A stretch of DNA of 64,000 nucleotides from positions 264,293 through 328,292 of IMG/VR virus record IMGVR_UViG_3300021964_000012. One strand, 5' to 3'. The stretch's first letter is position 1; each line of letters starts with the position of its first letter. Below the pieces are notes generated by a model. That model saw only the letters and a program-made list of their open reading frames with translations, did no database searches and was not told the origin of the DNA. The position numbers and the translations under genes were made by a program. Of the stretch, positions 1 to 64,000 are shown in pieces.

Positions 1-237
1 AAGATATGTTGGTTCAACAACCAAAAATTCAACACTGCCTGCTGGCATCATTAGGCTGTTTGATGTAGCAGTTGGCGATGTGCCAATTTCAATATAGGTA
101 TCTTGATTGACTGCAATGCGTATAATGTTTGTTGTGGATTGTAATGCACCACTTTGTTGGCTGGCTCCACTGGATGTAAATCCTTGCGTGGTAGCTGGAT
201 AGTATGCGCCTTTTCTAAATGTAAGTGCTGATGCCAT
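1..237 (-). CDS. Hypothetical late protein, N-terminal part (runs off the left edge)
   Basis: Manual translation from ATG at 237: MASALTFRKGAYYPATTQGFTSSGASQQSG...; GAGGGG RBS and late box CATAAATA (253-260) upstream; open to the window edge. Confidence 0.75.
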   Translation of the reverse strand, partial: MASALTFRKGAYYPATTQGFTSSGASQQSGALQSTTNIIRIAVNQDTYIEIGTSPTATSNSLMMPAGSVEFLVVEPTYL

Positions 238-265
238 TTTTTCCCCTCAACGTATTTATGGTGAA

Positions 266-1135
266 TTATGGATTGATGTAGGTGTTATCTATAATGATAA
301 GATTGAACGTACTACTACAATCGTTTCCTGAACTACTTGTGAAAGCACGAACTTCTATGTCAGTTTTTTCTGTAAACTTCAACGGTACAATATAGTTTTT
401 GCTGTATTGACTTCCTGCACTGGTAACAATGTCTTTGCTGTTAAAAGCACCCCCAAATGGTCTACACACAAGTAAAGCAGTAGTATCAGCATTTTGTCCA
501 CCAGCGCCAATGGTCCATTGTGTAATATAGGCTGTATATCCTGCCGGTACTGTGTATATTGCCATGAAAGTCTGTCCAAGACTGGCTCCGCCACCTGTGC
601 CTACTTTTAGTATCTGAGCAAGGAGTGTGCCGCCACCTCCGCTTGCACTACGCACACTGATAGTACCTGCGGCTTGTCCACCACTGCCTACACTGGTAAC
701 AATTACACGGAACACTCTGATAAATGTTGTGTTGCTTGCACCATCATCAATGTCGATGGTTTCTGTGGCTAGTGCATAGTTTTCATCAAGTCCTTGTACT
801 TCAACTTGTCTGGCGCCTGTGCCTGCAGGTGTATCGTTGCCGTCACTGCTGGTTACATAAACACTACTTGAACTTGTAAGGTAGGTGTATACATTGCTCC
901 CATCCCAGATGGTTTCGATATTGCCACTTAGTGTGTCGTTTCGTCCAAACTTTTCAATGTAGCTAACACCGTCTACAGCACCATTGGATATGTTTATACC
1001 CCAACTGTAGAGGTCTCCTGATGTACGCACAATGGGTTGTCCCGAAGCATTGTAGTCCATTGCCTTGACCAGGTTCTCGGTGTTTGGTTCGTAGCTGTGA
1101 ACGTAGTTTGTGCTGTTTGGATTATAATTTGCCAT
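266..1135 (-). CDS. Putative virion structural protein (beta-rich, Gly/Thr/Ser-rich)
   Basis: 289-aa ORF within a tightly packed minus-strand late operon; composition typical of virion proteins. Confidence 0.6.
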   Translation of the reverse strand: MANYNPNSTNYVHSYEPNTENLVKAMDYNASGQPIVRTSGDLYSWGINISNGAVDGVSYIEKFGRNDTLSGNIETIWDGSNVYTYLTSSSSVYVTSSDGNDTPAGTGARQVEVQGLDENYALATETIDIDDGASNTTFIRVFRVIVTSVGSGGQAAGTISVRSASGGGGTLLAQILKVGTGGGASLGQTFMAIYTVPAGYTAYITQWTIGAGGQNADTTALLVCRPFGGAFNSKDIVTSAGSQYSKNYIVPLKFTEKTDIEVRAFTSSSGNDCSSTFNLIIIDNTYINP

Positions 1136-1141
1136 TATCTA

Positions 1142-2032
1142 TCAAAGTCCGTAGGCCGATTTGGTGCTGTTAAAGTTATTTGCAACTTCTTGTGCAGTTA
1201 GTGCATCACTATATACTCTAATTTCGCCCATGTTGCCATTATAGTAAGTACCGTCGCCCATGTTAGTTATTGTACCAGCACCGAATAATAGATACTGTGT
1301 TGTTTCACCATCATCGTGTGGAGAATCATATGTTACATTTGCACTTGCAACCTCTGCGCCATTGATATAACCTTTTAGTGTAGTACCATTATAGGTAATA
1401 ACCATGTGATACCATGTGTTATAATTCAATGCTGATCCGGTATCTTTTGTGATGCCTGTGCCATTCCAAAGTCCAAAGTTGGGCACAGGATTTACCGCAC
1501 CAACAAATTCTAAAGCACTGAAATGATAAGACACACCTGGTGTAGCGGTACTTGAGACTTGCATTACTACTCCAGCAGCAGTAGGATATACCCATACACC
1601 TGCACTGAACGTGTCTGGATTTCCTATATCACTGTATAAGTTTGCTGATCGTATGTAATCGTTGACTCCATCAAGTGTAAATATTCCATTATCTACATCG
1701 ACGGTTGCTCCTACAAGAGTACCATTATTTCCTTCGCCACTTTGATCAACTATAGCACCACCGCTAAGTTCTCTGTTAGGTTTATAATAAGTAACTAGTC
1801 CGCTCTCAGTATACTGTGGCGTCAACCATGGTCGTCCAAGCTCACTCTGATTTTGTTTTATTCTATCTGCTTGATTATTATTATCTACTGCATAGACTGC
1901 TGGTAGTAATTCTAAATTATATTGATCTGATCTAGTAGGTTGTGTTGCGGCTCTGTTTATCACTGCAAGATCCAATTTGGCAATCTGTCTATCTCTTTTC
2001 CACTCCAGTGTAGATATACCATTAGCTGCCAT
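1142..2032 (-). CDS. LamG / concanavalin-A-like lectin-domain virion protein
   Basis: Motifs FTLDGVNDYI, WYHMVITYNGTTLKGYING, GEIRVYSDALTAQEV typical of LamG_3 domains. Confidence 0.8.
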   Translation of the reverse strand: MAANGISTLEWKRDRQIAKLDLAVINRAATQPTRSDQYNLELLPAVYAVDNNNQADRIKQNQSELGRPWLTPQYTESGLVTYYKPNRELSGGAIVDQSGEGNNGTLVGATVDVDNGIFTLDGVNDYIRSANLYSDIGNPDTFSAGVWVYPTAAGVVMQVSSTATPGVSYHFSALEFVGAVNPVPNFGLWNGTGITKDTGSALNYNTWYHMVITYNGTTLKGYINGAEVASANVTYDSPHDDGETTQYLLFGAGTITNMGDGTYYNGNMGEIRVYSDALTAQEVANNFNSTKSAYGL

Positions 2033-2403
2033 TACCTAGGATAACCTTTAAATGCAACCACTGGACTTTTTGTATTCACTGCTGGAAGTTCACTGCTGCC
2101 TTTTTGTGCAGTTCTTTTTTTAGCTGTCAATCCAATTGATTTGAAAGCGTTCTGTGCTAGTTTTTCTTCTTCGTCTGTGTAGGTTCCTACATACCCATCA
2201 CCAGCCAACCATGAAGCGTTGTCCATTTCATGTTCAGCATTTCCGTCTTTGTCCATTGAAGCCATTGCAAGACTGGCACGATACAGATCGTAGTATCCGT
2301 TGTTTTTTAAACTTCCTGGGGAGGCTTTTTCAACATGATGAGGTATTTTTCCTTGTTTTAGGCTAGTTCCTCTGCGTTCAGTGATAAATTCGTAGCTACG
2401 CAT
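2032..2403 (-). CDS. Hypothetical protein, candidate internal head protein
   Basis: 123 aa; N-terminus MRSYEFITE resembles the T4 capsid-targeting sequence MKTYQEFIAE. Confidence 0.55.
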   Translation of the reverse strand: MRSYEFITERRGTSLKQGKIPHHVEKASPGSLKNNGYYDLYRASLAMASMDKDGNAEHEMDNASWLAGDGYVGTYTDEEEKLAQNAFKSIGLTAKKRTAQKGSSELPAVNTKSPVVAFKGYPR

Positions 2404-2410
2404 AATTTCA

Positions 2411-3631
2411 TTACCATTTGCGACAGGACCAATAACGTGCTTTCGTCTTTGGTCCTGGATTATCGCAGTTGTGCCTAGCTCTAAAACTCTTACGTGCTTT
2501 AGGATTGTTTTTTCTTATACGCATTGATTTGCCCTTGACGCTGGTTCCGCCGTGACCAAAGTTCACTTTTTTCACATTACCTGTTTTTGGATCTTTCACA
2601 TATACTTTAAACTTTTTGACATCACCTTGCATAGGCTTATTAAGTTCAACTTTACGTCCTTGATATTCTGCTTCTGCTATATCTGCTTCAACTACACGCT
2701 TCAAACTTCTAATAGTGTCGTTAACCATTGCACTGATATCGCTTGATCCTATCTCGTCATCGTCATCGCCATGGAATTCAGCAGTATCTCTAATTGCTTG
2801 TGTAATTTGCTCGATACCATACTGTCTAACCATGTCTGAGAACTCAGGATGATTCATAATCCTGCGTGTAATCATTGCTTCTACATCTTCAACATCTTCG
2901 ATGAGTTTTTCAGTTTGTTCAACTGCTTCTGTAAGTTTGCGTGTGTAATATTCAGCACTTGATGGTATGCCCATACGTTTGTAAAGATCTGCTTGCTCTT
3001 CGAACATTTTTATATCGCTTGCAAGTTTTTGTATTTGTTTACAATTACAATGTGGACACTTCGCACCACAAGTACAGTCCATTACCTTAACACCACAACA
3101 AGCATCAGGACAGTATATTTTACCATCTTTAATACGTTCTAGTAGTGTGCCTTCATTTGTAATAGCACGATACTGGCTTTTACTGCTTTCCTTTACTCTA
3201 GCTTCTGCAATTCTAAAACCATCATGTGTAATGCCAGTTTTATTTGTTAGATAGTCTGCAATAAATTCTTCTGTATCTTCATCGTCTAGTCCAACTGGAA
3301 CAGGAACTGTCATAGTTGTACTTAAATCACTTACATCATCTTCAGCGTCCCATTTGATATTAGTTACTTTAACTATGCCTTCGTCTAGTTCTTCTGAAGG
3401 TGGATCAATAACTCCATCTGTGTCGTCACCCACATAGTTACAGTCTTCTAGTATACCATACGCATATTCATCTAAATGTAGTGTAATACTATCATCACTG
3501 TGTTCAACTACAGGAAAGTCTATAGCAATTTCGTCATCAAAATCTTCTCTAACAACAACTTCAAGCACATCACCTGTAATAGGAAATGCAACTGCTCTTT
3601 CACTTTCTGGTATGTACTTTTTTAAACTCAT
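2411..3631 (-). CDS. Modular acidic protein with basic C-terminal domain (KVNFG...RKSFRARHNCD...RYWSCRKW), candidate internal head protein
   Basis: 406-aa ORF with many (L/I/V)xE sites, a Cys cluster and a C-terminal domain of a type common in T4-like phages. Confidence 0.6.
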   Translation of the reverse strand: MSLKKYIPESERAVAFPITGDVLEVVVREDFDDEIAIDFPVVEHSDDSITLHLDEYAYGILEDCNYVGDDTDGVIDPPSEELDEGIVKVTNIKWDAEDDVSDLSTTMTVPVPVGLDDEDTEEFIADYLTNKTGITHDGFRIAEARVKESSKSQYRAITNEGTLLERIKDGKIYCPDACCGVKVMDCTCGAKCPHCNCKQIQKLASDIKMFEEQADLYKRMGIPSSAEYYTRKLTEAVEQTEKLIEDVEDVEAMITRRIMNHPEFSDMVRQYGIEQITQAIRDTAEFHGDDDDEIGSSDISAMVNDTIRSLKRVVEADIAEAEYQGRKVELNKPMQGDVKKFKVYVKDPKTGNVKKVNFGHGGTSVKGKSMRIRKNNPKARKSFRARHNCDNPGPKTKARYWSCRKW

Positions 3632-5049
3632 TACTTTGCCTTGTATTCTTGATATAGTTTCATTAGATGATCTTCGCTGACTTCATTAAGCTCTGACTCA
3701 CCAAGCACTGACATTGGGTTGTCTCCACCAGCAACTTTTGGATATGCCATTTTCTTTGGTCCGTTAAGTCCACCAGCAATGTCCTGTGTCATATACTCAG
3801 TATCCATTGTGTTTTCATCATCTGCACCATTGGCAAATTCTTGATCTTCTGCTACGTCAACTTGCACTTCACCGTATCCTGGTTGTGCCATGCCCATTCC
3901 TGCTAATTTAAGCAATTGAGCTAGTTTGGCTGCTTCTTCGCCGCTTGCATTAATATTAATACTTGGCTCTGCGTTTGTTCCAGCATTTACGCTTATGCTC
4001 ATGTCTTCATTCAATTGTGTTGCACGTTTTACAATCTCGTTGCTTTCGTATACACTTGCGTTTTGATATAAAGGCTTACCTGCGCCTTCTGAAGTTGCAA
4101 CTGAACCAGATGAAGTGGTTTCTTCTACTTTTTCTTCTGATTCTTTTTTGAGATCTGGATATCCAGTTCCGCCGCACTCAGAACATTCTTTACCGTCTTC
4201 GTCCTTGCCGTCTTCGCATTGATCACATACTTTACTTCCAGTGCCTTCATCCATTTTACTGCACTTTGAAGCCATAAGTTTAATTTTATCCTGATCGCAG
4301 TCACTGTACTTTTCACAAATTTCAGCTTCTGTCATGCCTTTGTCAACACACGCTTTCATTTCTTTCATAGATGGCATACCATCATGTTCTGCTTCTTCGA
4401 TGGCTTCGTTTTTCTTGTCACCTTTAACAGGATAGGTTTTGCCATCAACTTCAAAACTGTCTTTGCCAGCTTTTATTGCTTTGTCTCTTTCACCTGAAAA
4501 TTCATTGCCTTCTTCTACGTCTGCTTCATCAAGTGGATTTTCTGCCATTATCTTTGCGGCTACGTCTTGTGGTGTGCCTAAGGCTTCTTCAATCTCTTGT
4601 ACAGGAAGACCAGCTAGTTCTGCTAAACGTGCCATTACACCTTGTCTGGCTGCATCTTTCAGTGTACCCGAGTTTTCGTGCATTCCATCTTTGTCATGCT
4701 TCTCATCATACTCGATATCTTTGGTAACGTCTTTACCATCTTTACCAGCATGCTTCATACCATCGTACTTTGCATCATGTGCAACTTCACGTCCGGCTTT
4801 TTCGGCACGATCATCTCTTTCAACATCAGACTCTTTTTCAAACATCTTGTTGTCTTTTTTCTTCTCTGGTAAACCATCAGGACTTTGTTTGTCGCTAAAT
4901 GGAGTATAGTCTGCTTGTTTGTTAAGTTTTGTTTTCTTCATAAGGTCCTCTAGACCTTTTTTCATCATAGCCTGATTGTCTTCTTTATATATCTCAGGTG
5001 CATTTGCTACCTTGTTTAGTTTGGCTAGTGTGTCGTAAATATTGTCCAT
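3631..5049 (-). CDS. Modular acidic protein, candidate prohead core/internal protein
   Basis: Start moved to ATG at 5049 (AAGGA RBS), 472 aa; repeated xxE sites; CxxC...CxxCxGxG motif. Confidence 0.6.
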   Translation of the reverse strand: MDNIYDTLAKLNKVANAPEIYKEDNQAMMKKGLEDLMKKTKLNKQADYTPFSDKQSPDGLPEKKKDNKMFEKESDVERDDRAEKAGREVAHDAKYDGMKHAGKDGKDVTKDIEYDEKHDKDGMHENSGTLKDAARQGVMARLAELAGLPVQEIEEALGTPQDVAAKIMAENPLDEADVEEGNEFSGERDKAIKAGKDSFEVDGKTYPVKGDKKNEAIEEAEHDGMPSMKEMKACVDKGMTEAEICEKYSDCDQDKIKLMASKCSKMDEGTGSKVCDQCEDGKDEDGKECSECGGTGYPDLKKESEEKVEETTSSGSVATSEGAGKPLYQNASVYESNEIVKRATQLNEDMSISVNAGTNAEPSININASGEEAAKLAQLLKLAGMGMAQPGYGEVQVDVAEDQEFANGADDENTMDTEYMTQDIAGGLNGPKKMAYPKVAGGDNPMSVLGESELNEVSEDHLMKLYQEYKAK

Positions 5050-5062
5050 TATAGGTTCCTTT

Positions 5063-5716
5063 TTATTTTTTGTTTTTACCCGGAGGGCCGTCTTTGCGAT
5101 TCTCCGGAGCCGAACTACCATTGGAGGCTTTTACGACCGGAATCTTGTTAGTACCCATAATAGGACTATCTACACTATTAGGAGTATCTGTGTTGAATTT
5201 TGCTGGAGGAGTTGTACCACCTGCTATTGTAAAATCACTTGAGTATTCGTTGCCAACTACTTCTCTTTTATACGGATCAGCGGCATAGTATTCACTTGCT
5301 TTTTTGCTCTCTGAACTTTCTGGTTGTTCACCTTCTTCAGTACCAAGCACTGGATCAGGTTGCTCTTCATAACCTTTACGCTCTTCTTCTACACTATCAG
5401 CATACGCTTGTGATTGTATGATGATATGATTTGGATTCATTCCGAGAAGTTCAGCCATCTGTGTTATCTGTGGCGGTGTTGCTGGATAGTTAAAAGTCAC
5501 ATCCATAAATGTAATACTATCATTTTCAGCTTCTGGAAAGTCTGGTAAGGTTTTTTGTATTGGAGTACTCTTTGGTTCTGTCATACTTACAACATCAAAC
5601 TGTTGGAGTTTTTCTTCCAAAGCATTAATTAGTTCTGCATCAACATCACCAAGTATTTTGATTCTATAATCAAATGTTTGACGTGTTTCTACAAGGTATT
5701 GTGCAAATGATTTCAT
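5063..5716 (-). CDS. Hypothetical protein, candidate internal head protein
   Basis: 217 aa; N-terminus MKSFAQYLVE is CTS-like; AAGGA RBS and late box CTAAATA upstream. Confidence 0.6.
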   Translation of the reverse strand: MKSFAQYLVETRQTFDYRIKILGDVDAELINALEEKLQQFDVVSMTEPKSTPIQKTLPDFPEAENDSITFMDVTFNYPATPPQITQMAELLGMNPNHIIIQSQAYADSVEEERKGYEEQPDPVLGTEEGEQPESSESKKASEYYAADPYKREVVGNEYSSDFTIAGGTTPPAKFNTDTPNSVDSPIMGTNKIPVVKASNGSSAPENRKDGPPGKNKK

Positions 5717-5754
5717 CTTATTTTCCTTCTATGCAGTATTTAGCAGAATAGAGC

Positions 5755-6249
5755 TTATTTCTCTTCTTTGTCTTTGTTTAACAACCTATCTAGTAGTGCA
5801 TTCCTATCTAATACAACACCAGTTCCTGTGGCAATCTCTTCATTGTTAGATATTGCTTTTTGGTCCAGGTTTGCTTTTTTAAGTTGTAAATCCACCATTT
5901 TTAGTTTTTTGTTTAATTTAGCAGTTTTAGCAGTTATAGCGTGTCCGAGCATGGTACTTGCTACTCCAAAAATATCACTTGCCCATCTGCTGTCGACGTT
6001 CATTCCAAGATCCATGAGATCATCAAAACCTTTGGTTGCTTTGTCTGCAAGTTCGTCCATTTCTGTATCGCTTGCTTCCAATCCACGCACTTGAGGAAGT
6101 GCCGCTTGCACTTTATCAAGCTCACTGAGTGTATTTTGCATGATTGGGTTATTTTCTGGAGTTGGTTCAGGCACGTTGTCTGGCACTACTTCTTCAGTAA
6201 GCCCTTCATCAGTCGGCAAATCAAATAGTTCTTCTAGTTTCTTGGTCAT
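5755..6249 (-). CDS. gp16: Probable terminase small subunit
   Basis: 164 aa, helical; segment SRWASDIFGVASTMLGHAITAK...KLKMVDLQLKK resembles small terminases of T4-like phages. Confidence 0.5.
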   Translation of the reverse strand: MTKKLEELFDLPTDEGLTEEVVPDNVPEPTPENNPIMQNTLSELDKVQAALPQVRGLEASDTEMDELADKATKGFDDLMDLGMNVDSRWASDIFGVASTMLGHAITAKTAKLNKKLKMVDLQLKKANLDQKAISNNEEIATGTGVVLDRNALLDRLLNKDKEEK

Positions 6250-6385
6250 GTGCTTCCTTCAAACATTCTGGACATACGCAATCATGTAACTCTGTGCTAA
6301 TTGGTACCAACGGTTCGATCATACACCAACAGGTGTAGTTTGGATCGCAAGTAAATCTAGTGTTACACAGTTCGCAAGTCTTCAT
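6221..6385 (-). CDS. Cysteine-rich CWC family small protein (not in the ORF track)
   Basis: Manual translation MKTCELCNTRFTCDPNYTCWCMIEPLVPISTELHDCVCPECLKEAHDQETRRTI (54 aa); CxxC...C...CWC...CxCxxC pattern; fills the gap between gp4 and the next gene. Confidence 0.75.
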   Translation of the reverse strand: MKTCELCNTRFTCDPNYTCWCMIEPLVPISTELHDCVCPECLKEAHDQETRRTI

Positions 6386-6390
6386 TTTAC

Positions 6391-6831
6391 TTATTTTCGT
6401 TTTCCACCTTGACGGAAAATGTCATCCTCTGTAATCACTCTAAATATCAAACCGTTACGCTGACACCATTTCTGTGCGGCTGCCCACTTTGCATAATTTA
6501 TGGCCACAATTGCACGATCTCGATTGCTTGCTTTACTTTCTAGCACGCTTTGTTTTTTTGGTTTTATTTCGATTAGTTCAGTAACAACCTTATTATGTTT
6601 GTTTCTGTATTGTATTAAAAAGTCAGGAATATATCTTGTTTTTTTTCCAGTCAATGGATTTATATAAGGAATTACTAGACTTTCACTAGACCATGATATA
6701 ATATGATCGTTACTATCACAAAAACGCATAAACGCAAGTTCCCATCCACTTCTATACTTGGGCACACCTTTTCCTGCATATTTTTGAGGATTTAGAACTA
6801 CGTAAGGTCCTTGTTGGAACTTGTTAGCCAT
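6391..6831 (-). CDS. gp4: Head completion protein (TnsA-like PD-(D/E)xK fold)
   Basis: NPQKYAG, YRSGWE, WSSE, IPY, YIPDF, IEIKP, NYAKWAAA, FRVITEDD motifs. Confidence 0.9.
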   Translation of the reverse strand: MANKFQQGPYVVLNPQKYAGKGVPKYRSGWELAFMRFCDSNDHIISWSSESLVIPYINPLTGKKTRYIPDFLIQYRNKHNKVVTELIEIKPKKQSVLESKASNRDRAIVAINYAKWAAAQKWCQRNGLIFRVITEDDIFRQGGKRK

Positions 6832-6838
6832 AGTTCAC

Positions 6839-7198
6839 CTATATTAAGATATTGCGTGCAGTATACTGATTTGGAGTAGAAATTGAAGTTATACCAAGTA
6901 AAGTAGTGTTACTGCGTTGGTTATTTAGATAATAGGCAAGAGTAGCAGTAATTTGTATAGTATTTTGGTTACGGAGCTGATTTAGGATATTTTCAACTGA
7001 CTCACCATTATCTTCACTGATTTGAAATACACTGAGTGTAAAATTTTCTGCTTGATCTTTACTTGCAAAAATACTTGCAAAAAAACTATACACAGTATCA
7101 TATTGATTTTGATCAATTACAAGTTCACGCTGGTAAAAATCATCAAATGCTCTAACAGTTGGATCAGTTCCTGGATTTGGATAGTTGATTGTTGCCAT
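6839..7198 (-). CDS. Hypothetical protein
   Basis: Start moved to ATG at 7198 (GAGG RBS); 119 aa; in the tail operon. Confidence 0.7.
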   Translation of the reverse strand: MATINYPNPGTDPTVRAFDDFYQRELVIDQNQYDTVYSFFASIFASKDQAENFTLSVFQISEDNGESVENILNQLRNQNTIQITATLAYYLNNQRSNTTLLGITSISTPNQYTARNILI

Positions 7199-7199
7199 A

Positions 7200-8438
7200 C
7201 TAGCCTCTTTGATTTGGATTTTTACCAACTTGATTAGGAACTGTTATTGGTCCGTTTAAGTTGGTAGGATTCTGATTTGTCCCAGTATTAGCAGGTTTAA
7301 GTGTTGCGGCTTGTTCATTAACGGGTGTGAACCTAGCCTGTTTTGGAAAGAACCCACTGCCTCTAGCTGCACCTGGTAAATCTTCTTTTATAACATTTCT
7401 AGCGATATTTGTCGATTCAGTTTTGAACATTTCATTGAGATCTCTGCCTTTGAAGGTTTGATAAGCAGTGCCACCTTTTTGAATTGCTCCAACAACACCT
7501 GCAAGATTTCCGGCACTTAAATCTGTAATAATTCCTGCACCTGCATCAATTAGTCCACTTTGTCCAAATATTGTAGCAGTAGCACCAGGACGAGCCAATG
7601 GTGATTTTGTTGTATCATAGTTTGCATTATTGCCAAAACTTGGAATAGCATCATCTGGTGAACTACCATTGATTGCGCCATGATAGTATTTGACTGTTTC
7701 ATATTCAAAAGTGAACGTATTTTGCATGATGCCGCCACCCTCGGTGTAGTTGTAGGTATCATGTTCAAATGCACTGATAATAGGATTTACAAGCACATAG
7801 GCTGCAAACTGATGATCGTTAAATCCAAATATTGTTATATCTCGAAAGAATGCTGGCTTACCACCTCTAGTATCAGTAGGACCATCCATATAACTTTCGC
7901 CAATATAGCCCCAATCGTTTATTTCTCTATCCTGAGTATAAATGTCTCTGAATCCATATGGGTATGCGGCTCCTGGATCTACACCACTGGCATTTTGTCC
8001 TAAACTGCCATTTGTCACTGCCGCATCAAGGTATTTTTGACTTGCATCCTTGTAATAGTATGCGTAATAATTGTACCATAGCTCTCTTGCAAGATCGCTG
8101 GTATCGTCATGCATGACACATGTAATTGGGTCGTACTCTATTTGTGTTTGGACTTTACGTTTTCTATTGTACTGATTCATAGTGTCAACAGAAAATTTAT
8201 AAGCAGGAAGTTTTACTTCTTTTACCAGTAAACTGAGATTTGCAACATCTTGTGCTTGAAACACTGCCTGTAGTTGCGGAATTAAAAATGAATTTATGTT
8301 GAAGACTACATGAAATAAAAACTTTCGACGTGGAGAAAGCGCCGAGTTATTACTGCGAAATGTTTTACTCGCATGTGTATAATCTCTTAAAAAGTCGTTT
8401 CCAAAAAATCCTTTGAGTACATCGTCACCAAAAGCCAT
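7200..8438 (-). CDS. Tail-tube-fold protein (gp19/gp54-like)
   Basis: PRRKFLFHVVF, VKEVKLP, NQYNRK, YDPIT, LVNPIISAFEHD...TFEYE pattern of tube-like folds; directly after the tube gene. Confidence 0.6.
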   Translation of the reverse strand: MAFGDDVLKGFFGNDFLRDYTHASKTFRSNNSALSPRRKFLFHVVFNINSFLIPQLQAVFQAQDVANLSLLVKEVKLPAYKFSVDTMNQYNRKRKVQTQIEYDPITCVMHDDTSDLARELWYNYYAYYYKDASQKYLDAAVTNGSLGQNASGVDPGAAYPYGFRDIYTQDREINDWGYIGESYMDGPTDTRGGKPAFFRDITIFGFNDHQFAAYVLVNPIISAFEHDTYNYTEGGGIMQNTFTFEYETVKYYHGAINGSSPDDAIPSFGNNANYDTTKSPLARPGATATIFGQSGLIDAGAGIITDLSAGNLAGVVGAIQKGGTAYQTFKGRDLNEMFKTESTNIARNVIKEDLPGAARGSGFFPKQARFTPVNEQAATLKPANTGTNQNPTNLNGPITVPNQVGKNPNQRG

Positions 8439-8458
8439 AAGTTACTCCTCTAACTTAA

Positions 8459-9076
8459 TTAGCCAGTTACAACGTCACCCAGTGTTCTTCCTACTGTAGA
8501 TCCAATTCCTGTTCCAAGTGGTGTCTGTACTGCGTTGTCATAACGTAATGAGCATTCAATTGTTACAGGATCGTTTGATGCATAGTCTAAGTCACCATAG
8601 TTAGCACTTACTAAAAAGCAACCATATAGTTCCCATGTTTCAAGTACGTTAGGTGTGCTTGTTCCGTTACCACCATCTAGTACTTCACAACGTGTAACAA
8701 ACTTATAGTCAATACCTGAACTTGCACTTGCTTGTTCTAGTGTATCCATTTGCTTTTGAATTTGCTCACCAACTAATCTACTAACATTTCCACCAGCATC
8801 ATCTCTGAATGTTGCTGATACAGCGTCCCATGTTTGACGTCCAGCAAGATAAATTCTACTGTTGTAAATTGGTACTTCAATTTCTTCAAAGTTTATAGTA
8901 GGTCTAGTAAAAGTCATTACCTGTTTGGTAAGTTCTGTTCTAGGTGTAGACACTCCCATGTTTTCAAATACCACCCGGTAGCGATATTTTAGTTTTGGCA
9001 TTAACAGTCCTTGAGTTGGACTGGATTGGTCTGACGCCAATGGTACTGTCATTCTTGTTAGCGATGATACGGCCAT
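8459..9076 (-). CDS. gp19: Tail tube protein
   Basis: PKLKYRYRV, IYLAGRQTW, WELYGCF...YGDLDY...IECSLRYD; follows the sheath gene. Confidence 0.85.
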   Translation of the reverse strand: MAVSSLTRMTVPLASDQSSPTQGLLMPKLKYRYRVVFENMGVSTPRTELTKQVMTFTRPTINFEEIEVPIYNSRIYLAGRQTWDAVSATFRDDAGGNVSRLVGEQIQKQMDTLEQASASSGIDYKFVTRCEVLDGGNGTSTPNVLETWELYGCFLVSANYGDLDYASNDPVTIECSLRYDNAVQTPLGTGIGSTVGRTLGDVVTG

Positions 9077-9122
9077 TTTATAATTCTCCTTATTATAATT
9101 TTATTTATCTATTTTTGACCAC

Positions 9123-9149
9123 AAAAAAATGGAGCCGAAGCTCCATTTT
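9123..9149 (-). terminator. Rho-independent terminator after the tail sheath gene
   Basis: 10-bp stem AAAATGGAGC/GCTCCATTTT with cUUCGg loop on the minus strand, followed by a U-tract. Confidence 0.85.
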
Positions 9150-9165
9150 GTATTTTTTCTTGTTC

Positions 9166-12100
9166 TTACGTTACCGCAGCCGAGCTTGCTACGTTACCAG
9201 CTGCAATTTCGCCTGTGTTCTTAATTCTTACAGGTATGAAGATAAATTCAACTGCTTTAACTGGCTCGATAGCAACATCAACATATAATTCGTTGGCGTC
9301 TATTCTAGCTGGTGTGTTGTTAGAAGTATCACAAACTACCAAATAGTCATATATACCACGTTTTGCTACTAAATCAATCATCAAGCTCTCAATTGCATTT
9401 TTGATTTCATCTCTTGTGGTGGTATCGTTTGGCTCAAAAACAAAGTTCTTACCAATTGTTTCTAGTCTACCTCTGATAAATGCTACAAGTCTTGCAACGT
9501 TTATTCTATCAAGTGAACTACCAGTAAATGTTGTTTTGTTACCATAGTTAAGTATACCTGATCCAGGAATAAAAGTAATTGGATTTATACTGTTTTCATA
9601 TAGTGTATCTCTCAAACCTTGTCTTACCGCAGTTTGAACAAACTCACCTGTTTGAGCATTTACATATCCAATTTGACTTGCATTATCAACAGTACCACGT
9701 CGTGTACCTGCAGGTGCTAACCAAGGAAATGCTACATCGTCTGAACGTATCACAGTTCTCAGTATCATGTGTGTTGCTGGTGCAACAACTGTTTGTCCAG
9801 ATAAGTCTGTAGTTTGACAACTTGGATAAAACACACCAAAATATGGATCAGCAGTAGTCAGTCCATCACCATTGGCATTTGTTGCCCAATTAGTGATAGC
9901 AGTTCCTGTGTCTTCTAAACGCATAGGTGTATCACTTAGAACAAATCCAGTATTGTTACGCTCATTGTTTAGTGCTACAAGGTTGTTTGCTAATTCTTCA
10001 TAGTTTGGAGCACATAATAGATTAAAGATCTTTTGCTCTTCACGTAATTCTTGTGCGCCATCAACACTTGCTTTTAATGCTTGTACAACAAGTGCTCTCA
10101 CTGCTTTTCTACCTGCAAACATAGCACCATTTGATTGTAAGCCACTTGCTGTTACCCAAGCGTCTTTCACAGTTGGTAATGCACCATATGTAGAAAATGG
10201 AAAGTCCGAAGAATTAAAATAATCTACTTGAAAGCTCTTAACATTAAATCCACTACGTCTTGTGTTGTATAACAACATGCCAGTTGGATAAAGTGTAGGA
10301 TTTGGTTTATCAAGATCTACATAGTTACTGGTTAGTAGAGATTCAATTGTTGGAAGATCATCTGTTATAGGATCTGTAGTGCCATTTCCAGCCCAACGTG
10401 CATCTGCAAAAAGCACACCATTTTGTCCAGTTTGATCTGAGTTATCAATTAATACCCATTGATCAACTGAATCAACACTTTGCCATCTATAAATTAAAGG
10501 CCAGTTATCGAGATCAGCCGTTGAAATCCATAAGTCACCATATACCAATGCAGTATCGTCACTTTGTTTTGTTGGAGCAGTTGAACTTATAATTGGACCA
10601 GCTGGTGAAGTTGTACTTAGGTCAAAACCTCTAGCATCGCTAGTAACATTTTGATAGCCTTTCCAAGTTCCACCATCCTGTATCATTATATCTACTGGAT
10701 TAGTATCACTGTAATACCAATATGTTCCATCTGCTGGATCAATGCTTGGTGCAGTTGAACTAGCAGTATATCTTGGTGTAAGTCCAAATCCTAATGGAAT
10801 CCAGTTACTTAGGATTACATTATTATCGCTACCTGTTCTAACTTGACCTGTGGTAACCGATGTGCTGATTCCTGCATCTGCAACTGGTGTACCACTTATG
10901 TCTTTAAGCACAATTACACCACCTTCGGTGTGTTCAATTTGAACTGCACCTGTGGACAACACTCTTGCAGTTGTGTTTGCTACATCAGCGGCAGTAAATG
11001 CAGTAACAAAGTCGGTTGCACTTGTTCCACCTAATGTTGCAGTAACCGCAGTAGTAAGAGTATCACTATTTTTAGCACTTGCTTGAATTGTAAATGTTTC
11101 AAGATTGGTAAATGTCGGAGTTGTTGTTGTTCCAGTAACAAGAGTTGCTCCTGTAGTGTAACGACTAAAAAACTTTGCCTCAAATATATCTTGTTCAGCT
11201 CTGTCATACTGTGTATATAAAGAACCTGTTACAATATTTGTTCCACCGCCTGCTGGATCTAATGCTTTTAATGCACTCTGATCATTTGCATAAATTGGGT
11301 TGTTAATTGTTGTGAATGAGTCTGTTGCTGCTGCATACTCTTTAATAACATAGTTTGCACCAAGATTCACATTGTTTGTTTTAAACCAAATTGAACCTGT
11401 TGGATGAGGCTCTGTGTCAAAGCTCTGCCATTGCGGGTTGCTGTAGTTTGGTCCAAAATGCACAACTGGTGCATAATAAGGCTTATCACCTCTTGAAGTA
11501 CTTGTTGCAATTCCAACTTCAGTCAACAATGTTGAGTTGTTTCCATCGTCTATCATTGCAATACCATTGCCATCGTCAGTAGAACCATCATTGGCTGCAG
11601 TACTGTCTGCATATATTTCTAATTTGTTATCAGAACTTACAATAGCAGATATACCTGTTATTGAAGCAGTGTTTATGTCACTTGCAAGTGATGTTAATGT
11701 TGTTCCTGATGCAGTAATAGTTGTATCATTGATTACCATGCTATTACCAGCAGTTATTGTTGGATTAGTAGCAGTACCAATTACTGTTGGCCAGGAATTT
11801 TTCCAACTATCACTTCCAACAAGCACCCATGAATTAGCAGTAACACTAGCGGCACTATTTCCTGGAGACTTAAAGTACAATGGATTGTTTGAATTTGTTG
11901 TGTTTATTGCATAATCACCGATACTACCAATTGAATCAAGTGGTACACCAGCTGATGTACCGCCGACTAAATCTGCTACATTTGTTATTACAGTTGGCAC
12001 TTTGTTTGTAAAAACATTTGTAGTTGACGACCATTCAAAAGCACCATATGCACTTACACCTGTATCAAACCAATATGCACCATCTGCTGGATCGCCAGTA

Positions 12101-12477
12101 GGTCTTGTTGTAGTAGCAGTAAGTTGACTTAGATCAATGTCTGCTCTTTGTACATAAGCTCTGTTGCTGATACCAAGTGCTGAATAAGCAGCCAATAAAC
12201 CGTATTCGTTTAGTTCGTAGCCATTTATACTTGTTCCTGCGGCTGTGCTATAAAAGAATGGAGTACCAAATGTTGCTGATAAATCTCTTTGTGATGTAAT
12301 CAAGTATGGTTTATTTGCATTTGCTGCGGTTGTTCCTGCAGCTACTCCTACGCCTGCTCCACTTACTTTATTTTGAGCAGTTGCTATCAAAATAAAAGGG
12401 ACTGAATTCGTTGCGGCTGGTAGATAGTTACTTTCATCTATTATAGTGACTTCTACGCCTGGTGATGTTAGTGCCAT
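9166..12477 (-). CDS. gp18: Tail sheath protein with large internal insertion
   Basis: N-terminal SPGVEVTIIDES; C-terminal PWLAPAGTRRG, LYENSINPI, LDRINVARL, FVFEPND, IEPVKAVEFIFI. Confidence 0.95.
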   Translation of the reverse strand: MALTSPGVEVTIIDESNYLPAATNSVPFILIATAQNKVSGAGVGVAAGTTAANANKPYLITSQRDLSATFGTPFFYSTAAGTSINGYELNEYGLLAAYSALGISNRAYVQRADIDLSQLTATTTRPTGDPADGAYWFDTGVSAYGAFEWSSTTNVFTNKVPTVITNVADLVGGTSAGVPLDSIGSIGDYAINTTNSNNPLYFKSPGNSAASVTANSWVLVGSDSWKNSWPTVIGTATNPTITAGNSMVINDTTITASGTTLTSLASDINTASITGISAIVSSDNKLEIYADSTAANDGSTDDGNGIAMIDDGNNSTLLTEVGIATSTSRGDKPYYAPVVHFGPNYSNPQWQSFDTEPHPTGSIWFKTNNVNLGANYVIKEYAAATDSFTTINNPIYANDQSALKALDPAGGGTNIVTGSLYTQYDRAEQDIFEAKFFSRYTTGATLVTGTTTTPTFTNLETFTIQASAKNSDTLTTAVTATLGGTSATDFVTAFTAADVANTTARVLSTGAVQIEHTEGGVIVLKDISGTPVADAGISTSVTTGQVRTGSDNNVILSNWIPLGFGLTPRYTASSTAPSIDPADGTYWYYSDTNPVDIMIQDGGTWKGYQNVTSDARGFDLSTTSPAGPIISSTAPTKQSDDTALVYGDLWISTADLDNWPLIYRWQSVDSVDQWVLIDNSDQTGQNGVLFADARWAGNGTTDPITDDLPTIESLLTSNYVDLDKPNPTLYPTGMLLYNTRRSGFNVKSFQVDYFNSSDFPFSTYGALPTVKDAWVTASGLQSNGAMFAGRKAVRALVVQALKASVDGAQELREEQKIFNLLCAPNYEELANNLVALNNERNNTGFVLSDTPMRLEDTGTAITNWATNANGDGLTTADPYFGVFYPSCQTTDLSGQTVVAPATHMILRTVIRSDDVAFPWLAPAGTRRGTVDNASQIGYVNAQTGEFVQTAVRQGLRDTLYENSINPITFIPGSGILNYGNKTTFTGSSLDRINVARLVAFIRGRLETIGKNFVFEPNDTTTRDEIKNAIESLMIDLVAKRGIYDYLVVCDTSNNTPARIDANELYVDVAIEPVKAVEFIFIPVRIKNTGEIAAGNVASSAAVT

Positions 12478-12513
12478 GTTTTCACTTCCTCTGTGTTAAA
12501 ATCTTCTTACTGA

Positions 12514-12521
12514 TATTTATA
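12514..12521 (-). promoter_or_regulatory. T4-type late promoter TATAAATA for the sheath operon
   Basis: Exact T4 late consensus upstream of gp18; near-identical ATAAATA boxes precede minus-strand genes at about 253, 9102, 15259, 24227, 30239, 34981, 37787, 42051, 43833 and 46408. Confidence 0.85.
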
Positions 12522-12585
12522 AGAATATCAATTTTCTTGCCTGATATACTGCCCTTTGCAAAGGTTTACATTGCTAAATACCCGT

Positions 12586-12930
12586 ATGAATAGACCTATT
12601 TGTAGTGCTTGTAACCGTCGATTAGTCGCAGTTAACTATATCAAAGAAAACAAAACGCACTATCGCACAAGATGTGACAGTTGTATTAGACGAAAAAGAA
12701 AGGCTCAGCCAATAACTCCTCGTTGGATGAGAAATGGTTTTAAGAAAAAAACAAATTGCGATAGATGTGGCTTCTATGCAAAAAGCGGAGCACAGATTTT
12801 GGTATTTCATATGGATGGAGATTTGAATAACTGTGACTTAACAAATCTAAGGAATGTCTGTTTAAACTGTAGTGTTGAGATTACAAAACTAGAACTACCT
12901 TGGCGTATTGGAGATTTGGTCGAGGACTAG
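12586..12930 (+). CDS. Zn-binding HNH-like protein
   Basis: Start at ATG 12586; four CxxC motifs; HMDGDLNNCDLTNLRNVCLNC resembles the HNH motif. Confidence 0.7.
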   Translation: MNRPICSACNRRLVAVNYIKENKTHYRTRCDSCIRRKRKAQPITPRWMRNGFKKKTNCDRCGFYAKSGAQILVFHMDGDLNNCDLTNLRNVCLNCSVEITKLELPWRIGDLVED

Positions 12931-13518
12931 ACTTTTTAAATCATCTACGGTACTATCATTGTGTAAGATAGTATCAAATCTAGTATTCACATCAATCCAT
13001 TTGTACTCACTTTCGTGTACATCAATACCACTCATTAGATTGCTTGTTTTAGGATTATTATTATCAAAAATAGCTCTGGCAAACCACTCAGGATCTTTGC
13101 CTCTTTTTACTTGCCAAATTTTGCCGCCAAGTTTGCGTATCATATTTTGCTCGTTACGAAAACGCACATCAGGCACTATATAATCTCCTGGATGGTCTAT
13201 CAAATATTTTTTTAAAAGACTTACCCATACGCCATTGTAAAACCCGTCTCGCATACATTCAGTACCAAATTCTTGTAGCACTATACGAGGTGTAATTGTT
13301 CTGCCTGTTTCAGCAGTCCAAAATTCGTCTGCTTGTTCACGCCACTGACGACTTTCTTCGGTATCGCCTTCCAGCATTGCTCTATCCCAGCCAAAGATAG
13401 TGGCTACACCATCTTTTAGTTTATCAGCAAAACTAATTTTTTTGTATCCTTGCTCTACCAGTATATCAGCAACTGTTCCTTTGCCAGAACCAATTAATCC
13501 GCATATTCCTATTATCAT
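12895..13518 (-). CDS. gp1: Deoxynucleoside monophosphate kinase
   Basis: P-loop GLIGSGKGT, SFADKLK, TPRIVLQEFGTE, DVRFRNE, HESE. Confidence 0.9.
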   Translation of the reverse strand: MIIGICGLIGSGKGTVADILVEQGYKKISFADKLKDGVATIFGWDRAMLEGDTEESRQWREQADEFWTAETGRTITPRIVLQEFGTECMRDGFYNGVWVSLLKKYLIDHPGDYIVPDVRFRNEQNMIRKLGGKIWQVKRGKDPEWFARAIFDNNNPKTSNLMSGIDVHESEYKWIDVNTRFDTILHNDSTVDDLKSLVLDQISNTPR

Positions 13519-14036
13519 TTAAGTCCAGTAACTTTTAGATGTTTTATTGTTTGTTGTAGCAAATCTATTTGTCTTCTACAATCTTCGAGTGCATGATGAC
13601 TTGCACGTGGCTTCGGCAAATCTGGGTACAAACTATATACAGTTCGTGCATCTCTGACATTCCAAAATTGCCACGGTATAGGCAAGCCTAATTGTTTCAT
13701 TGCGTTTTCTAGTATAACCATATCAAATGTTGTACCATTTGCCCATGTGAGATTGCAGTGAAAACATATCTTGCTTAGTTCTTCTAATGCCTGTTTTAGT
13801 GGTATTCTACCTTCTTCTGAGAATGCTTCATTTTGTGCTTCTTGTGGCTGAGTTGCCCACCATTCTACTGTGGCATCATCAACTTCTCTGTCAGGTTGAC
13901 TGTCAACATCAACTCTTGCATAGTAATCTTGTTTATGGTAACCTATACTGAAAGGATCAAAGGTTTGTGCGGCTATTGTAAGAATACAAGCATCTGGACC
14001 TGTACCTACAGTTTCTATATCAATCATAATATCCAT
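13515..14036 (-). CDS. DEDDh 3'-5' exonuclease (Rv2179c/DexA-like)
   Basis: MIDIET, WANGTTFD, RDART, HHALEDC. Confidence 0.85.
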   Translation of the reverse strand: MDIMIDIETVGTGPDACILTIAAQTFDPFSIGYHKQDYYARVDVDSQPDREVDDATVEWWATQPQEAQNEAFSEEGRIPLKQALEELSKICFHCNLTWANGTTFDMVILENAMKQLGLPIPWQFWNVRDARTVYSLYPDLPKPRASHHALEDCRRQIDLLQQTIKHLKVTGLK

Positions 14037-14042
14037 ACTATC

Positions 14043-14070
14043 ATTATAACAGTGAATGAAACTATGTCAA
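14043..14070 (-). promoter_or_regulatory. Sigma70-type promoter TTGACA-16-TATAAT (extended -10)
   Basis: Perfect hexamers at 14065-14070 and 14043-14048; TGn before the -10. Confidence 0.8.
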
Positions 14071-14071
14071 C

Positions 14072-14467
14072 CTATTTTCTTGGTTTTACTGTTTTCTTTG
14101 TACCTACTGTGCCTTTAAGACTCGTTTTTGGCGGTTTGTATGCTTTTTGTACTTTTCCACCTGATGATACTGTTTGCTTACGTATTTTATTAAGCATACC
14201 TAACAGTTTACTTGCTGGATTTACACGTTTTGTTTTTTTGGCTTTGCGAGCAGCCTGTTTGCTTTTGGTTTTACGAGTCACTTTCATTTGTGCTCGGCGC
14301 TTTTGATCTATTGGTGCATCGCAATCTTTGGCATTGCCAACAACCCGTCCACGTCTTGCACCACTGGTACAACGCCATTTGGTTTTGAGCTTGTTGCCTT
14401 TTCGTGAGAACACCATTTCGTGCTCATTGACAATCTCAGGTTTGGAAACAAACTCCTCAACACGCAT
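14072..14467 (-). CDS. Basic Lys/Arg-rich hypothetical protein
   Basis: Start at ATG overlapping the gp13 stop (TAATG); 131 aa, strongly basic. Confidence 0.7.
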   Translation of the reverse strand: MRVEEFVSKPEIVNEHEMVFSRKGNKLKTKWRCTSGARRGRVVGNAKDCDAPIDQKRRAQMKVTRKTKSKQAARKAKKTKRVNPASKLLGMLNKIRKQTVSSGGKVQKAYKPPKTSLKGTVGTKKTVKPRK

Positions 14468-15240
14468 TAGCCAATTACCCAAGTAAGTGGTTGCGATCCA
14501 TCAACATAGTTTTTAAGTTCTTCAATCTTGGCATCCATAATAGCAGAACCTTCTGCTTTCATCTGTGCACCGTTCAAAGCAGTACCACCTTGCGGGCCTG
14601 CAATAGTAGCAAACTTTTCTCTAGCTTCTCCAATAATCAGTTTACAGTTTCCAATCATGTAGTCTTTTATCCACTGTGATGTAGAAAAGTCAGTTAATAG
14701 TTGTACCTCAGGACGTAGATTATAGCACCAAAGCAGAACTGTTTCTCCTGAACCTTTTATGTCACGCATTAGTGTAATTTGTTTTGTTGCACTATTGAAA
14801 TTGTAATTTAAAAAACCACCAAACATTTTTGCAGTTAGTTCTACATACTGACTATAAAAATCATAGGTAGCAAGACCACCCATCTGATTGCCATTAAGTA
14901 AATAGGTGTTTAGTGCCGCCGAACTAAAAGGTTCAAATGCTGATCCTTCTCCGCCATTGCTAAATCCAATTGTACGTCGAAACACCTGCCTAACGGTCAT
15001 GATTTCGCTTGGCAATGTGTATATGTTTGTGTCTTCTCTAAGAGTGAGAAAATTATAACTTTCTTCAAATGCATTTTCTGCCCTTTGTCGATAGACACCA
15101 ATAGCTCTTTGATAAGCACTTTCATAATGACTTGCATCAAGTTCAGTATCAATTATGCCTTCGCCTAATTGTAACTTGATGTAATCAAATACTTCTTGCT
15201 TTTTTGTTTCTAATGTTTGATCAAGTGTTTCAGTTGCCAT
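14467..15240 (-). CDS. gp13: Neck protein
   Basis: YIKLQLGEGIIDTELD, WIKDY...K..IGEAREKF, LNGAQMKAEG. Confidence 0.85.
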   Translation of the reverse strand: MATETLDQTLETKKQEVFDYIKLQLGEGIIDTELDASHYESAYQRAIGVYRQRAENAFEESYNFLTLREDTNIYTLPSEIMTVRQVFRRTIGFSNGGEGSAFEPFSSAALNTYLLNGNQMGGLATYDFYSQYVELTAKMFGGFLNYNFNSATKQITLMRDIKGSGETVLLWCYNLRPEVQLLTDFSTSQWIKDYMIGNCKLIIGEAREKFATIAGPQGGTALNGAQMKAEGSAIMDAKIEELKNYVDGSQPLTWVIG

Positions 15241-15270
15241 AATACCATCCTATGACAGTATTTATGCGGA

Positions 15271-16533
15271 TCACCAGGCCTTTAGTATAACCACATGCTC
15301 GTTGCCTCTACCATTGTATTTTATTTCAGTGGCTTTTATATTGGCAAATTGTTTTCTGTTGTTAGGTTTTCCAGCATTCATAAGTTCTTTTAATTGTTCT
15401 GCTGGTTTACGCAGTGTTTTTTGTACACTTTTGTTTGGATCAAAACCAATCACACTATTGCTTTTAATGCTGTAGGTCTTGATTGTTTCGTCAGCAATGA
15501 CATATATTAGTTTACGTGTTTTAGTATTGTAAAGCCATGCTTCAGAACCGTGAACTAATTTTTCTGGCGAAACACTAGTCAGTTCAAGCTCATCAAAACG
15601 TCTAAGATACTTGAACTTACGTACTAATTGTGCAGGTGTTTTTTGTTTGGCAACTCTAGGAGCTCTATCTGCTTTTTTAACCTGTACATAACTTGCACAG
15701 TCAGCAACTGCACGTTCTAAAAACTTTTGCATTGCACGTATCTGTAACTTGCCTAAATGGCTATATCCTTCTTCTAGTTGTGCTATCATATCAAGTTCTT
15801 GTTCTGACATTTTAGCCTGTTCTTTTTTACTAGGCGGGTTCATAAGTTCATTGATTTCACTAAGTTGTGCTTTGAGTGGATCAGCAATAATATCTATTGT
15901 TTGCGGCGGACATCCTTCATCACGTAACAATTTCATAAGACTGTACTTATCAGGATCCTTACAGTCGTTTGCCATAAACTGATCAACCAGTTCATGCACT
16001 GCACCTTCGATATCCATTGTTTTATCACGCATGTTTTCTTGTATGGTTTTGCGTTCGACTTTTGGTTTTGTATTATCTACAACAAGTTTTGGTACAGGTG
16101 GTGTACGTTCTAGGGCTTGTGCAATAGTTTTTTTAACATAATCGCTAGTAGGATGTACATCACCAATTGTGCCTGGCAGTGTTTGCCAGTATGAGTCGTG
16201 CTCAGGATGTACGTCTGGCATACCTTGACGTAAACATCTTGCATAGATACTTGCATATACCATTCCATTGTGTCCATGACGTTTCATAGTAGCAATATCT
16301 TCTTTGCTGTAGTTGTTTTCTTTCATCCATGCTAACAGGTCTGGAAACAGTTCAACAGGCTTACGTTCTTGGTAATACCAATCAACTGAAACCATCTTGT
16401 GCTTATGGTAGGCTTGTCCGCTCATTTGCAATGCAGTTGACCAATCAGGGTCTAATGCTTTACTTCGTTGTTTTCTTACTACCGGCTTTTTCTTACGAGT
16501 GCCTGGCTTCATTAAACTTTTGCCTTTTGCCAT
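15271..16533 (-). CDS. Conserved-type phage hypothetical protein
   Basis: 420-aa ORF with AGGAG RBS and its own sigma70 promoter; C-terminal WLYNTKTRKL...QKTLRKP domain. Confidence 0.75.
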   Translation of the reverse strand: MAKGKSLMKPGTRKKKPVVRKQRSKALDPDWSTALQMSGQAYHKHKMVSVDWYYQERKPVELFPDLLAWMKENNYSKEDIATMKRHGHNGMVYASIYARCLRQGMPDVHPEHDSYWQTLPGTIGDVHPTSDYVKKTIAQALERTPPVPKLVVDNTKPKVERKTIQENMRDKTMDIEGAVHELVDQFMANDCKDPDKYSLMKLLRDEGCPPQTIDIIADPLKAQLSEINELMNPPSKKEQAKMSEQELDMIAQLEEGYSHLGKLQIRAMQKFLERAVADCASYVQVKKADRAPRVAKQKTPAQLVRKFKYLRRFDELELTSVSPEKLVHGSEAWLYNTKTRKLIYVIADETIKTYSIKSNSVIGFDPNKSVQKTLRKPAEQLKELMNAGKPNNRKQFANIKATEIKYNGRGNEHVVILKAW

Positions 16534-16564
16534 CGAATTCTCCTAAAGTTCTAACTGTTTACAG

Positions 16565-16592
16565 AGTATAACATGTATGTAGTTAGTGTCAA
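16565..16592 (-). promoter_or_regulatory. Sigma70-type promoter TTGACA-16-TATACT
   Basis: Hexamers at 16587-16592 and 16565-16570, with TGn extension. Confidence 0.75.
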
Positions 16593-16625
16593 CCACGATT
16601 ATTTTATTCTTTTCAAATAAAAAGG

Positions 16626-16653
16626 TTGACTTATACTGTGACTGTGTTATTAT
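16626..16653 (+). promoter_or_regulatory. Sigma70-type early promoter TTGACT-16-TATTAT
   Basis: AT-rich UP element, TGn extension; lies upstream of a small-ORF cluster. Confidence 0.75.
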
Positions 16654-16683
16654 GTATGTACAGTTAGAAAAAAGGAACAGTAT

Positions 16684-16911
16684 ATGAAGAAGAAAATACA
16701 AATTATTGGAATAGTAAAAGAAGATAGTGTTAATGTAGAATACGAAACTGGCAAGCACGATAGTATTAGTAGTGCAGAAGCTGAATTGCTTACTATGATG
16801 GACTACACAAAATCAGGTCCGTTTCCGGTTAATAATATCAAACTGGTAAAAACTATATACAACTTTGTAGAATGCTATGAAGATGAATTTAAGGATTGGA
16901 AGTATGCTTAA
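16684..16911 (+). CDS. Small early hypothetical protein
   Basis: 75 aa, AAGGA RBS, first gene after the early promoter. Confidence 0.7.
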   Translation: MKKKIQIIGIVKEDSVNVEYETGKHDSISSAEAELLTMMDYTKSGPFPVNNIKLVKTIYNFVECYEDEFKDWKYA

Positions 16912-17065
16912 TGAAACATTACAACTATACGAACGTCGTATAGACAACTGCTGGCAAGCCGCAGAATTTTGTGCTGATGGCACATGGGGTAGAGAATATT
17001 GGACTCAGAATGCAATGTATCTTCTTCGACAACTAAACCGTGAACTTAATGGAGAAAACAAATGA
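16904..17065 (+). CDS. Small early hypothetical protein
   Basis: ATG at 16904 overlaps the end of the previous gene; 53 aa. Confidence 0.6.
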   Translation: MLNETLQLYERRIDNCWQAAEFCADGTWGREYWTQNAMYLLRQLNRELNGENK

Positions 17066-17283
17066 AATTTATGTTGATTTCAATGATGTTAGCAAACCCA
17101 ATGGTATATGCTAACGAAAAAACCTGTAATGTTGCCGCTGATGCACTAAAAAATGTCGATATAGAAGCAGTGTGTATTCCAGCAGGAGAACAAGCAAAAA
17201 ATCCAGGCGATGCAATGCTAGAAGGTTTTATGAAGCTTATTGATCAAATGGAAAAAATGCATAATCAAAGTATGTCAAAATGA
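17062..17283 (+). CDS. Small hypothetical protein with hydrophobic N-terminus and two Cys
   Basis: GGAG RBS, ATGA overlap, 73 aa. Confidence 0.7.
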   Translation: MKFMLISMMLANPMVYANEKTCNVAADALKNVDIEAVCIPAGEQAKNPGDAMLEGFMKLIDQMEKMHNQSMSK

Positions 17284-17576
17284 ATGCTACTTTACTAGGA
17301 TTACAATTTGATACCAGCAAGTATCATAAAGGCATACAACTTGTATTAGACTTTAAGGATTATGAGTTGAGTGTTGTACAACATGACGGAAGTTATGGTG
17401 GCACTCAAGGTTTGTTTGAAATTATGGTAAGTGATGAAAATGGAGGAGTTGAACTTCCTGGTATCACAGAGCCAGGCGATACTGTTAAAGGCTGGTTGAC
17501 TTTAGAAGATGTTAGTTCTATATGCAAGAAGATGACTTCAATCACTGGCAACGATCCAGTGAAGGTTGCTATCTAG
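17280..17576 (+). CDS. Small phage hypothetical protein
   Basis: 98 aa; YELSVVQ...SYGG..GLFEI...VKGWLT pattern; ATGA overlap. Confidence 0.7.
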   Translation: MNATLLGLQFDTSKYHKGIQLVLDFKDYELSVVQHDGSYGGTQGLFEIMVSDENGGVELPGITEPGDTVKGWLTLEDVSSICKKMTSITGNDPVKVAI

Positions 17577-17579
17577 GAC

Positions 17580-17609
17580 CATAAATACAGTAATAAGGAT
17601 TACTGTATG
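17580..17609 (+). promoter_or_regulatory. Late promoter CATAAATA overlapping an RBS/start-sequestering hairpin
   Basis: 10-bp perfect stem 17585-17594/17599-17608 with AAGG loop; the ATG lies in the 3' arm. Confidence 0.75.
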
Positions 17610-18965
17610 CCCAGATTAAGTTTATATCGCCCAAATCGACAAAACGATTACAAGTTTATTGACCGCACTGTTATGGAAATGTATCAAGTTGGCGGTGTTG
17701 ACATGTTTGTACACAAGTATCTCGGTCCTCAAGTTACTGGTGATGACAGTTCAAGTGTCAGCGGTGGCACACAGGATGCAACACAACCAGCCTATAGTAC
17801 CGAATCACCTTTGTTCATTGAAGATTTATTTTTGCTGGAAAACAGAGATCGCAAGTACGATGACGATGTTTATCAAATGCGAGGTGTTTACAATTCACAG
17901 GACATAGATTTTGATCTAAGTCAATTTGGATTGTTTTTAAACAACGATACACTGTTTATTACTTTCCATTATAACTTTATGATAGATACAATTGGTCGTA
18001 AACTTATGAGTGGAGATGTACTTGAATTACCAAATCTTAAAGACTATAACCCTCTTGATAGTAGTATTGCTCGAGCTATACCTAAATACTATGTAATACA
18101 AGACGCGGCGTTTGCAAGTGAAGGATTTTCGCAAACATGGTTGCCGCATTTATGGCGTGTCAAAGCTACACCACTGGTAAGTGCTCAAGAATACAACGAC
18201 ATACTTAAAAAACCATTTGCAGAAAAAAATATTTGGGATAATGGAAATTATTATCCAAAAGGCAGTACTGTTTTAAGTGGTGATACCTATTACAAAGCAA
18301 TCAAAGACGTAGACCCTGGTGTTGAAATCACCGATACTACGCATTGGGAAGAATTTGAACCCACAAGCGAACGTGACACATTTGGCACAGTACAAAAAGA
18401 CCTAGAGCTTAATGATGCTATTTTACAACAGGCAGAATATGAGGTTCCACTCAGTGGTTACGACTCTGTAAAATTTTACATTGTTCCAACAAACGAAGAC
18501 GGTTCACCAGCAGATCCAAACAGTTACACTGTTGATAATAATGGTATTACAGTTGATACAACAAATGTAGATGTTGATGGACAACCACAATCTCCAAGAG
18601 CAAACGGTTACACACTGGGTTATCTAACCGGCGATGGCTTAGCACCAAATGGATTACCAGTTACACCAGGTATTAGTTTTCCAAGCAACCCACAAGAAGG
18701 CGACTTTGCACTACGATTAGACTATTATCCAAACAGACTTTTTCGCTATAGTGGTACACGATGGATTAAGTACGAGGACGATGTGAGAACCAACTTGACA
18801 CCAGGCGATATTACAAAGACAGTTACAGGATACGGAAACGTAACTTCACAAACACAAAGAAGTAGTTTTGTAAACAACACAAACCAAACTGCTACTGAAG
18901 ATCGTGGTAATATTCCAGAGCGTCAACCATTGAGTAAGTTGCTTAAACCACAGGCTGATAACTAA
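17607..18965 (+). CDS. gp14: Neck / head-closure protein with extra domains
   Basis: EMYQVGGVDMFVHKY, DLSQFGLF, GDVLELP; directly upstream of gp15. Confidence 0.75.
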   Translation: MPRLSLYRPNRQNDYKFIDRTVMEMYQVGGVDMFVHKYLGPQVTGDDSSSVSGGTQDATQPAYSTESPLFIEDLFLLENRDRKYDDDVYQMRGVYNSQDIDFDLSQFGLFLNNDTLFITFHYNFMIDTIGRKLMSGDVLELPNLKDYNPLDSSIARAIPKYYVIQDAAFASEGFSQTWLPHLWRVKATPLVSAQEYNDILKKPFAEKNIWDNGNYYPKGSTVLSGDTYYKAIKDVDPGVEITDTTHWEEFEPTSERDTFGTVQKDLELNDAILQQAEYEVPLSGYDSVKFYIVPTNEDGSPADPNSYTVDNNGITVDTTNVDVDGQPQSPRANGYTLGYLTGDGLAPNGLPVTPGISFPSNPQEGDFALRLDYYPNRLFRYSGTRWIKYEDDVRTNLTPGDITKTVTGYGNVTSQTQRSSFVNNTNQTATEDRGNIPERQPLSKLLKPQADN

Positions 18966-20371
18966 TGCAACAATTTTTTTATGACGAACAGATACGTCGA
19001 TTTCTACTGCAAGTTACCAGGGTATTTTCAAACTTTCAAGTAGAATACGGTTATGAAACCGACAATCCTCAAAAGAAAGCTCTGTATAGAGTTCCGGTTC
19101 GTTACGGTGATGCAACAAGACAAGCTCAAACAATCATACAACAGAACAGTGCCAACAGTTTACCCAGCACACCTCTTATGACATTCCATGTAACAAACCT
19201 AAATTATGCAAGAGATAGAATACAGGAACCATATTTTGTTGAAAAACAAAATGTAAGACAACGTTATTGGGATACAGAAAGTGAATCCTATGAAACAACA
19301 CAAGGAACAGCTTTTACAATAGAAAAGCTGATGCCGGTTCCTTATGATTTGGAAATCAATGTTGATATATGGACATCAAATACCAATCAAAAATTACAAA
19401 TACTTGAACAAATATTAACACTTTTTAATCCAGGGTTAGAAATTCAAAGCACAGATAACTTTATAGACTGGACAAGTTTAAGTGTTATGTATCTCGAACA
19501 GGTTACATGGAGTTCAAGAAATATACCTCAAGGAACTGACGATCCAATTGATATTGCAACATTGCGTTTTGTGATGCCTATATGGATAAGTCCGCCGGCA
19601 AAAGTTAAAAAACTTGGAGTTGTTGAAAAGATTATTGCTAGTGTATACGACGGTTCTGGTGATATGAATGAAGCAATATATGATAGTGATTTATTGCTAG
19701 GCACAAGACAAAAATTTACACCTTTTAATTATCAAACTCTTTTGCTTGGAAACAAACTACAGGTACTTGAACCCCAAGCAGTTGTGACTAACAATAGCGG
19801 AGTGCAAGTGCCAAGTGCTCCTCCAAGCAATCTACTTTGGCATACTGTAATTGATCTATATGGAAGCCTAAGAGCTGGTATAAGTCAAATTAGATTAGAC
19901 AATCCATATGATGATACACAGATTATTGGTACAGTAGCATATGATCCTAGTGATGATAGATTTTTATTGTTTACTGTGGATACAGACACTATTCCACAAA
20001 ACACACTTGATCCTATAAATGCCATAGTAAACCCACAGGCAAAAGGCCCTGATACAACAAACGGTCTACCAGCGGCATCAGAAGGACAAAGGTATTTGTT
20101 TATAAATGATACTGGAAGCGATAGTGCAGAAGATCCTGGTTTTGCCGAAGCATGGCGTGGTACTGATGGATCAACTTTGATTGCAAATACAAACGATATT
20201 GTAGAATATGATGGCGTACGTTGGAATATTGCATTTGACTCAAGCAACGAAAGCAATTTACAATATGTAACAAACCTTACAACCAGTGTGCAATACAGAT
20301 GGGCAGACAATCAGTGGCTAAAAAGCTATGAAGGACTTTATCCTGAAGGCGAATGGAGCATTGTGCTTTGA
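18965..20371 (+). CDS. gp15: Tail sheath stabiliser / tail completion protein
   Basis: FFYDEQIRRF, VPVRYG, MPVPYDL, QILEQILTLFNP. Confidence 0.85.
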   Translation: MQQFFYDEQIRRFLLQVTRVFSNFQVEYGYETDNPQKKALYRVPVRYGDATRQAQTIIQQNSANSLPSTPLMTFHVTNLNYARDRIQEPYFVEKQNVRQRYWDTESESYETTQGTAFTIEKLMPVPYDLEINVDIWTSNTNQKLQILEQILTLFNPGLEIQSTDNFIDWTSLSVMYLEQVTWSSRNIPQGTDDPIDIATLRFVMPIWISPPAKVKKLGVVEKIIASVYDGSGDMNEAIYDSDLLLGTRQKFTPFNYQTLLLGNKLQVLEPQAVVTNNSGVQVPSAPPSNLLWHTVIDLYGSLRAGISQIRLDNPYDDTQIIGTVAYDPSDDRFLLFTVDTDTIPQNTLDPINAIVNPQAKGPDTTNGLPAASEGQRYLFINDTGSDSAEDPGFAEAWRGTDGSTLIANTNDIVEYDGVRWNIAFDSSNESNLQYVTNLTTSVQYRWADNQWLKSYEGLYPEGEWSIVL

Positions 20372-20811
20372 TAAACGCAGTCGGAGTTTGGTTTTACAGT
20401 ATTAAAACAAATCGATATCTTTATCTACTAAGAAATGACAGTAAGAATCCTGGTTGCTGGGGCCTTCCAGGTGGTAAGGTCGATAACGGAGAGAATTTGC
20501 AAGAAGCAATGACACGTGAATGCACAGAAGAAATTGGACTATGGCCTGATACAATTAAACTGGTTCCAATTGAAAAATTTACCAGCATTGACAATAAATT
20601 TTCTTACCATACATTTCTTTGTTTAATAAAAGAAGAATTTACCCCAATATTAAACAGTGAACATCATGGATATTCCTGGATTAAATCAGGAGTTTATCCT
20701 AAACCGTTACATCCTGGTCTATGGACTACAATTAACTTTCAAGAAATACTTGATAAAATTGAGAGCATTAAACAGTTTCAAATATCACAAAATGAAACAA
20801 ATTCTCCGTAG
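20353..20811 (+). CDS. Nudix hydrolase
   Basis: Nudix box WGLPGGKVDNGENLQEAMTRECTEEIG; LNSEH; start codon uncertain. Confidence 0.85.
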   Translation: MEHCALINAVGVWFYSIKTNRYLYLLRNDSKNPGCWGLPGGKVDNGENLQEAMTRECTEEIGLWPDTIKLVPIEKFTSIDNKFSYHTFLCLIKEEFTPILNSEHHGYSWIKSGVYPKPLHPGLWTTINFQEILDKIESIKQFQISQNETNSP

Positions 20812-21467
20812 GTCCAGGTATCAAAATTAATATTTTGTTTCCACACATTGCTCGGTGGAATGTTGTCTGAAACAAATACAAATTTTACATCACGGTACTG
20901 ACTCATAACTTGATTCATCTGGTTAACCAATTGTTCATCAAATTCACCAACACTATTACGTGCATCAGCACCTAATAGAAAAACTTCTTTGTGTCCGTCA
21001 AAACACGCTAGCCACGTAGCAACTGTGAGACTACGTCCTCTTGTTCCATATGGAACTAGATAGAACTCACCAGCGTTAGAAATACAATTTCTTGCATTGC
21101 TATACACACTTACTTTTTTTTGATAACCTGTTTCTAATAACTCATTGAGTTTTTCTTGATCAAATTCTACATAAAAATCGCATTGCATTTCTTGCCAACA
21201 ACCTTGAGAACCATAACTTTGTAATCTCTTACGACCAAGGTGCCATCCGGCATGTCGTTCAATGTTGTTTTTTAAATTAAACTTCCCGTGAAGTTTTGTT
21301 GTATATCGGCTGTCTCCGTTGCCGATTACTGCGGCTCTTCCAGAAATATGTTGATTTTCAATTGGATTATCAATCCATTCACGTTCTTGATGTTTTTTAC
21401 CATTTTTAATAGTGTTACTAACAATAACAAATTCGCCATCATAGTCAGTACGATATCTTTGTAACAT
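20778..21467 (-). CDS. MptE/Maf/GT29-like fold protein (possible glycosyltransferase)
   Basis: AAVIGNGDSR ... LACFDGHKEVFLLGAD; paralogue of 36372-36959. Confidence 0.55.
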   Translation of the reverse strand: MLQRYRTDYDGEFVIVSNTIKNGKKHQEREWIDNPIENQHISGRAAVIGNGDSRYTTKLHGKFNLKNNIERHAGWHLGRKRLQSYGSQGCWQEMQCDFYVEFDQEKLNELLETGYQKKVSVYSNARNCISNAGEFYLVPYGTRGRSLTVATWLACFDGHKEVFLLGADARNSVGEFDEQLVNQMNQVMSQYRDVKFVFVSDNIPPSNVWKQNINFDTWTYGEFVSFCDI

Positions 21468-24205
21468 TATAATCTTCCTACTAGAACTTCTATCACACCT
21501 GGACCATCATTGTCTTTGTTTTCAATTGCTTTACCGATTACACTACCAGTTGGTGGATTATGAATATCTTTGTATGCTTGTGCATGTCCAGGTTCGTCAC
21601 TGCTGATCAACATATCGCCTTTGCGTACGGTTCCAACAACCTTGCATGGTACTCGTCCAATAAGTGCTACACTGATACCATCTAAATCATTGTTCATCAA
21701 GTAGGCAGGATCAGTTGAAACTACACCTGCAATTGCAGTGCTTCTAGACCTACGAGTTTGTGTTACTTCGTATTCGCCTCCAAGTTCAACAACAGTTCCA
21801 GGCTCATAATCTTGATCACTGGTATATTTTTCTGCCAGGTCAGCATACCTTGCTTGTGTGGCGGTTGCAGTTATCACGCCAGCACTAAAATTGCCCGAAC
21901 TATCTCTAGCAACAATGGTGCTAGCTGTATTAGCACTAGTGGCATTACTGGTAATGGTAACACTACCACTAGCACCACCACCTGAAAGTCCTGTTCCACT
22001 TACCGCAACGTTGGTAATATCACCTACATTAGTGGTATAACCAGCACCATTAGTTAGCTGATTGTTGTTTGTTGGTATATCACTGGTAAGTGCAATAGTA
22101 CCAGTAGAGGTTGGTAGTGTTAGTGTTCCGGTATTACTGATTGTGCTAATAACTGGACTGGTAAGTGTTTTATTTGTAAGTGTTTGTGAACCAGTTAGCG
22201 TTGCAACTGTACTGTCAATTGACAAGGTATGTGCAACACCTTCACCTGTGGTTGCTCCACTTGATGATATACCAGTACCGCCAGTAATTGTTCCAACATA
22301 GTTGCCTGTTGTATCTGTACCTAGTGCAACTGAGTTTGCAGCAATAGTAGTTGTAATGCTCGCAGTATCACCTGCACTAGTAAAGGTAGCACTACCAGTA
22401 ACATCACCGCTTAGTTGTACGGTCACTGCACTGCTTAATCCACCAGCAGTGCCTGTGGTGTTTTGATTGAGTGTTGCTACACGTGCCGCCGCTACAGTGC
22501 CTGTTGAAATATTTGATCCATTTAAGGCTGTTAAACTTGCACCACTACCACTAAATGCCGCTGATGTTAACAAACCAGTGCTTGGATTGTACGTTAATCC
22601 ACTGTCTTGTTTTACCGCAGTTAAATCACCAGTTGTGGTACTTGCAAAATATAATAAGAAATTGGTATTTGTACTGGTATCTGAACTTACTGTTGCACCG
22701 CCTCCGCTTGCATCAGCAAAACTAAGAGTTCCTGCACCATCAGTAACAAGAACTTGATCAGCAGTACCGTCTGAGGTTGGAAACTTATAGGCATTGTTAA
22801 ATGTGATAGCACCACTGTCGTTGCCGTCAATCTTAAACTGTCCGTTATTGCCTGCAGGATCTGCACCTGTGCCATCAGTATCAACAGCAACCGAAAACTG
22901 TGTTCTAGCAGCATTATTTGTATTATCAAAAGCAAACGATCCACCTGTAACCAGTGATGTACCATTGTAATATTCGTGGTTACTTCTAAATAGATAATCA
23001 CCCGAGTTGACTGCAAGTGGTGATGCTACTGTGCCTCTGTATCTTCTTGTTCTTATATCTGGAGCGTCAGCACTGTTGTTGTACTGTTCCATACGAATCT
23101 GTGCTGTTTGAGCATCCTCACCTGTCATGTGTAGTGTTACTTCAGGAGATGTTTGATTGATACCAACATAATTACTTGCTGTATCAATGGTTAAAATATC
23201 GGTTCCTTCGATACTTGTATTGTCTGATCCTACAATGAGAATTTCGTTGGCAGTACCAAGTGTAAGCCCAGTAACACCATCCAGCAGGTTAAGTTCAGTG
23301 GCTGTTGCTGTAACTGCCGTACCGCCGATGTAAAGATTCCCAGCATCAACACGCAAATCGTTTGTGACTGTAACATCTTGATTGGTTGCGTCAACAGTAA
23401 TAGCGGTACCATTTTGACCATTAGCAGCAATTTTCAAATCATTTGTAGAAAAAATACGGAAGTTGTCACTGCCATCATTATCAAATGCACCTACATTTGT
23501 CATACGCAAACCAGTGCCACTTTGATCAATTCTTAGTTCGTCAACGCCAGATATGTTACCGCTGGTAAATGATACTGTACCGTCTGTCATAGTACCAAAT
23601 GTACCAATCCCAGCAGTGGTTATGTTGCCGCCTGTGACGTTCCCTGTAGCAGTTACACTCGTAAGTGATGGAGTTAAACTTGGTGTAATTGTAAGTGTGT
23701 CTGTTGATGCGTTGGTTGTTAGGGCAAGATTTGTACCAGCTACAATAGTAATTGTATCGCCTATAGCATCAGCAACAATACTATCTTCACCGCTTACTGC
23801 AACTGTGCCATAGGCTGCATTACCATTGCGAACAAAAGTCAGTGCAGTTGTGCCAATTGTGATTGGATCATCTGTGGTTAGTTTCCATTGAGTATCAGCA
23901 TAGGTAGTACCTTCGGTGATCATAATGATCATCCCTGCACTAACTTCTCCAGTGGTATCAGCATCCAATGATCGTGCCCAAGTTCCGTTTGATCCTGCAC
24001 CAACTGTGGTTACATAGTATATTCCGTTTTCGCTTCCTGTGGATTGACCTGTGACTAGTATTCTATCACGCAGTGCAAGACTTACACCATCTACTGTAGC
24101 AGGTGCACCTCCACTCAATGTAATGTTTGAAGTGGTTACTGCTCTAGCGGTTTGCTTGTAGTCTATGTCTTGAAGCTGGTGAGCTCTAGGCCGAGTTAAT
24201 CCCAT
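21467..24205 (-). CDS. Tail fibre / virion fibre protein with C-terminal autocleaving-chaperone-like domain
   Basis: Thr/Gly-rich; N-terminal DRILVTGQ...ENGIY module; C-terminal YADLAE...GVVST.PAYLMN...GRVPCKV domain. Confidence 0.75.
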   Translation of the reverse strand: MGLTRPRAHQLQDIDYKQTARAVTTSNITLSGGAPATVDGVSLALRDRILVTGQSTGSENGIYYVTTVGAGSNGTWARSLDADTTGEVSAGMIIMITEGTTYADTQWKLTTDDPITIGTTALTFVRNGNAAYGTVAVSGEDSIVADAIGDTITIVAGTNLALTTNASTDTLTITPSLTPSLTSVTATGNVTGGNITTAGIGTFGTMTDGTVSFTSGNISGVDELRIDQSGTGLRMTNVGAFDNDGSDNFRIFSTNDLKIAANGQNGTAITVDATNQDVTVTNDLRVDAGNLYIGGTAVTATATELNLLDGVTGLTLGTANEILIVGSDNTSIEGTDILTIDTASNYVGINQTSPEVTLHMTGEDAQTAQIRMEQYNNSADAPDIRTRRYRGTVASPLAVNSGDYLFRSNHEYYNGTSLVTGGSFAFDNTNNAARTQFSVAVDTDGTGADPAGNNGQFKIDGNDSGAITFNNAYKFPTSDGTADQVLVTDGAGTLSFADASGGGATVSSDTSTNTNFLLYFASTTTGDLTAVKQDSGLTYNPSTGLLTSAAFSGSGASLTALNGSNISTGTVAAARVATLNQNTTGTAGGLSSAVTVQLSGDVTGSATFTSAGDTASITTTIAANSVALGTDTTGNYVGTITGGTGISSSGATTGEGVAHTLSIDSTVATLTGSQTLTNKTLTSPVISTISNTGTLTLPTSTGTIALTSDIPTNNNQLTNGAGYTTNVGDITNVAVSGTGLSGGGASGSVTITSNATSANTASTIVARDSSGNFSAGVITATATQARYADLAEKYTSDQDYEPGTVVELGGEYEVTQTRRSRSTAIAGVVSTDPAYLMNNDLDGISVALIGRVPCKVVGTVRKGDMLISSDEPGHAQAYKDIHNPPTGSVIGKAIENKDNDGPGVIEVLVGRL

Positions 24206-24247
24206 GGTCTGTCCTTATCTTTGCAGTATTTATCTGGATTTTTGATC

Positions 24248-24275
24248 AAAAAAATAGCACCCAAAGGTGCTATTT
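24248..24275 (-). terminator. Rho-independent terminator after the 1960-aa fibre gene
   Basis: Stem AAATAGCACC/GGTGCTATTT plus U-tract on the minus strand. Confidence 0.8.
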
Positions 24276-24294
24276 CTAATTTGTTGTTTATGAA

Positions 24295-27200
24295 TTACAT
24301 CATCATTGCTAGTACTTCAATAACTGCTTCTCCGCCTGCGTTGGATTCGATTGCTTTACCAATTACTGTACCAATTGCTGGACTGTTGTTAGCCATTGCT
24401 CGACCGTTACCTGCACTTACCATTAAGTCACCTGCGTTAACAACACCTGTTACTTTACATGGTACTCTACCAGATATTGCTAGTGCAACACCTTCTTGAT
24501 CCTTATTCATCAAGTAGGCTGGATCTGTAGAAACAATACCTGCTACTGCATGATGGTTTGCTTGATTGCATGCGGCAAGTTTACCTTCACCTGCAAAGTG
24601 TACAACTGTGCCTGCTTCAATGTCGCCGTCTGCGGCATACATCTCAGCCAAGTCAGCGTATCGTGCTTGTGTAGCTGTTGCAGTTATTACACCAGCACTG
24701 AAATTTCCACTACCATCTCTAAACACAATAGTTGAACCAGTGTTTGCGTTTGTAGCATTTGATGTTACAGTAAATGTTCCACCTTCACTGTTTACGCTAC
24801 CACTTATACCACTACCACTTGTAGCACCTTGTTGTACATAGTTTCCAGTTGTATCAGTGCTTAGAGCAACTGAGTTGGCTGCAATAGTTGCTGTTAATGT
24901 GGCATCGCCTAAGTTAGTAAGTGTTGCACTACCTGTCAAGTCTCCAGCTAATGTGATTGTTGGATCTGATGTTGCAGTAGTAGTAATACTTGCTGTATCA
25001 CCTGCACTTGTAAATGTTGCACTTCCTGTAACTGCACCAGTCAACGATACTGTTACTGCACTTGATAAACCACCAGCAGTACCTGTTGTGTTTTGGTTAA
25101 GTGTTGCCACTCTAGCCGCTGCAATTGTTCCTGAGCTTATGTTTGATCCATTAAGTGAGGTTAAACTTGCACCACTACCACTAAACGTTGTGGCTGCTAA
25201 TACACCTGTACTACTATTAAAGGTTAAGTTGGAACCTGACTTAGCTCCAAGATCTCCAGTGGCTGCAGTTGCAAATAATGGAAAACAAGTTGTATCACTG
25301 CTTTCATCTGCTACTGTTATTGTTGTTGCAATTGTGGCTGTACCAGTTGTGTCTTGGTTCAGTGTTGCAACTCTAGCTGCTGCAATTGTTCCTGTTGTGA
25401 CTTGCGATCCATTAAGTGCTGTTAATGCAGATCCATCTCCACTAAAGGCTGCACTTGTAAGCGTTCCACTACTTGGATTGTATATCAATCCACTGTCTTG
25501 TTTAACAGCAGTCAATGCACCAGTTGTGGTACTTGCAAAGTATAACAAGAAGTCAGTATCTGTGCTTGTATCTGCACTTACAGTTGCTCCTGCAGCCGCA
25601 AAGCTCAATGTTCCTGCACCGTCACTTACTAGAGCGTATCCACTTACACCAGCATCTGCTGACGGAAGTGTCCAAACTAGATCACTTGAGACTGTTGTTG
25701 GAGCCTGGAAACCTACATAGTTACTTGCGTCGCCGTCTAGGAATCTTACATCGCCTGTTGTGGCAAAATCACCTGCTACGTTAGCACCAGTTGATATTAC
25801 AGTTAATGACTGTGTACCACCCGAAGTAAGTCTTACATCACCATTGGTTCCTGAAAAGTCTACCGAACTGGTTCCGTTAACAATACTGTCACCAGCAATT
25901 TCAACGTTGGCGTCGATCACACCTGGTGTAGTACCGTCTGGACCAAAAAATCCAACTGCATTTCCGCCTGTGTTTTTAATAACAACGTTACCAAGTGTAA
26001 TTGTGCTACCTGTAAGGTAGAGATCGTTCCAACGCTCTGTTGAACTTCCCAAGTCATAGGTTGCGTTAGCAGTTGGTATAATGTTACCTTTTATTGCAAC
26101 ATCACCGCCATCTTGAGTGGTCACACTTGAAGTAGTATCATCTGATTCAAGTGCTAAGATTGTTGAAGTGGTTGTGATTTCTCTTACTTCAATTGTATCA
26201 CCTGCAAGAGGTGCTTCAGTAAATGTTAGTGTTGTTCCACTTACAGCATATGCAGTTGTTGGTTCTTGTACCACACCGTTTATGCTTACAATACAACTTG
26301 CAGTTGTTTGAGTACTACCTAGTGTAAATGCTGTTGTGCTGTTATCACCTGAGAATGTTTCACTTGCAATAACTGTAAAGTCACTACCAGCAGTTGTCCA
26401 ACTATCTGAATCATAGAATTCAAATTGATCAAGTGTGGAATTGAAACGTATCATACCAGTAACACCTGTTGGACGTTGTGCAGTTGTACCAACTGGAATC
26501 ATCTGTGAATCAGTTGAGTCAACTTTAAATGTTACACCTGTCGTAGTAGTTGCACTACCAACAACAATTGTGTCTGTACCAGCATCAATTGTTAGTAGGT
26601 TTGCATTTGAACTACCTTCAACAATAAAGTCTACATCTTGTGCATCTTGGTTAACAGTTATTGCAGTACCTGCTGATGTAATATCATCTGTTGCAATTGT
26701 TATGTTACCAGTTTTAAGATTTGCACCAGTTACATCGCCTGTGGCATCTACTGCACCAGCTGTAGTAATGTTACCGCCTGCAACATTACCTGTAGCAGTA
26801 ATAGTTGTACCAGCTGTAATCCCATTTGTTATATCAGCATTGTCTGCAGCTACTTGACCAGCAGTGGTTAGATTGCCACCTGCAACATTACCTGTTGCAG
26901 TTATTGTTGAGCCTGAACTAATAAGTCCAGTAGCTTCCATTGCACCACCTGTTGTGATGTTTCCACCACTTACGTTACCAGTTGCAGTTATTGTTGTACT
27001 TGCCGTAATAGCACCTGTAACAGCCGCAGTTGATCCGTCAAATGTAAAGTTTCCACTATCTTCAATTGCACCAGCAGTACCTGCTAATACAACACGACCA
27101 CTTGTCAGATCACTTACAACAGCACTTGCTAATGTAGCTTCGCCTGTGGTATTAATAGTGGCACTGTCCATAGCGTTTGCAGTTGTTAAGTTACCACCAC

Positions 27201-30177
27201 TTACATTACCTGTTGCAGTAATAGTTGTACCAGCTGTAATGCCATTTGTTATATCAGCATTGTCTGCGGCTACTTGTCCAGCAGTTGTTAAGTTACCACC
27301 TACAACATTACCTGTTGCAGTAATAGTTGTACCAGCTGTAATGCCATTTGTTATATCAGCATTGTCTGCAGCCACTTGTCCAGCAGTGGTTAAGTTACCA
27401 CCAGCTACGTTTCCTGTTGCAGTAATAGTTGTACTTGCAGTTATTGCACCTGTGACCGCGGCAGTTGAACCGTCAAATGTAAAGTTTCCACTGTCTTCGA
27501 TAGCACCACTTGTCCCTGCTAGTACAACACGACCTGCGGTCAAGTCACTTACTATTGCACTTGCTAGAGTTGCTTCACCAGTGGTGTTGATAGTAGCACT
27601 GTCCATAGCATTAGCAGTGGTTAGGTTGCCACCAGTTACGTTACCAGTTGCAGTGATAGTTGATCCTGAACTAATTAATCCAGTTGCAACTACTGCACCA
27701 CCTGTGTTTAGGTTACCGCCGGTTACATTACCAGTTACAACTGCAACACCCGAAAAGTTTGAACTTACACCGTCTACGTTTCCTGTGACTGTTAAGCTAT
27801 CACCGTTGGCAACACCAATATTTGGTGTGGTTAGGTTAGCACTTGTCTTCACAACAACTGCATCACCAACTATAGCAGTGGTTACATCATCAACGTTAAC
27901 ACTTAATGTGTCACCAGTTTTGGTTAAACCATCACCAGCAGTAATACCTCCAGCACCTGAGAACTGTGTAAAGTTAATTTCAGTTGTGCCCATAGTTACC
28001 GGAGCATTTGTTGTACAAACAAAACCTGCATCAGCGTTAGTAGAACCTTCTTCAATAAATGTGAAACCTCCTGGAATTTCTCCACTTGGTGAACCTTGAT
28101 CAAAATCAGTTGCTCTTGTTAATACGAAAGGATTTGAACCATCACCTACTGTGGTTACAACATAGATACCATTTTGTAAAGCAGCAGCTTGGTTTTGAAC
28201 AAGCACTCTTTCGTCAGCAACAAGTGTTACGCCATCTATTGCGGCCAATGCTCCATTTGCGTCAGCAGTTAATGTAGCACCAACACCTGATGTACCATTA
28301 TCGTATGTCACTGCCGGTAATGCACCTGTTGTTGCAGCCACACATGATCCTTTAATATCAAGACCTTCAGCAACTGAATCAACATATGATTTATTGGCAG
28401 CATCGCCATCAGCAGTTGGAGTAGCAAGTTGAATAATTTTTGCGTTACTTGCATCAATAGAACCAGTTCCGTTTGGATCAAGTATAATATTTTGATTTGT
28501 ACCTGTTGATTGTATTGTTGGGTTAGCACCTTGGAATGTTGCTGAAGTAATGGTTAAACCTGAGATGTCACCGCTTGCATCAATGTCGCCACCAGTGGTT
28601 AAGTTGCCACCTGATACATTTCCAGTTGCAGTTACAATACCACCTGTGTTTATGTTTCCACCAGTTACGTTACCAGTTGCAGTTAGTGTTGTACTAAATG
28701 AACCTGATGTAGCACCTGTAATTGCACCTGAGTTGATACTTGCAGTACCATCTGTTAGAGTTCCACCTGTAACAGTTCCACTAAACGTTCCTGATGTAGC
28801 ACCAGTAATAGCACCTGAGTTAATACTTGCAGTACCATCAGTTAATGTACCGCCTGTAATTGTGCCTGACCCTGTGATATTGGTTGCACCTGTGATTGCT
28901 CCACTGCTTATACTTGCAGTGCCATCAGTAAGTGTGCCACCAGTAACTGTTCCACTGAATGTTCCTGATGTAGCACCAGTAATAGCACCAGAACTGATTG
29001 TAGCAGTTCCGTCTGTTAACGATCCACCTTCTACTGCACCACTGAATGTAGCGGCAACACCACTTGTTATTGAACCATCATCAATTGTTAATACGCCATC
29101 AGTGATTGCACCAGCAGTAACTATGTTTCCACCTGTAATATTTCCTGTAGCAGTAATACTTGCGGCTTGAAATGTACCTGCGGTGATTAAGTTACCACCT
29201 GTAATATTTCCTGTTGCCACAACCTGGCCAGCTGTAGTTAAGTTGCCACCACTTACGTTACCTGTTGCAACAATAGTAGTTCCGGCTGTTATGCCATTTG
29301 TAGCGTCTAGGTTATCTGCCTGTACTTGACCGCTAGTTGTTACATTACCACCACTTACGTTTCCAGTAGCAGTTATAGTTGTTCCGGCAGTAATGCCATT
29401 TGTAGCATCTACGTTATCAGCTTGTACCTGTCCAGCAGTTGTAACATTGCCTCCTGAAACATTACCTGTTGCAACAATAGTGGTTCCGGCTGTAATTCCG
29501 TTAGTAGCATCAACATTGTCTGCTTGTACCTGGCCAGCAGTGGTTACATTTCCACCAGCTACGTTTCCAGTTGCAGTGATTGTAGTTCCGGCTGTTATGC
29601 CATTTGTTATATCAGCATTGTCACCAGCAACTTGACCTGCAGTAGTCAAGTTCCCACCACTTACGTTACCAGTTGCAGTTACAGTTGTACCAGCAGTGAT
29701 TGATGTGCCAGCTTCAATTGTGCTTGAAGCATTCAATGCTGTTGTTACGTTACCTGATGGTGCTAAGTCGACCATTGTGATATCAGCAACTCTTGCATCT
29801 GCATAACTTGATAGTGTGATAGTGTTGGCACTGCCATCTGCTGATGTAAATCCAGCAGCAAATTGGTCGTTTGCCTCATCCCATATCCATGCTATGTTTG
29901 TATCATCTCCACGTTCTCCTACAAATCCTATGTCAACTGCTGCAGAGCCAGTTTGATCTTTTGCTAGTAGAAGTATTGGATCTTCAATGATTGTGTTGAC
30001 TGTATCAAGTGTTGTACTTGTACCGTTAACTGTTAAGTTTCCTGTGATAGTAAGGTTACTACCATAGTTTAAGTTATTTGCTAACTTGCCAGCTGAAATA
30101 CTATTATCTTGTAATTTCGAACTAGCTACAATGGTAGCGTCTGTAATTTGGTTGTTTGCAATTCTGGTTAATGCCAT
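24295..30177 (-). CDS. Very long repetitive fibre / virion protein
   Basis: 1960 aa; many ATGNVxGGNLTT repeats; same C-terminal YADLAE domain as the 912-aa fibre. Confidence 0.8.
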   Translation of the reverse strand: MALTRIANNQITDATIVASSKLQDNSISAGKLANNLNYGSNLTITGNLTVNGTSTTLDTVNTIIEDPILLLAKDQTGSAAVDIGFVGERGDDTNIAWIWDEANDQFAAGFTSADGSANTITLSSYADARVADITMVDLAPSGNVTTALNASSTIEAGTSITAGTTVTATGNVSGGNLTTAGQVAGDNADITNGITAGTTITATGNVAGGNVTTAGQVQADNVDATNGITAGTTIVATGNVSGGNVTTAGQVQADNVDATNGITAGTTITATGNVSGGNVTTSGQVQADNLDATNGITAGTTIVATGNVSGGNLTTAGQVVATGNITGGNLITAGTFQAASITATGNITGGNIVTAGAITDGVLTIDDGSITSGVAATFSGAVEGGSLTDGTATISSGAITGATSGTFSGTVTGGTLTDGTASISSGAITGATNITGSGTITGGTLTDGTASINSGAITGATSGTFSGTVTGGTLTDGTASINSGAITGATSGSFSTTLTATGNVTGGNINTGGIVTATGNVSGGNLTTGGDIDASGDISGLTITSATFQGANPTIQSTGTNQNIILDPNGTGSIDASNAKIIQLATPTADGDAANKSYVDSVAEGLDIKGSCVAATTGALPAVTYDNGTSGVGATLTADANGALAAIDGVTLVADERVLVQNQAAALQNGIYVVTTVGDGSNPFVLTRATDFDQGSPSGEIPGGFTFIEEGSTNADAGFVCTTNAPVTMGTTEINFTQFSGAGGITAGDGLTKTGDTLSVNVDDVTTAIVGDAVVVKTSANLTTPNIGVANGDSLTVTGNVDGVSSNFSGVAVVTGNVTGGNLNTGGAVVATGLISSGSTITATGNVTGGNLTTANAMDSATINTTGEATLASAIVSDLTAGRVVLAGTSGAIEDSGNFTFDGSTAAVTGAITASTTITATGNVAGGNLTTAGQVAADNADITNGITAGTTITATGNVVGGNLTTAGQVAADNADITNGITAGTTITATGNVSGGNLTTANAMDSATINTTGEATLASAVVSDLTSGRVVLAGTAGAIEDSGNFTFDGSTAAVTGAITASTTITATGNVSGGNITTGGAMEATGLISSGSTITATGNVAGGNLTTAGQVAADNADITNGITAGTTITATGNVAGGNITTAGAVDATGDVTGANLKTGNITIATDDITSAGTAITVNQDAQDVDFIVEGSSNANLLTIDAGTDTIVVGSATTTTGVTFKVDSTDSQMIPVGTTAQRPTGVTGMIRFNSTLDQFEFYDSDSWTTAGSDFTVIASETFSGDNSTTAFTLGSTQTTASCIVSINGVVQEPTTAYAVSGTTLTFTEAPLAGDTIEVREITTTSTILALESDDTTSSVTTQDGGDVAIKGNIIPTANATYDLGSSTERWNDLYLTGSTITLGNVVIKNTGGNAVGFFGPDGTTPGVIDANVEIAGDSIVNGTSSVDFSGTNGDVRLTSGGTQSLTVISTGANVAGDFATTGDVRFLDGDASNYVGFQAPTTVSSDLVWTLPSADAGVSGYALVSDGAGTLSFAAAGATVSADTSTDTDFLLYFASTTTGALTAVKQDSGLIYNPSSGTLTSAAFSGDGSALTALNGSQVTTGTIAAARVATLNQDTTGTATIATTITVADESSDTTCFPLFATAATGDLGAKSGSNLTFNSSTGVLAATTFSGSGASLTSLNGSNISSGTIAAARVATLNQNTTGTAGGLSSAVTVSLTGAVTGSATFTSAGDTASITTTATSDPTITLAGDLTGSATLTNLGDATLTATIAANSVALSTDTTGNYVQQGATSGSGISGSVNSEGGTFTVTSNATNANTGSTIVFRDGSGNFSAGVITATATQARYADLAEMYAADGDIEAGTVVHFAGEGKLAACNQANHHAVAGIVSTDPAYLMNKDQEGVALAISGRVPCKVTGVVNAGDLMVSAGNGRAMANNSPAIGTVIGKAIESNAGGEAVIEVLAMMM

Positions 30178-30297
30178 TTTGTACTGTATCCTTTACTTCA
30201 GAAACCCGTTAGAAGTTTTAATCAATCTCTTATGATAATATTTATCTAGGGGTGCGATTTTCAACAACCGTGGTTTACAGTGCTTTTATAATAGATT

Positions 30298-31569
30298 TTA
30301 GGTGGCAGAAATTGTACCATCAAAGCGTACTTGTTGCCAGTTTGAACCGTTGTATACGGCCAAACAAGGTGCCCCTCCATTACCATTACTAACATAAATT
30401 ATCTGTCCAGCAGACGTATTTGTAAGTGCATTTGCTTCAGTTACAGTGTACGTTGGTAGTTGTAGACTATGAATAGTTGAGAACTGTGCAATTCCGTTGG
30501 TGTCTACTGTAATAGAATTACCCGTTCCGTTTGTAATAGAAGTCACAGTTGTGGTTGCAGTAATCTGCCTTACTTCAATAGCATCTCCACTTGCCGGTGC
30601 TTCAGTAAAAGTAAGTGTTGTACCACTTACAGAATAAGCAGTTGTAGGTGCTTGAACTGTACCATTTATGCTTACAATAACACTTGCAGTGGTTGCACTG
30701 GTGCTTAATGTAAATGCAACAGTGCTATTGTCTCCTGAGAAGGTCTGACTAGTAATTGTTGTTGTATCTTGGCCAACAGTTTCCCATCCTGTGCCATTGT
30801 AGACTTCAACAGCAGTTTCTGAGGTGTTAAAACGTAAATCACCAGTAGATGGAGATACAGGACGTTGTGCAGTATTACCAACTGCAATCTGCAGTGCAGT
30901 TGTTGTGTCAATGTTAACAGTTCCGTTTCCGGTGACTTCTAATACTATATCGCTTCCTGCATTACTAGTACCAACTGTTGTATCTGTAACAGTCAAATTT
31001 CCAATTGTTGATCCACCACCTACACCAAAAGGCCCAATGTATCTTGCTCCAACAATGTAAATTGACTTGCCTGTAACACCTGTTCCTATTTGACTAGGAA
31101 TATTATCGCCATTAAAGTTTAGTACACCTGCTTGATAATCAAAAAACCATCCATCTTCATTTCCACTACCTGCTTGGAATAACTGTGTACCTGTGCTCTG
31201 TGGGCTGGCTGCACCAGCATCATCTACATAAACTTTAACCAAATAGGTTGATCCAAATTCAGTCGGAATCCAATCTGTTAAATTGGTTTTCCAGGTTTGG
31301 TTATCCGGAGCAGTTAGATCCTCGGTGGTTTCCACTGTAGCACTACCTCCAGCGGCATCTTGGTATATTTCAACAATACTGCTAGAAGAACTTGGTTTAA
31401 CACCTGGTATTGATGCTGAGCTCTGCCATACTTTGTCTGCCCGCATTAATAATGGAGATGCAATACTCTCGTTGAATGCTTCCTTGTTGGCAGGAGGTGC
31501 AGTTTTTGCAACTCCAAAACCAAGTTTTTTCCATAAAAAGTCTACTTTAGTGCTATCTGCTAGTGCCAT
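30298..31569 (-). CDS. Virion structural protein
   Basis: 423 aa; FDYQAGVLNF motif; TAQRP...RFNT and GDNST.AFTL modules shared with the fibres. Confidence 0.7.
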   Translation of the reverse strand: MALADSTKVDFLWKKLGFGVAKTAPPANKEAFNESIASPLLMRADKVWQSSASIPGVKPSSSSSIVEIYQDAAGGSATVETTEDLTAPDNQTWKTNLTDWIPTEFGSTYLVKVYVDDAGAASPQSTGTQLFQAGSGNEDGWFFDYQAGVLNFNGDNIPSQIGTGVTGKSIYIVGARYIGPFGVGGGSTIGNLTVTDTTVGTSNAGSDIVLEVTGNGTVNIDTTTALQIAVGNTAQRPVSPSTGDLRFNTSETAVEVYNGTGWETVGQDTTTITSQTFSGDNSTVAFTLSTSATTASVIVSINGTVQAPTTAYSVSGTTLTFTEAPASGDAIEVRQITATTTVTSITNGTGNSITVDTNGIAQFSTIHSLQLPTYTVTEANALTNTSAGQIIYVSNGNGGAPCLAVYNGSNWQQVRFDGTISAT

Positions 31570-34500
31570 TAGCTTGCTACTCCTACACTAACACTGGTTA
31601 GTGTTTCGCCACTTGCTAGTGCTATACGCACAAGTATGTTGTTTCCTGTAGCGTTTGAACTGTTTGCACTTCCTAGTGTCATGGTATAGGCTGCATTTAT
31701 ACTTGTGCCTGTTGGAATTACATCAGCACCAGTTAAGGCACATCCGTTACTGCCATTACCACCGTTGCCTGTATCAGCACCAGGCACACCAGAACCAGCA
31801 TATTGAATTGTTCCATCAACCCATCCATTTATTGTACTAGCACTATCAATTGCAGTGCCTGGAGAGGCAATCCACAATCCAGTTATTCCAGTACTACTGT
31901 TCAAACTGATGTCAAAGTTAGCAACAGTTGCCCTTCTAAAGGCAAAAGTAAAATATTGTGTTCCAGATCTACCTGTGTTCAAATCAGGACCTGCTGGCAG
32001 ATAACCACTGCTTAAATCAGTAGTAAAATGACTAAGAGTACCCCAACGCACAACTGCTTCACTTGTACCAGCAATGGTTTCCGCTCCAGTCCACACATTT
32101 CCTGTATACCAATCTTGATCTGCAAAGGTTGGATTGTCGGCAGCACTTCCTAATCCTTCAATTCTCAAACCATCGTCATCGTACACACTTCCAAGAGAAT
32201 CACTGACTGGTATGTTTCCTTCGTCAAATCCTGACAAACTAGCACTATAAATCTGTATGTACTTGTCTGTCACATTAACAATTGAACTAGATCCATTAAC
32301 ATTAAACATCTGACTGTCTAGATAGCCGACTGCTCTTGCACTGCCATTTATACTAAGTGTGATGTTTCCTAATTGTTGCGGAGATGCTACTCCAACATCA
32401 GCATCAACTATGCCAGCAGTAACAAAACTTGGAGTACCGTCGATATCACCATAGGTTTTGGTTTGAGTTCCAATAATACTACCAGTGGTGCTTTCTGCTA
32501 AGGTACCAGTTGTAAATTGTATTGGTTGAGTTGTGTTTCTATATGTTTGTCCTGTGAGATTCGATACTTCTAAACCTGTAATAGTAACTGCCGGAGAGCC
32601 TGTATTGTAATATGGAACTCCTGAAATATATCTATAGGTTCCTGCAGTTTGTTCTGCAATAGTTGCGTTTCCTTGCACAACTGTCGGAACGTCTGTCATG
32701 TCATCTTTAACAAAGTCTACTAGATTAGTATCACCAGCAGTTGTATGACTAAGTTTTGCATCGTTATAACCTACACTTATACCGCTTAGAGCACGTTGCC
32801 AACGTGCATCAAAAACTTTTGCAAATCCTGTTGGATAGGTACTTGCACTTATTTCATCGTGTGCATCACCATCGTTTACAACTATAAGATCTGTATAGGT
32901 ACCTGCAGCATCTCCGTCTGGAGTAAAAGTTACATTACCAGCTTCACTGCCGTTGAACACTGCTGATAAATTTCCTGAAATAGCAGTATTAGCATCAGTA
33001 ATATTGTTTGTGTTGATTGTTGTAGTTGTGGTATATCTAGTGACACTACTACCTGCGGAAACTATGTTTCCGCCACTGTTATCAGTTGCATTAGCTGCCA
33101 ATAATGGACTTGTGCCTTGGCTTGCGTCTTGCAAACTAAGAGTCTTTCCGCTTAGTGCAGTTGGTGCAGTCGGGTTTGCATTAATTGTAATATAATTTGT
33201 TTTTGTTTCTGTATCTGTTTGTGCAATACTTACAGGAGTTCCTGATGATGTAAGAACAACTGTAAAACTACTAACAGTTCCATAACTGTTTGTAATATTT
33301 GCGGCTCCTGGTGTTCCTGCACCACTTGTGATGTTTCCTGTGGTATTACCATCACCAAATGTAAAATTTGTTGTTGTAACGTTCTGACTTGTATTTTGAA
33401 ATGTAACTAGACCTCTGTCAGTTGTGGACAAGCCTGTTCTATAATCTGTGAACAAATATCCATCTTGTGCAGTATCACCTGTTTTATCACTGGTAATCAC
33501 TGTTGTTCCAGTAAAAATACTGCGTATATCTGGTTCAACTGTAATTGTTATATTTCCAGCATTAAAAGGACTGTTGGTGCTTCCGTTTTCTGTGGCTAGT
33601 TGTACTTCAAAAGTTTGTGCAGTTCCGCTTGATTGGTTTCCGCTGTCTAATGCAAAAGTATGATTGATTGGTGTACCAGGGTTACCCGCAACACCAGTTT
33701 GAATATTTACAGCATTAACGTTTCCGTCACCCCAGGTCCAACGATATTTTTGTTGTGAGCCAAATACTGCGGTTGTTCCCGGATCTGTTGCAGTACTGTT
33801 TGTAAATTGTACTACACCACCTGATGTAGCTTCTTCATTAACCACTGTTGTTACGTTAGCACTTGACAATGAAGTATGATCACTGAAAACGTCTACAACA
33901 CCTGGCGAGCTATACACAGTAACTGGACTAGGCCCAGCAGTATTTGATGTTCCTGCTAACACAATTGAATACTGTGCATCTCCACCTGCGTTGGTATAGG
34001 TATTGGTAAGTGTTGTCCACCCAAGACTTGGATTAACATTTGCGGCACCGTCACCCCAATCCAGTTCGTAACTAGAAGTAACATTGGTAGATGTGTTGGT
34101 AATTTCAGCGGCAGTTCCGCTATCTATAGTGCTATCAGTTATTGTAAAACTTGGTGCAGGCGTAGGTGTGTAAAGTGTTATATAATTTGTACGAGTCTTT
34201 GAATCAACAGATCCTTTTGCACCTAAACTTACATTGCCTTCGTAGGTTCCATCTGGATTGAAAGCAGTAAAAGTTACAGTAAATTGTCCACCATCTGTGT
34301 TAGCATAGGTATTTGTTGGATTTTGTGATGTACTGGTGTTGCCGTCTCCAAAATCCCAAAGATATGAGGTCGCATTTCCAATAAATGTTCCAGTGAAATC
34401 AACGTCCATTGGACTAGGACCAGCCAATGGTGTTCCTGTGAAATCTGCTTGTCCAACAAAGGTGCCGTTAGCAATATTTAAACTAACTTGATTTAGATCA

Positions 34501-34955
34501 TCTAATCCATCAGTGACAACTGTGTTTGCTGTCCAGCCATCGTAGGCAACATTTGATGTTAGGTCACCATCTGTTGGCGTACCAATTTGTATAGTATTAC
34601 CAAGCAGAGCATCTACGTTTGCACTATCAACCCAACTTAATGATCCTGAACCATCTGTTGATAGTATTTGTCCTGATGTGCCTCCAGTTAATATAACTGC
34701 ACTGTTTGCACCAAGATTAACATTACTTCCACTGAGATCTAGATTACCTTCAGCACTGATAGCATTTCCTGCAATCGAAATATTTGCAATATTACTGCTT
34801 CCAGCTACGTCTAGTGTAACTGTTGGTGTATTACTACCTATACCAACTCGATTGTTAGTAACATCCACAAAGAAAGTGTTTGTGTCAATGGCTAGGTTAG
34901 CAGTTCTTTCTAAATTATCTGCGAGTGCTTTACCAGAGACTCTTGCAATTGCCAT
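31569..34955 (-). CDS. PKD/Ig-like-domain virion protein
   Basis: Repeated YLWDFGDG / LDWGDG / WTWGDG / FTFGDG PKD signatures. Confidence 0.8.
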   Translation of the reverse strand: MAIARVSGKALADNLERTANLAIDTNTFFVDVTNNRVGIGSNTPTVTLDVAGSSNIANISIAGNAISAEGNLDLSGSNVNLGANSAVILTGGTSGQILSTDGSGSLSWVDSANVDALLGNTIQIGTPTDGDLTSNVAYDGWTANTVVTDGLDDLNQVSLNIANGTFVGQADFTGTPLAGPSPMDVDFTGTFIGNATSYLWDFGDGNTSTSQNPTNTYANTDGGQFTVTFTAFNPDGTYEGNVSLGAKGSVDSKTRTNYITLYTPTPAPSFTITDSTIDSGTAAEITNTSTNVTSSYELDWGDGAANVNPSLGWTTLTNTYTNAGGDAQYSIVLAGTSNTAGPSPVTVYSSPGVVDVFSDHTSLSSANVTTVVNEEATSGGVVQFTNSTATDPGTTAVFGSQQKYRWTWGDGNVNAVNIQTGVAGNPGTPINHTFALDSGNQSSGTAQTFEVQLATENGSTNSPFNAGNITITVEPDIRSIFTGTTVITSDKTGDTAQDGYLFTDYRTGLSTTDRGLVTFQNTSQNVTTTNFTFGDGNTTGNITSGAGTPGAANITNSYGTVSSFTVVLTSSGTPVSIAQTDTETKTNYITINANPTAPTALSGKTLSLQDASQGTSPLLAANATDNSGGNIVSAGSSVTRYTTTTTINTNNITDANTAISGNLSAVFNGSEAGNVTFTPDGDAAGTYTDLIVVNDGDAHDEISASTYPTGFAKVFDARWQRALSGISVGYNDAKLSHTTAGDTNLVDFVKDDMTDVPTVVQGNATIAEQTAGTYRYISGVPYYNTGSPAVTITGLEVSNLTGQTYRNTTQPIQFTTGTLAESTTGSIIGTQTKTYGDIDGTPSFVTAGIVDADVGVASPQQLGNITLSINGSARAVGYLDSQMFNVNGSSSIVNVTDKYIQIYSASLSGFDEGNIPVSDSLGSVYDDDGLRIEGLGSAADNPTFADQDWYTGNVWTGAETIAGTSEAVVRWGTLSHFTTDLSSGYLPAGPDLNTGRSGTQYFTFAFRRATVANFDISLNSSTGITGLWIASPGTAIDSASTINGWVDGTIQYAGSGVPGADTGNGGNGSNGCALTGADVIPTGTSINAAYTMTLGSANSSNATGNNILVRIALASGETLTSVSVGVAS

Positions 34956-34994
34956 CTATTAATTTCCTTAAACTTTGCAGTATTTATCGCACTG

Positions 34995-35408
34995 TTAAGG
35001 TGTGTTGCCGAGTCCGTGAATTACGTTGATTGGTTCATTAAGTAAAGGAGCTTCTGTAAAAGTAATGTCATTTCCGCCACCGGTAATGCTGTAGGTAGAT
35101 GGTTGTTGATATATATTTGAAATGAACACAATAGCTTGATCAGCGGCACTTACACTTGTGCTGAGAGTAAATGAAAGTGTACTATTATCACCTGTAAAGT
35201 TATCAACAGTAATATCAGCTTCACCACTTTTTGCAACTTGTTGAAACACAGTGCCGTCAAAATATTCCATACTTCCTGTACTGGTATTATATCTAAATAC
35301 TCCAAATACAGGATCATTTGGTCGCTCGGCAGTAGCACCAAAAGGAATTCTGATGCTAGAGGAACCTGAAGGGATTTCTCTATTTTTTAGAAAAACTCCG
35401 GTTGCCAT
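34995..35408 (-). CDS. Small virion structural protein
   Basis: TAERP...FRYNT and FTGDNSTLSFTL modules. Confidence 0.7.
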   Translation of the reverse strand: MATGVFLKNREIPSGSSSIRIPFGATAERPNDPVFGVFRYNTSTGSMEYFDGTVFQQVAKSGEADITVDNFTGDNSTLSFTLSTSVSAADQAIVFISNIYQQPSTYSITGGGNDITFTEAPLLNEPINVIHGLGNTP

Positions 35409-35409
35409 A

Positions 35410-35724
35410 TTAGATACTCGTAAATGAAGTTACAGAATTTACTCCACTTGCAACGTTTGCAGTAACTTGTACAGTATCTCCGTTTTCGAGTAAAAGTTTT
35501 TCTCCACCCGAGTACAATTGATAAGAATCAGTTGCTGCAATGTCTAGAGTCTTTGCTACTAAGTTTATGTTACCAACACTGTCGCCACTTGGAACGATGT
35601 GTATATCGACGTTTACTGCGGCTGCGGTTGCATTTGTTAATGCAAGATAGGTAATTGCAGTATTATTGGTACTTGTATATACTGTTGTTGCACTGTTACT
35701 AACGTTTGCGGTTTGTATTGCCAT
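35410..35724 (-). CDS. Small beta-rich structural protein
   Basis: 104 aa; AAGGA RBS; EKLLLENGD motif. Confidence 0.7.
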   Translation of the reverse strand: MAIQTANVSNSATTVYTSTNNTAITYLALTNATAAAVNVDIHIVPSGDSVGNINLVAKTLDIAATDSYQLYSGGEKLLLENGDTVQVTANVASGVNSVTSFTSI

Positions 35725-35733
35725 TTTAGTTCC

Positions 35734-36375
35734 TTAAAATATAATTCCAAAAACAATTGCTTTGCTTTTGCTTACTAGTTCATCTGCAGTTGATCCATCT
35801 ACAAAATAAACACCTGTTCCGCCACTGCCTGCTACGTTTCCGTAAAGTACGGTAGTATTTGCAACTGAACCAGGAGTTGCAGTGTCTGCTAATTGTAAAC
35901 CTGCAGTAAGATTAACGTTTCCTGCAATATTTAATTGATTGGTATCAGTAAATGTTAAATTTGCACTTGCACCAAAGTTTCCTTCATTGTTGAATTGTAC
36001 TTGTGTGTTTGCTCCTGCAACACTTCCTGCTGCAGCAGTTCCAATTTCATCCCACGTACCTGTTTCACCAGTTTCGCTAGTGCTGGTACTTAATTCCCAT
36101 TTGTTATCTGTTGTATTATATCTAATACCTGCAAAAGTTGATGCAGTTTTATGAGTAAGTAAACCTGCATTACTAGCATATGTTGCGGTATTACTACTAT
36201 TAGTTACAATAAACGGATCTTTAACATCAAGTACTTCAGTGTTAATATAGGTTATATTTCCACTTACAACTAGGTTTCCATCAACTTCCATCGTATTGGT
36301 ATTGATGTACACCCTATCTGCAGTGTTTATGGTTTCAATGTAGTAATCGCCGTCGATTCTTTTTTTAGTATTCAT
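35734..36375 (-). CDS. Virion structural protein
   Basis: 213 aa; VAGANTQVQFNN..G.FGAS fibre motif; C-terminal KAIVFGIIF. Confidence 0.7.
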   Translation of the reverse strand: MNTKKRIDGDYYIETINTADRVYINTNTMEVDGNLVVSGNITYINTEVLDVKDPFIVTNSSNTATYASNAGLLTHKTASTFAGIRYNTTDNKWELSTSTSETGETGTWDEIGTAAAGSVAGANTQVQFNNEGNFGASANLTFTDTNQLNIAGNVNLTAGLQLADTATPGSVANTTVLYGNVAGSGGTGVYFVDGSTADELVSKSKAIVFGIIF

Positions 36376-36959
36376 AATGGACCTCTACGTGTATTTACCA
36401 TTTCAAGAAACTTGTCCATTGACTGAATATTCATATTAGGCAAACTGTTAAATTGTTTTACAAAAGCACTTTCGGGTCCTTCAATTCTTGTAAAATTTAC
36501 ATTATCAAATTCTTTTGCAAGTTCTAGCAGTTGCCTTACCCAGTTTCCCGAAAATGTAGGAGGCTCTAGTTGTTTTTTGTAAAATTCTGTGTCTACATAC
36601 ACATTGTTAAACATACCATTGGTTGTTCCAAGATCAAATCCTACTAGAAATATTTCAGTATGACCATCAAGACATGCAAGTGCAGTTGCATTTGGACCGC
36701 TACTATATCCTTTGTATTTGTTTTGTAAAGGTTGAGCACCTAAACCTGGAATTGGTTTTCGTGTATGAAATCGATACTGTTTTGAATAACCACTGTTTTG
36801 TATTGCTTCAGCAATTGGTCTATCAGTGGCAACTAAACAATCAGGAACAAATGTACGGTACAATGCATTGCAACCATAGATTTTTCCTTGAGACTTCAAA
36901 ACGTTAAGATCAACAACAAGTCGACTTTTACCATTTCCAATTATAAATGCAGTACTCAT
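36372..36959 (-). CDS. MptE/Maf/GT29-like fold protein (possible glycosyltransferase)
   Basis: AFIIGNGKSR, YGCNALYR, PDCLVATD, SSGPNA, IFLVGFD. Confidence 0.6.
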   Translation of the reverse strand: MSTAFIIGNGKSRLVVDLNVLKSQGKIYGCNALYRTFVPDCLVATDRPIAEAIQNSGYSKQYRFHTRKPIPGLGAQPLQNKYKGYSSGPNATALACLDGHTEIFLVGFDLGTTNGMFNNVYVDTEFYKKQLEPPTFSGNWVRQLLELAKEFDNVNFTRIEGPESAFVKQFNSLPNMNIQSMDKFLEMVNTRRGPL

Positions 36960-36996
36960 AAAAAACCCTCACTGTACTTAATACAGTAAGGGTTTT
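36960..36996 (-). terminator. Terminator-like hairpin that also contains the downstream RBS and a late-promoter variant
   Basis: 15-bp stem with one G.U pair on the minus strand, U-tract then ATG; TTAAGTA in the loop. Confidence 0.65.
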
Positions 36997-37015
36997 GGTA
37001 GTTAAAAAGTATCTA

Positions 37016-37708
37016 TTAACCTAATGAGGCGTTCTCAACTTGTACTAGATCCATGGTTGCAGGAGAAGCAGAACTACCTGATCCACCAACAGCAACTGTG
37101 TCATCTAGAATGTTAAAAAAGTTAATCAATCTTACATTACCACTGAAGTCCACTGAACGTCTACCGCCCATTAGTCTTTCAATACGTACTGCACTTGAAC
37201 CTTCGTCTGTGTATGTTATAGTCATACTACCTGTTGATAAAGCAGCATCAGCTTCGTTTGCAAGTGTACAAATTCCACACTCAGCAGCCGTACCTGAAGT
37301 ACCGGCACCAGCGGCTGCAGTTACAGTAAAAATATGTCCTGCGGCAATTGTTCCTTTACCTGCACCCATTGCTTCCCAGTCGGTATCACCAACTGAAACC
37401 ACTCTTAGTACACTGCCAACCACTGCATTTGCAGGGTCAATAGCGGCAGCATCTAATCTTGATACTTGGTACTTTCTTGCACCTTTTTGCTTGATTATAA
37501 AACCATCACCTTCGGTTGTTACACTTCCACCAGTTGGTCGAATACGACATGTCATTACTGGAAATGTGTAGTCACTGGTGTTAGGATTTCCACCTACTGC
37601 ACCATAGAATAATTCACCAGAAGGTGTTCTTGCGGCACTGTCGTCTCCTGGATTGTTAAAACCAGCATCCTGTGTATCAGATATTTTTATTTTAAGAGGT
37701 CTACCCAT
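37016..37708 (-). CDS. Putative head decoration / structural protein
   Basis: 230 aa directly after the capsid gene, with its own late promoter and AAGGAG RBS; FIIKQKGARKY motif. Confidence 0.6.
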   Translation of the reverse strand: MGRPLKIKISDTQDAGFNNPGDDSAARTPSGELFYGAVGGNPNTSDYTFPVMTCRIRPTGGSVTTEGDGFIIKQKGARKYQVSRLDAAAIDPANAVVGSVLRVVSVGDTDWEAMGAGKGTIAAGHIFTVTAAAGAGTSGTAAECGICTLANEADAALSTGSMTITYTDEGSSAVRIERLMGGRRSVDFSGNVRLINFFNILDDTVAVGGSGSSASPATMDLVQVENASLG

Positions 37709-37797
37709 TTGTTTTCTCCTTTCAAAAAGTTGGCGTTCTAGGCCTACGCGGTTTTGTCCGCATAAAACACTTAATTGTGTTAATAGTATTTATGGTC

Positions 37798-37827
37798 AAA
37801 AAAATAGCACCCAAAGGTGCTATTTTT
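37798..37827 (-). terminator. Rho-independent terminator after the major capsid gene
   Basis: Stem AAAAATAGCACC/GGTGCTATTTTT plus U-tract; core identical to 24248-24275. Confidence 0.85.
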
Positions 37828-37847
37828 AATAAAGTTTTCAGTGTATA

Positions 37848-39050
37848 TTATGAGAATGATAAGTTCTGAACTGCAATCTCACCTACATAGTCACCGGCAT
37901 TTCCAAATGAACTTGCAGTGTTTGATAACTCGATATATCCATATCTAGTCATAAAACTTACTACTGGCTCAAATGATGTCGGATCTAGTACAACACCTGA
38001 ACTCATTAGCGGTACGTATGGGCAGTAGAAAGCTGGAGCGTCTGTTTCAGATGCACCTTTGTATCCTACTAATACTGCTTGAGTGTCAGCTGCATATGAA
38101 TCACAGAATACTCTCATTGTACCGTTTAATGTACCTACAAACTTTGTGTTTGTTGGTGCTTCAAAAGTACCTTCTGTAGTTCTAGCAAATGCTGAAGTTG
38201 TAGCTGATTGTAACACTGTTAATGAAGCTGGAGAAACAACTGCATAGTTACCTGCACCACGTCTTGTACGTTGTGCAATTAAGTTAGCTGTTCTGTTGAT
38301 CAATACTGCTAAAGCGGCATGCTCATCACCAACGAAAGTAGCAGTACCTGATACTGCAGCCTGGTTGTATGTGAACTCAGTTGCGGCTAATGTACGTAGA
38401 GATAATAGAATCTCTTGATCGATTTCTGCAGTAATCTCTTGAGCTAATGCTGCCATGATTTCTGCTTCTACGTCGATACCGTGCATTGCTTGTGCATCTT
38501 GAGCTGCTTCAAAAGTCCAACGTGCTTGTAACTTACGTGTCTTTGCTTCTACAGCTTGCTTTAAGATTTGAACAGAAATATTTCTTCCGCCTAATCCTTC
38601 CATAGCTGCTGTTGCACTTCCACCGTAACCAGTTGCGGCTGATGCTGCACCAGTTCCGTTAGCACCTGAATATGCAGTTGCAATTTTGAATGGTGATAAT
38701 GCTTCATCGCCAGCTGCTGTTGGAGTAGCGGCTGCTGAAGTATCTGCCATTGCTGTTGCATAACGTACTCTTAGTGTATGGATTTGACCAACTGGTCCAG
38801 TCATAGGCTGAACACCAACTAATTCGTTGGCTATAACAGTTGGCATAACACGTCTGATAACAGGCAAAATAACTCTGTTAAGAGTTGCAATGTTACCTGA
38901 TGCAGTTGAACCCGCAGTTGCGTTTTCATTTAAGTGTTTGCGAGTGTTTTCTAATATAACACCCATTGTTGAGCGACGAGCACCTTGTAATCCTTCTAGG
39001 AGGGCTTCTTTGGTCTCACCCCAACGGCTTTCTAGTAGTTCTTGTGACAT
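37848..39050 (-). CDS. gp23: Major capsid protein
   Basis: VGVQPMTGPVGQI, VEAKTRKLQARWTFEAAQDAQAMHG, EITAEIDQE, YCPYVPL, MTRYG. Confidence 0.97.
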   Translation of the reverse strand: MSQELLESRWGETKEALLEGLQGARRSTMGVILENTRKHLNENATAGSTASGNIATLNRVILPVIRRVMPTVIANELVGVQPMTGPVGQIHTLRVRYATAMADTSAAATPTAAGDEALSPFKIATAYSGANGTGAASAATGYGGSATAAMEGLGGRNISVQILKQAVEAKTRKLQARWTFEAAQDAQAMHGIDVEAEIMAALAQEITAEIDQEILLSLRTLAATEFTYNQAAVSGTATFVGDEHAALAVLINRTANLIAQRTRRGAGNYAVVSPASLTVLQSATTSAFARTTEGTFEAPTNTKFVGTLNGTMRVFCDSYAADTQAVLVGYKGASETDAPAFYCPYVPLMSSGVVLDPTSFEPVVSFMTRYGYIELSNTASSFGNAGDYVGEIAVQNLSFS

Positions 39051-39069
39051 TAAATGTCTCCTTTTTTAG

Positions 39070-40152
39070 TTAAAGCCCTGCTAGGCGTTTCAAGGCAATG
39101 ACGTTTGAATCGTCATCTGCTTTATCGACAACCTTTGCAGTTTTATTACCAGTTTGTTCAGTTAAACTTGCAGCCTTTTTAGTTGCTTTGGTTTCGCTCA
39201 ACACTGCTGGCAAATATTTTTCAAAAGCGTTCTTCAATCGAGATGTCTGAACGTTTTCAAGTAAGTTAGTCATAATTTCTCTCTTCTCATCATTGAGAGG
39301 AGATAGAAGCTCGTCCAATGTAGCATCACGCTCATTGGCTTCTTTTATAACTTTGATTTCGTTATTTTTGCTTTCAACAAGTGCTTTCGCCTTGTCTTTA
39401 ACAGCAATGGCTTCTGCCAACTGTTTATCTTTTTCTACAATAGTTGCATTAAGTTTACGTACTTCTTCATTTTCATTTAAATGTGTAGCACCAAACTCAG
39501 TTGCATATGCTTCGAAGATTCGACGACCAAAATTGTTCTCACGAGCAATTTTAATGTCTTCTTTAAGTTGACCCATTTCAGCCTTAAGATGCGTAGATAC
39601 AGTTGAAGCCATCTTCTTAGCAGATTCTTTTATGAACTTGCTCTTTAGATTATCAAGTTTATTGCGTGCTTGTGAAACAAGTCTTACTTTAGTTTCCACT
39701 AAGTCTTTCTTGTCAGCAGCAAATTCTTTGATTTCTTCAGCTAAAGCACCAACAACAAATTTTTCTAATTTTTCAAAACCTGTTTTTGATACCTTACGAT
39801 CTGTGCGTAGTTCTTTTAACTCTTCTGAAAGTTGTTTAACTAAAAAGCCGTTAAACTTATCAGCATTTTCTTTCATCTTGTTATGAAACTTAACACGATC
39901 TTCAGCTAATGCTTTCTTCTCTTCGTTAAGAGCTGATATTTCATTAGCTAAGCCTTCTGTAACCATTTTATCTAGGGCTTCTACCATCACAGTTTTGTCA
40001 TGCTCATAGCGTTGTGCAAACTCCTCACGAAGTTCAGCACGCACTGTCTCTTTGGCCTCGACCATTTTTGCTTCCCATTGTTCAGCAATAGCAGTACGAG
40101 TGTCCTCATTGACGAGATCGCTATCTAATAGTGGTTTAATAGCATCTAACAT
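39070..40152 (-). CDS. gp22: Prohead core scaffold protein
   Basis: Coiled-coil Glu/Lys-rich protein between protease and capsid genes. Confidence 0.85.
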   Translation of the reverse strand: MLDAIKPLLDSDLVNEDTRTAIAEQWEAKMVEAKETVRAELREEFAQRYEHDKTVMVEALDKMVTEGLANEISALNEEKKALAEDRVKFHNKMKENADKFNGFLVKQLSEELKELRTDRKVSKTGFEKLEKFVVGALAEEIKEFAADKKDLVETKVRLVSQARNKLDNLKSKFIKESAKKMASTVSTHLKAEMGQLKEDIKIARENNFGRRIFEAYATEFGATHLNENEEVRKLNATIVEKDKQLAEAIAVKDKAKALVESKNNEIKVIKEANERDATLDELLSPLNDEKREIMTNLLENVQTSRLKNAFEKYLPAVLSETKATKKAASLTEQTGNKTAKVVDKADDDSNVIALKRLAGL

Positions 40153-40161
40153 GCGATTCTC

Positions 40162-40788
40162 CTAAATTTTTAGGTCTCTGATAAGACGAGAAACTTCGTC
40201 TTTCAGGTACTTTTGTATTTTGCCGTCTTTCCCAGACTCACGAGCCATTTCTAAAATGTGATGCCCATGTTTCATGTTCATCAGTCCTTCATAAATTGCT
40301 TTTGGATAAGCATTTGGAGCACTGGGTTGTGCGACCACGTCTACAGTGACTATTTCAAAGTCACTGACACGTCCGTTATGTGGATCAACGTTACCTGATC
40401 CACGACTCGAGACGCCCAATCTCACACCGGATTGCAACATTGTTTTAACTAGTTGCCCCATTGGAGTTGGGAGAATTTTTAGTTTTCCATAACCATTAGG
40501 TCCGTCCATCCACATGCGTTCAATCATGTGACATACACGGTCTAAATTAATCTTAAGGTCATCTGGATGATCTACTTCGCCAAGAACGCTTGTTGTTTTA
40601 ATTTGTTCATTCAGTGTATCAACTGCTTCTGCAATTTGACTCACTGGATAGATACGTTCATTGGCATTTTTCACGTCACCTTGTATGCAGATGCCTTCCA
40701 TATAGAGGTCCTTACCATCTTTGCCTTCAACAATGTTGATTTTTGCGGCTTCAAAAGTAAGTTCCTCTTTAAGGTATAGCTGTCCCAT
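40162..40788 (-). CDS. gp21: Prohead protease
   Basis: NANERIYP, LGEVDHP, PTPMGQ, GVSSRGSG, DVVAQPSAPNA. Confidence 0.95.
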   Translation of the reverse strand: MGQLYLKEELTFEAAKINIVEGKDGKDLYMEGICIQGDVKNANERIYPVSQIAEAVDTLNEQIKTTSVLGEVDHPDDLKINLDRVCHMIERMWMDGPNGYGKLKILPTPMGQLVKTMLQSGVRLGVSSRGSGNVDPHNGRVSDFEIVTVDVVAQPSAPNAYPKAIYEGLMNMKHGHHILEMARESGKDGKIQKYLKDEVSRLIRDLKI

Positions 40789-40809
40789 GTACGTGATTCC
40801 TAGTCTAGA

Positions 40810-41718
40810 TTAGTCTATAACACTTTTGGTGTTAACACCAGAAGCTTGTGATAATTCAGGCTTTGGAGCTGGTTTTACATCTGGCTTTGTAGTTCCATCC
40901 ATGTCACCATATTTTGGTGTTGAACGACCTGATGTGTTTCCATCTTTGATGTCGACTGGCTTTGCATCCATTCCTTTTTGACCTGAGTTAGCAGCTACTG
41001 GACTTTTACTAGCTGGTGATGTTGTAACTGGCTTAGGAGCTGCAACTAATTCTACACCTTCTTCTAAACCTTCTACTTCAACATTAACATCGATTGGCTC
41101 GTCCATTTTGTCTTCCATGCCATCAATCTCGTCCTGCTCCATGTCAGTATCGCTATCAATGTCTGAAATCTCGTCTTGCTCGCCTTCAATGTCGTCTGTG
41201 TTATCGTCAACCTGTGCCATTAGCTCTTCGAATTCACCCATTAGTTCGTCTAATTTGTCTTCGATGTCTACTACACGGTCTTCTAATTCTTCTTCGCCGT
41301 CATCGTCATCAACGTCTACGTCGATCATTTCGATTTCTTCTTCCTCATCTTCCATTCTGACGCCTTCTTCTTCGGCCTCAACTTCGTCAATGAGATCGTC
41401 AACCTGTGATCCACCTAAATCTGTTTCATCAATCTTTTGATCGTTGTCATGTTCTGCGTCACGCTTGCCACGCTTTCCCATTTCGTCGTCTCTACGATCT
41501 TTCATTGATTGTTTTTTGCCTGATTCAGCACCGTCTTTAGCACCTAAATGCTCATCTTCGCGGTCCTTGTAACCTTGCTTTTCTGTAATTTCTTCTTCTG
41601 ACATAATGTCTTCGTATATGTCTTTTGACTTTTCCACAACAATCTCATGGAAAAGAGCTTTTGCATTTTTTTCATCATCGTTGATGACGAATTCAATAAG
41701 TTGCTCAAATTTGTTCAT
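40810..41718 (-). CDS. Acidic prohead core protein (gp67/gp68 position)
   Basis: Highly Asp/Glu-rich 302-aa protein between portal and protease. Confidence 0.65.
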   Translation of the reverse strand: MNKFEQLIEFVINDDEKNAKALFHEIVVEKSKDIYEDIMSEEEITEKQGYKDREDEHLGAKDGAESGKKQSMKDRRDDEMGKRGKRDAEHDNDQKIDETDLGGSQVDDLIDEVEAEEEGVRMEDEEEEIEMIDVDVDDDDGEEELEDRVVDIEDKLDELMGEFEELMAQVDDNTDDIEGEQDEISDIDSDTDMEQDEIDGMEDKMDEPIDVNVEVEGLEEGVELVAAPKPVTTSPASKSPVAANSGQKGMDAKPVDIKDGNTSGRSTPKYGDMDGTTKPDVKPAPKPELSQASGVNTKSVID

Positions 41719-41829
41719 TAAAATAATCCTTCTAAGTATTGGGCTCAGTATAGTACTTACAAGAAAATTAAAAAACTAGTAGTTTATAGGGGTAAAAGTG
41801 GTAGAAAATGAATTATTTTCTGTGCTAAC

Positions 41830-42045
41830 CTACATCTGTGGTGGAGGTGGAGCAAATTGTGCTTGAATACGTTTGAGATCTTGCTTCTTCTCATAGTTTC
41901 TAAGATCGTACATTCTACGCAGTTTAGATATCTGCTTTAGTGTTAGTTTTGTTTTACGCAACTCGCCAAGTTCCGGAACAGAGTTATCGTCTTTCTGTTC
42001 TTGATATCCGTCTGCTGGTGCATCATAAAATTCAAATAGTTTCAT
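41830..42045 (-). CDS. Small prohead-associated hypothetical protein
   Basis: 71 aa; RKTKLTLKQI motif; late box 5 nt upstream of the ATG. Confidence 0.7.
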   Translation of the reverse strand: MKLFEFYDAPADGYQEQKDDNSVPELGELRKTKLTLKQISKLRRMYDLRNYEKKQDLKRIQAQFAPPPPQM

Positions 42046-42053
42046 AATAGTAT

Positions 42054-43802
42054 TTATGCAGGAGGTTCTTCAGGAGCGGCTGGTGCAGCCATGTCAACAT
42101 TTACATCAACTTCTTCGCCACCTGCAGCTTCTTCACCAGCAACTGCATCTCCCATCTGTACATCACCTTCAAAGTCGCCAGGGCTTACACCTACTGTACG
42201 TAAATCACTACCAGTTGGTTCAGTTTCAATTGGTTGTCCCGTTTCTTCTTCCCAATACTCAGTATTTTCTTGAAGTTCATCGTCGGTTAATCCAAGGTAG
42301 CGTTTCAGAAGAAAACGCTTGCTCATGTAGGGCAGTTGTTCCAATGCACTGAATGCTTGTATTCTAGTTGTGTCTAGTTCGGCCTGTCTATAGCTCGCAA
42401 AATTCTGTGGAGGTGCAAATGTAATGTTAAAAAGTCCACTGTCAATGTTGAACCCTCTCCAACGCATGAACATTTTGAATTCATCATCAAGTTTTTCAAT
42501 TACCTGCTTTTGCAATCTTTCGCAGTATTGATTGAATCTGTATTCTTGTATGAGTGCAGTACCAACTCTACCGTCGTTCATTGGTCGATCTGAGTCATCT
42601 GGACCGGTTGGTAGATAACTGCTAGGAACACGCAAGCCTCTGCACATTTTGTTGTTAAAGTATTTTAAATCGTCAATCTGTCCAAGGTTTTCACCACCCG
42701 GCAGTGTTTCAACTTTTGATCCACGTCCTTCGGCAGTTTGAGGAAAGAAATAGTCTTCGTTTATGCTCAATGGATTGTAAGTTGTATCCATGGTTGTTGC
42801 TTGTTGACCACCCTGTGGATTTGGGATACGTCTTTGATGTACTTCATTTTTCACACGTTCGACAAACTGCATGGCTAGATGTGATGGCATGTTTCCAACA
42901 TCAATGTAAAATACACGTCTTTCAGGAGCACGTTGTACTCTGTATATAAGAATAGCATCTTCAAGCAATTCTTTTTGTTTGAACACTTTGAATATCATTT
43001 CCAGCACACTCTGCGAGAAAGGCCAGAAAAAATCTAATCCTTCACTGAGTCCAAGATGCACTACATTTTTAGCATCAATTACGGTTTCATTTACTGTGTG
43101 TTCGAATCTGCTTTGTCCAGCAGGAGCATTTGGAATGGTATAGTTTGAACCACCCATGGCACTGCCACCAGTTCCAATTATTTCGCCTGAGTTTAATCCA
43201 GTGCCATAGTCGGTGGTTTTCTTTGGTGCAATACTGAGATTTTGAAAGTTTGGATTTATATCTCTAATCACATACTGCTCAGGACGTTTGCCTTCATTTT
43301 CATTAACAATCACACGCACAACCTTGGTCATGTCAACCCAGTATAGTTCAAATGTTTCTGGATCACGCACAAACACTTGATCGCCGTACTTTATAGTGTT
43401 CCTAAAAATACGAAACATACGCTGATCAAGTTTATTAAGTTTTGTCCACTGTTGTAGTTGTGTACGTATTATTTCAATTTCATTATTTGTTGGTTTATCA
43501 GTGTATTGCACTTCAAATGGAGTATTATTGCTTTCATTCTTTTGTGTTGCAAACTCTGCTATAATGTCCAAACAAGCATTGATTTCACTGTCAGTATCCA
43601 TGTTTTCATACTGATTGTAGCGTTCTATCCTGTTAGGATGACCAGAGTATACTTCTGGTAGATGACTTTGATAGTTTTTAAAACCAAACTGTCCGCCAGA
43701 ACCACCACTACCATAAGCAGGACCCCTTGCGTTTTGTCCACTTATAGGACTCAGTTGACCACCGGTGCTACCAACTGCTTTGAAGTATTTTTTCCAGGAC
43801 AT
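42054..43802 (-). CDS. gp20: Portal protein
   Basis: LLEDAILIYRVQRAPERRVFYIDVGNMP, EDYFFP, TLPGGENLGQIDD. Confidence 0.97.
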   Translation of the reverse strand: MSWKKYFKAVGSTGGQLSPISGQNARGPAYGSGGSGGQFGFKNYQSHLPEVYSGHPNRIERYNQYENMDTDSEINACLDIIAEFATQKNESNNTPFEVQYTDKPTNNEIEIIRTQLQQWTKLNKLDQRMFRIFRNTIKYGDQVFVRDPETFELYWVDMTKVVRVIVNENEGKRPEQYVIRDINPNFQNLSIAPKKTTDYGTGLNSGEIIGTGGSAMGGSNYTIPNAPAGQSRFEHTVNETVIDAKNVVHLGLSEGLDFFWPFSQSVLEMIFKVFKQKELLEDAILIYRVQRAPERRVFYIDVGNMPSHLAMQFVERVKNEVHQRRIPNPQGGQQATTMDTTYNPLSINEDYFFPQTAEGRGSKVETLPGGENLGQIDDLKYFNNKMCRGLRVPSSYLPTGPDDSDRPMNDGRVGTALIQEYRFNQYCERLQKQVIEKLDDEFKMFMRWRGFNIDSGLFNITFAPPQNFASYRQAELDTTRIQAFSALEQLPYMSKRFLLKRYLGLTDDELQENTEYWEEETGQPIETEPTGSDLRTVGVSPGDFEGDVQMGDAVAGEEAAGGEEVDVNVDMAAPAAPEEPPA

Positions 43803-43838
43803 ATAATTTCCATGTAAATCTTTGTTATGGAGTATTTA

Positions 43839-46361
43839 TCAGTTGTTGCGAGCGGCCTGTAATTGTTCGCCTTGTAATCTTGTGCCTTTGGTTGTTTGAT
43901 CCAGCATGGCCTGTAGTACACCAAGAATTTTCTCGTTACTGCCGCCATCACCTTGCATCGTTTGCGTTTCTCCTGCAGCTGGACCACCTTCCATGTCTGT
44001 GAGTCCTTGGTTGCTAATAGATAATCCACCTGCGTCGCCGAGTTTTGGGCCAGCAACTGATCTAAGTTGACTTAGTGCATCAAATTGACCACCTGTAGCA
44101 GCACCTTGAGCACCAACTGTTACACCATCTCCCATGCCATAACTCATTGAAGAAACTCCGCCTTTGCTAGTGTAACTGCTTACATTTCCTTTGTCTATTC
44201 TTTGGCCAGCCATTTGACCATTTACATAATCTCTTTCGTAGTTTACACCGCCAACAGTTCCTTGCATGCTCATCGAAGTTGATGCATCTGCTGAACTGCT
44301 CATTTGCACGCCGCCTATTCTTGGTCCTTTTCTATAGAGTTCGTTTCCTCTACTGTCCACTGTTACAACAGAACCATCGCCGAGTTTGACATCAAAGGTT
44401 CCTGGTATTCTTCCTGGCACACCTGGACCAACCTGTCCTGGTATTACCACTCCACTGGTTTTTCCCATTTTCAGTAATTCTGGTCCTTGTTCACCAACCA
44501 AATAGGTTTTACCTGCTTCGGCTGCTCCACCTTCTGCAAAACTACCAGCAACTTTAGCTTTACTTTTATCACCGCCTGAAGAAAAGTATCCAGTTAACGC
44601 ACCAATTAAAGCACCAATTCCTCCGCCAATTGCTGTTCCTATTCCAGGAGCTATCGCTGTACCTATAGCAGCACCGGCTAATCCCAGTGTGCCAGCGCCT
44701 TTTAATGCATTTCCTGTACGATCAATAGTTTCGTCTTTTATTCCTGCGTCTTCTTGCATCTTTTTCATCAGACCAGGTATACCATCTTTAATCAGTGTAT
44801 CCATGTAGCCAACCAGCGATGACATGGTTTTTAATTGTATTTCAGCAAACTTTTTCACTGCCTCACTGGCCAATGGTAAAGTTTTATCTAAGGCAAATTG
44901 ATCAAGTGCAGTAGCGGTTTTAATCATGGCTTCTTGAGCACTTACAACGTTCTTGGTTAACGAGTCTTGTGTGTTTGCAAGTTTGTTTGTTTCGTCTGTT
45001 GCTTTTTTAGAAGCTGCACCAAGATCTTTTGTAAAGGTCAAGGCTTGAAGTGCTGGAATAAGATTTTCAAGTGAAGTTCCCATTTTACTAACTTGAGATG
45101 CAAATGCATCGCCACCTAGTCCTTGGTAGAATGTTTTACCTTGTTCTTGTAGCATGCTCAGTGCAGTTGACGAATCAATGGCACCAGATTTTAACTGCGA
45201 TATTACCTGTTGACCAACTGGTCCCATGACTTTTAAGAATTCTTGAGCAGCTGGTGTTCCGGCATTGCTTAGTGCATCAGCTAAACCATCACCAATTGCT
45301 TTTAAACCAGGTATACTGTTCAGTGTGGTAATTGTTTTAAGTGTAGCTTGAGCGGCATCTTTACCATTTTTACGCTCAATTTCACGTATTGATGCACCTT
45401 GTCTAGCATCACGTTGGACTGCATCAATTTCTTTCTGAGATTCTTCAATGCTTTTTCCAGTAATCTTGGATAGCTCTTGTAGATTCTTCATGTACTCTCG
45501 AGAACCTTGAGCCAGTGCTTGTGTGTTCTGAACTTCGTTACGACCTTGTCTTTGTTGGAACTGAATATATTTTGCGGTTAGTTCGTTTTGTTGTTCAACA
45601 CCTATACCGAGTGTGAGCAATTCTGACCTAAATGGTCTCATGGCTTTGGTTGTATCGCTTAATCCTTTAGCAGCTTCAGCACTTGTGCCAAATGCAAACG
45701 ATAATGTTTCACCTTCTTTGGTTACTGTTTTTGCAAAACTATCAAAACTCAATCCAGCATTCACAGCCTGTTGACCAAGTCCACGCATTCCGTCAGCACC
45801 AAGAGCACCAGTCTGTGCCGCAGTTCTAAAAGCACCAGTGATTCTATCTAGTTCAGCAGTAAATGTTTTACCAACTGCACTTACTATTTCACCAGCAGCT
45901 TCGCTTAGAGCCGCTATCATAGTACCTGCAGCCTTTCCTAGTCCTCCAATTAAAGGTATAGCTCCAATAGTTGCTGATACCAATCCGCCTGTGACTTTAC
46001 CAGCCATTTTGATTGCACTACCAGCCATTTCAATAGACGGATTTAGACTGCGAAACGACTCTCTGTTGTCTCGCATAGCAGTTGAAGCAGCTTCTAGTGC
46101 TTGTGCAACGCTTAAGGTTCCACCAATTGCTTTTGTTGTGGTACGCATCGCCTTAGTTGTTAGACTTTGGCGTTGTCCTTCTTGTTTCATGCCTTTGGCA
46201 GTTAAGCCTTGCTCTTCTTTGTCAAGTTTGTTGCCTGACTTTAAAAGTTTAGTATAGTCTTCGAGGCTTTTTTTAGCATCCTCCATGTCAGGGCCAGAGC
46301 GACCGCCAGCTCGTTGTAGCTGTTCTAATATTTGTTGCAGTAGCCGCTCTTGTTCGTCCAT
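43839..46361 (-). CDS. Tape-measure-like protein
   Basis: Long Ala/Gly-rich helical protein with glycine-zipper hydrophobic segments and FAEGG...YLVGEQGPEL motif. Confidence 0.7.
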   Translation of the reverse strand: MDEQERLLQQILEQLQRAGGRSGPDMEDAKKSLEDYTKLLKSGNKLDKEEQGLTAKGMKQEGQRQSLTTKAMRTTTKAIGGTLSVAQALEAASTAMRDNRESFRSLNPSIEMAGSAIKMAGKVTGGLVSATIGAIPLIGGLGKAAGTMIAALSEAAGEIVSAVGKTFTAELDRITGAFRTAAQTGALGADGMRGLGQQAVNAGLSFDSFAKTVTKEGETLSFAFGTSAEAAKGLSDTTKAMRPFRSELLTLGIGVEQQNELTAKYIQFQQRQGRNEVQNTQALAQGSREYMKNLQELSKITGKSIEESQKEIDAVQRDARQGASIREIERKNGKDAAQATLKTITTLNSIPGLKAIGDGLADALSNAGTPAAQEFLKVMGPVGQQVISQLKSGAIDSSTALSMLQEQGKTFYQGLGGDAFASQVSKMGTSLENLIPALQALTFTKDLGAASKKATDETNKLANTQDSLTKNVVSAQEAMIKTATALDQFALDKTLPLASEAVKKFAEIQLKTMSSLVGYMDTLIKDGIPGLMKKMQEDAGIKDETIDRTGNALKGAGTLGLAGAAIGTAIAPGIGTAIGGGIGALIGALTGYFSSGGDKSKAKVAGSFAEGGAAEAGKTYLVGEQGPELLKMGKTSGVVIPGQVGPGVPGRIPGTFDVKLGDGSVVTVDSRGNELYRKGPRIGGVQMSSSADASTSMSMQGTVGGVNYERDYVNGQMAGQRIDKGNVSSYTSKGGVSSMSYGMGDGVTVGAQGAATGGQFDALSQLRSVAGPKLGDAGGLSISNQGLTDMEGGPAAGETQTMQGDGGSNEKILGVLQAMLDQTTKGTRLQGEQLQAARNN

Positions 46362-46427
46362 TTAATTTTTTACCTGTTTTAAAGCCGTATAAGTACACTT
46401 ACAACTATATTTATGGTAGGAAAAAAC

Positions 46428-47330
46428 ATGGCAATACAACCAGGCGCCCCAATTCAACCAGTACAACCAGTGATACCAAAAACTGCACACGCACCATCAG
46501 GCAATCCATTGGCTAAACACTTTAGACAACCATCGATCTATATAAAATTGCCCAGTGAAGGTGTATGGTATGATGAATCTATTATTACTATCCCCGAATC
46601 AGGCGAAGTACCTGTTTATCCAATGACTGCACTTGACGAAATCACTTATAGAACTGCTGATGCATTGTTCAATGGACAAGCAGTTACAGATGTTATCAAA
46701 AGTTGCATACCTGCATTTAAAGATCCCGCACGAATCAGCACGTTGGATCTTGATACTGTGCTTATAGCAATTAGATTGGCAACTTTTGGTCATGAAATGG
46801 AATTTACCAGCAAGTGTCCAGAATGCGAAGAATCAAATGATCTTGCACTTGATCTTAGACAAATTATGGAAAAGGTTAAAAAACCTGACTTTGGATCACC
46901 GCTGTCATTTGGTGATATTGAAATACATTTCAAACCGTTGACCTACAAAGAACAAAACGACAACAACATGGCACAGTTTGAAGATCAAAAAACCATGGAA
47001 AGCCTTCCAAATATGGAAATGTCTGAAGAAGAAAAACTCAAGATACTGCAAAAAGCATTTGGAAACATCAGCAAACTTACACTTGTTGCACTTGCAGACA
47101 GTATCAGCATGATACAATCAGGCGATGATGTTGTTGTTGATCGAACACACATAGCAGAATATTTGGAAAATTGTCCATCACAACAGTTTGAAAAGATTAG
47201 AGAGAAGATTGCTTCAATCAGAGAAAGTGGAGAAATGGATCCACTGCACATAGTGTGCAACGATTGCAAACACGAATATACCACACCATTTACAATGAAT
47301 GTTGCAAATTTTTTCGCATCAGGCTCTTAA
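46428..47330 (+). CDS. gp26: Baseplate hub assembly protein / tail chaperone
   Basis: NPLAKHFRQP.IYIKLPS.G, PMTALDE, D.DTVLIAIR.AT.G, two CxxC motifs, C-terminal NFF; start at ATG 46428 after AGGA. Confidence 0.8.
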   Translation: MAIQPGAPIQPVQPVIPKTAHAPSGNPLAKHFRQPSIYIKLPSEGVWYDESIITIPESGEVPVYPMTALDEITYRTADALFNGQAVTDVIKSCIPAFKDPARISTLDLDTVLIAIRLATFGHEMEFTSKCPECEESNDLALDLRQIMEKVKKPDFGSPLSFGDIEIHFKPLTYKEQNDNNMAQFEDQKTMESLPNMEMSEEEKLKILQKAFGNISKLTLVALADSISMIQSGDDVVVDRTHIAEYLENCPSQQFEKIREKIASIRESGEMDPLHIVCNDCKHEYTTPFTMNVANFFASGS

Positions 47331-47545
47331 CGTCCACGTCTGAAGAGATTGAAAAAATCATTGACGACATGGACAAAGAAGTTAAGAGCCTTAAAGAAAG
47401 CATGCTTAGAAGCGTTTGGTACATGCGAGGTGGTGTTACATACACCGAAATCGTAAACATGAGCTACGATGAACGAGTATCAATCAACAAAATCATCGAA
47501 GACAACTTAGAAACTGCAAAGAAAACTGGAAGAGATTTTTGGTAA
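47313..47545 (+). CDS. gp51: gp51-like baseplate assembly ORF (possibly a -1 frameshift extension of gp26)
   Basis: WYMRGGVTYTEIVNMSYDER motif; -1 frame relative to gp26; no clear SD at internal ATGs; start uncertain. Confidence 0.6.
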
Positions 47546-48048
47546 TCGATCAAGTGAAGGCTGATATTGAAGATTGGTTGATCAACTTTGTAGAAGTTCC
47601 TCATCCAGCACTAGGAAACTGGCCACCATGTCCGTTTGCTAGGCAGTCAAGACTGAGAAACAAGTACGATGTAAGACCAGGCGCAGATGTTGAACGTGAT
47701 TTATTTTTGTTTGCTAAGAAACAGTACCTGGGTAAAAACGATGTTGTGATATTTGCCTACGCTCCTGACCAGTATGATGATGCCTACTTCAACTGGGCAG
47801 TAGACACTATGAACATGAGCAAAGGTTTTAAAAAACGCAACCTACTAGCACTAGCAGATCATCCTGACACAGTCGAAACACACAACGGTGTCTGTTTCAA
47901 CATGGGTAAATATGCACTAGTATTACTACAAGACAAAACTAAACTAAACGAACATGCACGTATGTTAGCACACAGAGGCTACTATGATGGATGGGACGAA
48001 GAATACCTGCAAGAGGTATTTGCACATAGACGAGATCCAAGAAAATGA
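47539..48048 (+). CDS. Hypothetical protein (DUF1415/DUF6875-like CPFA motif)
   Basis: WL..FVEVPHPALG..PPCPFA, DHPD; TTG start. Confidence 0.55.
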   Translation: MVIDQVKADIEDWLINFVEVPHPALGNWPPCPFARQSRLRNKYDVRPGADVERDLFLFAKKQYLGKNDVVIFAYAPDQYDDAYFNWAVDTMNMSKGFKKRNLLALADHPDTVETHNGVCFNMGKYALVLLQDKTKLNEHARMLAHRGYYDGWDEEYLQEVFAHRRDPRK

Positions 48049-48476
48049 TATACGCAAGAATTGACCTCAGTCAAACCAATTACACAATTATGGATAACTG
48101 CAAAAAACTTTCATGCCCATTTCCAAAACCACTTGAAGCAATTTACGATGCTTACTGCAAGCACAAAAAATTTAAAAGTGTTATGCCTATATTTCCAGAA
48201 GAATATTATGACGACAAAAACGAAGTCTATGGTTACTACAACAAAGATGAAAAACTGGTTGCATTCAGTCTACTTAGATGTTATAATAACAAGAACGTTG
48301 AAGCTGTACAGTTTGCTTGGGACTATAAGAACCCAGGATTGCGTTTAGGCATACGCAGTTTAAAAAACGAGTGTGCAATATATAAAAAACGTGGTTTTGA
48401 ATATTTGTATCTCGGCCAAGCAGATGATTATAAAGCAAAAATTGACGGCTTTGAAATACTTGGAGGCAGAATATAA
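48045..48476 (+). CDS. Aminoacyl-tRNA--protein transferase (ATE/Bpt C-terminal)-like GNAT protein
   Basis: KLVAFS...EAVQFAWD...LRLG..SL..E......GFEYLYLG...YK pattern aligns by eye with ATE_C. Confidence 0.65.
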   Translation: MIYARIDLSQTNYTIMDNCKKLSCPFPKPLEAIYDAYCKHKKFKSVMPIFPEEYYDDKNEVYGYYNKDEKLVAFSLLRCYNNKNVEAVQFAWDYKNPGLRLGIRSLKNECAIYKKRGFEYLYLGQADDYKAKIDGFEILGGRI

Positions 48477-48793
48477 TGAACGTTTACACCATTTACGCCG
48501 ATGTAAAAGAAGGTATAGATGCACGAACATTTGTAGCAAACATGAAGCTTTTTCTCGATAAATTGCCCACCATGCATGCCTACAGAATCACAAGAATGAA
48601 ACTAGGATTCCGTTCAATGGATTTGCCAGAGTTTAGAATTGACATGGAATTTGAAAGCATGCAGGCACTTGACGATGCTATGAGTCACGTGGTAGCAAAC
48701 GTTGATGATATTGAAACAGAACATGTAGGTTTCAATCAATGGGTTGATGTAGAAACCATACAACATTTTCTCTATAGAGACTATCCAGACTAA
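48476..48793 (+). CDS. Dimeric alpha-beta barrel-like protein (DUF6614-like)
   Basis: YRITRMKLGF...PEFRIDMEF.SMQALDDA. Confidence 0.6.
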   Translation: MNVYTIYADVKEGIDARTFVANMKLFLDKLPTMHAYRITRMKLGFRSMDLPEFRIDMEFESMQALDDAMSHVVANVDDIETEHVGFNQWVDVETIQHFLYRDYPD

Positions 48794-49389
48794 CACCATC
48801 CATTTATGTAATCTTCCAGCATGATTTGCTTGATACGCAGTTGTTGTAAATTGGTTGGGGCCGCACGCATACGGTTATCTTTGCGATGATGTGTAGTACC
48901 TGCTGGTACGCCTAGCTGTTCTGCTATTTTGTGAACTTCTTTATAGTTATAGATATGTGTATACACAGATTGATCAGGACCTAGTCGAGCAGTGTTAGTT
49001 TCGCAATGATCAGCAACGTTTGGATTTTGTTTATAAACATCAAAATCCTTAATAAAGTTGTTTAGACTAGGTGATTTAATCCATAGATTTTGATTAGCAC
49101 TATTGGTCATGGTATGATAGAAACCACTTACAAACTTTTCTATTGGATCACGCCACAGTGCAATGCGTATGTCAGCTGACATCAGCTCATGTTCAAACTC
49201 TTCAAAATACCTAGACTTATTGTATACACCAGGACACTCGTTTTCAAAACTTCTAAAATGTTGAATTTCGTTTGGATCAGCATTCCATATTGCTTGTGCA
49301 ACATAACTCAACATGGTCGTAGTGCTACATTTATGATTACGCACTATTGCTATCGTTTTGGTATAATGATCAAATTTAATTAAGCCCAT
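48790..49389 (-). CDS. Sulfotransferase family protein
   Basis: 5'-PSB-like HKCSTTT and 3'-PB-like RDPIEKFVSGF; terminal ED(Y) motif. Confidence 0.75.
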   Translation of the reverse strand: MGLIKFDHYTKTIAIVRNHKCSTTTMLSYVAQAIWNADPNEIQHFRSFENECPGVYNKSRYFEEFEHELMSADIRIALWRDPIEKFVSGFYHTMTNSANQNLWIKSPSLNNFIKDFDVYKQNPNVADHCETNTARLGPDQSVYTHIYNYKEVHKIAEQLGVPAGTTHHRKDNRMRAAPTNLQQLRIKQIMLEDYINGWC

Positions 49390-49403
49390 GTGCTTATTTA
49401 ATT

Positions 49404-49855
49404 AGATGTCTAAAGACATCTGTTGCTTCGTTAACACTCAGCAACACTTTTTAGAAGTCCTCATCTAGATAGTTTGGTCATACTTGCCCTACTAAGGGCA
49501 AGTCTAAAAAACCGGTTCTCATCTGAGTTATCCAGTCACTTGAATAAAGAGATTTGCGTATGCAACAGGGGCGGTTGTGCTGTACCCCTTACTCTAGCCT
49601 TGTCTCACAACGGACCGTTCTGTATACCCCTTCAAGCAAAGTATACCAACGTATGGGTTGTATCTGTTTCACAGAGCCCATGTCATTCTAGCCTTAAGTT
49701 AGCTATATCCTTTGACGCACCAGTTCTGTCGGCTACAACTTGTGTTGGCAGACCTCAAGGTGGATCGAGGTTCCTCGATCAAACGATGTCATATTAGCTT
49801 GGGAAATTTAAAAAGTTGCTCTGAGCATAGCTCTAGTAGTGCCTGTGTCATACTT
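49404..49855 (-). ncRNA. Candidate large structured non-coding RNA (family not identified)
   Basis: ~450-nt gap in an otherwise gene-dense genome, higher GC than flanking genes, at least 9 stems and 2 potential pseudoknots. Confidence 0.6.
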
Positions 49856-49857
49856 GT

Positions 49858-50679
49858 TTATGACGTGGTATTGAGTGCCTGTACAAAAATTGTTGTCAAG
49901 TGTTTGTTGGTTTTTATGCCTGGATGCTTGTTGTCTTTGTTGGTATCTATCTTGTTTGATTCCATTGAATTATAAAGATTTAGCCATTTATCTTCACGTA
50001 TTGTACCTGCTTTTTGATATTCGTCGTGCATTTTATTATATAATATTTTATAGTCTTCATCATTTCGTGTTTCTAAATCTAAAAGATCTTGTGTATACGG
50101 AGTAGTTTCTTTTGGAACCTCATACTCCACCTTTTTAAAAAAGTTCTTGTCCCAATTGCACAAGCCGTTTATAAAGCTAATGTTGGTATTAGTTAGTTCT
50201 GCTATACAAGTCAAAATGTTTATATATTCGATCAATTGAACCAACCTATAATGTTCGTGTTCTAATAATATAAATCTATCAAAACAATCTTGTACGTAAT
50301 CACCAGGATATGAAACATTGTTGTGCAAGTTTATCGATCGTTCTTTACCACCTGCACACGAACGTCTTGTTGTATCCCAAGTCTCTAATCCAGGTGACCA
50401 TTCATGTCTCATAGGCGACGTCCATTGTACAAATGCATGGCTATACCTGTTCTTTAACAATGCACTAGCAGTAGTTTGAAATATTCTTAGATTACTGTTG
50501 CCTCCGGTTGCAATGTTGTCTAAAGGTTGACCAAAAAATAATTGATTATGAAGCAAATTTACCCACAGATGATTGCTATGTTTACAGTCACCGAACCCGC
50601 GTTGTCCTTCTTCATTGATCCATTCATCACAGAAACCCACGCCAGCAGTAAAACTACAACCTGAATACAACACAGTCAT
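49858..50679 (-). CDS. SGNH/GDSL-like hydrolase-fold protein
   Basis: SGCSFTAG, NIATGGNSN, VQWT, DNKHPG. Confidence 0.6.
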   Translation of the reverse strand: MTVLYSGCSFTAGVGFCDEWINEEGQRGFGDCKHSNHLWVNLLHNQLFFGQPLDNIATGGNSNLRIFQTTASALLKNRYSHAFVQWTSPMRHEWSPGLETWDTTRRSCAGGKERSINLHNNVSYPGDYVQDCFDRFILLEHEHYRLVQLIEYINILTCIAELTNTNISFINGLCNWDKNFFKKVEYEVPKETTPYTQDLLDLETRNDEDYKILYNKMHDEYQKAGTIREDKWLNLYNSMESNKIDTNKDNKHPGIKTNKHLTTIFVQALNTTS

Positions 50680-51083
50680 CCTTTGAGTATTCCTTTCTGA
50701 TGAACACGTACTCTAATATGCCCGTTATACCAATCATTTGATTCTAACACCTTGTGTGTGAATTGTTCTCTGGCCTCAATGTAACTTAATTCACTTTTGT
50801 TTTTACACCAAAACATTATTTCTCGTTTGAACTTGTCTTTTCCTAATTTTTCTACATCTGCTGAAAGCTCATCACTGCTTCCATAGTATTCCTGCCAGTC
50901 ACTTTCAACAGTGTATCTGCGTTTGTTTGTTCTACCCTTAAGTGGCTTTTTACTACGTTTAAACTGTGTTAGTTTCTTGCCTATGTATTTCCTATCATTG
51001 GTTGTATTTGTTATTATATAAACAAAACCAATCATGCCTTCTGGTATGTCGAGAACTTCTTTGTCTTTATAAAACCAACTCAT
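50676..51083 (-). CDS. Stand-alone GIY-YIG endonuclease
   Basis: GFVYIITN...RKYIGKK, YYGSS, FKREI, E...F...VL...YN. Confidence 0.8.
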   Translation of the reverse strand: MSWFYKDKEVLDIPEGMIGFVYIITNTTNDRKYIGKKLTQFKRSKKPLKGRTNKRRYTVESDWQEYYGSSDELSADVEKLGKDKFKREIMFWCKNKSELSYIEAREQFTHKVLESNDWYNGHIRVRVHQKGILKG

Positions 51084-52837
51084 GCAATATCTATATCCGT
51101 GCTATAACTTGTAAAGCCGTTTTCCTTAACAACCTTCAACAGATTATTTACACGCCCTGCAAGTTCATCTTTATGAGATACCAACCAAATGCTTTTTGCT
51201 CTTTCTCTTGCCATCTTTTTCAGTAATGCAAGTGCAGCCTCAACACCTGATGTGTCCATACCTGAATCAATCATCTCATCAATGAACAGTAAGTTAATAG
51301 CTCCGTACAGGCTCTCCCATACATCACGGAATGCCCAACTCATGCTTATAATAAGTCTGTTGCGTTCACCTCTGCTCAAGTTATCAAAGTCTAAATCTCT
51401 ACCAAGTTCTTGTATTTCAACAGTCAAATCGTTTTGAAATATAACTGTGTGTGGCAATCCTATTCTATCCAAATAGTGTGTAAGCCTTGAATTCAAGTAG
51501 CTGAGATTCTGGTCAATTATACGTTTACGCACAAAACTATCTTTGTTGGTTAGCAGTTTTAGCAAAAAGTCTTGATGATCATGTAGTCTTGTTAGATCAT
51601 TTAGTTTGTCGTATGAAATTTCAGTGGCGGCAGTGGTTTGCATTTCTACTATTTGATCAACGTAAGGATCGGCTTCTGCACGTTTGCTTTGCAACTGTGT
51701 TTCAAGTGAGGATAGAGTTGATCGATGATTGTGTGCATCAGACACGCTATCATAAAAAACTCTTGGTCTCGCTGGTACTTCTTTCTTATCTGCCTTGAGT
51801 GCATCAATTCCTTCCTGTACTTCTCTAAGGAAATCACTTGCCCCATTGTATTCCTCCTGCGCCTTTGCTACATGTTGTTGGTGCGAGTCCATTTGTGTAA
51901 CACTTTGTCCGCAACTGCCACAAGTACCTGATTCCAAACTTTCTAATGCACGTTTAGTTCTGTTTACGTCTTTTTCTGCTCTAGTAACCTGTGCAGTTAG
52001 TGCGGCAATATCTTTTTGTAACTGTGTTTGTGTATTATTTAATTCAGTCCAAATTAGGAGGTCAGCATGAGCTGCTAATTCTGCATCAATATCTACGTGT
52101 GCAAGATCTTCGATAGCAGTTTCAAACTTTTTTACGTCTTCTGCTTTTTTGTTCATCCACAGTGTTTGTCTGCGTTTCAGTGCTTTGACTTGATCACCTA
52201 TTTTATCGTTTGCAGTTTGCAATGCCTTGATGGTCATTTCTTCTTGTTTAATATCATCACGTGTGCGTTTGCTAAGTTCTTTGATCTTGTCAGCACGTTC
52301 ACTGAGTTGTGTTATTCCTAGCAGTTGCTCGATTATCTCTCTTTGATCGTTTTGTTTTAGACTCAAAAACGGTTCAGTGTAGGTGTTTAGTGCCACAAGA
52401 TGTTTGAACATAGTGTGACTCATGCTCAACAGTTTTAGTATAGCACCTTGTGTTTCTCTACTATCACCTTGAGCATAGTCATCTGCTTCTTGTTCACTGT
52501 CATTGATGTAAAACTTTAGTACATTGGGCTTACGTCCACGTTCGATACGATAGCATTGTTCACCAACACAAAAGTCTAAACTAACCATCATGCCTTTTGA
52601 ATTGGTTTTGTTTATGAGATTGTCACGGCGTATGTTTGTAAGTGCTTCACCATAGAGTGCATAACTTAGTGCATTGATTATTGTGGTCTTGCCAGTTCCG
52701 TTACGTGAACCATCACCACCTAAGTCAATGTTTTCACCAAGTACCAGTGTAAGGTCTTGTCTATCAAAGTTAATTGCCTGTGTAGCATTACCCACACTCA
52801 TAAAGTTTTTAACTGTAAGGTCTTTAATTTGAATCAT
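51080..52837 (-). CDS. gp46: Recombination endonuclease ATPase subunit (Rad50/SbcC-like)
   Basis: KNFMSVGN, NGTGKTT, CxxC hook, LSRGE, LFIDE, SHK. Confidence 0.95.
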   Translation of the reverse strand: MIQIKDLTVKNFMSVGNATQAINFDRQDLTLVLGENIDLGGDGSRNGTGKTTIINALSYALYGEALTNIRRDNLINKTNSKGMMVSLDFCVGEQCYRIERGRKPNVLKFYINDSEQEADDYAQGDSRETQGAILKLLSMSHTMFKHLVALNTYTEPFLSLKQNDQREIIEQLLGITQLSERADKIKELSKRTRDDIKQEEMTIKALQTANDKIGDQVKALKRRQTLWMNKKAEDVKKFETAIEDLAHVDIDAELAAHADLLIWTELNNTQTQLQKDIAALTAQVTRAEKDVNRTKRALESLESGTCGSCGQSVTQMDSHQQHVAKAQEEYNGASDFLREVQEGIDALKADKKEVPARPRVFYDSVSDAHNHRSTLSSLETQLQSKRAEADPYVDQIVEMQTTAATEISYDKLNDLTRLHDHQDFLLKLLTNKDSFVRKRIIDQNLSYLNSRLTHYLDRIGLPHTVIFQNDLTVEIQELGRDLDFDNLSRGERNRLIISMSWAFRDVWESLYGAINLLFIDEMIDSGMDTSGVEAALALLKKMARERAKSIWLVSHKDELAGRVNNLLKVVKENGFTSYSTDIDIA

Positions 52838-52854
52838 GTTTTATTATACTATGT

Positions 52855-54399
52855 TTATGTCTTATTTGCAATTGAAAACAAAGCCTTAAACTGCGGAAAG
52901 ATCATGGAAAAAGATTCATTTCTGTGTTTATCGAGTGTCACAGTTCGTTTTGTAAATTCATTTAATTCGTATTGAGTATCTATTGAATTCATAAAGTTTC
53001 TAAGTTCAGCCCAATTTTGTGCTAATTCACATTGGCCTATGTAATCAATGTGATTGTTAATTTGTATGGTTAGATGTTTTTTGTGTACATCTGGTAAAGT
53101 AGTTACACATAGATAACGAGGATCAACGAGAGTAGTGATTCGCAATTGATCAGGTGTAAATAACTCAGTATCAATCCAGTGTGTTTGTAATTTGATTAGA
53201 TTGTCAAGTGTAGGCCAACTTACCGTAGAAGAAATATGTAGATCTACATGTGGTGTGTGACTTTTAATCGCATTGATGTTATCAATTATATCTTGCCATA
53301 CTGTTCCGTGACGCATGTATTCTGCTACTTGACCGCTTGCATCAATACTTGCCCCAACAGATATATTAGAAAACTGTTTCCAATAATCAAATATATTATT
53401 ATTCTTGTATGTCAGTTTACTCAAATTGGTATTGTACAAGAGTTTAATATCAAAATTTTTGACTTCAATCAATTGATCAAGTATACCATAGTGTTCTTCT
53501 GTTATTAAAGGTTCTCCTCCAGCAAAATATATCTTTTCAAGATCATTGGTAAGATAAGGTTTAAGTTTTTCCAAGTTTTTTTGTCTATCTTTCCGGGTGC
53601 TAGAATCGAGACTGATTTTTTCGTAACCAAGTACTGCATCTTTGCCAAATATTTCAACAGTTTCTTGTTGAATACTACTACTGAAGTATTCACTACACAT
53701 TCTGCACTTGAAGTTACAGATATTATTAAGTCTTACATCTAAAAATGTCACCTTTTGCCGACTAACAGAAATAGGTTTAAACTTCTGCCTCATACTTTGT
53801 AAATTGTTGTCTTCTTTTTTGTAACACTCACTACAACATTTTGTACGATAACCCTTAATCATCCATTGTCGTATGTTCTGTGCTTGACTTGAATCTAGTA
53901 TGTCCTCAATTGATTGTTCTTTAATATTTCCAAGAGGATACCTGTGATCAGCAATACAACACGGCAACACATTGCTATCTGTTCCAACATATAAATGATT
54001 CCATAGTTTTTTACATGCAGTATCTTTGTACGACGGAACTGTAACTTTATAGTTTCCTGGATAGACACAACTTGTAAACAATGTTGTATCAGAACTGTAT
54101 ACTGTGTTTACTTCTGCTATTTCAGTTTGTATCTTAGTATTTGGTGTAAGGATTAAAATAAAACAATTTCCAATATCAACTTGATTGACTATTTTTTGTA
54201 GTTCAATTAGTTTTGAACCACATGCATCAATAAAAGGATAATAATCAACACTCCGTTGTACTATTACAATTCTCTCGTTTAGTTTAAAAGTGTCTTTCCG
54301 TAATGCAAGTAACTGTTTCTTAAGTTGTTCTGAACCAGCATCAAATTCAACGGTACCAACTACCTCTATGTCTTTGTCAACATAAGATAACAGATCCAT
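52855..54399 (-). CDS. Radical SAM protein with twitch/SPASM-like Cys domain
   Basis: CNFKCRMC, FAGGEPL, NTN, ASIDA; upstream C...PCC...CxxC cluster. Confidence 0.9.
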   Translation of the reverse strand: MDLLSYVDKDIEVVGTVEFDAGSEQLKKQLLALRKDTFKLNERIVIVQRSVDYYPFIDACGSKLIELQKIVNQVDIGNCFILILTPNTKIQTEIAEVNTVYSSDTTLFTSCVYPGNYKVTVPSYKDTACKKLWNHLYVGTDSNVLPCCIADHRYPLGNIKEQSIEDILDSSQAQNIRQWMIKGYRTKCCSECYKKEDNNLQSMRQKFKPISVSRQKVTFLDVRLNNICNFKCRMCSEYFSSSIQQETVEIFGKDAVLGYEKISLDSSTRKDRQKNLEKLKPYLTNDLEKIYFAGGEPLITEEHYGILDQLIEVKNFDIKLLYNTNLSKLTYKNNNIFDYWKQFSNISVGASIDASGQVAEYMRHGTVWQDIIDNINAIKSHTPHVDLHISSTVSWPTLDNLIKLQTHWIDTELFTPDQLRITTLVDPRYLCVTTLPDVHKKHLTIQINNHIDYIGQCELAQNWAELRNFMNSIDTQYELNEFTKRTVTLDKHRNESFSMIFPQFKALFSIANKT

Positions 54400-55412
54400 T
54401 ATAAACTCCTGTAAATCTCCAGCAATAGTTTGTTGTCATAGAACTCTGAGTCAATGTTTATGATTTGTTCAGTAACAATCTGATCGACACTTTCAAATTT
54501 AATATCGCCTGGTTGCATTTCTTCTTCTAATGCACTGCGTTTGTTTGGTATAAGCGCCATTTCACGTAGGTTATATTTGGTTGCAAACTGTTCTTTGATA
54601 TAGTTTGCCTCTTCATAGGATATTTCTATATCCAAGTTCACTCTAACATGCATGTTTGGTTTTAGTATTGTGTCAGCATAATCGATTACCTGCGACAAGT
54701 CAAGCACTTTGTACAATGGTTGATCTGGCCAAGCAATGTATTCTGGCTCTTTGCCCCATTCAAGTATCATGCAACCACGCTGATCATCGCCTGCATCTGA
54801 GAAGTTGTGCGGAAATGCATTGCCAATATAGTTGATGTTGTTTTTCTGTTGACGCAAATGAAAGTGTCCACTGAACACAGTGCCATACTGTTGGAAGTGT
54901 TCTGATTTGATTTCTCCATGATCGGGCATCTCTACCATTGCATTCATTTTAAAGTGTGGAAGTTCAAAGTGTCCAAACATGTACTGAGCACTTGCAGTCT
55001 TAATCTGTTTGTGATCATCTCCGACTAGCCAAGGAACAAGTATTACATCATCCTGTTCAAACCAGTCGTTGCATATTTTTAGATTTGGTATGTGCTTGGC
55101 CCATTCAAAACTGTATATGTCACGTTTGTCTCGATAATACAAGTCGTGATTGCCAGTAATAAAGTAGGTGATGTCAAAACTACGTGAAAGATTTTCTAAA
55201 GCACGTAGACTGTGGCTCATGGTTTGTAAACTTAGGCTTGCTCTATGATGATGCCAGTCGCCCATGAAGATAGCAGTTTCACAGTTGTGTATCTTACCCT
55301 GTTGTACTGCCCACTCTACAAAGTTTTCACAGTCCTGGTTATGCATGATGCTATTGCTTTTCATGCCAAAGTGTATGTCTGTGAACACCAGAGCTTTCTT
55401 AAACAAACCCAT
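54399..55412 (-). CDS. gp47: Recombination endonuclease nuclease subunit (Mre11/SbcD-like)
   Basis: TDIHFG, GDWHH, GNHD, GHFE, SGHFH. Confidence 0.95.
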   Translation of the reverse strand: MGLFKKALVFTDIHFGMKSNSIMHNQDCENFVEWAVQQGKIHNCETAIFMGDWHHHRASLSLQTMSHSLRALENLSRSFDITYFITGNHDLYYRDKRDIYSFEWAKHIPNLKICNDWFEQDDVILVPWLVGDDHKQIKTASAQYMFGHFELPHFKMNAMVEMPDHGEIKSEHFQQYGTVFSGHFHLRQQKNNINYIGNAFPHNFSDAGDDQRGCMILEWGKEPEYIAWPDQPLYKVLDLSQVIDYADTILKPNMHVRVNLDIEISYEEANYIKEQFATKYNLREMALIPNKRSALEEEMQPGDIKFESVDQIVTEQIINIDSEFYDNKLLLEIYRSL

Positions 55413-55420
55413 GTGTATTC

Positions 55421-56311
55421 CTATTTTTTAGCAACGTCTGGTTGTAGTTCTTTTGCTTCTGGTGAGTTGTTAAACTGTCTTGTCCAACTTGGATTCAATC
55501 CATTTTGTTCAAGTATATCATCACGTATGTTTTGATTTTTCTTTTCGATGTTTAACACTCTTGTAAAACTGTTTGTTATAGCGGCAGTATAGTAAGCAAA
55601 TGGATTTTGACTTTTATCTTCATTAAACTGTAACCCAATTTGACTCAATTGTAATAGTGCAGTACCACGCATTTCTTCATTGTAGGTATATCCACGCCAG
55701 TTTGATCTAGTTGCATATCTTTCGCATAACTTAATCAACATATGTGCTAGTTTATCCGTCATCTTACCGTGATCTTTTGAAAAATGTCCGTTTTCCATTC
55801 CGCCAATCCAATGTGATTTGCCTACAACATATGGCACACGATTTTCATCAATCATGTAGTGCCAAAATGGAGGAAAGTTAAGTTTCACATAATTAAGATC
55901 TTGTTTTGTATCTGAGATCAGTTCTTGAAGACCATCATCTTCATAGTCTACATTATCCATTTCTAATATTTCTTCTAGTTTGCTTTTTTTCTTTATTTGT
56001 GCTTTGGTAAGTTTTTTTGGTACCATTGGAATATGATCCCAACAGGTTACACGAAATACCAGTTCTTGATTGCTGAGTTTGCGTGGATCAACTATTTCAC
56101 CAGTTTCTCTTTTGATTCTGTCTGCTTTGTTTCGTCTTGCTTCTGCAACACTACGTTGGTTGATCTTGTCCACACTTGGCAAAATAATATCGTACTGTGC
56201 ATATTTTTTTTCGAGAAATGAGCAGTAAGTGCTTTTGCTTTTGTGAATTTCTTTTAGTATGTCTCGATTGTTAAGATAGTTGACTTTTCTAGGTGCTTTA
56301 AAAGCTGCCAT
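55421..56311 (-). CDS. gp55: Late-transcription sigma factor
   Basis: NYLNN, NWRGYTY.EEM, KSQNPFAYYT...NSF....EKK; start at ATG 56311 after AAGGAG. Confidence 0.9.
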   Translation of the reverse strand: MAAFKAPRKVNYLNNRDILKEIHKSKSTYCSFLEKKYAQYDIILPSVDKINQRSVAEARRNKADRIKRETGEIVDPRKLSNQELVFRVTCWDHIPMVPKKLTKAQIKKKSKLEEILEMDNVDYEDDGLQELISDTKQDLNYVKLNFPPFWHYMIDENRVPYVVGKSHWIGGMENGHFSKDHGKMTDKLAHMLIKLCERYATRSNWRGYTYNEEMRGTALLQLSQIGLQFNEDKSQNPFAYYTAAITNSFTRVLNIEKKNQNIRDDILEQNGLNPSWTRQFNNSPEAKELQPDVAKK

Positions 56312-56338
56312 TCTATAATTCTCCTTATAATAGTACTT

Positions 56339-56366
56339 ATTATACACGTTGCATAGGGTTTGTCAA
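56339..56366 (-). promoter_or_regulatory. Sigma70-type promoter TTGACA-16-TATAAT for the gp55-gp47 operon
   Basis: Perfect hexamers at 56361-56366 and 56339-56344. Confidence 0.8.
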
Positions 56367-56392
56367 TCATTATATTAGCCGTTTTTAATTAC

Positions 56393-56400
56393 CATAAATA
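56393..56400 (+). promoter_or_regulatory. Late promoter CATAAATA for the baseplate operon
   Basis: Followed by AGGAG RBS and ATG at 56418. Confidence 0.75.
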
Positions 56401-56417
56401 ATAACATAGGAGATAGA

Positions 56418-59006
56418 ATGGCATTTTCACAAGCAAAAGCGGATAGAATGAATCAGCTTGCTCAGCAGTATCCGCGAGCACCAATAGGCACTTTGGCAAC
56501 ACTTGCAAATATTCCAGCAAGTGAAATCGGTAATTACACTACTGACACTATTTCTACTCCTGGTCGAAATGCCAACTTTGGACGGGTAACCAGCACGCAG
56601 TCAACAGAAGTGCAGGCTAGCAATACTTCAAGAACTACTCCAGGATCTGGATCAGCATTTACTGATACTCCTACAACGCAACCTACAGTAACTTCACCGA
56701 CTAGTTCAACCACTGCAAGAGTAAATCCAGTTACTGGTAGACCATTTACAACACCTCCTACACCAGTAGTAACATCGCCACCTGCATCAGAAACTGTAAA
56801 CAACACAACTGGTTCAGGAACTAGTTTTCAAGGTGGAGGTACAATTGCAAGCCAAGCCTTTAGTGATAGAACACCACAACCAGATCCATTTCCAGCACCA
56901 CCGCCAGCTAGACCAGTACAAGTACAAGATTCAGATGTAGATTTTACTGATGCATATGGAGAAAATTATAGGCAAGCAACACCTATACCTACGCCAGTAG
57001 TACAGTCAAATAATACAGAAGTTGATTTTGCAGATCCTTATAGCGAGAATTTCCGGAATCCTCAGCCAATACCAGTAGATACTAGACGTCCTGGTACACC
57101 GCCTAGTCCGTATCTTGACGATTTTCCAGATGATAATGTAAATGTTGAACAACCTACTCCTAGACCGGATATAAATGCTCCTGCACCACCTCCAGCTAGA
57201 CCAGCACAAGAAATATCTCAAGTAGACGATTTTGGTGGTACTGGCATTACACAAGTAGATGACTTTGGTGGAGCACCACAAAATGTTACGCCGGTAGATG
57301 ACTTTGCTGAATATAGTCCACCTGCACAAGTTGATGATTTTGCAGAATTTCAAGCACCTGCACAAGTAGATGATTTTGCTGAGTACCAACCTCCGGCACA
57401 GGTTGACGACTTTGGAGAGATAAACACACCGGCACAAGTAGATGATTTTGCTGGGTATTCAAACAATGACTTTGGTGCAGAGGACCCAGGTTTAGATGCA
57501 TTTGGCCCTGGTCCAGAACCGGCACAAGTAGATGATTTTGCTGGCTATAGCAACAATGACTTTGGTGCACAAGTAGATGACTTTGGTGAAATTAACAACC
57601 CTGTGCCAGTAGATGATTTTGCTGGCTATAGCAACAATGACTTTGGTGCACAAGTAGATGACTTTGGTGAAATTAACAACCCTGTGCCAGTTGATGACTT
57701 TGCTGACTATTCAGACAATGACTTTGGTGCCGAAGTTGATGATTTTGCAGAATATGAATCACCATCAGATGTTAATCAATTTGGTGTGGATGATTTTGGC
57801 GATCCTGAAGCAGCACAATTTGACGAATTTGGGACTCCATTACAAGCACCAGAAGAAGTTAACCAATTTGGAGTTGATGACTTTGGTGATCCTGAAGCCG
57901 CACAATTTGACGAATTTGGTGATCCTATTCGAGCACCCGAAGATGTTGAAGACTTTGATGAATATGGTGACTTTGAAGATGAAGAAGGTGAGGAGTTTGA
58001 CGCATTTGGCAATCGTGTACAGAATGATGGCGAAAGTTTAGTTGACGATGATCCAGTTGCTGATATAGGTGATGGTGCAGAAGGTGATGGTATAGACGGA
58101 GTTGAACAGGCTGCTCTTAGTGAACAACAACAGGCTGCTATCAACGCACAAGCACTAAAACAAAAAGCTCAGCAACAACAAACTATTAGCGAAATGCGTG
58201 AAGCATCTGGTGTAAAAAACGCAGATGGCGATTGGCGAGTCAAGCTCCGATTGGCTCCACAAGCAACATATCTCTATCAAGCTCAAGAACCTGGTATACT
58301 TGCGCCGCTTACTGAAACAGATGGAATAATATTTCCTTACACACCAAGTATAGATATACAGTATAGAGCAAACTATCAAGAATACTCACCAACACATTCA
58401 AACTATCAGCACTATTTTTATCAAGGCTCAAATGTCGCCGCAATACAACTTAGTGCAACATTTACAGCCCAGGATACTGTGGAAGCAGAATATCTATTGG
58501 CAGTGATACATTTCTTAAAAAGTTGTAGCAAAATGTTCTACGGAAATGATGCTCAACGAGGTTCACCGCCGCCACTGCTTTATCTAAGTGGACTAGGAGA
58601 ATATCAGTTCAATGAATCGCCTTGCGTGATAAGTGAATTTAATTACAACCTACCTAACGATGTTAACTACATACGTGCAAGAAGCAAACAGATACAACGT
58701 GATGGACAGTTGCAATATAAAAAGCCATTGGCAACCAGCGTAACTAACGGAAATTTTTCAAGTTTAACCAGACTGAAAACTGCGATCACAAATGCATACA
58801 ATGGACAAAGTCAACCTCTTGAAGCTGCCGCAGAACCTTACAAACCAGCACCTGGAAACCTTGGATCAAAAGGCGCAACCTATGTTCCAACAAAAATGGA
58901 TGTTACCTTGGTACTCAACCCAATTGTAAGCAGAAAGCAAGTGAGTCAGCAGTTTAGTCTCAAAGAATATGCAAATGGCAATCTAATCAAGAAAGGAATG
59001 TGGTAA
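56418..59006 (+). CDS. Baseplate tube-initiator/cap-like protein with a long disordered repeat N-terminus
   Basis: C-terminal DWRVKL...FPYTP...THSNY...PPP domain; N-terminal Pro/Thr-rich and VDDF repeats; upstream of gp53. Confidence 0.65.
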   Translation: MAFSQAKADRMNQLAQQYPRAPIGTLATLANIPASEIGNYTTDTISTPGRNANFGRVTSTQSTEVQASNTSRTTPGSGSAFTDTPTTQPTVTSPTSSTTARVNPVTGRPFTTPPTPVVTSPPASETVNNTTGSGTSFQGGGTIASQAFSDRTPQPDPFPAPPPARPVQVQDSDVDFTDAYGENYRQATPIPTPVVQSNNTEVDFADPYSENFRNPQPIPVDTRRPGTPPSPYLDDFPDDNVNVEQPTPRPDINAPAPPPARPAQEISQVDDFGGTGITQVDDFGGAPQNVTPVDDFAEYSPPAQVDDFAEFQAPAQVDDFAEYQPPAQVDDFGEINTPAQVDDFAGYSNNDFGAEDPGLDAFGPGPEPAQVDDFAGYSNNDFGAQVDDFGEINNPVPVDDFAGYSNNDFGAQVDDFGEINNPVPVDDFADYSDNDFGAEVDDFAEYESPSDVNQFGVDDFGDPEAAQFDEFGTPLQAPEEVNQFGVDDFGDPEAAQFDEFGDPIRAPEDVEDFDEYGDFEDEEGEEFDAFGNRVQNDGESLVDDDPVADIGDGAEGDGIDGVEQAALSEQQQAAINAQALKQKAQQQQTISEMREASGVKNADGDWRVKLRLAPQATYLYQAQEPGILAPLTETDGIIFPYTPSIDIQYRANYQEYSPTHSNYQHYFYQGSNVAAIQLSATFTAQDTVEAEYLLAVIHFLKSCSKMFYGNDAQRGSPPPLLYLSGLGEYQFNESPCVISEFNYNLPNDVNYIRARSKQIQRDGQLQYKKPLATSVTNGNFSSLTRLKTAITNAYNGQSQPLEAAAEPYKPAPGNLGSKGATYVPTKMDVTLVLNPIVSRKQVSQQFSLKEYANGNLIKKGMW
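57527..57730 (+). repeat. In-frame 81-bp tandem repeat (2 perfect copies plus a degenerate partial third)
   Basis: Units start at 57527, 57608 and 57689; a further ~87-bp-period duplication starts at 57771 and 57858. Confidence 0.9.
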
Positions 59007-59311
59007 TGGCGACATCATACGAAAGTACCAGTCCGTATTTTGACACCCCAGTAATTAACAATCAATATCTTGGATTGATGATCGAAAGACCGATACCAAA
59101 GTTAGTCGATGATCTATCAATGACTATCAACGAAACCTACAACCTACGACCTGATTTATTAGCGTTTGACTTGTATGGTGATAGTAATCTCTGGTGGGTA
59201 TTTGCAATGCGTAATCCAAATCAATTACCAGATCCTCTGTTTGATTTTGTTACTGGCGTAACCATTTATCTTCCTCAAAAGAGCACTCTAGAAACTGTTT
59301 TAGGTATCTAA
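59006..59311 (+). CDS. gp53: Baseplate wedge subunit (LysM-like)
   Basis: RPDLLAFDLYGDSNLWWVF..RN. Confidence 0.85.
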   Translation: MATSYESTSPYFDTPVINNQYLGLMIERPIPKLVDDLSMTINETYNLRPDLLAFDLYGDSNLWWVFAMRNPNQLPDPLFDFVTGVTIYLPQKSTLETVLGI

Positions 59312-59312
59312 C

Positions 59313-62300
59313 ATGACGACTTCTGCACAACTAGGTGTTGCAAGACAAGCAGTACAACTGCAAATAAATCAGACAAAACCTGAGGTAGATGAACTTGAAG
59401 TATCAGCAGCTTCGGGACGTAGTTGGAGTGACATAGAAAATAGCTGGACCAAGACCAGTCAAAAACTGTTCAACCAGGCTAGCACACTTGACAACTTAAA
59501 AAAACAAAACGCTGGATTAAACAATGATCCTGGACAGTCAAGACTCAACACATTAATCACAAAAAATCAAGTTGAAGTTACCACAATGCAAACCACAATG
59601 AATGGTGTGCGAACTCAGGCTTTTAAAAATACACAAATTACCTCTGTTACACAAAACATTACTAAAAACAGCAGTGGTGAAATAATCAAGACAGAACAAA
59701 TTGGTTCTGTTGAAACTTCAAGATTTACTACGCCAGTTTTAGGAAATGATCTAGTTTTTACCGCAGATACTGATATAGACCAAATAATTCCTAATCTTGA
59801 AAGCAAAAATAAACCAACCAATGCACGTAGATCGATTCTTGATAATGATGAACTTGATCAACTTGGCGACCTAAAAGGCAGCGGAGCCACATCAACAGTT
59901 GGCGGCGGAGCAACAATTAAAAAAATTGGACAAACTCAGACATCAGCAGTTGCTTCTGCAACTGGAGGTTCTGTAACTCCGCTAAGTGGTAATGATCTTA
60001 ACACAGGAACAGGTCCTGGTGGTGGCGGTGCTGGCGGAAAAGTAGAAGTAGCTCCTGGAGATGATGCATTCAGTGTCAAGAGAAACAATGTTGGAAATGC
60101 TATCAATGCAGACGGAGTTGAAGGACGTACCAGCGTTGCAGAAGAATTTTTAAAACCAATAAAAGCATCACCAAACCCTCTACTAGGACTTGCTAGTCAA
60201 ACCTATAGTGTATCCATCTACATGATGAATAGATCAGAGTATGTACAATTTTTAGGAACAGATAAAAAAACATTGCCAACTAGACAACTGATATTGCAAA
60301 GCGGTGGTGCCAAAGCAGAAGAACGTAACAAATATTTTGATGTTGATTTCTATATTGAAAATATAGAGTTTGAAACAGTGCTAGGCAGTCAAGGGTCAGG
60401 AGCACCTCATAATGTTACAAAATTGAATTTTGATATTCTTGAACCACAAGGTATTACGTTCCTTGAAAGATTAAAAAAAGCAGTAACTGATCATGTGCAG
60501 GAGCCTGGAGTTAATATCAATGCACAAACATACTTGATGGTTATACGTTTCTATGGCTATGACGAATTTGGAAATTTGGTAACCAAAAATGAACTTCCAT
60601 CAGCAACTGGCAATGAAATATCTGAGCTAGAAAGCACCAGTGATCCAGAGGCATTGGTTGAAAAGTTTATTCCGTTTCAGTTTAACGATATCAATTATAA
60701 GATTAACAATAAAGCAGTGGTCTACAGTTGTAATTGTGCAACTCCACAGAATATTGTTGGCTATTCAACTGCACGAGGTAGCATACCTTTTAACTTTCAA
60801 CTTAGTGCATCAACCGTCAAGAAGTTGCTTAACGGCAACAGCGAACTAGTACCATTGGTTCCTATAGTTACCACTACAACCAGCAGTGGTCTTACTGGTG
60901 GACCTCCAAATCGAAACAGAGTAACTTCAACAACCACTGAAGAAGTAACTACAGTCGAACAACAACGTGCAGGTAAACTTGGGCTTCAAGACAGAACTGT
61001 AACATCAGGATTGTGTGATGCACTGAATCAGCATCAACGTGAACTGGCCAAAAAGAATGGTATGATACCCGACGAATATATAATCGAAATTGAAGATGTA
61101 CCTGGATTGATTGATGCTAAAATGAACAAGCAAGGTAGAACAAATCTTACAAAAACTACAATGCAAAAATCAAGCGATGCAAATCAACAAAAAAACATGG
61201 AAAAAGTATCTCTTGACAAGCAAACCAAAGAGTATAGTATTAGTGCTGGGACACAGATTATACAATTAATTGATCAAGTGTTAAAAAATTCTACATATGT
61301 AACTGCTCAACAAACCATTGCATTTGACGAAATAACCAACAAAGAAATACGTAATCCACCTGTGAGAACTGTACAATGGTACAGAATTACCCAGTTAGCT
61401 GCTCCAAAAGAATATTGCAAGATACGCAACGATTATGCTTATCAAATAACCTATAGAATCTCAAGATATCAAATTAACACACCACGATCACCTTATTTTC
61501 CACCCGCAATGTATCGAGGTGCTCACAAGATATACAATTATTGGTTTACTGGGTTGAACACAGAAGTTTTAGATTTTGACATAGAAGTTAAATCAAACTT
61601 TGTTACTATAATGGGCAAAGATGGACTAATCACAGATGAAGATGTAGCAGTTGGAAACGATGCACGATTTGCTGAAAAAAGATTTTTTCAAAGTGCACCA
61701 GATTCTAGTACACAAGGTGCTTCAGGCGATGCTGGCCGACCGGCTGCTCAATTGGCATCAAGGTTGTATTCACCAGCTGATGTTTCCAAAGCTGATCTTA
61801 CTATAGTAGGTGATCCAGATTTTATCATGCAAAGTGAATTGTTTTATAGTGCCGGTAACCTAGAGGCATTTGAACCTGATGGAAGTGTAAATGGCAACGC
61901 TGGCGAAGTACTTTTTGAAATACGTTTCAATCGACCAGTGGACTACAACATGGCCACTGGAGAGACACCTGTAAACTCTGAAAACTCTGACAGTAAAATC
62001 ACAGGAGAAAAAAACCTAGCCGCTGAAAGTTTAGTGTATGCTGCCACTAATGTTACAAATAAACTGGCTGATGGTAAGTTTACACAATCAATTCAAGGTG
62101 TAGCAAGAATGTTTGACAATGCAGTAAACAGTCCAAAACAAAAACAGATTGAGAAAAATGTTGTAGAAGAACCAGGATTGGATGCATTCGGCGGAGCAGG
62201 AGATTCAGTAAGACCTAGCAAAAATGTTATCCCTCCTGGAGCACGTAGTGGTAGACAAGTTCAACCAACTGCTGGTCAAGACCCAAGGGCTGGAAATTTT

Positions 62301-62675
62301 AAAACTGCTACTGTCAATGGTAGTAAGACAAATACGCAACCCTACTCGAGTGCAACAGTAAATAATGATGTCACTAATAAGATTGCTAAGTTGCCTGATT
62401 CAACTGTAAATTATTCAGATGATGCAGACGTTACACCAGGAGAATCAGATTGGCAACCACGTTCTGGTACAGTTGTTCAGCCTCCTGTTCAACCCAAACC
62501 AGGAAGTAACACTGTAAGTGACGATGCTGGAACTAAAACTAGTCCGTTACAAGAAAGTTTATTTGCTAAGAAACGCAGACAAGCAAGACAGAGAGCAGAA
62601 AATGCCAAAGCAAGAGGTGCAAAAGTTGTAGGCAGCTCAGGAGGCGGTGTAAACAAGAGTTCACTTTTTAAGTAA
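59313..62675 (+). CDS. Baseplate hub protein (gp27-like) with disordered extensions
   Basis: Lies between gp53 and gp5; LTIVGDPDF and NKLADGKFTQ motifs of hub proteins. Confidence 0.6.
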   Translation: MTTSAQLGVARQAVQLQINQTKPEVDELEVSAASGRSWSDIENSWTKTSQKLFNQASTLDNLKKQNAGLNNDPGQSRLNTLITKNQVEVTTMQTTMNGVRTQAFKNTQITSVTQNITKNSSGEIIKTEQIGSVETSRFTTPVLGNDLVFTADTDIDQIIPNLESKNKPTNARRSILDNDELDQLGDLKGSGATSTVGGGATIKKIGQTQTSAVASATGGSVTPLSGNDLNTGTGPGGGGAGGKVEVAPGDDAFSVKRNNVGNAINADGVEGRTSVAEEFLKPIKASPNPLLGLASQTYSVSIYMMNRSEYVQFLGTDKKTLPTRQLILQSGGAKAEERNKYFDVDFYIENIEFETVLGSQGSGAPHNVTKLNFDILEPQGITFLERLKKAVTDHVQEPGVNINAQTYLMVIRFYGYDEFGNLVTKNELPSATGNEISELESTSDPEALVEKFIPFQFNDINYKINNKAVVYSCNCATPQNIVGYSTARGSIPFNFQLSASTVKKLLNGNSELVPLVPIVTTTTSSGLTGGPPNRNRVTSTTTEEVTTVEQQRAGKLGLQDRTVTSGLCDALNQHQRELAKKNGMIPDEYIIEIEDVPGLIDAKMNKQGRTNLTKTTMQKSSDANQQKNMEKVSLDKQTKEYSISAGTQIIQLIDQVLKNSTYVTAQQTIAFDEITNKEIRNPPVRTVQWYRITQLAAPKEYCKIRNDYAYQITYRISRYQINTPRSPYFPPAMYRGAHKIYNYWFTGLNTEVLDFDIEVKSNFVTIMGKDGLITDEDVAVGNDARFAEKRFFQSAPDSSTQGASGDAGRPAAQLASRLYSPADVSKADLTIVGDPDFIMQSELFYSAGNLEAFEPDGSVNGNAGEVLFEIRFNRPVDYNMATGETPVNSENSDSKITGEKNLAAESLVYAATNVTNKLADGKFTQSIQGVARMFDNAVNSPKQKQIEKNVVEEPGLDAFGGAGDSVRPSKNVIPPGARSGRQVQPTAGQDPRAGNFKTATVNGSKTNTQPYSSATVNNDVTNKIAKLPDSTVNYSDDADVTPGESDWQPRSGTVVQPPVQPKPGSNTVSDDAGTKTSPLQESLFAKKRRQARQRAENAKARGAKVVGSSGGGVNKSSLFK

Positions 62676-62685
62676 AAGGAAATAG

Positions 62686-64000
62686 ATGGCAGAGAATTAT
62701 CAAAGAAGCAGAGGCGTCCCTGGAGCATACAAGATATCCAAAGGCGGTACTCCGGCTGAATCAGGACCATTTCTTGGTGAAGTGGTAAACAACATTGATC
62801 CTACTAGAGCAGGAAGATTACAGGTTTACATCGAATATATTTCTGGAGACGATAAAAATAATAAAGATCTATGGCGTACTGTAAGTTATATTTCACCATA
62901 CTATGGTTATACTCAACAGAGTGCTCAACAACCAACTGGTCCAGGTAGTTTTACCGGTAATAATCATGCATATGGTTTTTTTGGAACACCACCAGATCTT
63001 GGAACAAAAGTACTTTGCTTCTTTGCTGACGGTGATCCAAACAAAGGCTACTATGTAGGTATGCCAATATCTCCTGGACTTAATCACATGGTTCCGGCCA
63101 TAGGGTCAAGCAAGAAATATGTCGATGATAGCAATTCACCATTGTTTGCTAATAAAGCAAAACTACCAGTGGTGGAGATTAACAATTCCAATGAGGCAAT
63201 AGCAGAAAATCCAAGATTTTTTAATGAGACCAAACCAGTACACAGTGTTTTAGCTGGGCAAATGCTCTCTCAAGGAGTTATAGCAGATCCCTTGATCGGG
63301 CCTATTGGTTCAAATAGTCAACGTGAATCACCAAGCACAGTATTTGGAATAAGCACTGCTGGCAGACCAGTGTATCAAGGTGGACTAACGGATGCTCAAA
63401 TAGCGGCCAAGGTGGCAAGCAGTACACTTCAAGCAAATGAAACCACCATAATTGCACGTAAAGGTGGACACAGTTTGGTAATGGATGACGGAGATCTTGC
63501 CGGCGAAGATAACCTAACAAGAATACGCACCAGTGCAGGTCATCAAATAATGATGAACGATACTGCTGACAATCAAACAATTCACATTATGCATGCAAAC
63601 GGACAAACCTGGATAGAACTAGGAAAAGAAGGCACCATTGATCTATATGCATCAAACAGTCTAAATATTAGAAGTGCTGGCGAACTAAACATGCATGCTG
63701 ATAGAAATATAAACATAGCCAGTGAACTTGGAAGTGTTAACATTTTTGCAAAAAGAGCAATGAGTCTTGAAACAGGCAGTCTAAGCCTTACTGGCACAAA
63801 TAGTATTTTGGCTTATAGTAAAAGCTCAGTGGGAATCAAAAGTGATGGCAGTTTAAATCTAAACAGTCGAACAGGTGGATGGGGTGCAGGCACTGGACTC
63901 ACACTTGAAGCAGGATGTATAAAACTGAATAGTGGATCAGCTCCACCAGTGAGTAAAACTGTTGAGATACCTAAGTTAAGATTAGCAGATACAAAATTTT
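62686..64000 (+). CDS. gp5: Baseplate central spike (gp5/VgrG-like), truncated by the window edge
   Basis: Manual translation from ATG 62686 (AAGGA RBS): GEVVNNIDPTRAGRLQVYI...PPDLGTKVLCFFADGD...RKGGHSLVMDDGD...RTSAGHQI; OB-fold plus beta-helix. Confidence 0.85.
   Translation, partial: MAENYQRSRGVPGAYKISKGGTPAESGPFLGEVVNNIDPTRAGRLQVYIEYISGDDKNNKDLWRTVSYISPYYGYTQQSAQQPTGPGSFTGNNHAYGFFGTPPDLGTKVLCFFADGDPNKGYYVGMPISPGLNHMVPAIGSSKKYVDDSNSPLFANKAKLPVVEINNSNEAIAENPRFFNETKPVHSVLAGQMLSQGVIADPLIGPIGSNSQRESPSTVFGISTAGRPVYQGGLTDAQIAAKVASSTLQANETTIIARKGGHSLVMDDGDLAGEDNLTRIRTSAGHQIMMNDTADNQTIHIMHANGQTWIELGKEGTIDLYASNSLNIRSAGELNMHADRNINIASELGSVNIFAKRAMSLETGSLSLTGTNSILAYSKSSVGIKSDGSLNLNSRTGGWGAGTGLTLEAGCIKLNSGSAPPVSKTVEIPKLRLADTKF

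What the first reader, a model, noticed from the sequence alone, without database searches (positions are those of the whole stretch)
49460..49538. Duplicated UGAC-N10-AGAUGAG module flanking a 9-bp hairpin at the 3' end of the ncRNA candidate
Seen: on the minus strand TGAC-tggataactc-AGATGAG and TGAC-caaactatct-AGATGAG occur exactly 58 nt apart, separated by the ACTTGCCCT/AGGGCAAGT hairpin. A second direct repeat (AAGGCTAGA) occurs at 49593-601 and 49687-95. Inference: UGA...GAUGA resembles box D'/C' K-loop motifs or twin protein-binding sites with variable 10-nt inserts, a layout that could hold guide segments. No Nop- or L7Ae-domain protein is visible in this window.
Basis: partly seen in the sequence, partly recalled or inferred. 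Interest (0 to 1): 0.6.

Follow-up and report, generated by a model that had tools for sequence, protein, structure and literature searches.

The report
Twin identical loops in phage RNA
The duplicated motif is real: it is a conserved pair of loops in the 3' part of a large, knotted non-coding RNA of aquatic T4-like phages, and the two loops always carry the same 7-letter word although that word differs between phages, which rules out a box C/D guide RNA and points to a still unknown two-site partner.

Summary
TGAC-N10-AGATGAG occurs twice on the minus strand (49538-49518 and 49480-49460), 58 nt apart, flanking the hairpin at 49503-49482.

It lies in a 468-nt gap that is a structured RNA. The RNA was found in more than 200 viral contigs. 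It almost always sits just after a 135-aa GIY-YIG nuclease gene.

Its core has five helices, two of them pseudoknots, all with compensatory changes. In sister lineages the 5' domain is the orphan Rfam motif Polynucleobacter-1. The window's own 5' domain is different, and the module region is unannotated.

The K-turn/guide reading fails:
- The "C-like" GA becomes AA or CA in many members.
- The box order is wrong for guides.
- The N10 insert is clade-specific, not hypervariable.

The new result is that the heptamer RGAURAD is identical in both modules in 119 of 120 distinct members, while at least 11 different heptamers occur. The two copies switch together about as often as true base pairs do. 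I found no complementary partner in the RNA or its flanks, and no tracking residue in the nuclease.

Best reading: twin single-stranded docking sites for one bivalent trans partner. The function is untested.

The parts
49404..49864 (-). Whole structured RNA, about 460 nt. It runs from a hairpin overlapping the stop codon of the upstream ORF to the terminal hairpin, and it fills the gap between ORF 49858-50679 and ORF 48790-49389.
   Evidence: No ORF of 40 aa or more on the minus strand here. The DNA is 83-95% identical in relatives whose flanking protein is only 77-80% identical. nhmmer hits reach E 1e-179 in the closest viral loci and about 1e-20 to 1e-37 in most distant ones. GNRA loops and compensatory changes occur on this strand.
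49643..49796 (-). Lineage-specific 5' domain: helix GAC/GUC enclosing hairpin GAUCGAG-GAAC-CUCGAUC (49763-49780), helix CACC/GGUG, hairpin CAAC-ACAA-GUUG (49736-49747), then hairpin AUGGG...CCCAU (49653-49681).
   Evidence: RNAalifold on 14 relatives gives 19 pairs, 8 of them with double changes. No Polynucleobacter-1 hit here even at E up to 10, whereas sister loci carry that motif at this position.
49545..49650 (-). Conserved pseudoknotted core. S1 is a long hairpin (49617-49650) whose loop (UUUGC in the window) pairs with GCAAA at about 49551-49556 (PK1). CCGUUG (49606-49613) pairs with CAAC in the loop of the GGGG...CCCC hairpin S3 (49568-49588) (PK2). S2 is AGAG/CUCU.
   Evidence: the count of structure pairs on 66 sequences, counted over the five core helices plus hairpin H: 89% of cells paired versus 37-49% in slid controls, and 356 double-change cells versus 106 in shuffles. 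PK1 is 95% paired with all 5 pairs compensatory. PK2 is 100% paired, with UA:54 / CG:11 at one pair. Window coordinates.
49518..49539 (-). Module 1: 5' box GUGAC, insert UGGAUA, invariant ACUC, heptamer AGAUGAG (49524-49518).
   Evidence: ACUGG (49536-49532) can pair with CCGGU (49515-49511). In relatives the linker is complementary to the 5' box in sliding registers. The mean duplex energy is -4.2 versus -2.8 / -3.4 kcal/mol in controls, so this stem has only weak support.
49482..49503 (-). Hairpin H between the modules (ACUUGCCCU-UAGU-AGGGCAAGU).
   Evidence: Present in all relatives; stem mostly GCCC/GGGC with variable loops. The distant clade has GGCUAG-AAA-UAGCC instead.
49460..49481 (-). 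Module 2: 5' box AUGAC, insert CAAACU, invariant AUCU, heptamer AGAUGAG (49466-49460).
   Evidence: The heptamer is identical to that of module 1 in 119/120 distinct family members.
49422..49445 (-). Hairpin with a conserved internal UGA/GAA (candidate tandem G.A), a 2-bp GC stem and a GNRA-type loop. Family consensus uGAGCg.aAGCGAAa.
   Evidence: Consensus and covarying outer stem (pairs 276-292 and 277-291).
49404..49421 (-). Terminal hairpin AGAUGUC-UUUA-GACAUCU, the likely 3' end. No U-tract.
   Evidence: Stem covaries strongly (pairs 300-312, 301-311, 302-310, 303-309). No canonical terminator was called.
50676..51083 (-). 135-aa GIY-YIG nuclease-domain protein with no DNA-binding domain. 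It is the conserved upstream neighbour of the RNA.
   Evidence: Pfam SegE_GIY-YIG, E 4.6e-36. Model pLDDT 88; best PDB fold match is the I-TevI catalytic domain (prob 0.93, E 0.16). It is upstream on the same strand in 183 of 212 RNA loci, on the opposite strand in 9, and absent in 4.
49858..50679 (-). 273-aa ORF inserted between the GIY-YIG gene and the RNA in the window's sub-clade only. It is not part of the conserved cassette.
   Evidence: No Pfam or PHROG hit. Absent in L005, L008 and L011, where the RNA follows the 135-aa gene directly.
49593..49601 (-). AAGGCUAGA copy 2; its AGAG is the 5' strand of helix S2. Copy 1 lies at 49687-49695 in the linker between the 5' multi-helix and the AUGGG hairpin.
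   Evidence: It is a repeat only in the window clade.

Best explanation
The two modules belong to the 3' domain of a roughly 460-nt, pseudoknotted, phage-specific non-coding RNA transcribed from the minus strand. The RNA is a conserved cassette partner of a small GIY-YIG nuclease gene in aquatic T4-like phages.

In sister lineages the 5' domain of the same RNA is the orphan Rfam motif Polynucleobacter-1. The module region is its unannotated 3' continuation.

The 3' domain is an old tandem duplication of a unit. Each unit has a 5' box RUGAC, a short clade-specific insert, an invariant A(C/U)(U/C)(C/U), a heptamer RGAURAD, and then a hairpin.

Shown:
- The heptamers have no Watson-Crick partner in the RNA or its surroundings.
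- They are kept identical to each other while changing between phages.
- They co-switch as often as true base pairs of the same RNA.

Inferred: the two heptamers are exposed single strands. They work as twin docking sites for one bivalent trans partner, such as two copies or two repeats of a nucleic acid, or a dimer. Both sites must therefore read the same. They are neither K-turns nor programmable guides.
For: RNA family and strand:
- The gap is more conserved than the flanking protein.
- nhmmer finds it in more than 200 loci.
- Helices and two pseudoknots have compensatory changes: 89% paired versus 37-49% slid; 356 versus 106 double-change cells.
- The 5' domain fold is.

Link to Polynucleobacter-1: RF01718 hits of 62-121 bits lie about 80 nt 5' of the same core in 27 loci.

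Phage-specific: only 4 of 96 genome-collection pattern hits are real, all on short or MAG contigs.

Cassette: the GIY-YIG gene is upstream in 183/212 loci.

Twin heptamers:
- Identical in 119/120 distinct RNAs, with at least 11 heptamers.
- The top mutual-information pairs are identities, not complements.
- Parsimony counts (module 1 / module 2 / joint): y 20/20/21, z 15/15/16, w 18/18/20. Proven pairs give 17/17/19 and 23/24/26.

No partner found:
- No cis partner.
- No third copy.
- No complement in the window.
Against: - No partner has been identified.
- A co-evolving trans partner needs three-way changes about 15-20 times, which is less parsimonious than a two-way contact.
- If the partner paired through G.U-tolerant helices, mixed A/G states would be expected, and none are seen.
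- No residue of the neighbouring nuclease tracks the heptamer (max MI 0.24 of 1.0 bit).
- Single-strandedness of the boxes is inferred only. Local folds leave them unpaired in 46-69% of sequences.
- Transcription of the RNA has not been shown.
Confidence: 0.45

Rival explanations
1. Direct box-to-box contact. The two heptamers lie side by side in parallel and form homo-pairs (A.A, G.G, U.U, C.C), making the tandem units a pseudo-symmetric fold. Identity is then the structural analogue of complementarity.
For: Co-switching is as frequent and as clean as in true base pairs, which is what a two-way contact predicts. Every observed combination is a self-pair. The position just before the invariant tetramer also favours self-pairs or U/A (pair 168-223). 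No third partner was found.
Against: To my knowledge no 7-position parallel homo-paired stretch is known in a natural RNA. Purine-purine and U.U self-pairs are not isosteric, yet position w uses U, A and G. Box spacing varies from 48 to 67 nt. There is no structural data.
Confidence: 0.15
2. Box C/D-like K-turn (K-loop) modules with 10-nt guide inserts, bound by an L7Ae-type protein.
For: Superficial resemblance of UGA...GAUGA to D'/C' boxes. Weak sub-threshold snoRNA hits nearby (E 1.5, far below gathering scores).
Against: The essential GA dinucleotides are not conserved (AGAUAA, GGAUAA, ACAUGA, GCAUAA, GCCACA; UGGC, UGAU). The box order is D-like then C-like, so the insert is not in the guide position. 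The insert is clade-specific, has an invariant 3' tetramer, and never differs among RNAs that are 90% or more identical. The host range is bacteriophage. None of the 10 neighbouring proteins has an L7Ae or Nop domain.
Confidence: 0.02
3. Twin processing or strand-transfer sites. The same enzyme or ribozyme step acts at the same position in both heptamers, excising or circularising the roughly 58-nt unit that carries hairpin H. Alternatively, a polymerase switches template between them. Either way an identical core is needed, as in recombination overlap regions or viral transcription-regulating sequences.
For: "Identical but free to vary" is the signature of strand-exchange cores. The heptamer length matches typical 6-8-nt overlaps (general knowledge). 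The flanks of the two boxes stay different.
Against: No recombinase, ligase or reverse transcriptase among the ten neighbouring proteins scanned against Pfam, nor among the Pfam-annotated genes of the roughly 16-kb locus. No ribozyme family matched. A 50-60-bp DNA excision is physically implausible. No family members were seen with one or three clean units, except a degenerate third box in L060 and L050.
Confidence: 0.08
4. DNA-level sites. The repeats are recognition or immunity sites for the adjacent GIY-YIG (homing-type) endonuclease or another DNA-binding protein, and the RNA structure is incidental to them.
For: Constant adjacency to a GIY-YIG gene. Seg-type endonucleases of T4 sit next to conserved genes, including the tRNA cluster (general knowledge).
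Against: No protein column tracks the heptamer. The RNA occurs without the gene in 4 loci, and the gene occurs without the RNA in Melnitz and cyanophages. The gene is fixed rather than sporadic, unlike a mobile endonuclease gene. The boxes sit between RNA helices that covary.
Confidence: 0.08
5. A diverged member of a classical pseudoknotted RNA family: two-piece tmRNA (as in related phages such as Melnitz), RNase P RNA, or a group I intron associated with the GIY-YIG gene.
For: Size, GNRA loops and pseudoknots. Relatives of these phages encode tmRNA (PMC9004378). GIY-YIG genes often accompany group I introns.
Against: Rfam gives no hit even at E up to 10. ARAGORN finds nothing in the window or in 40 related loci. 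There is no conserved tag reading frame, because indels break it. The flanking ORFs are complete and differ between loci, so there are no exons. Melnitz tmRNA is elsewhere in that genome.
Confidence: 0.03

Closest known systems
Polynucleobacter-1 RNA motif (Rfam RF01718; Weinberg et al. 2010, PMC2864571)
   Same: It lies at the same genomic place (right after the 135-aa GIY-YIG gene) and on the same transcript strand in sister phages. It is followed about 80 nt later by the same pseudoknotted core, twin modules and terminal hairpins.
   Different: The Rfam model covers only 141 nt of 5' domain and is listed as a possible cis-regulator of unknown function. The window's RNA has a different 5' domain that the model does not detect. 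The finding lies wholly in the unmodelled 3' part.
Large ornate phage-associated RNAs (GOLLD, ROOL; PMC12286853)
   Same: Several-hundred-nucleotide, highly structured, protein-free-looking RNAs carried by phages, of unknown biochemical function, discovered by comparative genomics.
   Different: No sequence or structure match. This RNA is smaller (about 460 nt), has a different gene context, and no evidence on multimerisation.
Box C/D sRNA with K-turn / K-loop
   Same: Two UGA...GAUGA-like box pairs in tandem.
   Different: The GA pairs are not conserved, the box order is wrong for guides, there is no terminal C/D stem, and the host is a bacteriophage.
RNAs with two or more equivalent sites for one partner: guanidine-II riboswitch twin ACGR loops, CsrB/RsmZ GGA loops for dimeric CsrA, lambda nutL/nutR boxB for N protein, tandem T-box leaders with the same specifier (comparisons from general knowledge)
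   Same: Several sites in one RNA or genome must read the same because one partner reads them all. Half of the family even carries GGAUGA, which resembles a CsrA site.
   Different: In those systems the site is constant, or changes with a known co-evolving protein. Here the word changes about 15-20 times without any detectable partner change. The other half of the family has AGA instead of GGA. The heptamer is not self-complementary, so a guanidine-II-type kissing contact is not possible.
Type III antitoxin RNA repeats (ToxI)
   Same: Tandem repeated pseudoknot-forming RNA units next to a nuclease gene.
   Different: ToxI repeats are near-identical over their whole length and precede an endoRNase toxin. 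Here only the boxes match, the RNA follows the gene, and the protein has a GIY-YIG DNA-nuclease fold.

Membership tests
Box C/D sRNA (K-turn) | Conserved box C RUGAUGA and box D CUGA whose GA dinucleotides form tandem sheared G.A pairs | tested here: not met
   The C-like box is AGAUAA or GGAUAA in about 43% of 105 representatives. ACAUGA, GCAUAA and GCCACA also occur. The D-like box varies to UGGC, UGAU and UGAA.
Box C/D sRNA (K-turn) | Guide of 10 nt or more placed 5' of box D/D' (order C-guide-D'...C'-guide-D) and varying with its target | tested here: not met
   The order here is D-like, insert, C-like. The insert's last 4 nt are invariant and the rest is clade-specific. It never differs in RNAs that are 90% or more identical.
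Box C/D sRNA (K-turn) | L7Ae / Nop5 / fibrillarin partners encoded by the organism | not tested
   Only the 10 neighbouring proteins were scanned, with none found. The rest of the 328-kb contig is not available.
Polynucleobacter-1 (RF01718) | Covariance-model score at or above the gathering threshold (37 bits) | tested here: not met
   No hit in 49300-49950 even at E up to 10. Sister loci score 62-121 bits.
Polynucleobacter-1 (RF01718) | Same locus and homologous downstream RNA (extended family) | tested here: met
   The window's 3' domain aligns to the region 3' of the motif in those loci, with nhmmer E about 1e-20 to 1e-37. The same upstream gene is present.
tmRNA (one- or two-piece) | tRNA-like domain plus tag reading frame, detectable by ARAGORN or Rfam | tested here: not met
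   The candidate frame is broken by indels in relatives.
RNase P RNA / group I intron | Match to the Rfam covariance models; for an intron, flanking exons of one gene | tested here: not met
   No hit at E up to 10. The flanking ORFs are complete and differ between loci.
Type III antitoxin repeats | Tandem near-identical repeats upstream of an endoRNase toxin gene | tested here: not met
   Only the 5' box, tetramer and heptamer are shared. The RNA is downstream of a GIY-YIG gene.

The most novel reading that the evidence does not exclude
The RNA is the targeting or regulatory cofactor of the neighbouring GIY-YIG nuclease, which lacks any DNA-binding domain. Its two loops each hold one nucleic-acid segment through the clade-specific insert plus the heptamer. 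The shared heptamer is a common core that must be identical in the two bound segments. This is a bridge-RNA-like, two-site arrangement for a GIY-YIG enzyme.
Probability: 0.05. Interest if true: 0.95.

Novelty: new variant of a known kind. Interest (0 to 1): 0.66.

Why it matters
An orphan Rfam motif listed since 2010 as a possible short cis-regulator turns out, in these phages, to be the head of a 450-nt pseudoknotted RNA. That RNA is a fixed partner of a minimal GIY-YIG nuclease gene in a very widespread group of aquatic T4-like phages.

The twin heptamers show a kind of covariation, identity instead of complementarity, that standard RNA tools do not look for. It must reflect either an undiscovered bivalent partner or an unusual RNA-RNA contact.

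Either outcome gives a clean experiment: mutate one box, the other, or both. It may also open the function of a large phage RNA class.

Tried and rejected
Searches for a known identity:
- Rfam at gathering and at E up to 10 gave nothing for this region.
- ARAGORN on the window and on 40 loci gave nothing.
- blastn of the RNA against 50,697 phage records gave no match.
- The tmRNA idea prompted by Melnitz was dropped: its tmRNA is elsewhere, and the Melnitz GIY-YIG homologue has no large gap after it.
- Literature searches found nothing on this RNA beyond the 2010 table entry.

Searches for a partner of the heptamer:
- Mutual information over the full-length alignment found none.
- Exact reverse complements within +/-2.5 kb showed no enrichment.
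- G.U-tolerant complements from -800 to +1400, compared with shuffled heptamer assignments, showed no enrichment.
- Extra sense copies in the locus: none.
- Complements in the 64-kb window: only two hits, on the wrong strand.
- Residues of the GIY-YIG protein that track the heptamer: none.

Structural and coding ideas tested by hand against the haplotype lists:
- Antiparallel pairing between the boxes predicts mixed A/G states and fails for the G-to-C variants.
- Pairing between the two inserts is inconsistent across clades.
- A coding reading of the boxes fails because the spacing is not a multiple of 3 and stop codons intervene.
- A CsrA-site reading fails because half the family has AGA.

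Other:
- The sigma-70 promoter and terminator scan gave no more than chance.
- PDB sequence searches for the nuclease were empty.
- The genome-collection pattern scan was mostly chance hits in high-GC genomes.

Full report
**1. The observation.**
On the minus strand, TGAC-TGGATAACTC-AGATGAG occupies 49538-49518 and TGAC-CAAACTATCT-AGATGAG occupies 49480-49460, with starts 58 nt apart. The hairpin ACTTGCCCT-TAGT-AGGGCAAGT (49503-49482) lies between them. The 21-nt pattern has only these two exact matches in the window. AAGGCTAGA is at 49593-49601 and 49687-49695.

**2. Setting.**
The window is part of a T4-like phage. It carries a Portal_T4 protein, a T4 baseplate protein and a gp46-like SMC/AAA protein. 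It matches the contig IMGVR_UViG_3300021964_000012, 328 kb. The finding lies in a 468-nt gap (49390-49857) with no minus-strand ORF of 40 aa or more.
- Upstream on the same strand are a 135-aa protein with a SegE_GIY-YIG domain (50676-51083; E 4.6e-36) and a 273-aa ORF without any family hit.
- Downstream is a 199-aa sulfotransferase-like ORF.
- Rfam finds nothing in the gap, even at E up to 10.
- ARAGORN finds no tRNA or tmRNA.
- The phage record collection has no similar DNA.

**3. It is a conserved structured RNA.**
Relatives whose flanking protein is only 77-80% identical have 83-95% identical DNA in the gap. Differences fall in hairpin loops (several GNRA on the minus strand) or are compensatory. 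Profile searches found the element in about 30 distinct contigs at first. A scan with the most conserved core pattern raised this to more than 200 loci. Of 96 pattern hits in the genome collection only 4 are real, all on short or MAG contigs. The RNA is therefore essentially phage-borne.

**4. Structure.**
I tested a manual model on 66 diverse sequences with the count of structure pairs. The elements are:
- S1, a long hairpin.
- PK1, in which the S1 loop pairs with a segment about 120 nt downstream.
- PK2, in which CCGUUG pairs with CAAC in the loop of the hairpin S3 that holds GGUACMGSAYAACCGCC.
- S2 and S3, two nested helices.
- Hairpin H, between the modules.

Results:
- 89% of cells are paired, against 37-49% when the partners are slid.
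- 356 cells have changes on both sides, against 106 in shuffles.
- All five PK1 pairs are compensatory.
- PK2 is 100% paired, with UA:54 / CG:11 at one position.

The window's 5' domain folds into a multi-helix with 8 compensatory pairs among 14 relatives. Two further hairpins close the RNA. One has a conserved UGA/GAA internal loop and a GNRA loop. The other is a terminal stem with strong covariation.

**5. Relation to a known motif.**
In 27 of the related loci Rfam detects Polynucleobacter-1 (RF01718, 62-121 bits). It lies about 80 nt 5' of the shared core, on the same strand, directly after the GIY-YIG gene. That motif is a 141-nt orphan from Weinberg et al. 2010, listed only in a table as a possible cis-regulator. 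The modules therefore belong to the unmodelled 3' two-thirds of the same RNA. The window's clade and several others carry a different 5' domain that the model does not detect.

**6. Gene context.**
The 135-aa gene is immediately upstream on the same strand in 183 of 212 RNA loci, on the opposite strand in 9, and absent in 4. About 120 of these loci were found through the RNA pattern, not through the protein.
- The protein is a bare GIY-YIG domain. The model has pLDDT 88, and the best PDB match is the I-TevI catalytic domain (probability 0.93, E 0.16).
- Homologues in cyanophages sit near nrdB, where T4 has denA (T4 order from memory), and are mis-named "NAD synthetase". They, and Melnitz, lack the RNA.
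- The 273-aa ORF is an insertion specific to the window's sub-clade.

**7. The modules across the family.**
Every member has two units. Each consists of RUGAC, a 5-8-nt clade-specific insert, the invariant ACUC (module 1) or AUCU (module 2), a heptamer RGAURAD, and then a hairpin. The hairpin is H after module 1 and usually a UUCG hairpin after module 2. The box-to-box distance ranges from 48 to 67 nt.

The K-turn reading fails:
- The second GA of the C-like box is AA in about 43% of representatives.
- The first GA is CA in some members.
- UGAC varies to UGGC, UGAU and UGAA.

The guide reading fails too. The insert is in the wrong place relative to the boxes, is partly invariant, and never differs among RNAs that are 90% or more identical.

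**8. The unexpected result.**
The heptamer is identical in the two modules in 119 of 120 distinct RNAs. Yet at least 11 heptamers occur:
- AGAUAAU 26
- GGAUGAA 16
- GGAUAAU 15
- GGAUGAU 14
- AGAUGAU 8
- AGAUGAA 6
- AGAUGAG 5 (the window's heptamer)
- others, plus a CCACAG type in the clade with inverted gene order

About 16% identity would be expected from the heptamer frequencies alone (my arithmetic). The strongest mutual-information pairs of the whole alignment include these identity pairs, on a par with the best Watson-Crick pairs.

On a tree built from the rest of the RNA, parsimony counts the changes as module 1 / module 2 / joint character:
- Position y: 20 / 20 / 21
- Position z: 15 / 15 / 16
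- Position w: 18 / 18 / 20
- Proven base pairs of the same RNA: 17 / 17 / 19 and 23 / 24 / 26

The joint count stays close to each single-site count, so the two sites change together, as proven base pairs do. The nucleotides flanking the heptamers stay different between the modules. Wholesale gene conversion is therefore unlikely.

**9. Search for the partner.**
- No column of the RNA pairs with the variable heptamer positions.
- No complement specific to a phage's own heptamer exists within -800 to +1400 nt, with or without G.U.
- There is no third copy.
- There is no sense-strand complement in the 64-kb window.
- No residue of the GIY-YIG protein tracks the heptamer (best MI 0.24 of 1.0 bit).
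- Antiparallel box-box pairing is contradicted by the haplotypes.
- Module 1 probably forms a short stem between its 5' box and the linker after the heptamer, which would put the heptamer in a loop. Support is modest.

**10. Interpretation.**
- Shown: a large pseudoknotted phage RNA, a conserved cassette with a minimal GIY-YIG gene, and a tandem pair of modules whose heptamers are held identical.
- Inferred: the heptamers are exposed and act as twin docking sites for one bivalent partner.
- Main rival: a direct parallel contact between the boxes through self-pairs. This fits the two-way evolutionary statistics best but has no natural precedent that I know of.
- Less likely: twin processing or strand-transfer cores, DNA-level sites for the nuclease, or a diverged classical RNA.
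- Effectively refuted: the box C/D idea.

**11. Novelty.**
The 5' motif of sister lineages is known but uncharacterised. The full-length RNA, its pseudoknotted core, its fixed pairing with the GIY-YIG gene and the identity-covarying twin heptamers were not found in the literature searched. I rate it a new variant of a known kind (large structured phage RNAs / extended Polynucleobacter-1), with one feature that is unusual in its own right.

Noticed in passing
window 37706-37782 (-): A freshwater-2 RNA (RF02980) scores 64.6 bits, above its gathering score. It is a second orphan structured RNA in the same phage.
   Followed up: no
window 49858-50679 (-): A 273-aa ORF with no Pfam or PHROG hit is inserted between the GIY-YIG gene and the RNA, only in the window's sub-clade (also L012, where it is 268 aa). 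Its N-terminus (GCSFTAG) looks SGNH-hydrolase-like by eye.
   Followed up: partly
window 49422-49445 (-): A hairpin with a family-wide conserved internal UGA/GAA (candidate tandem sheared G.A pairs), a GC stem and a GNRA loop (consensus uGAGCg.aAGCGAAa). This is the one place in the RNA where a GA motif really is invariant, and it might be a protein-binding site.
   Followed up: partly
window 48045-48476 (+): A 143-aa ORF has a weak hit to the C-terminal domain of arginine-tRNA-protein transferase (ATE_C, E 9.4e-06), which is unusual for a phage.
   Followed up: no
window 52855-54399 (-): A 514-aa radical SAM / SPASM protein lies next to the gp46-like (SMC_N/AAA_23) recombination-nuclease gene; the adjacent 337-aa ORF (54399-55412) may be its gp47-like partner but was not scanned.
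   Followed up: no
L060 about 3957-3968 and L050 about 3861-3872: A third, degenerate box-like element (AUCUAGAUAAU / ACUUAGAUAAU) lies 62-65 nt after module 2 in a sub-clade with an enlarged 3' region. In L060 its heptamer differs from the other two.
   Followed up: partly
L024, L029, L035, L038, L040 (RNA upstream of the GIY-YIG gene, opposite strand): One clade has the RNA inverted relative to the nuclease gene. It carries a different heptamer type (GCCACAG/ACCACAG) and a GGCUAG-AAA-UAGCC version of hairpin H. The heptamer is still the same in both modules.
   Followed up: partly
L097, L096, L102, L123: Four loci have the RNA but no GIY-YIG gene within reach upstream, so the RNA can exist without the nuclease gene.
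   Followed up: no
window 49847-49864 (-): A small hairpin overlaps the stop codon of the upstream ORF. It shows a compensatory variant in L012 (GUCAUA...UAUGAC becomes GCAUAA...UUAUGC), which suggests the RNA structure starts inside the coding end of the upstream gene.
   Followed up: partly
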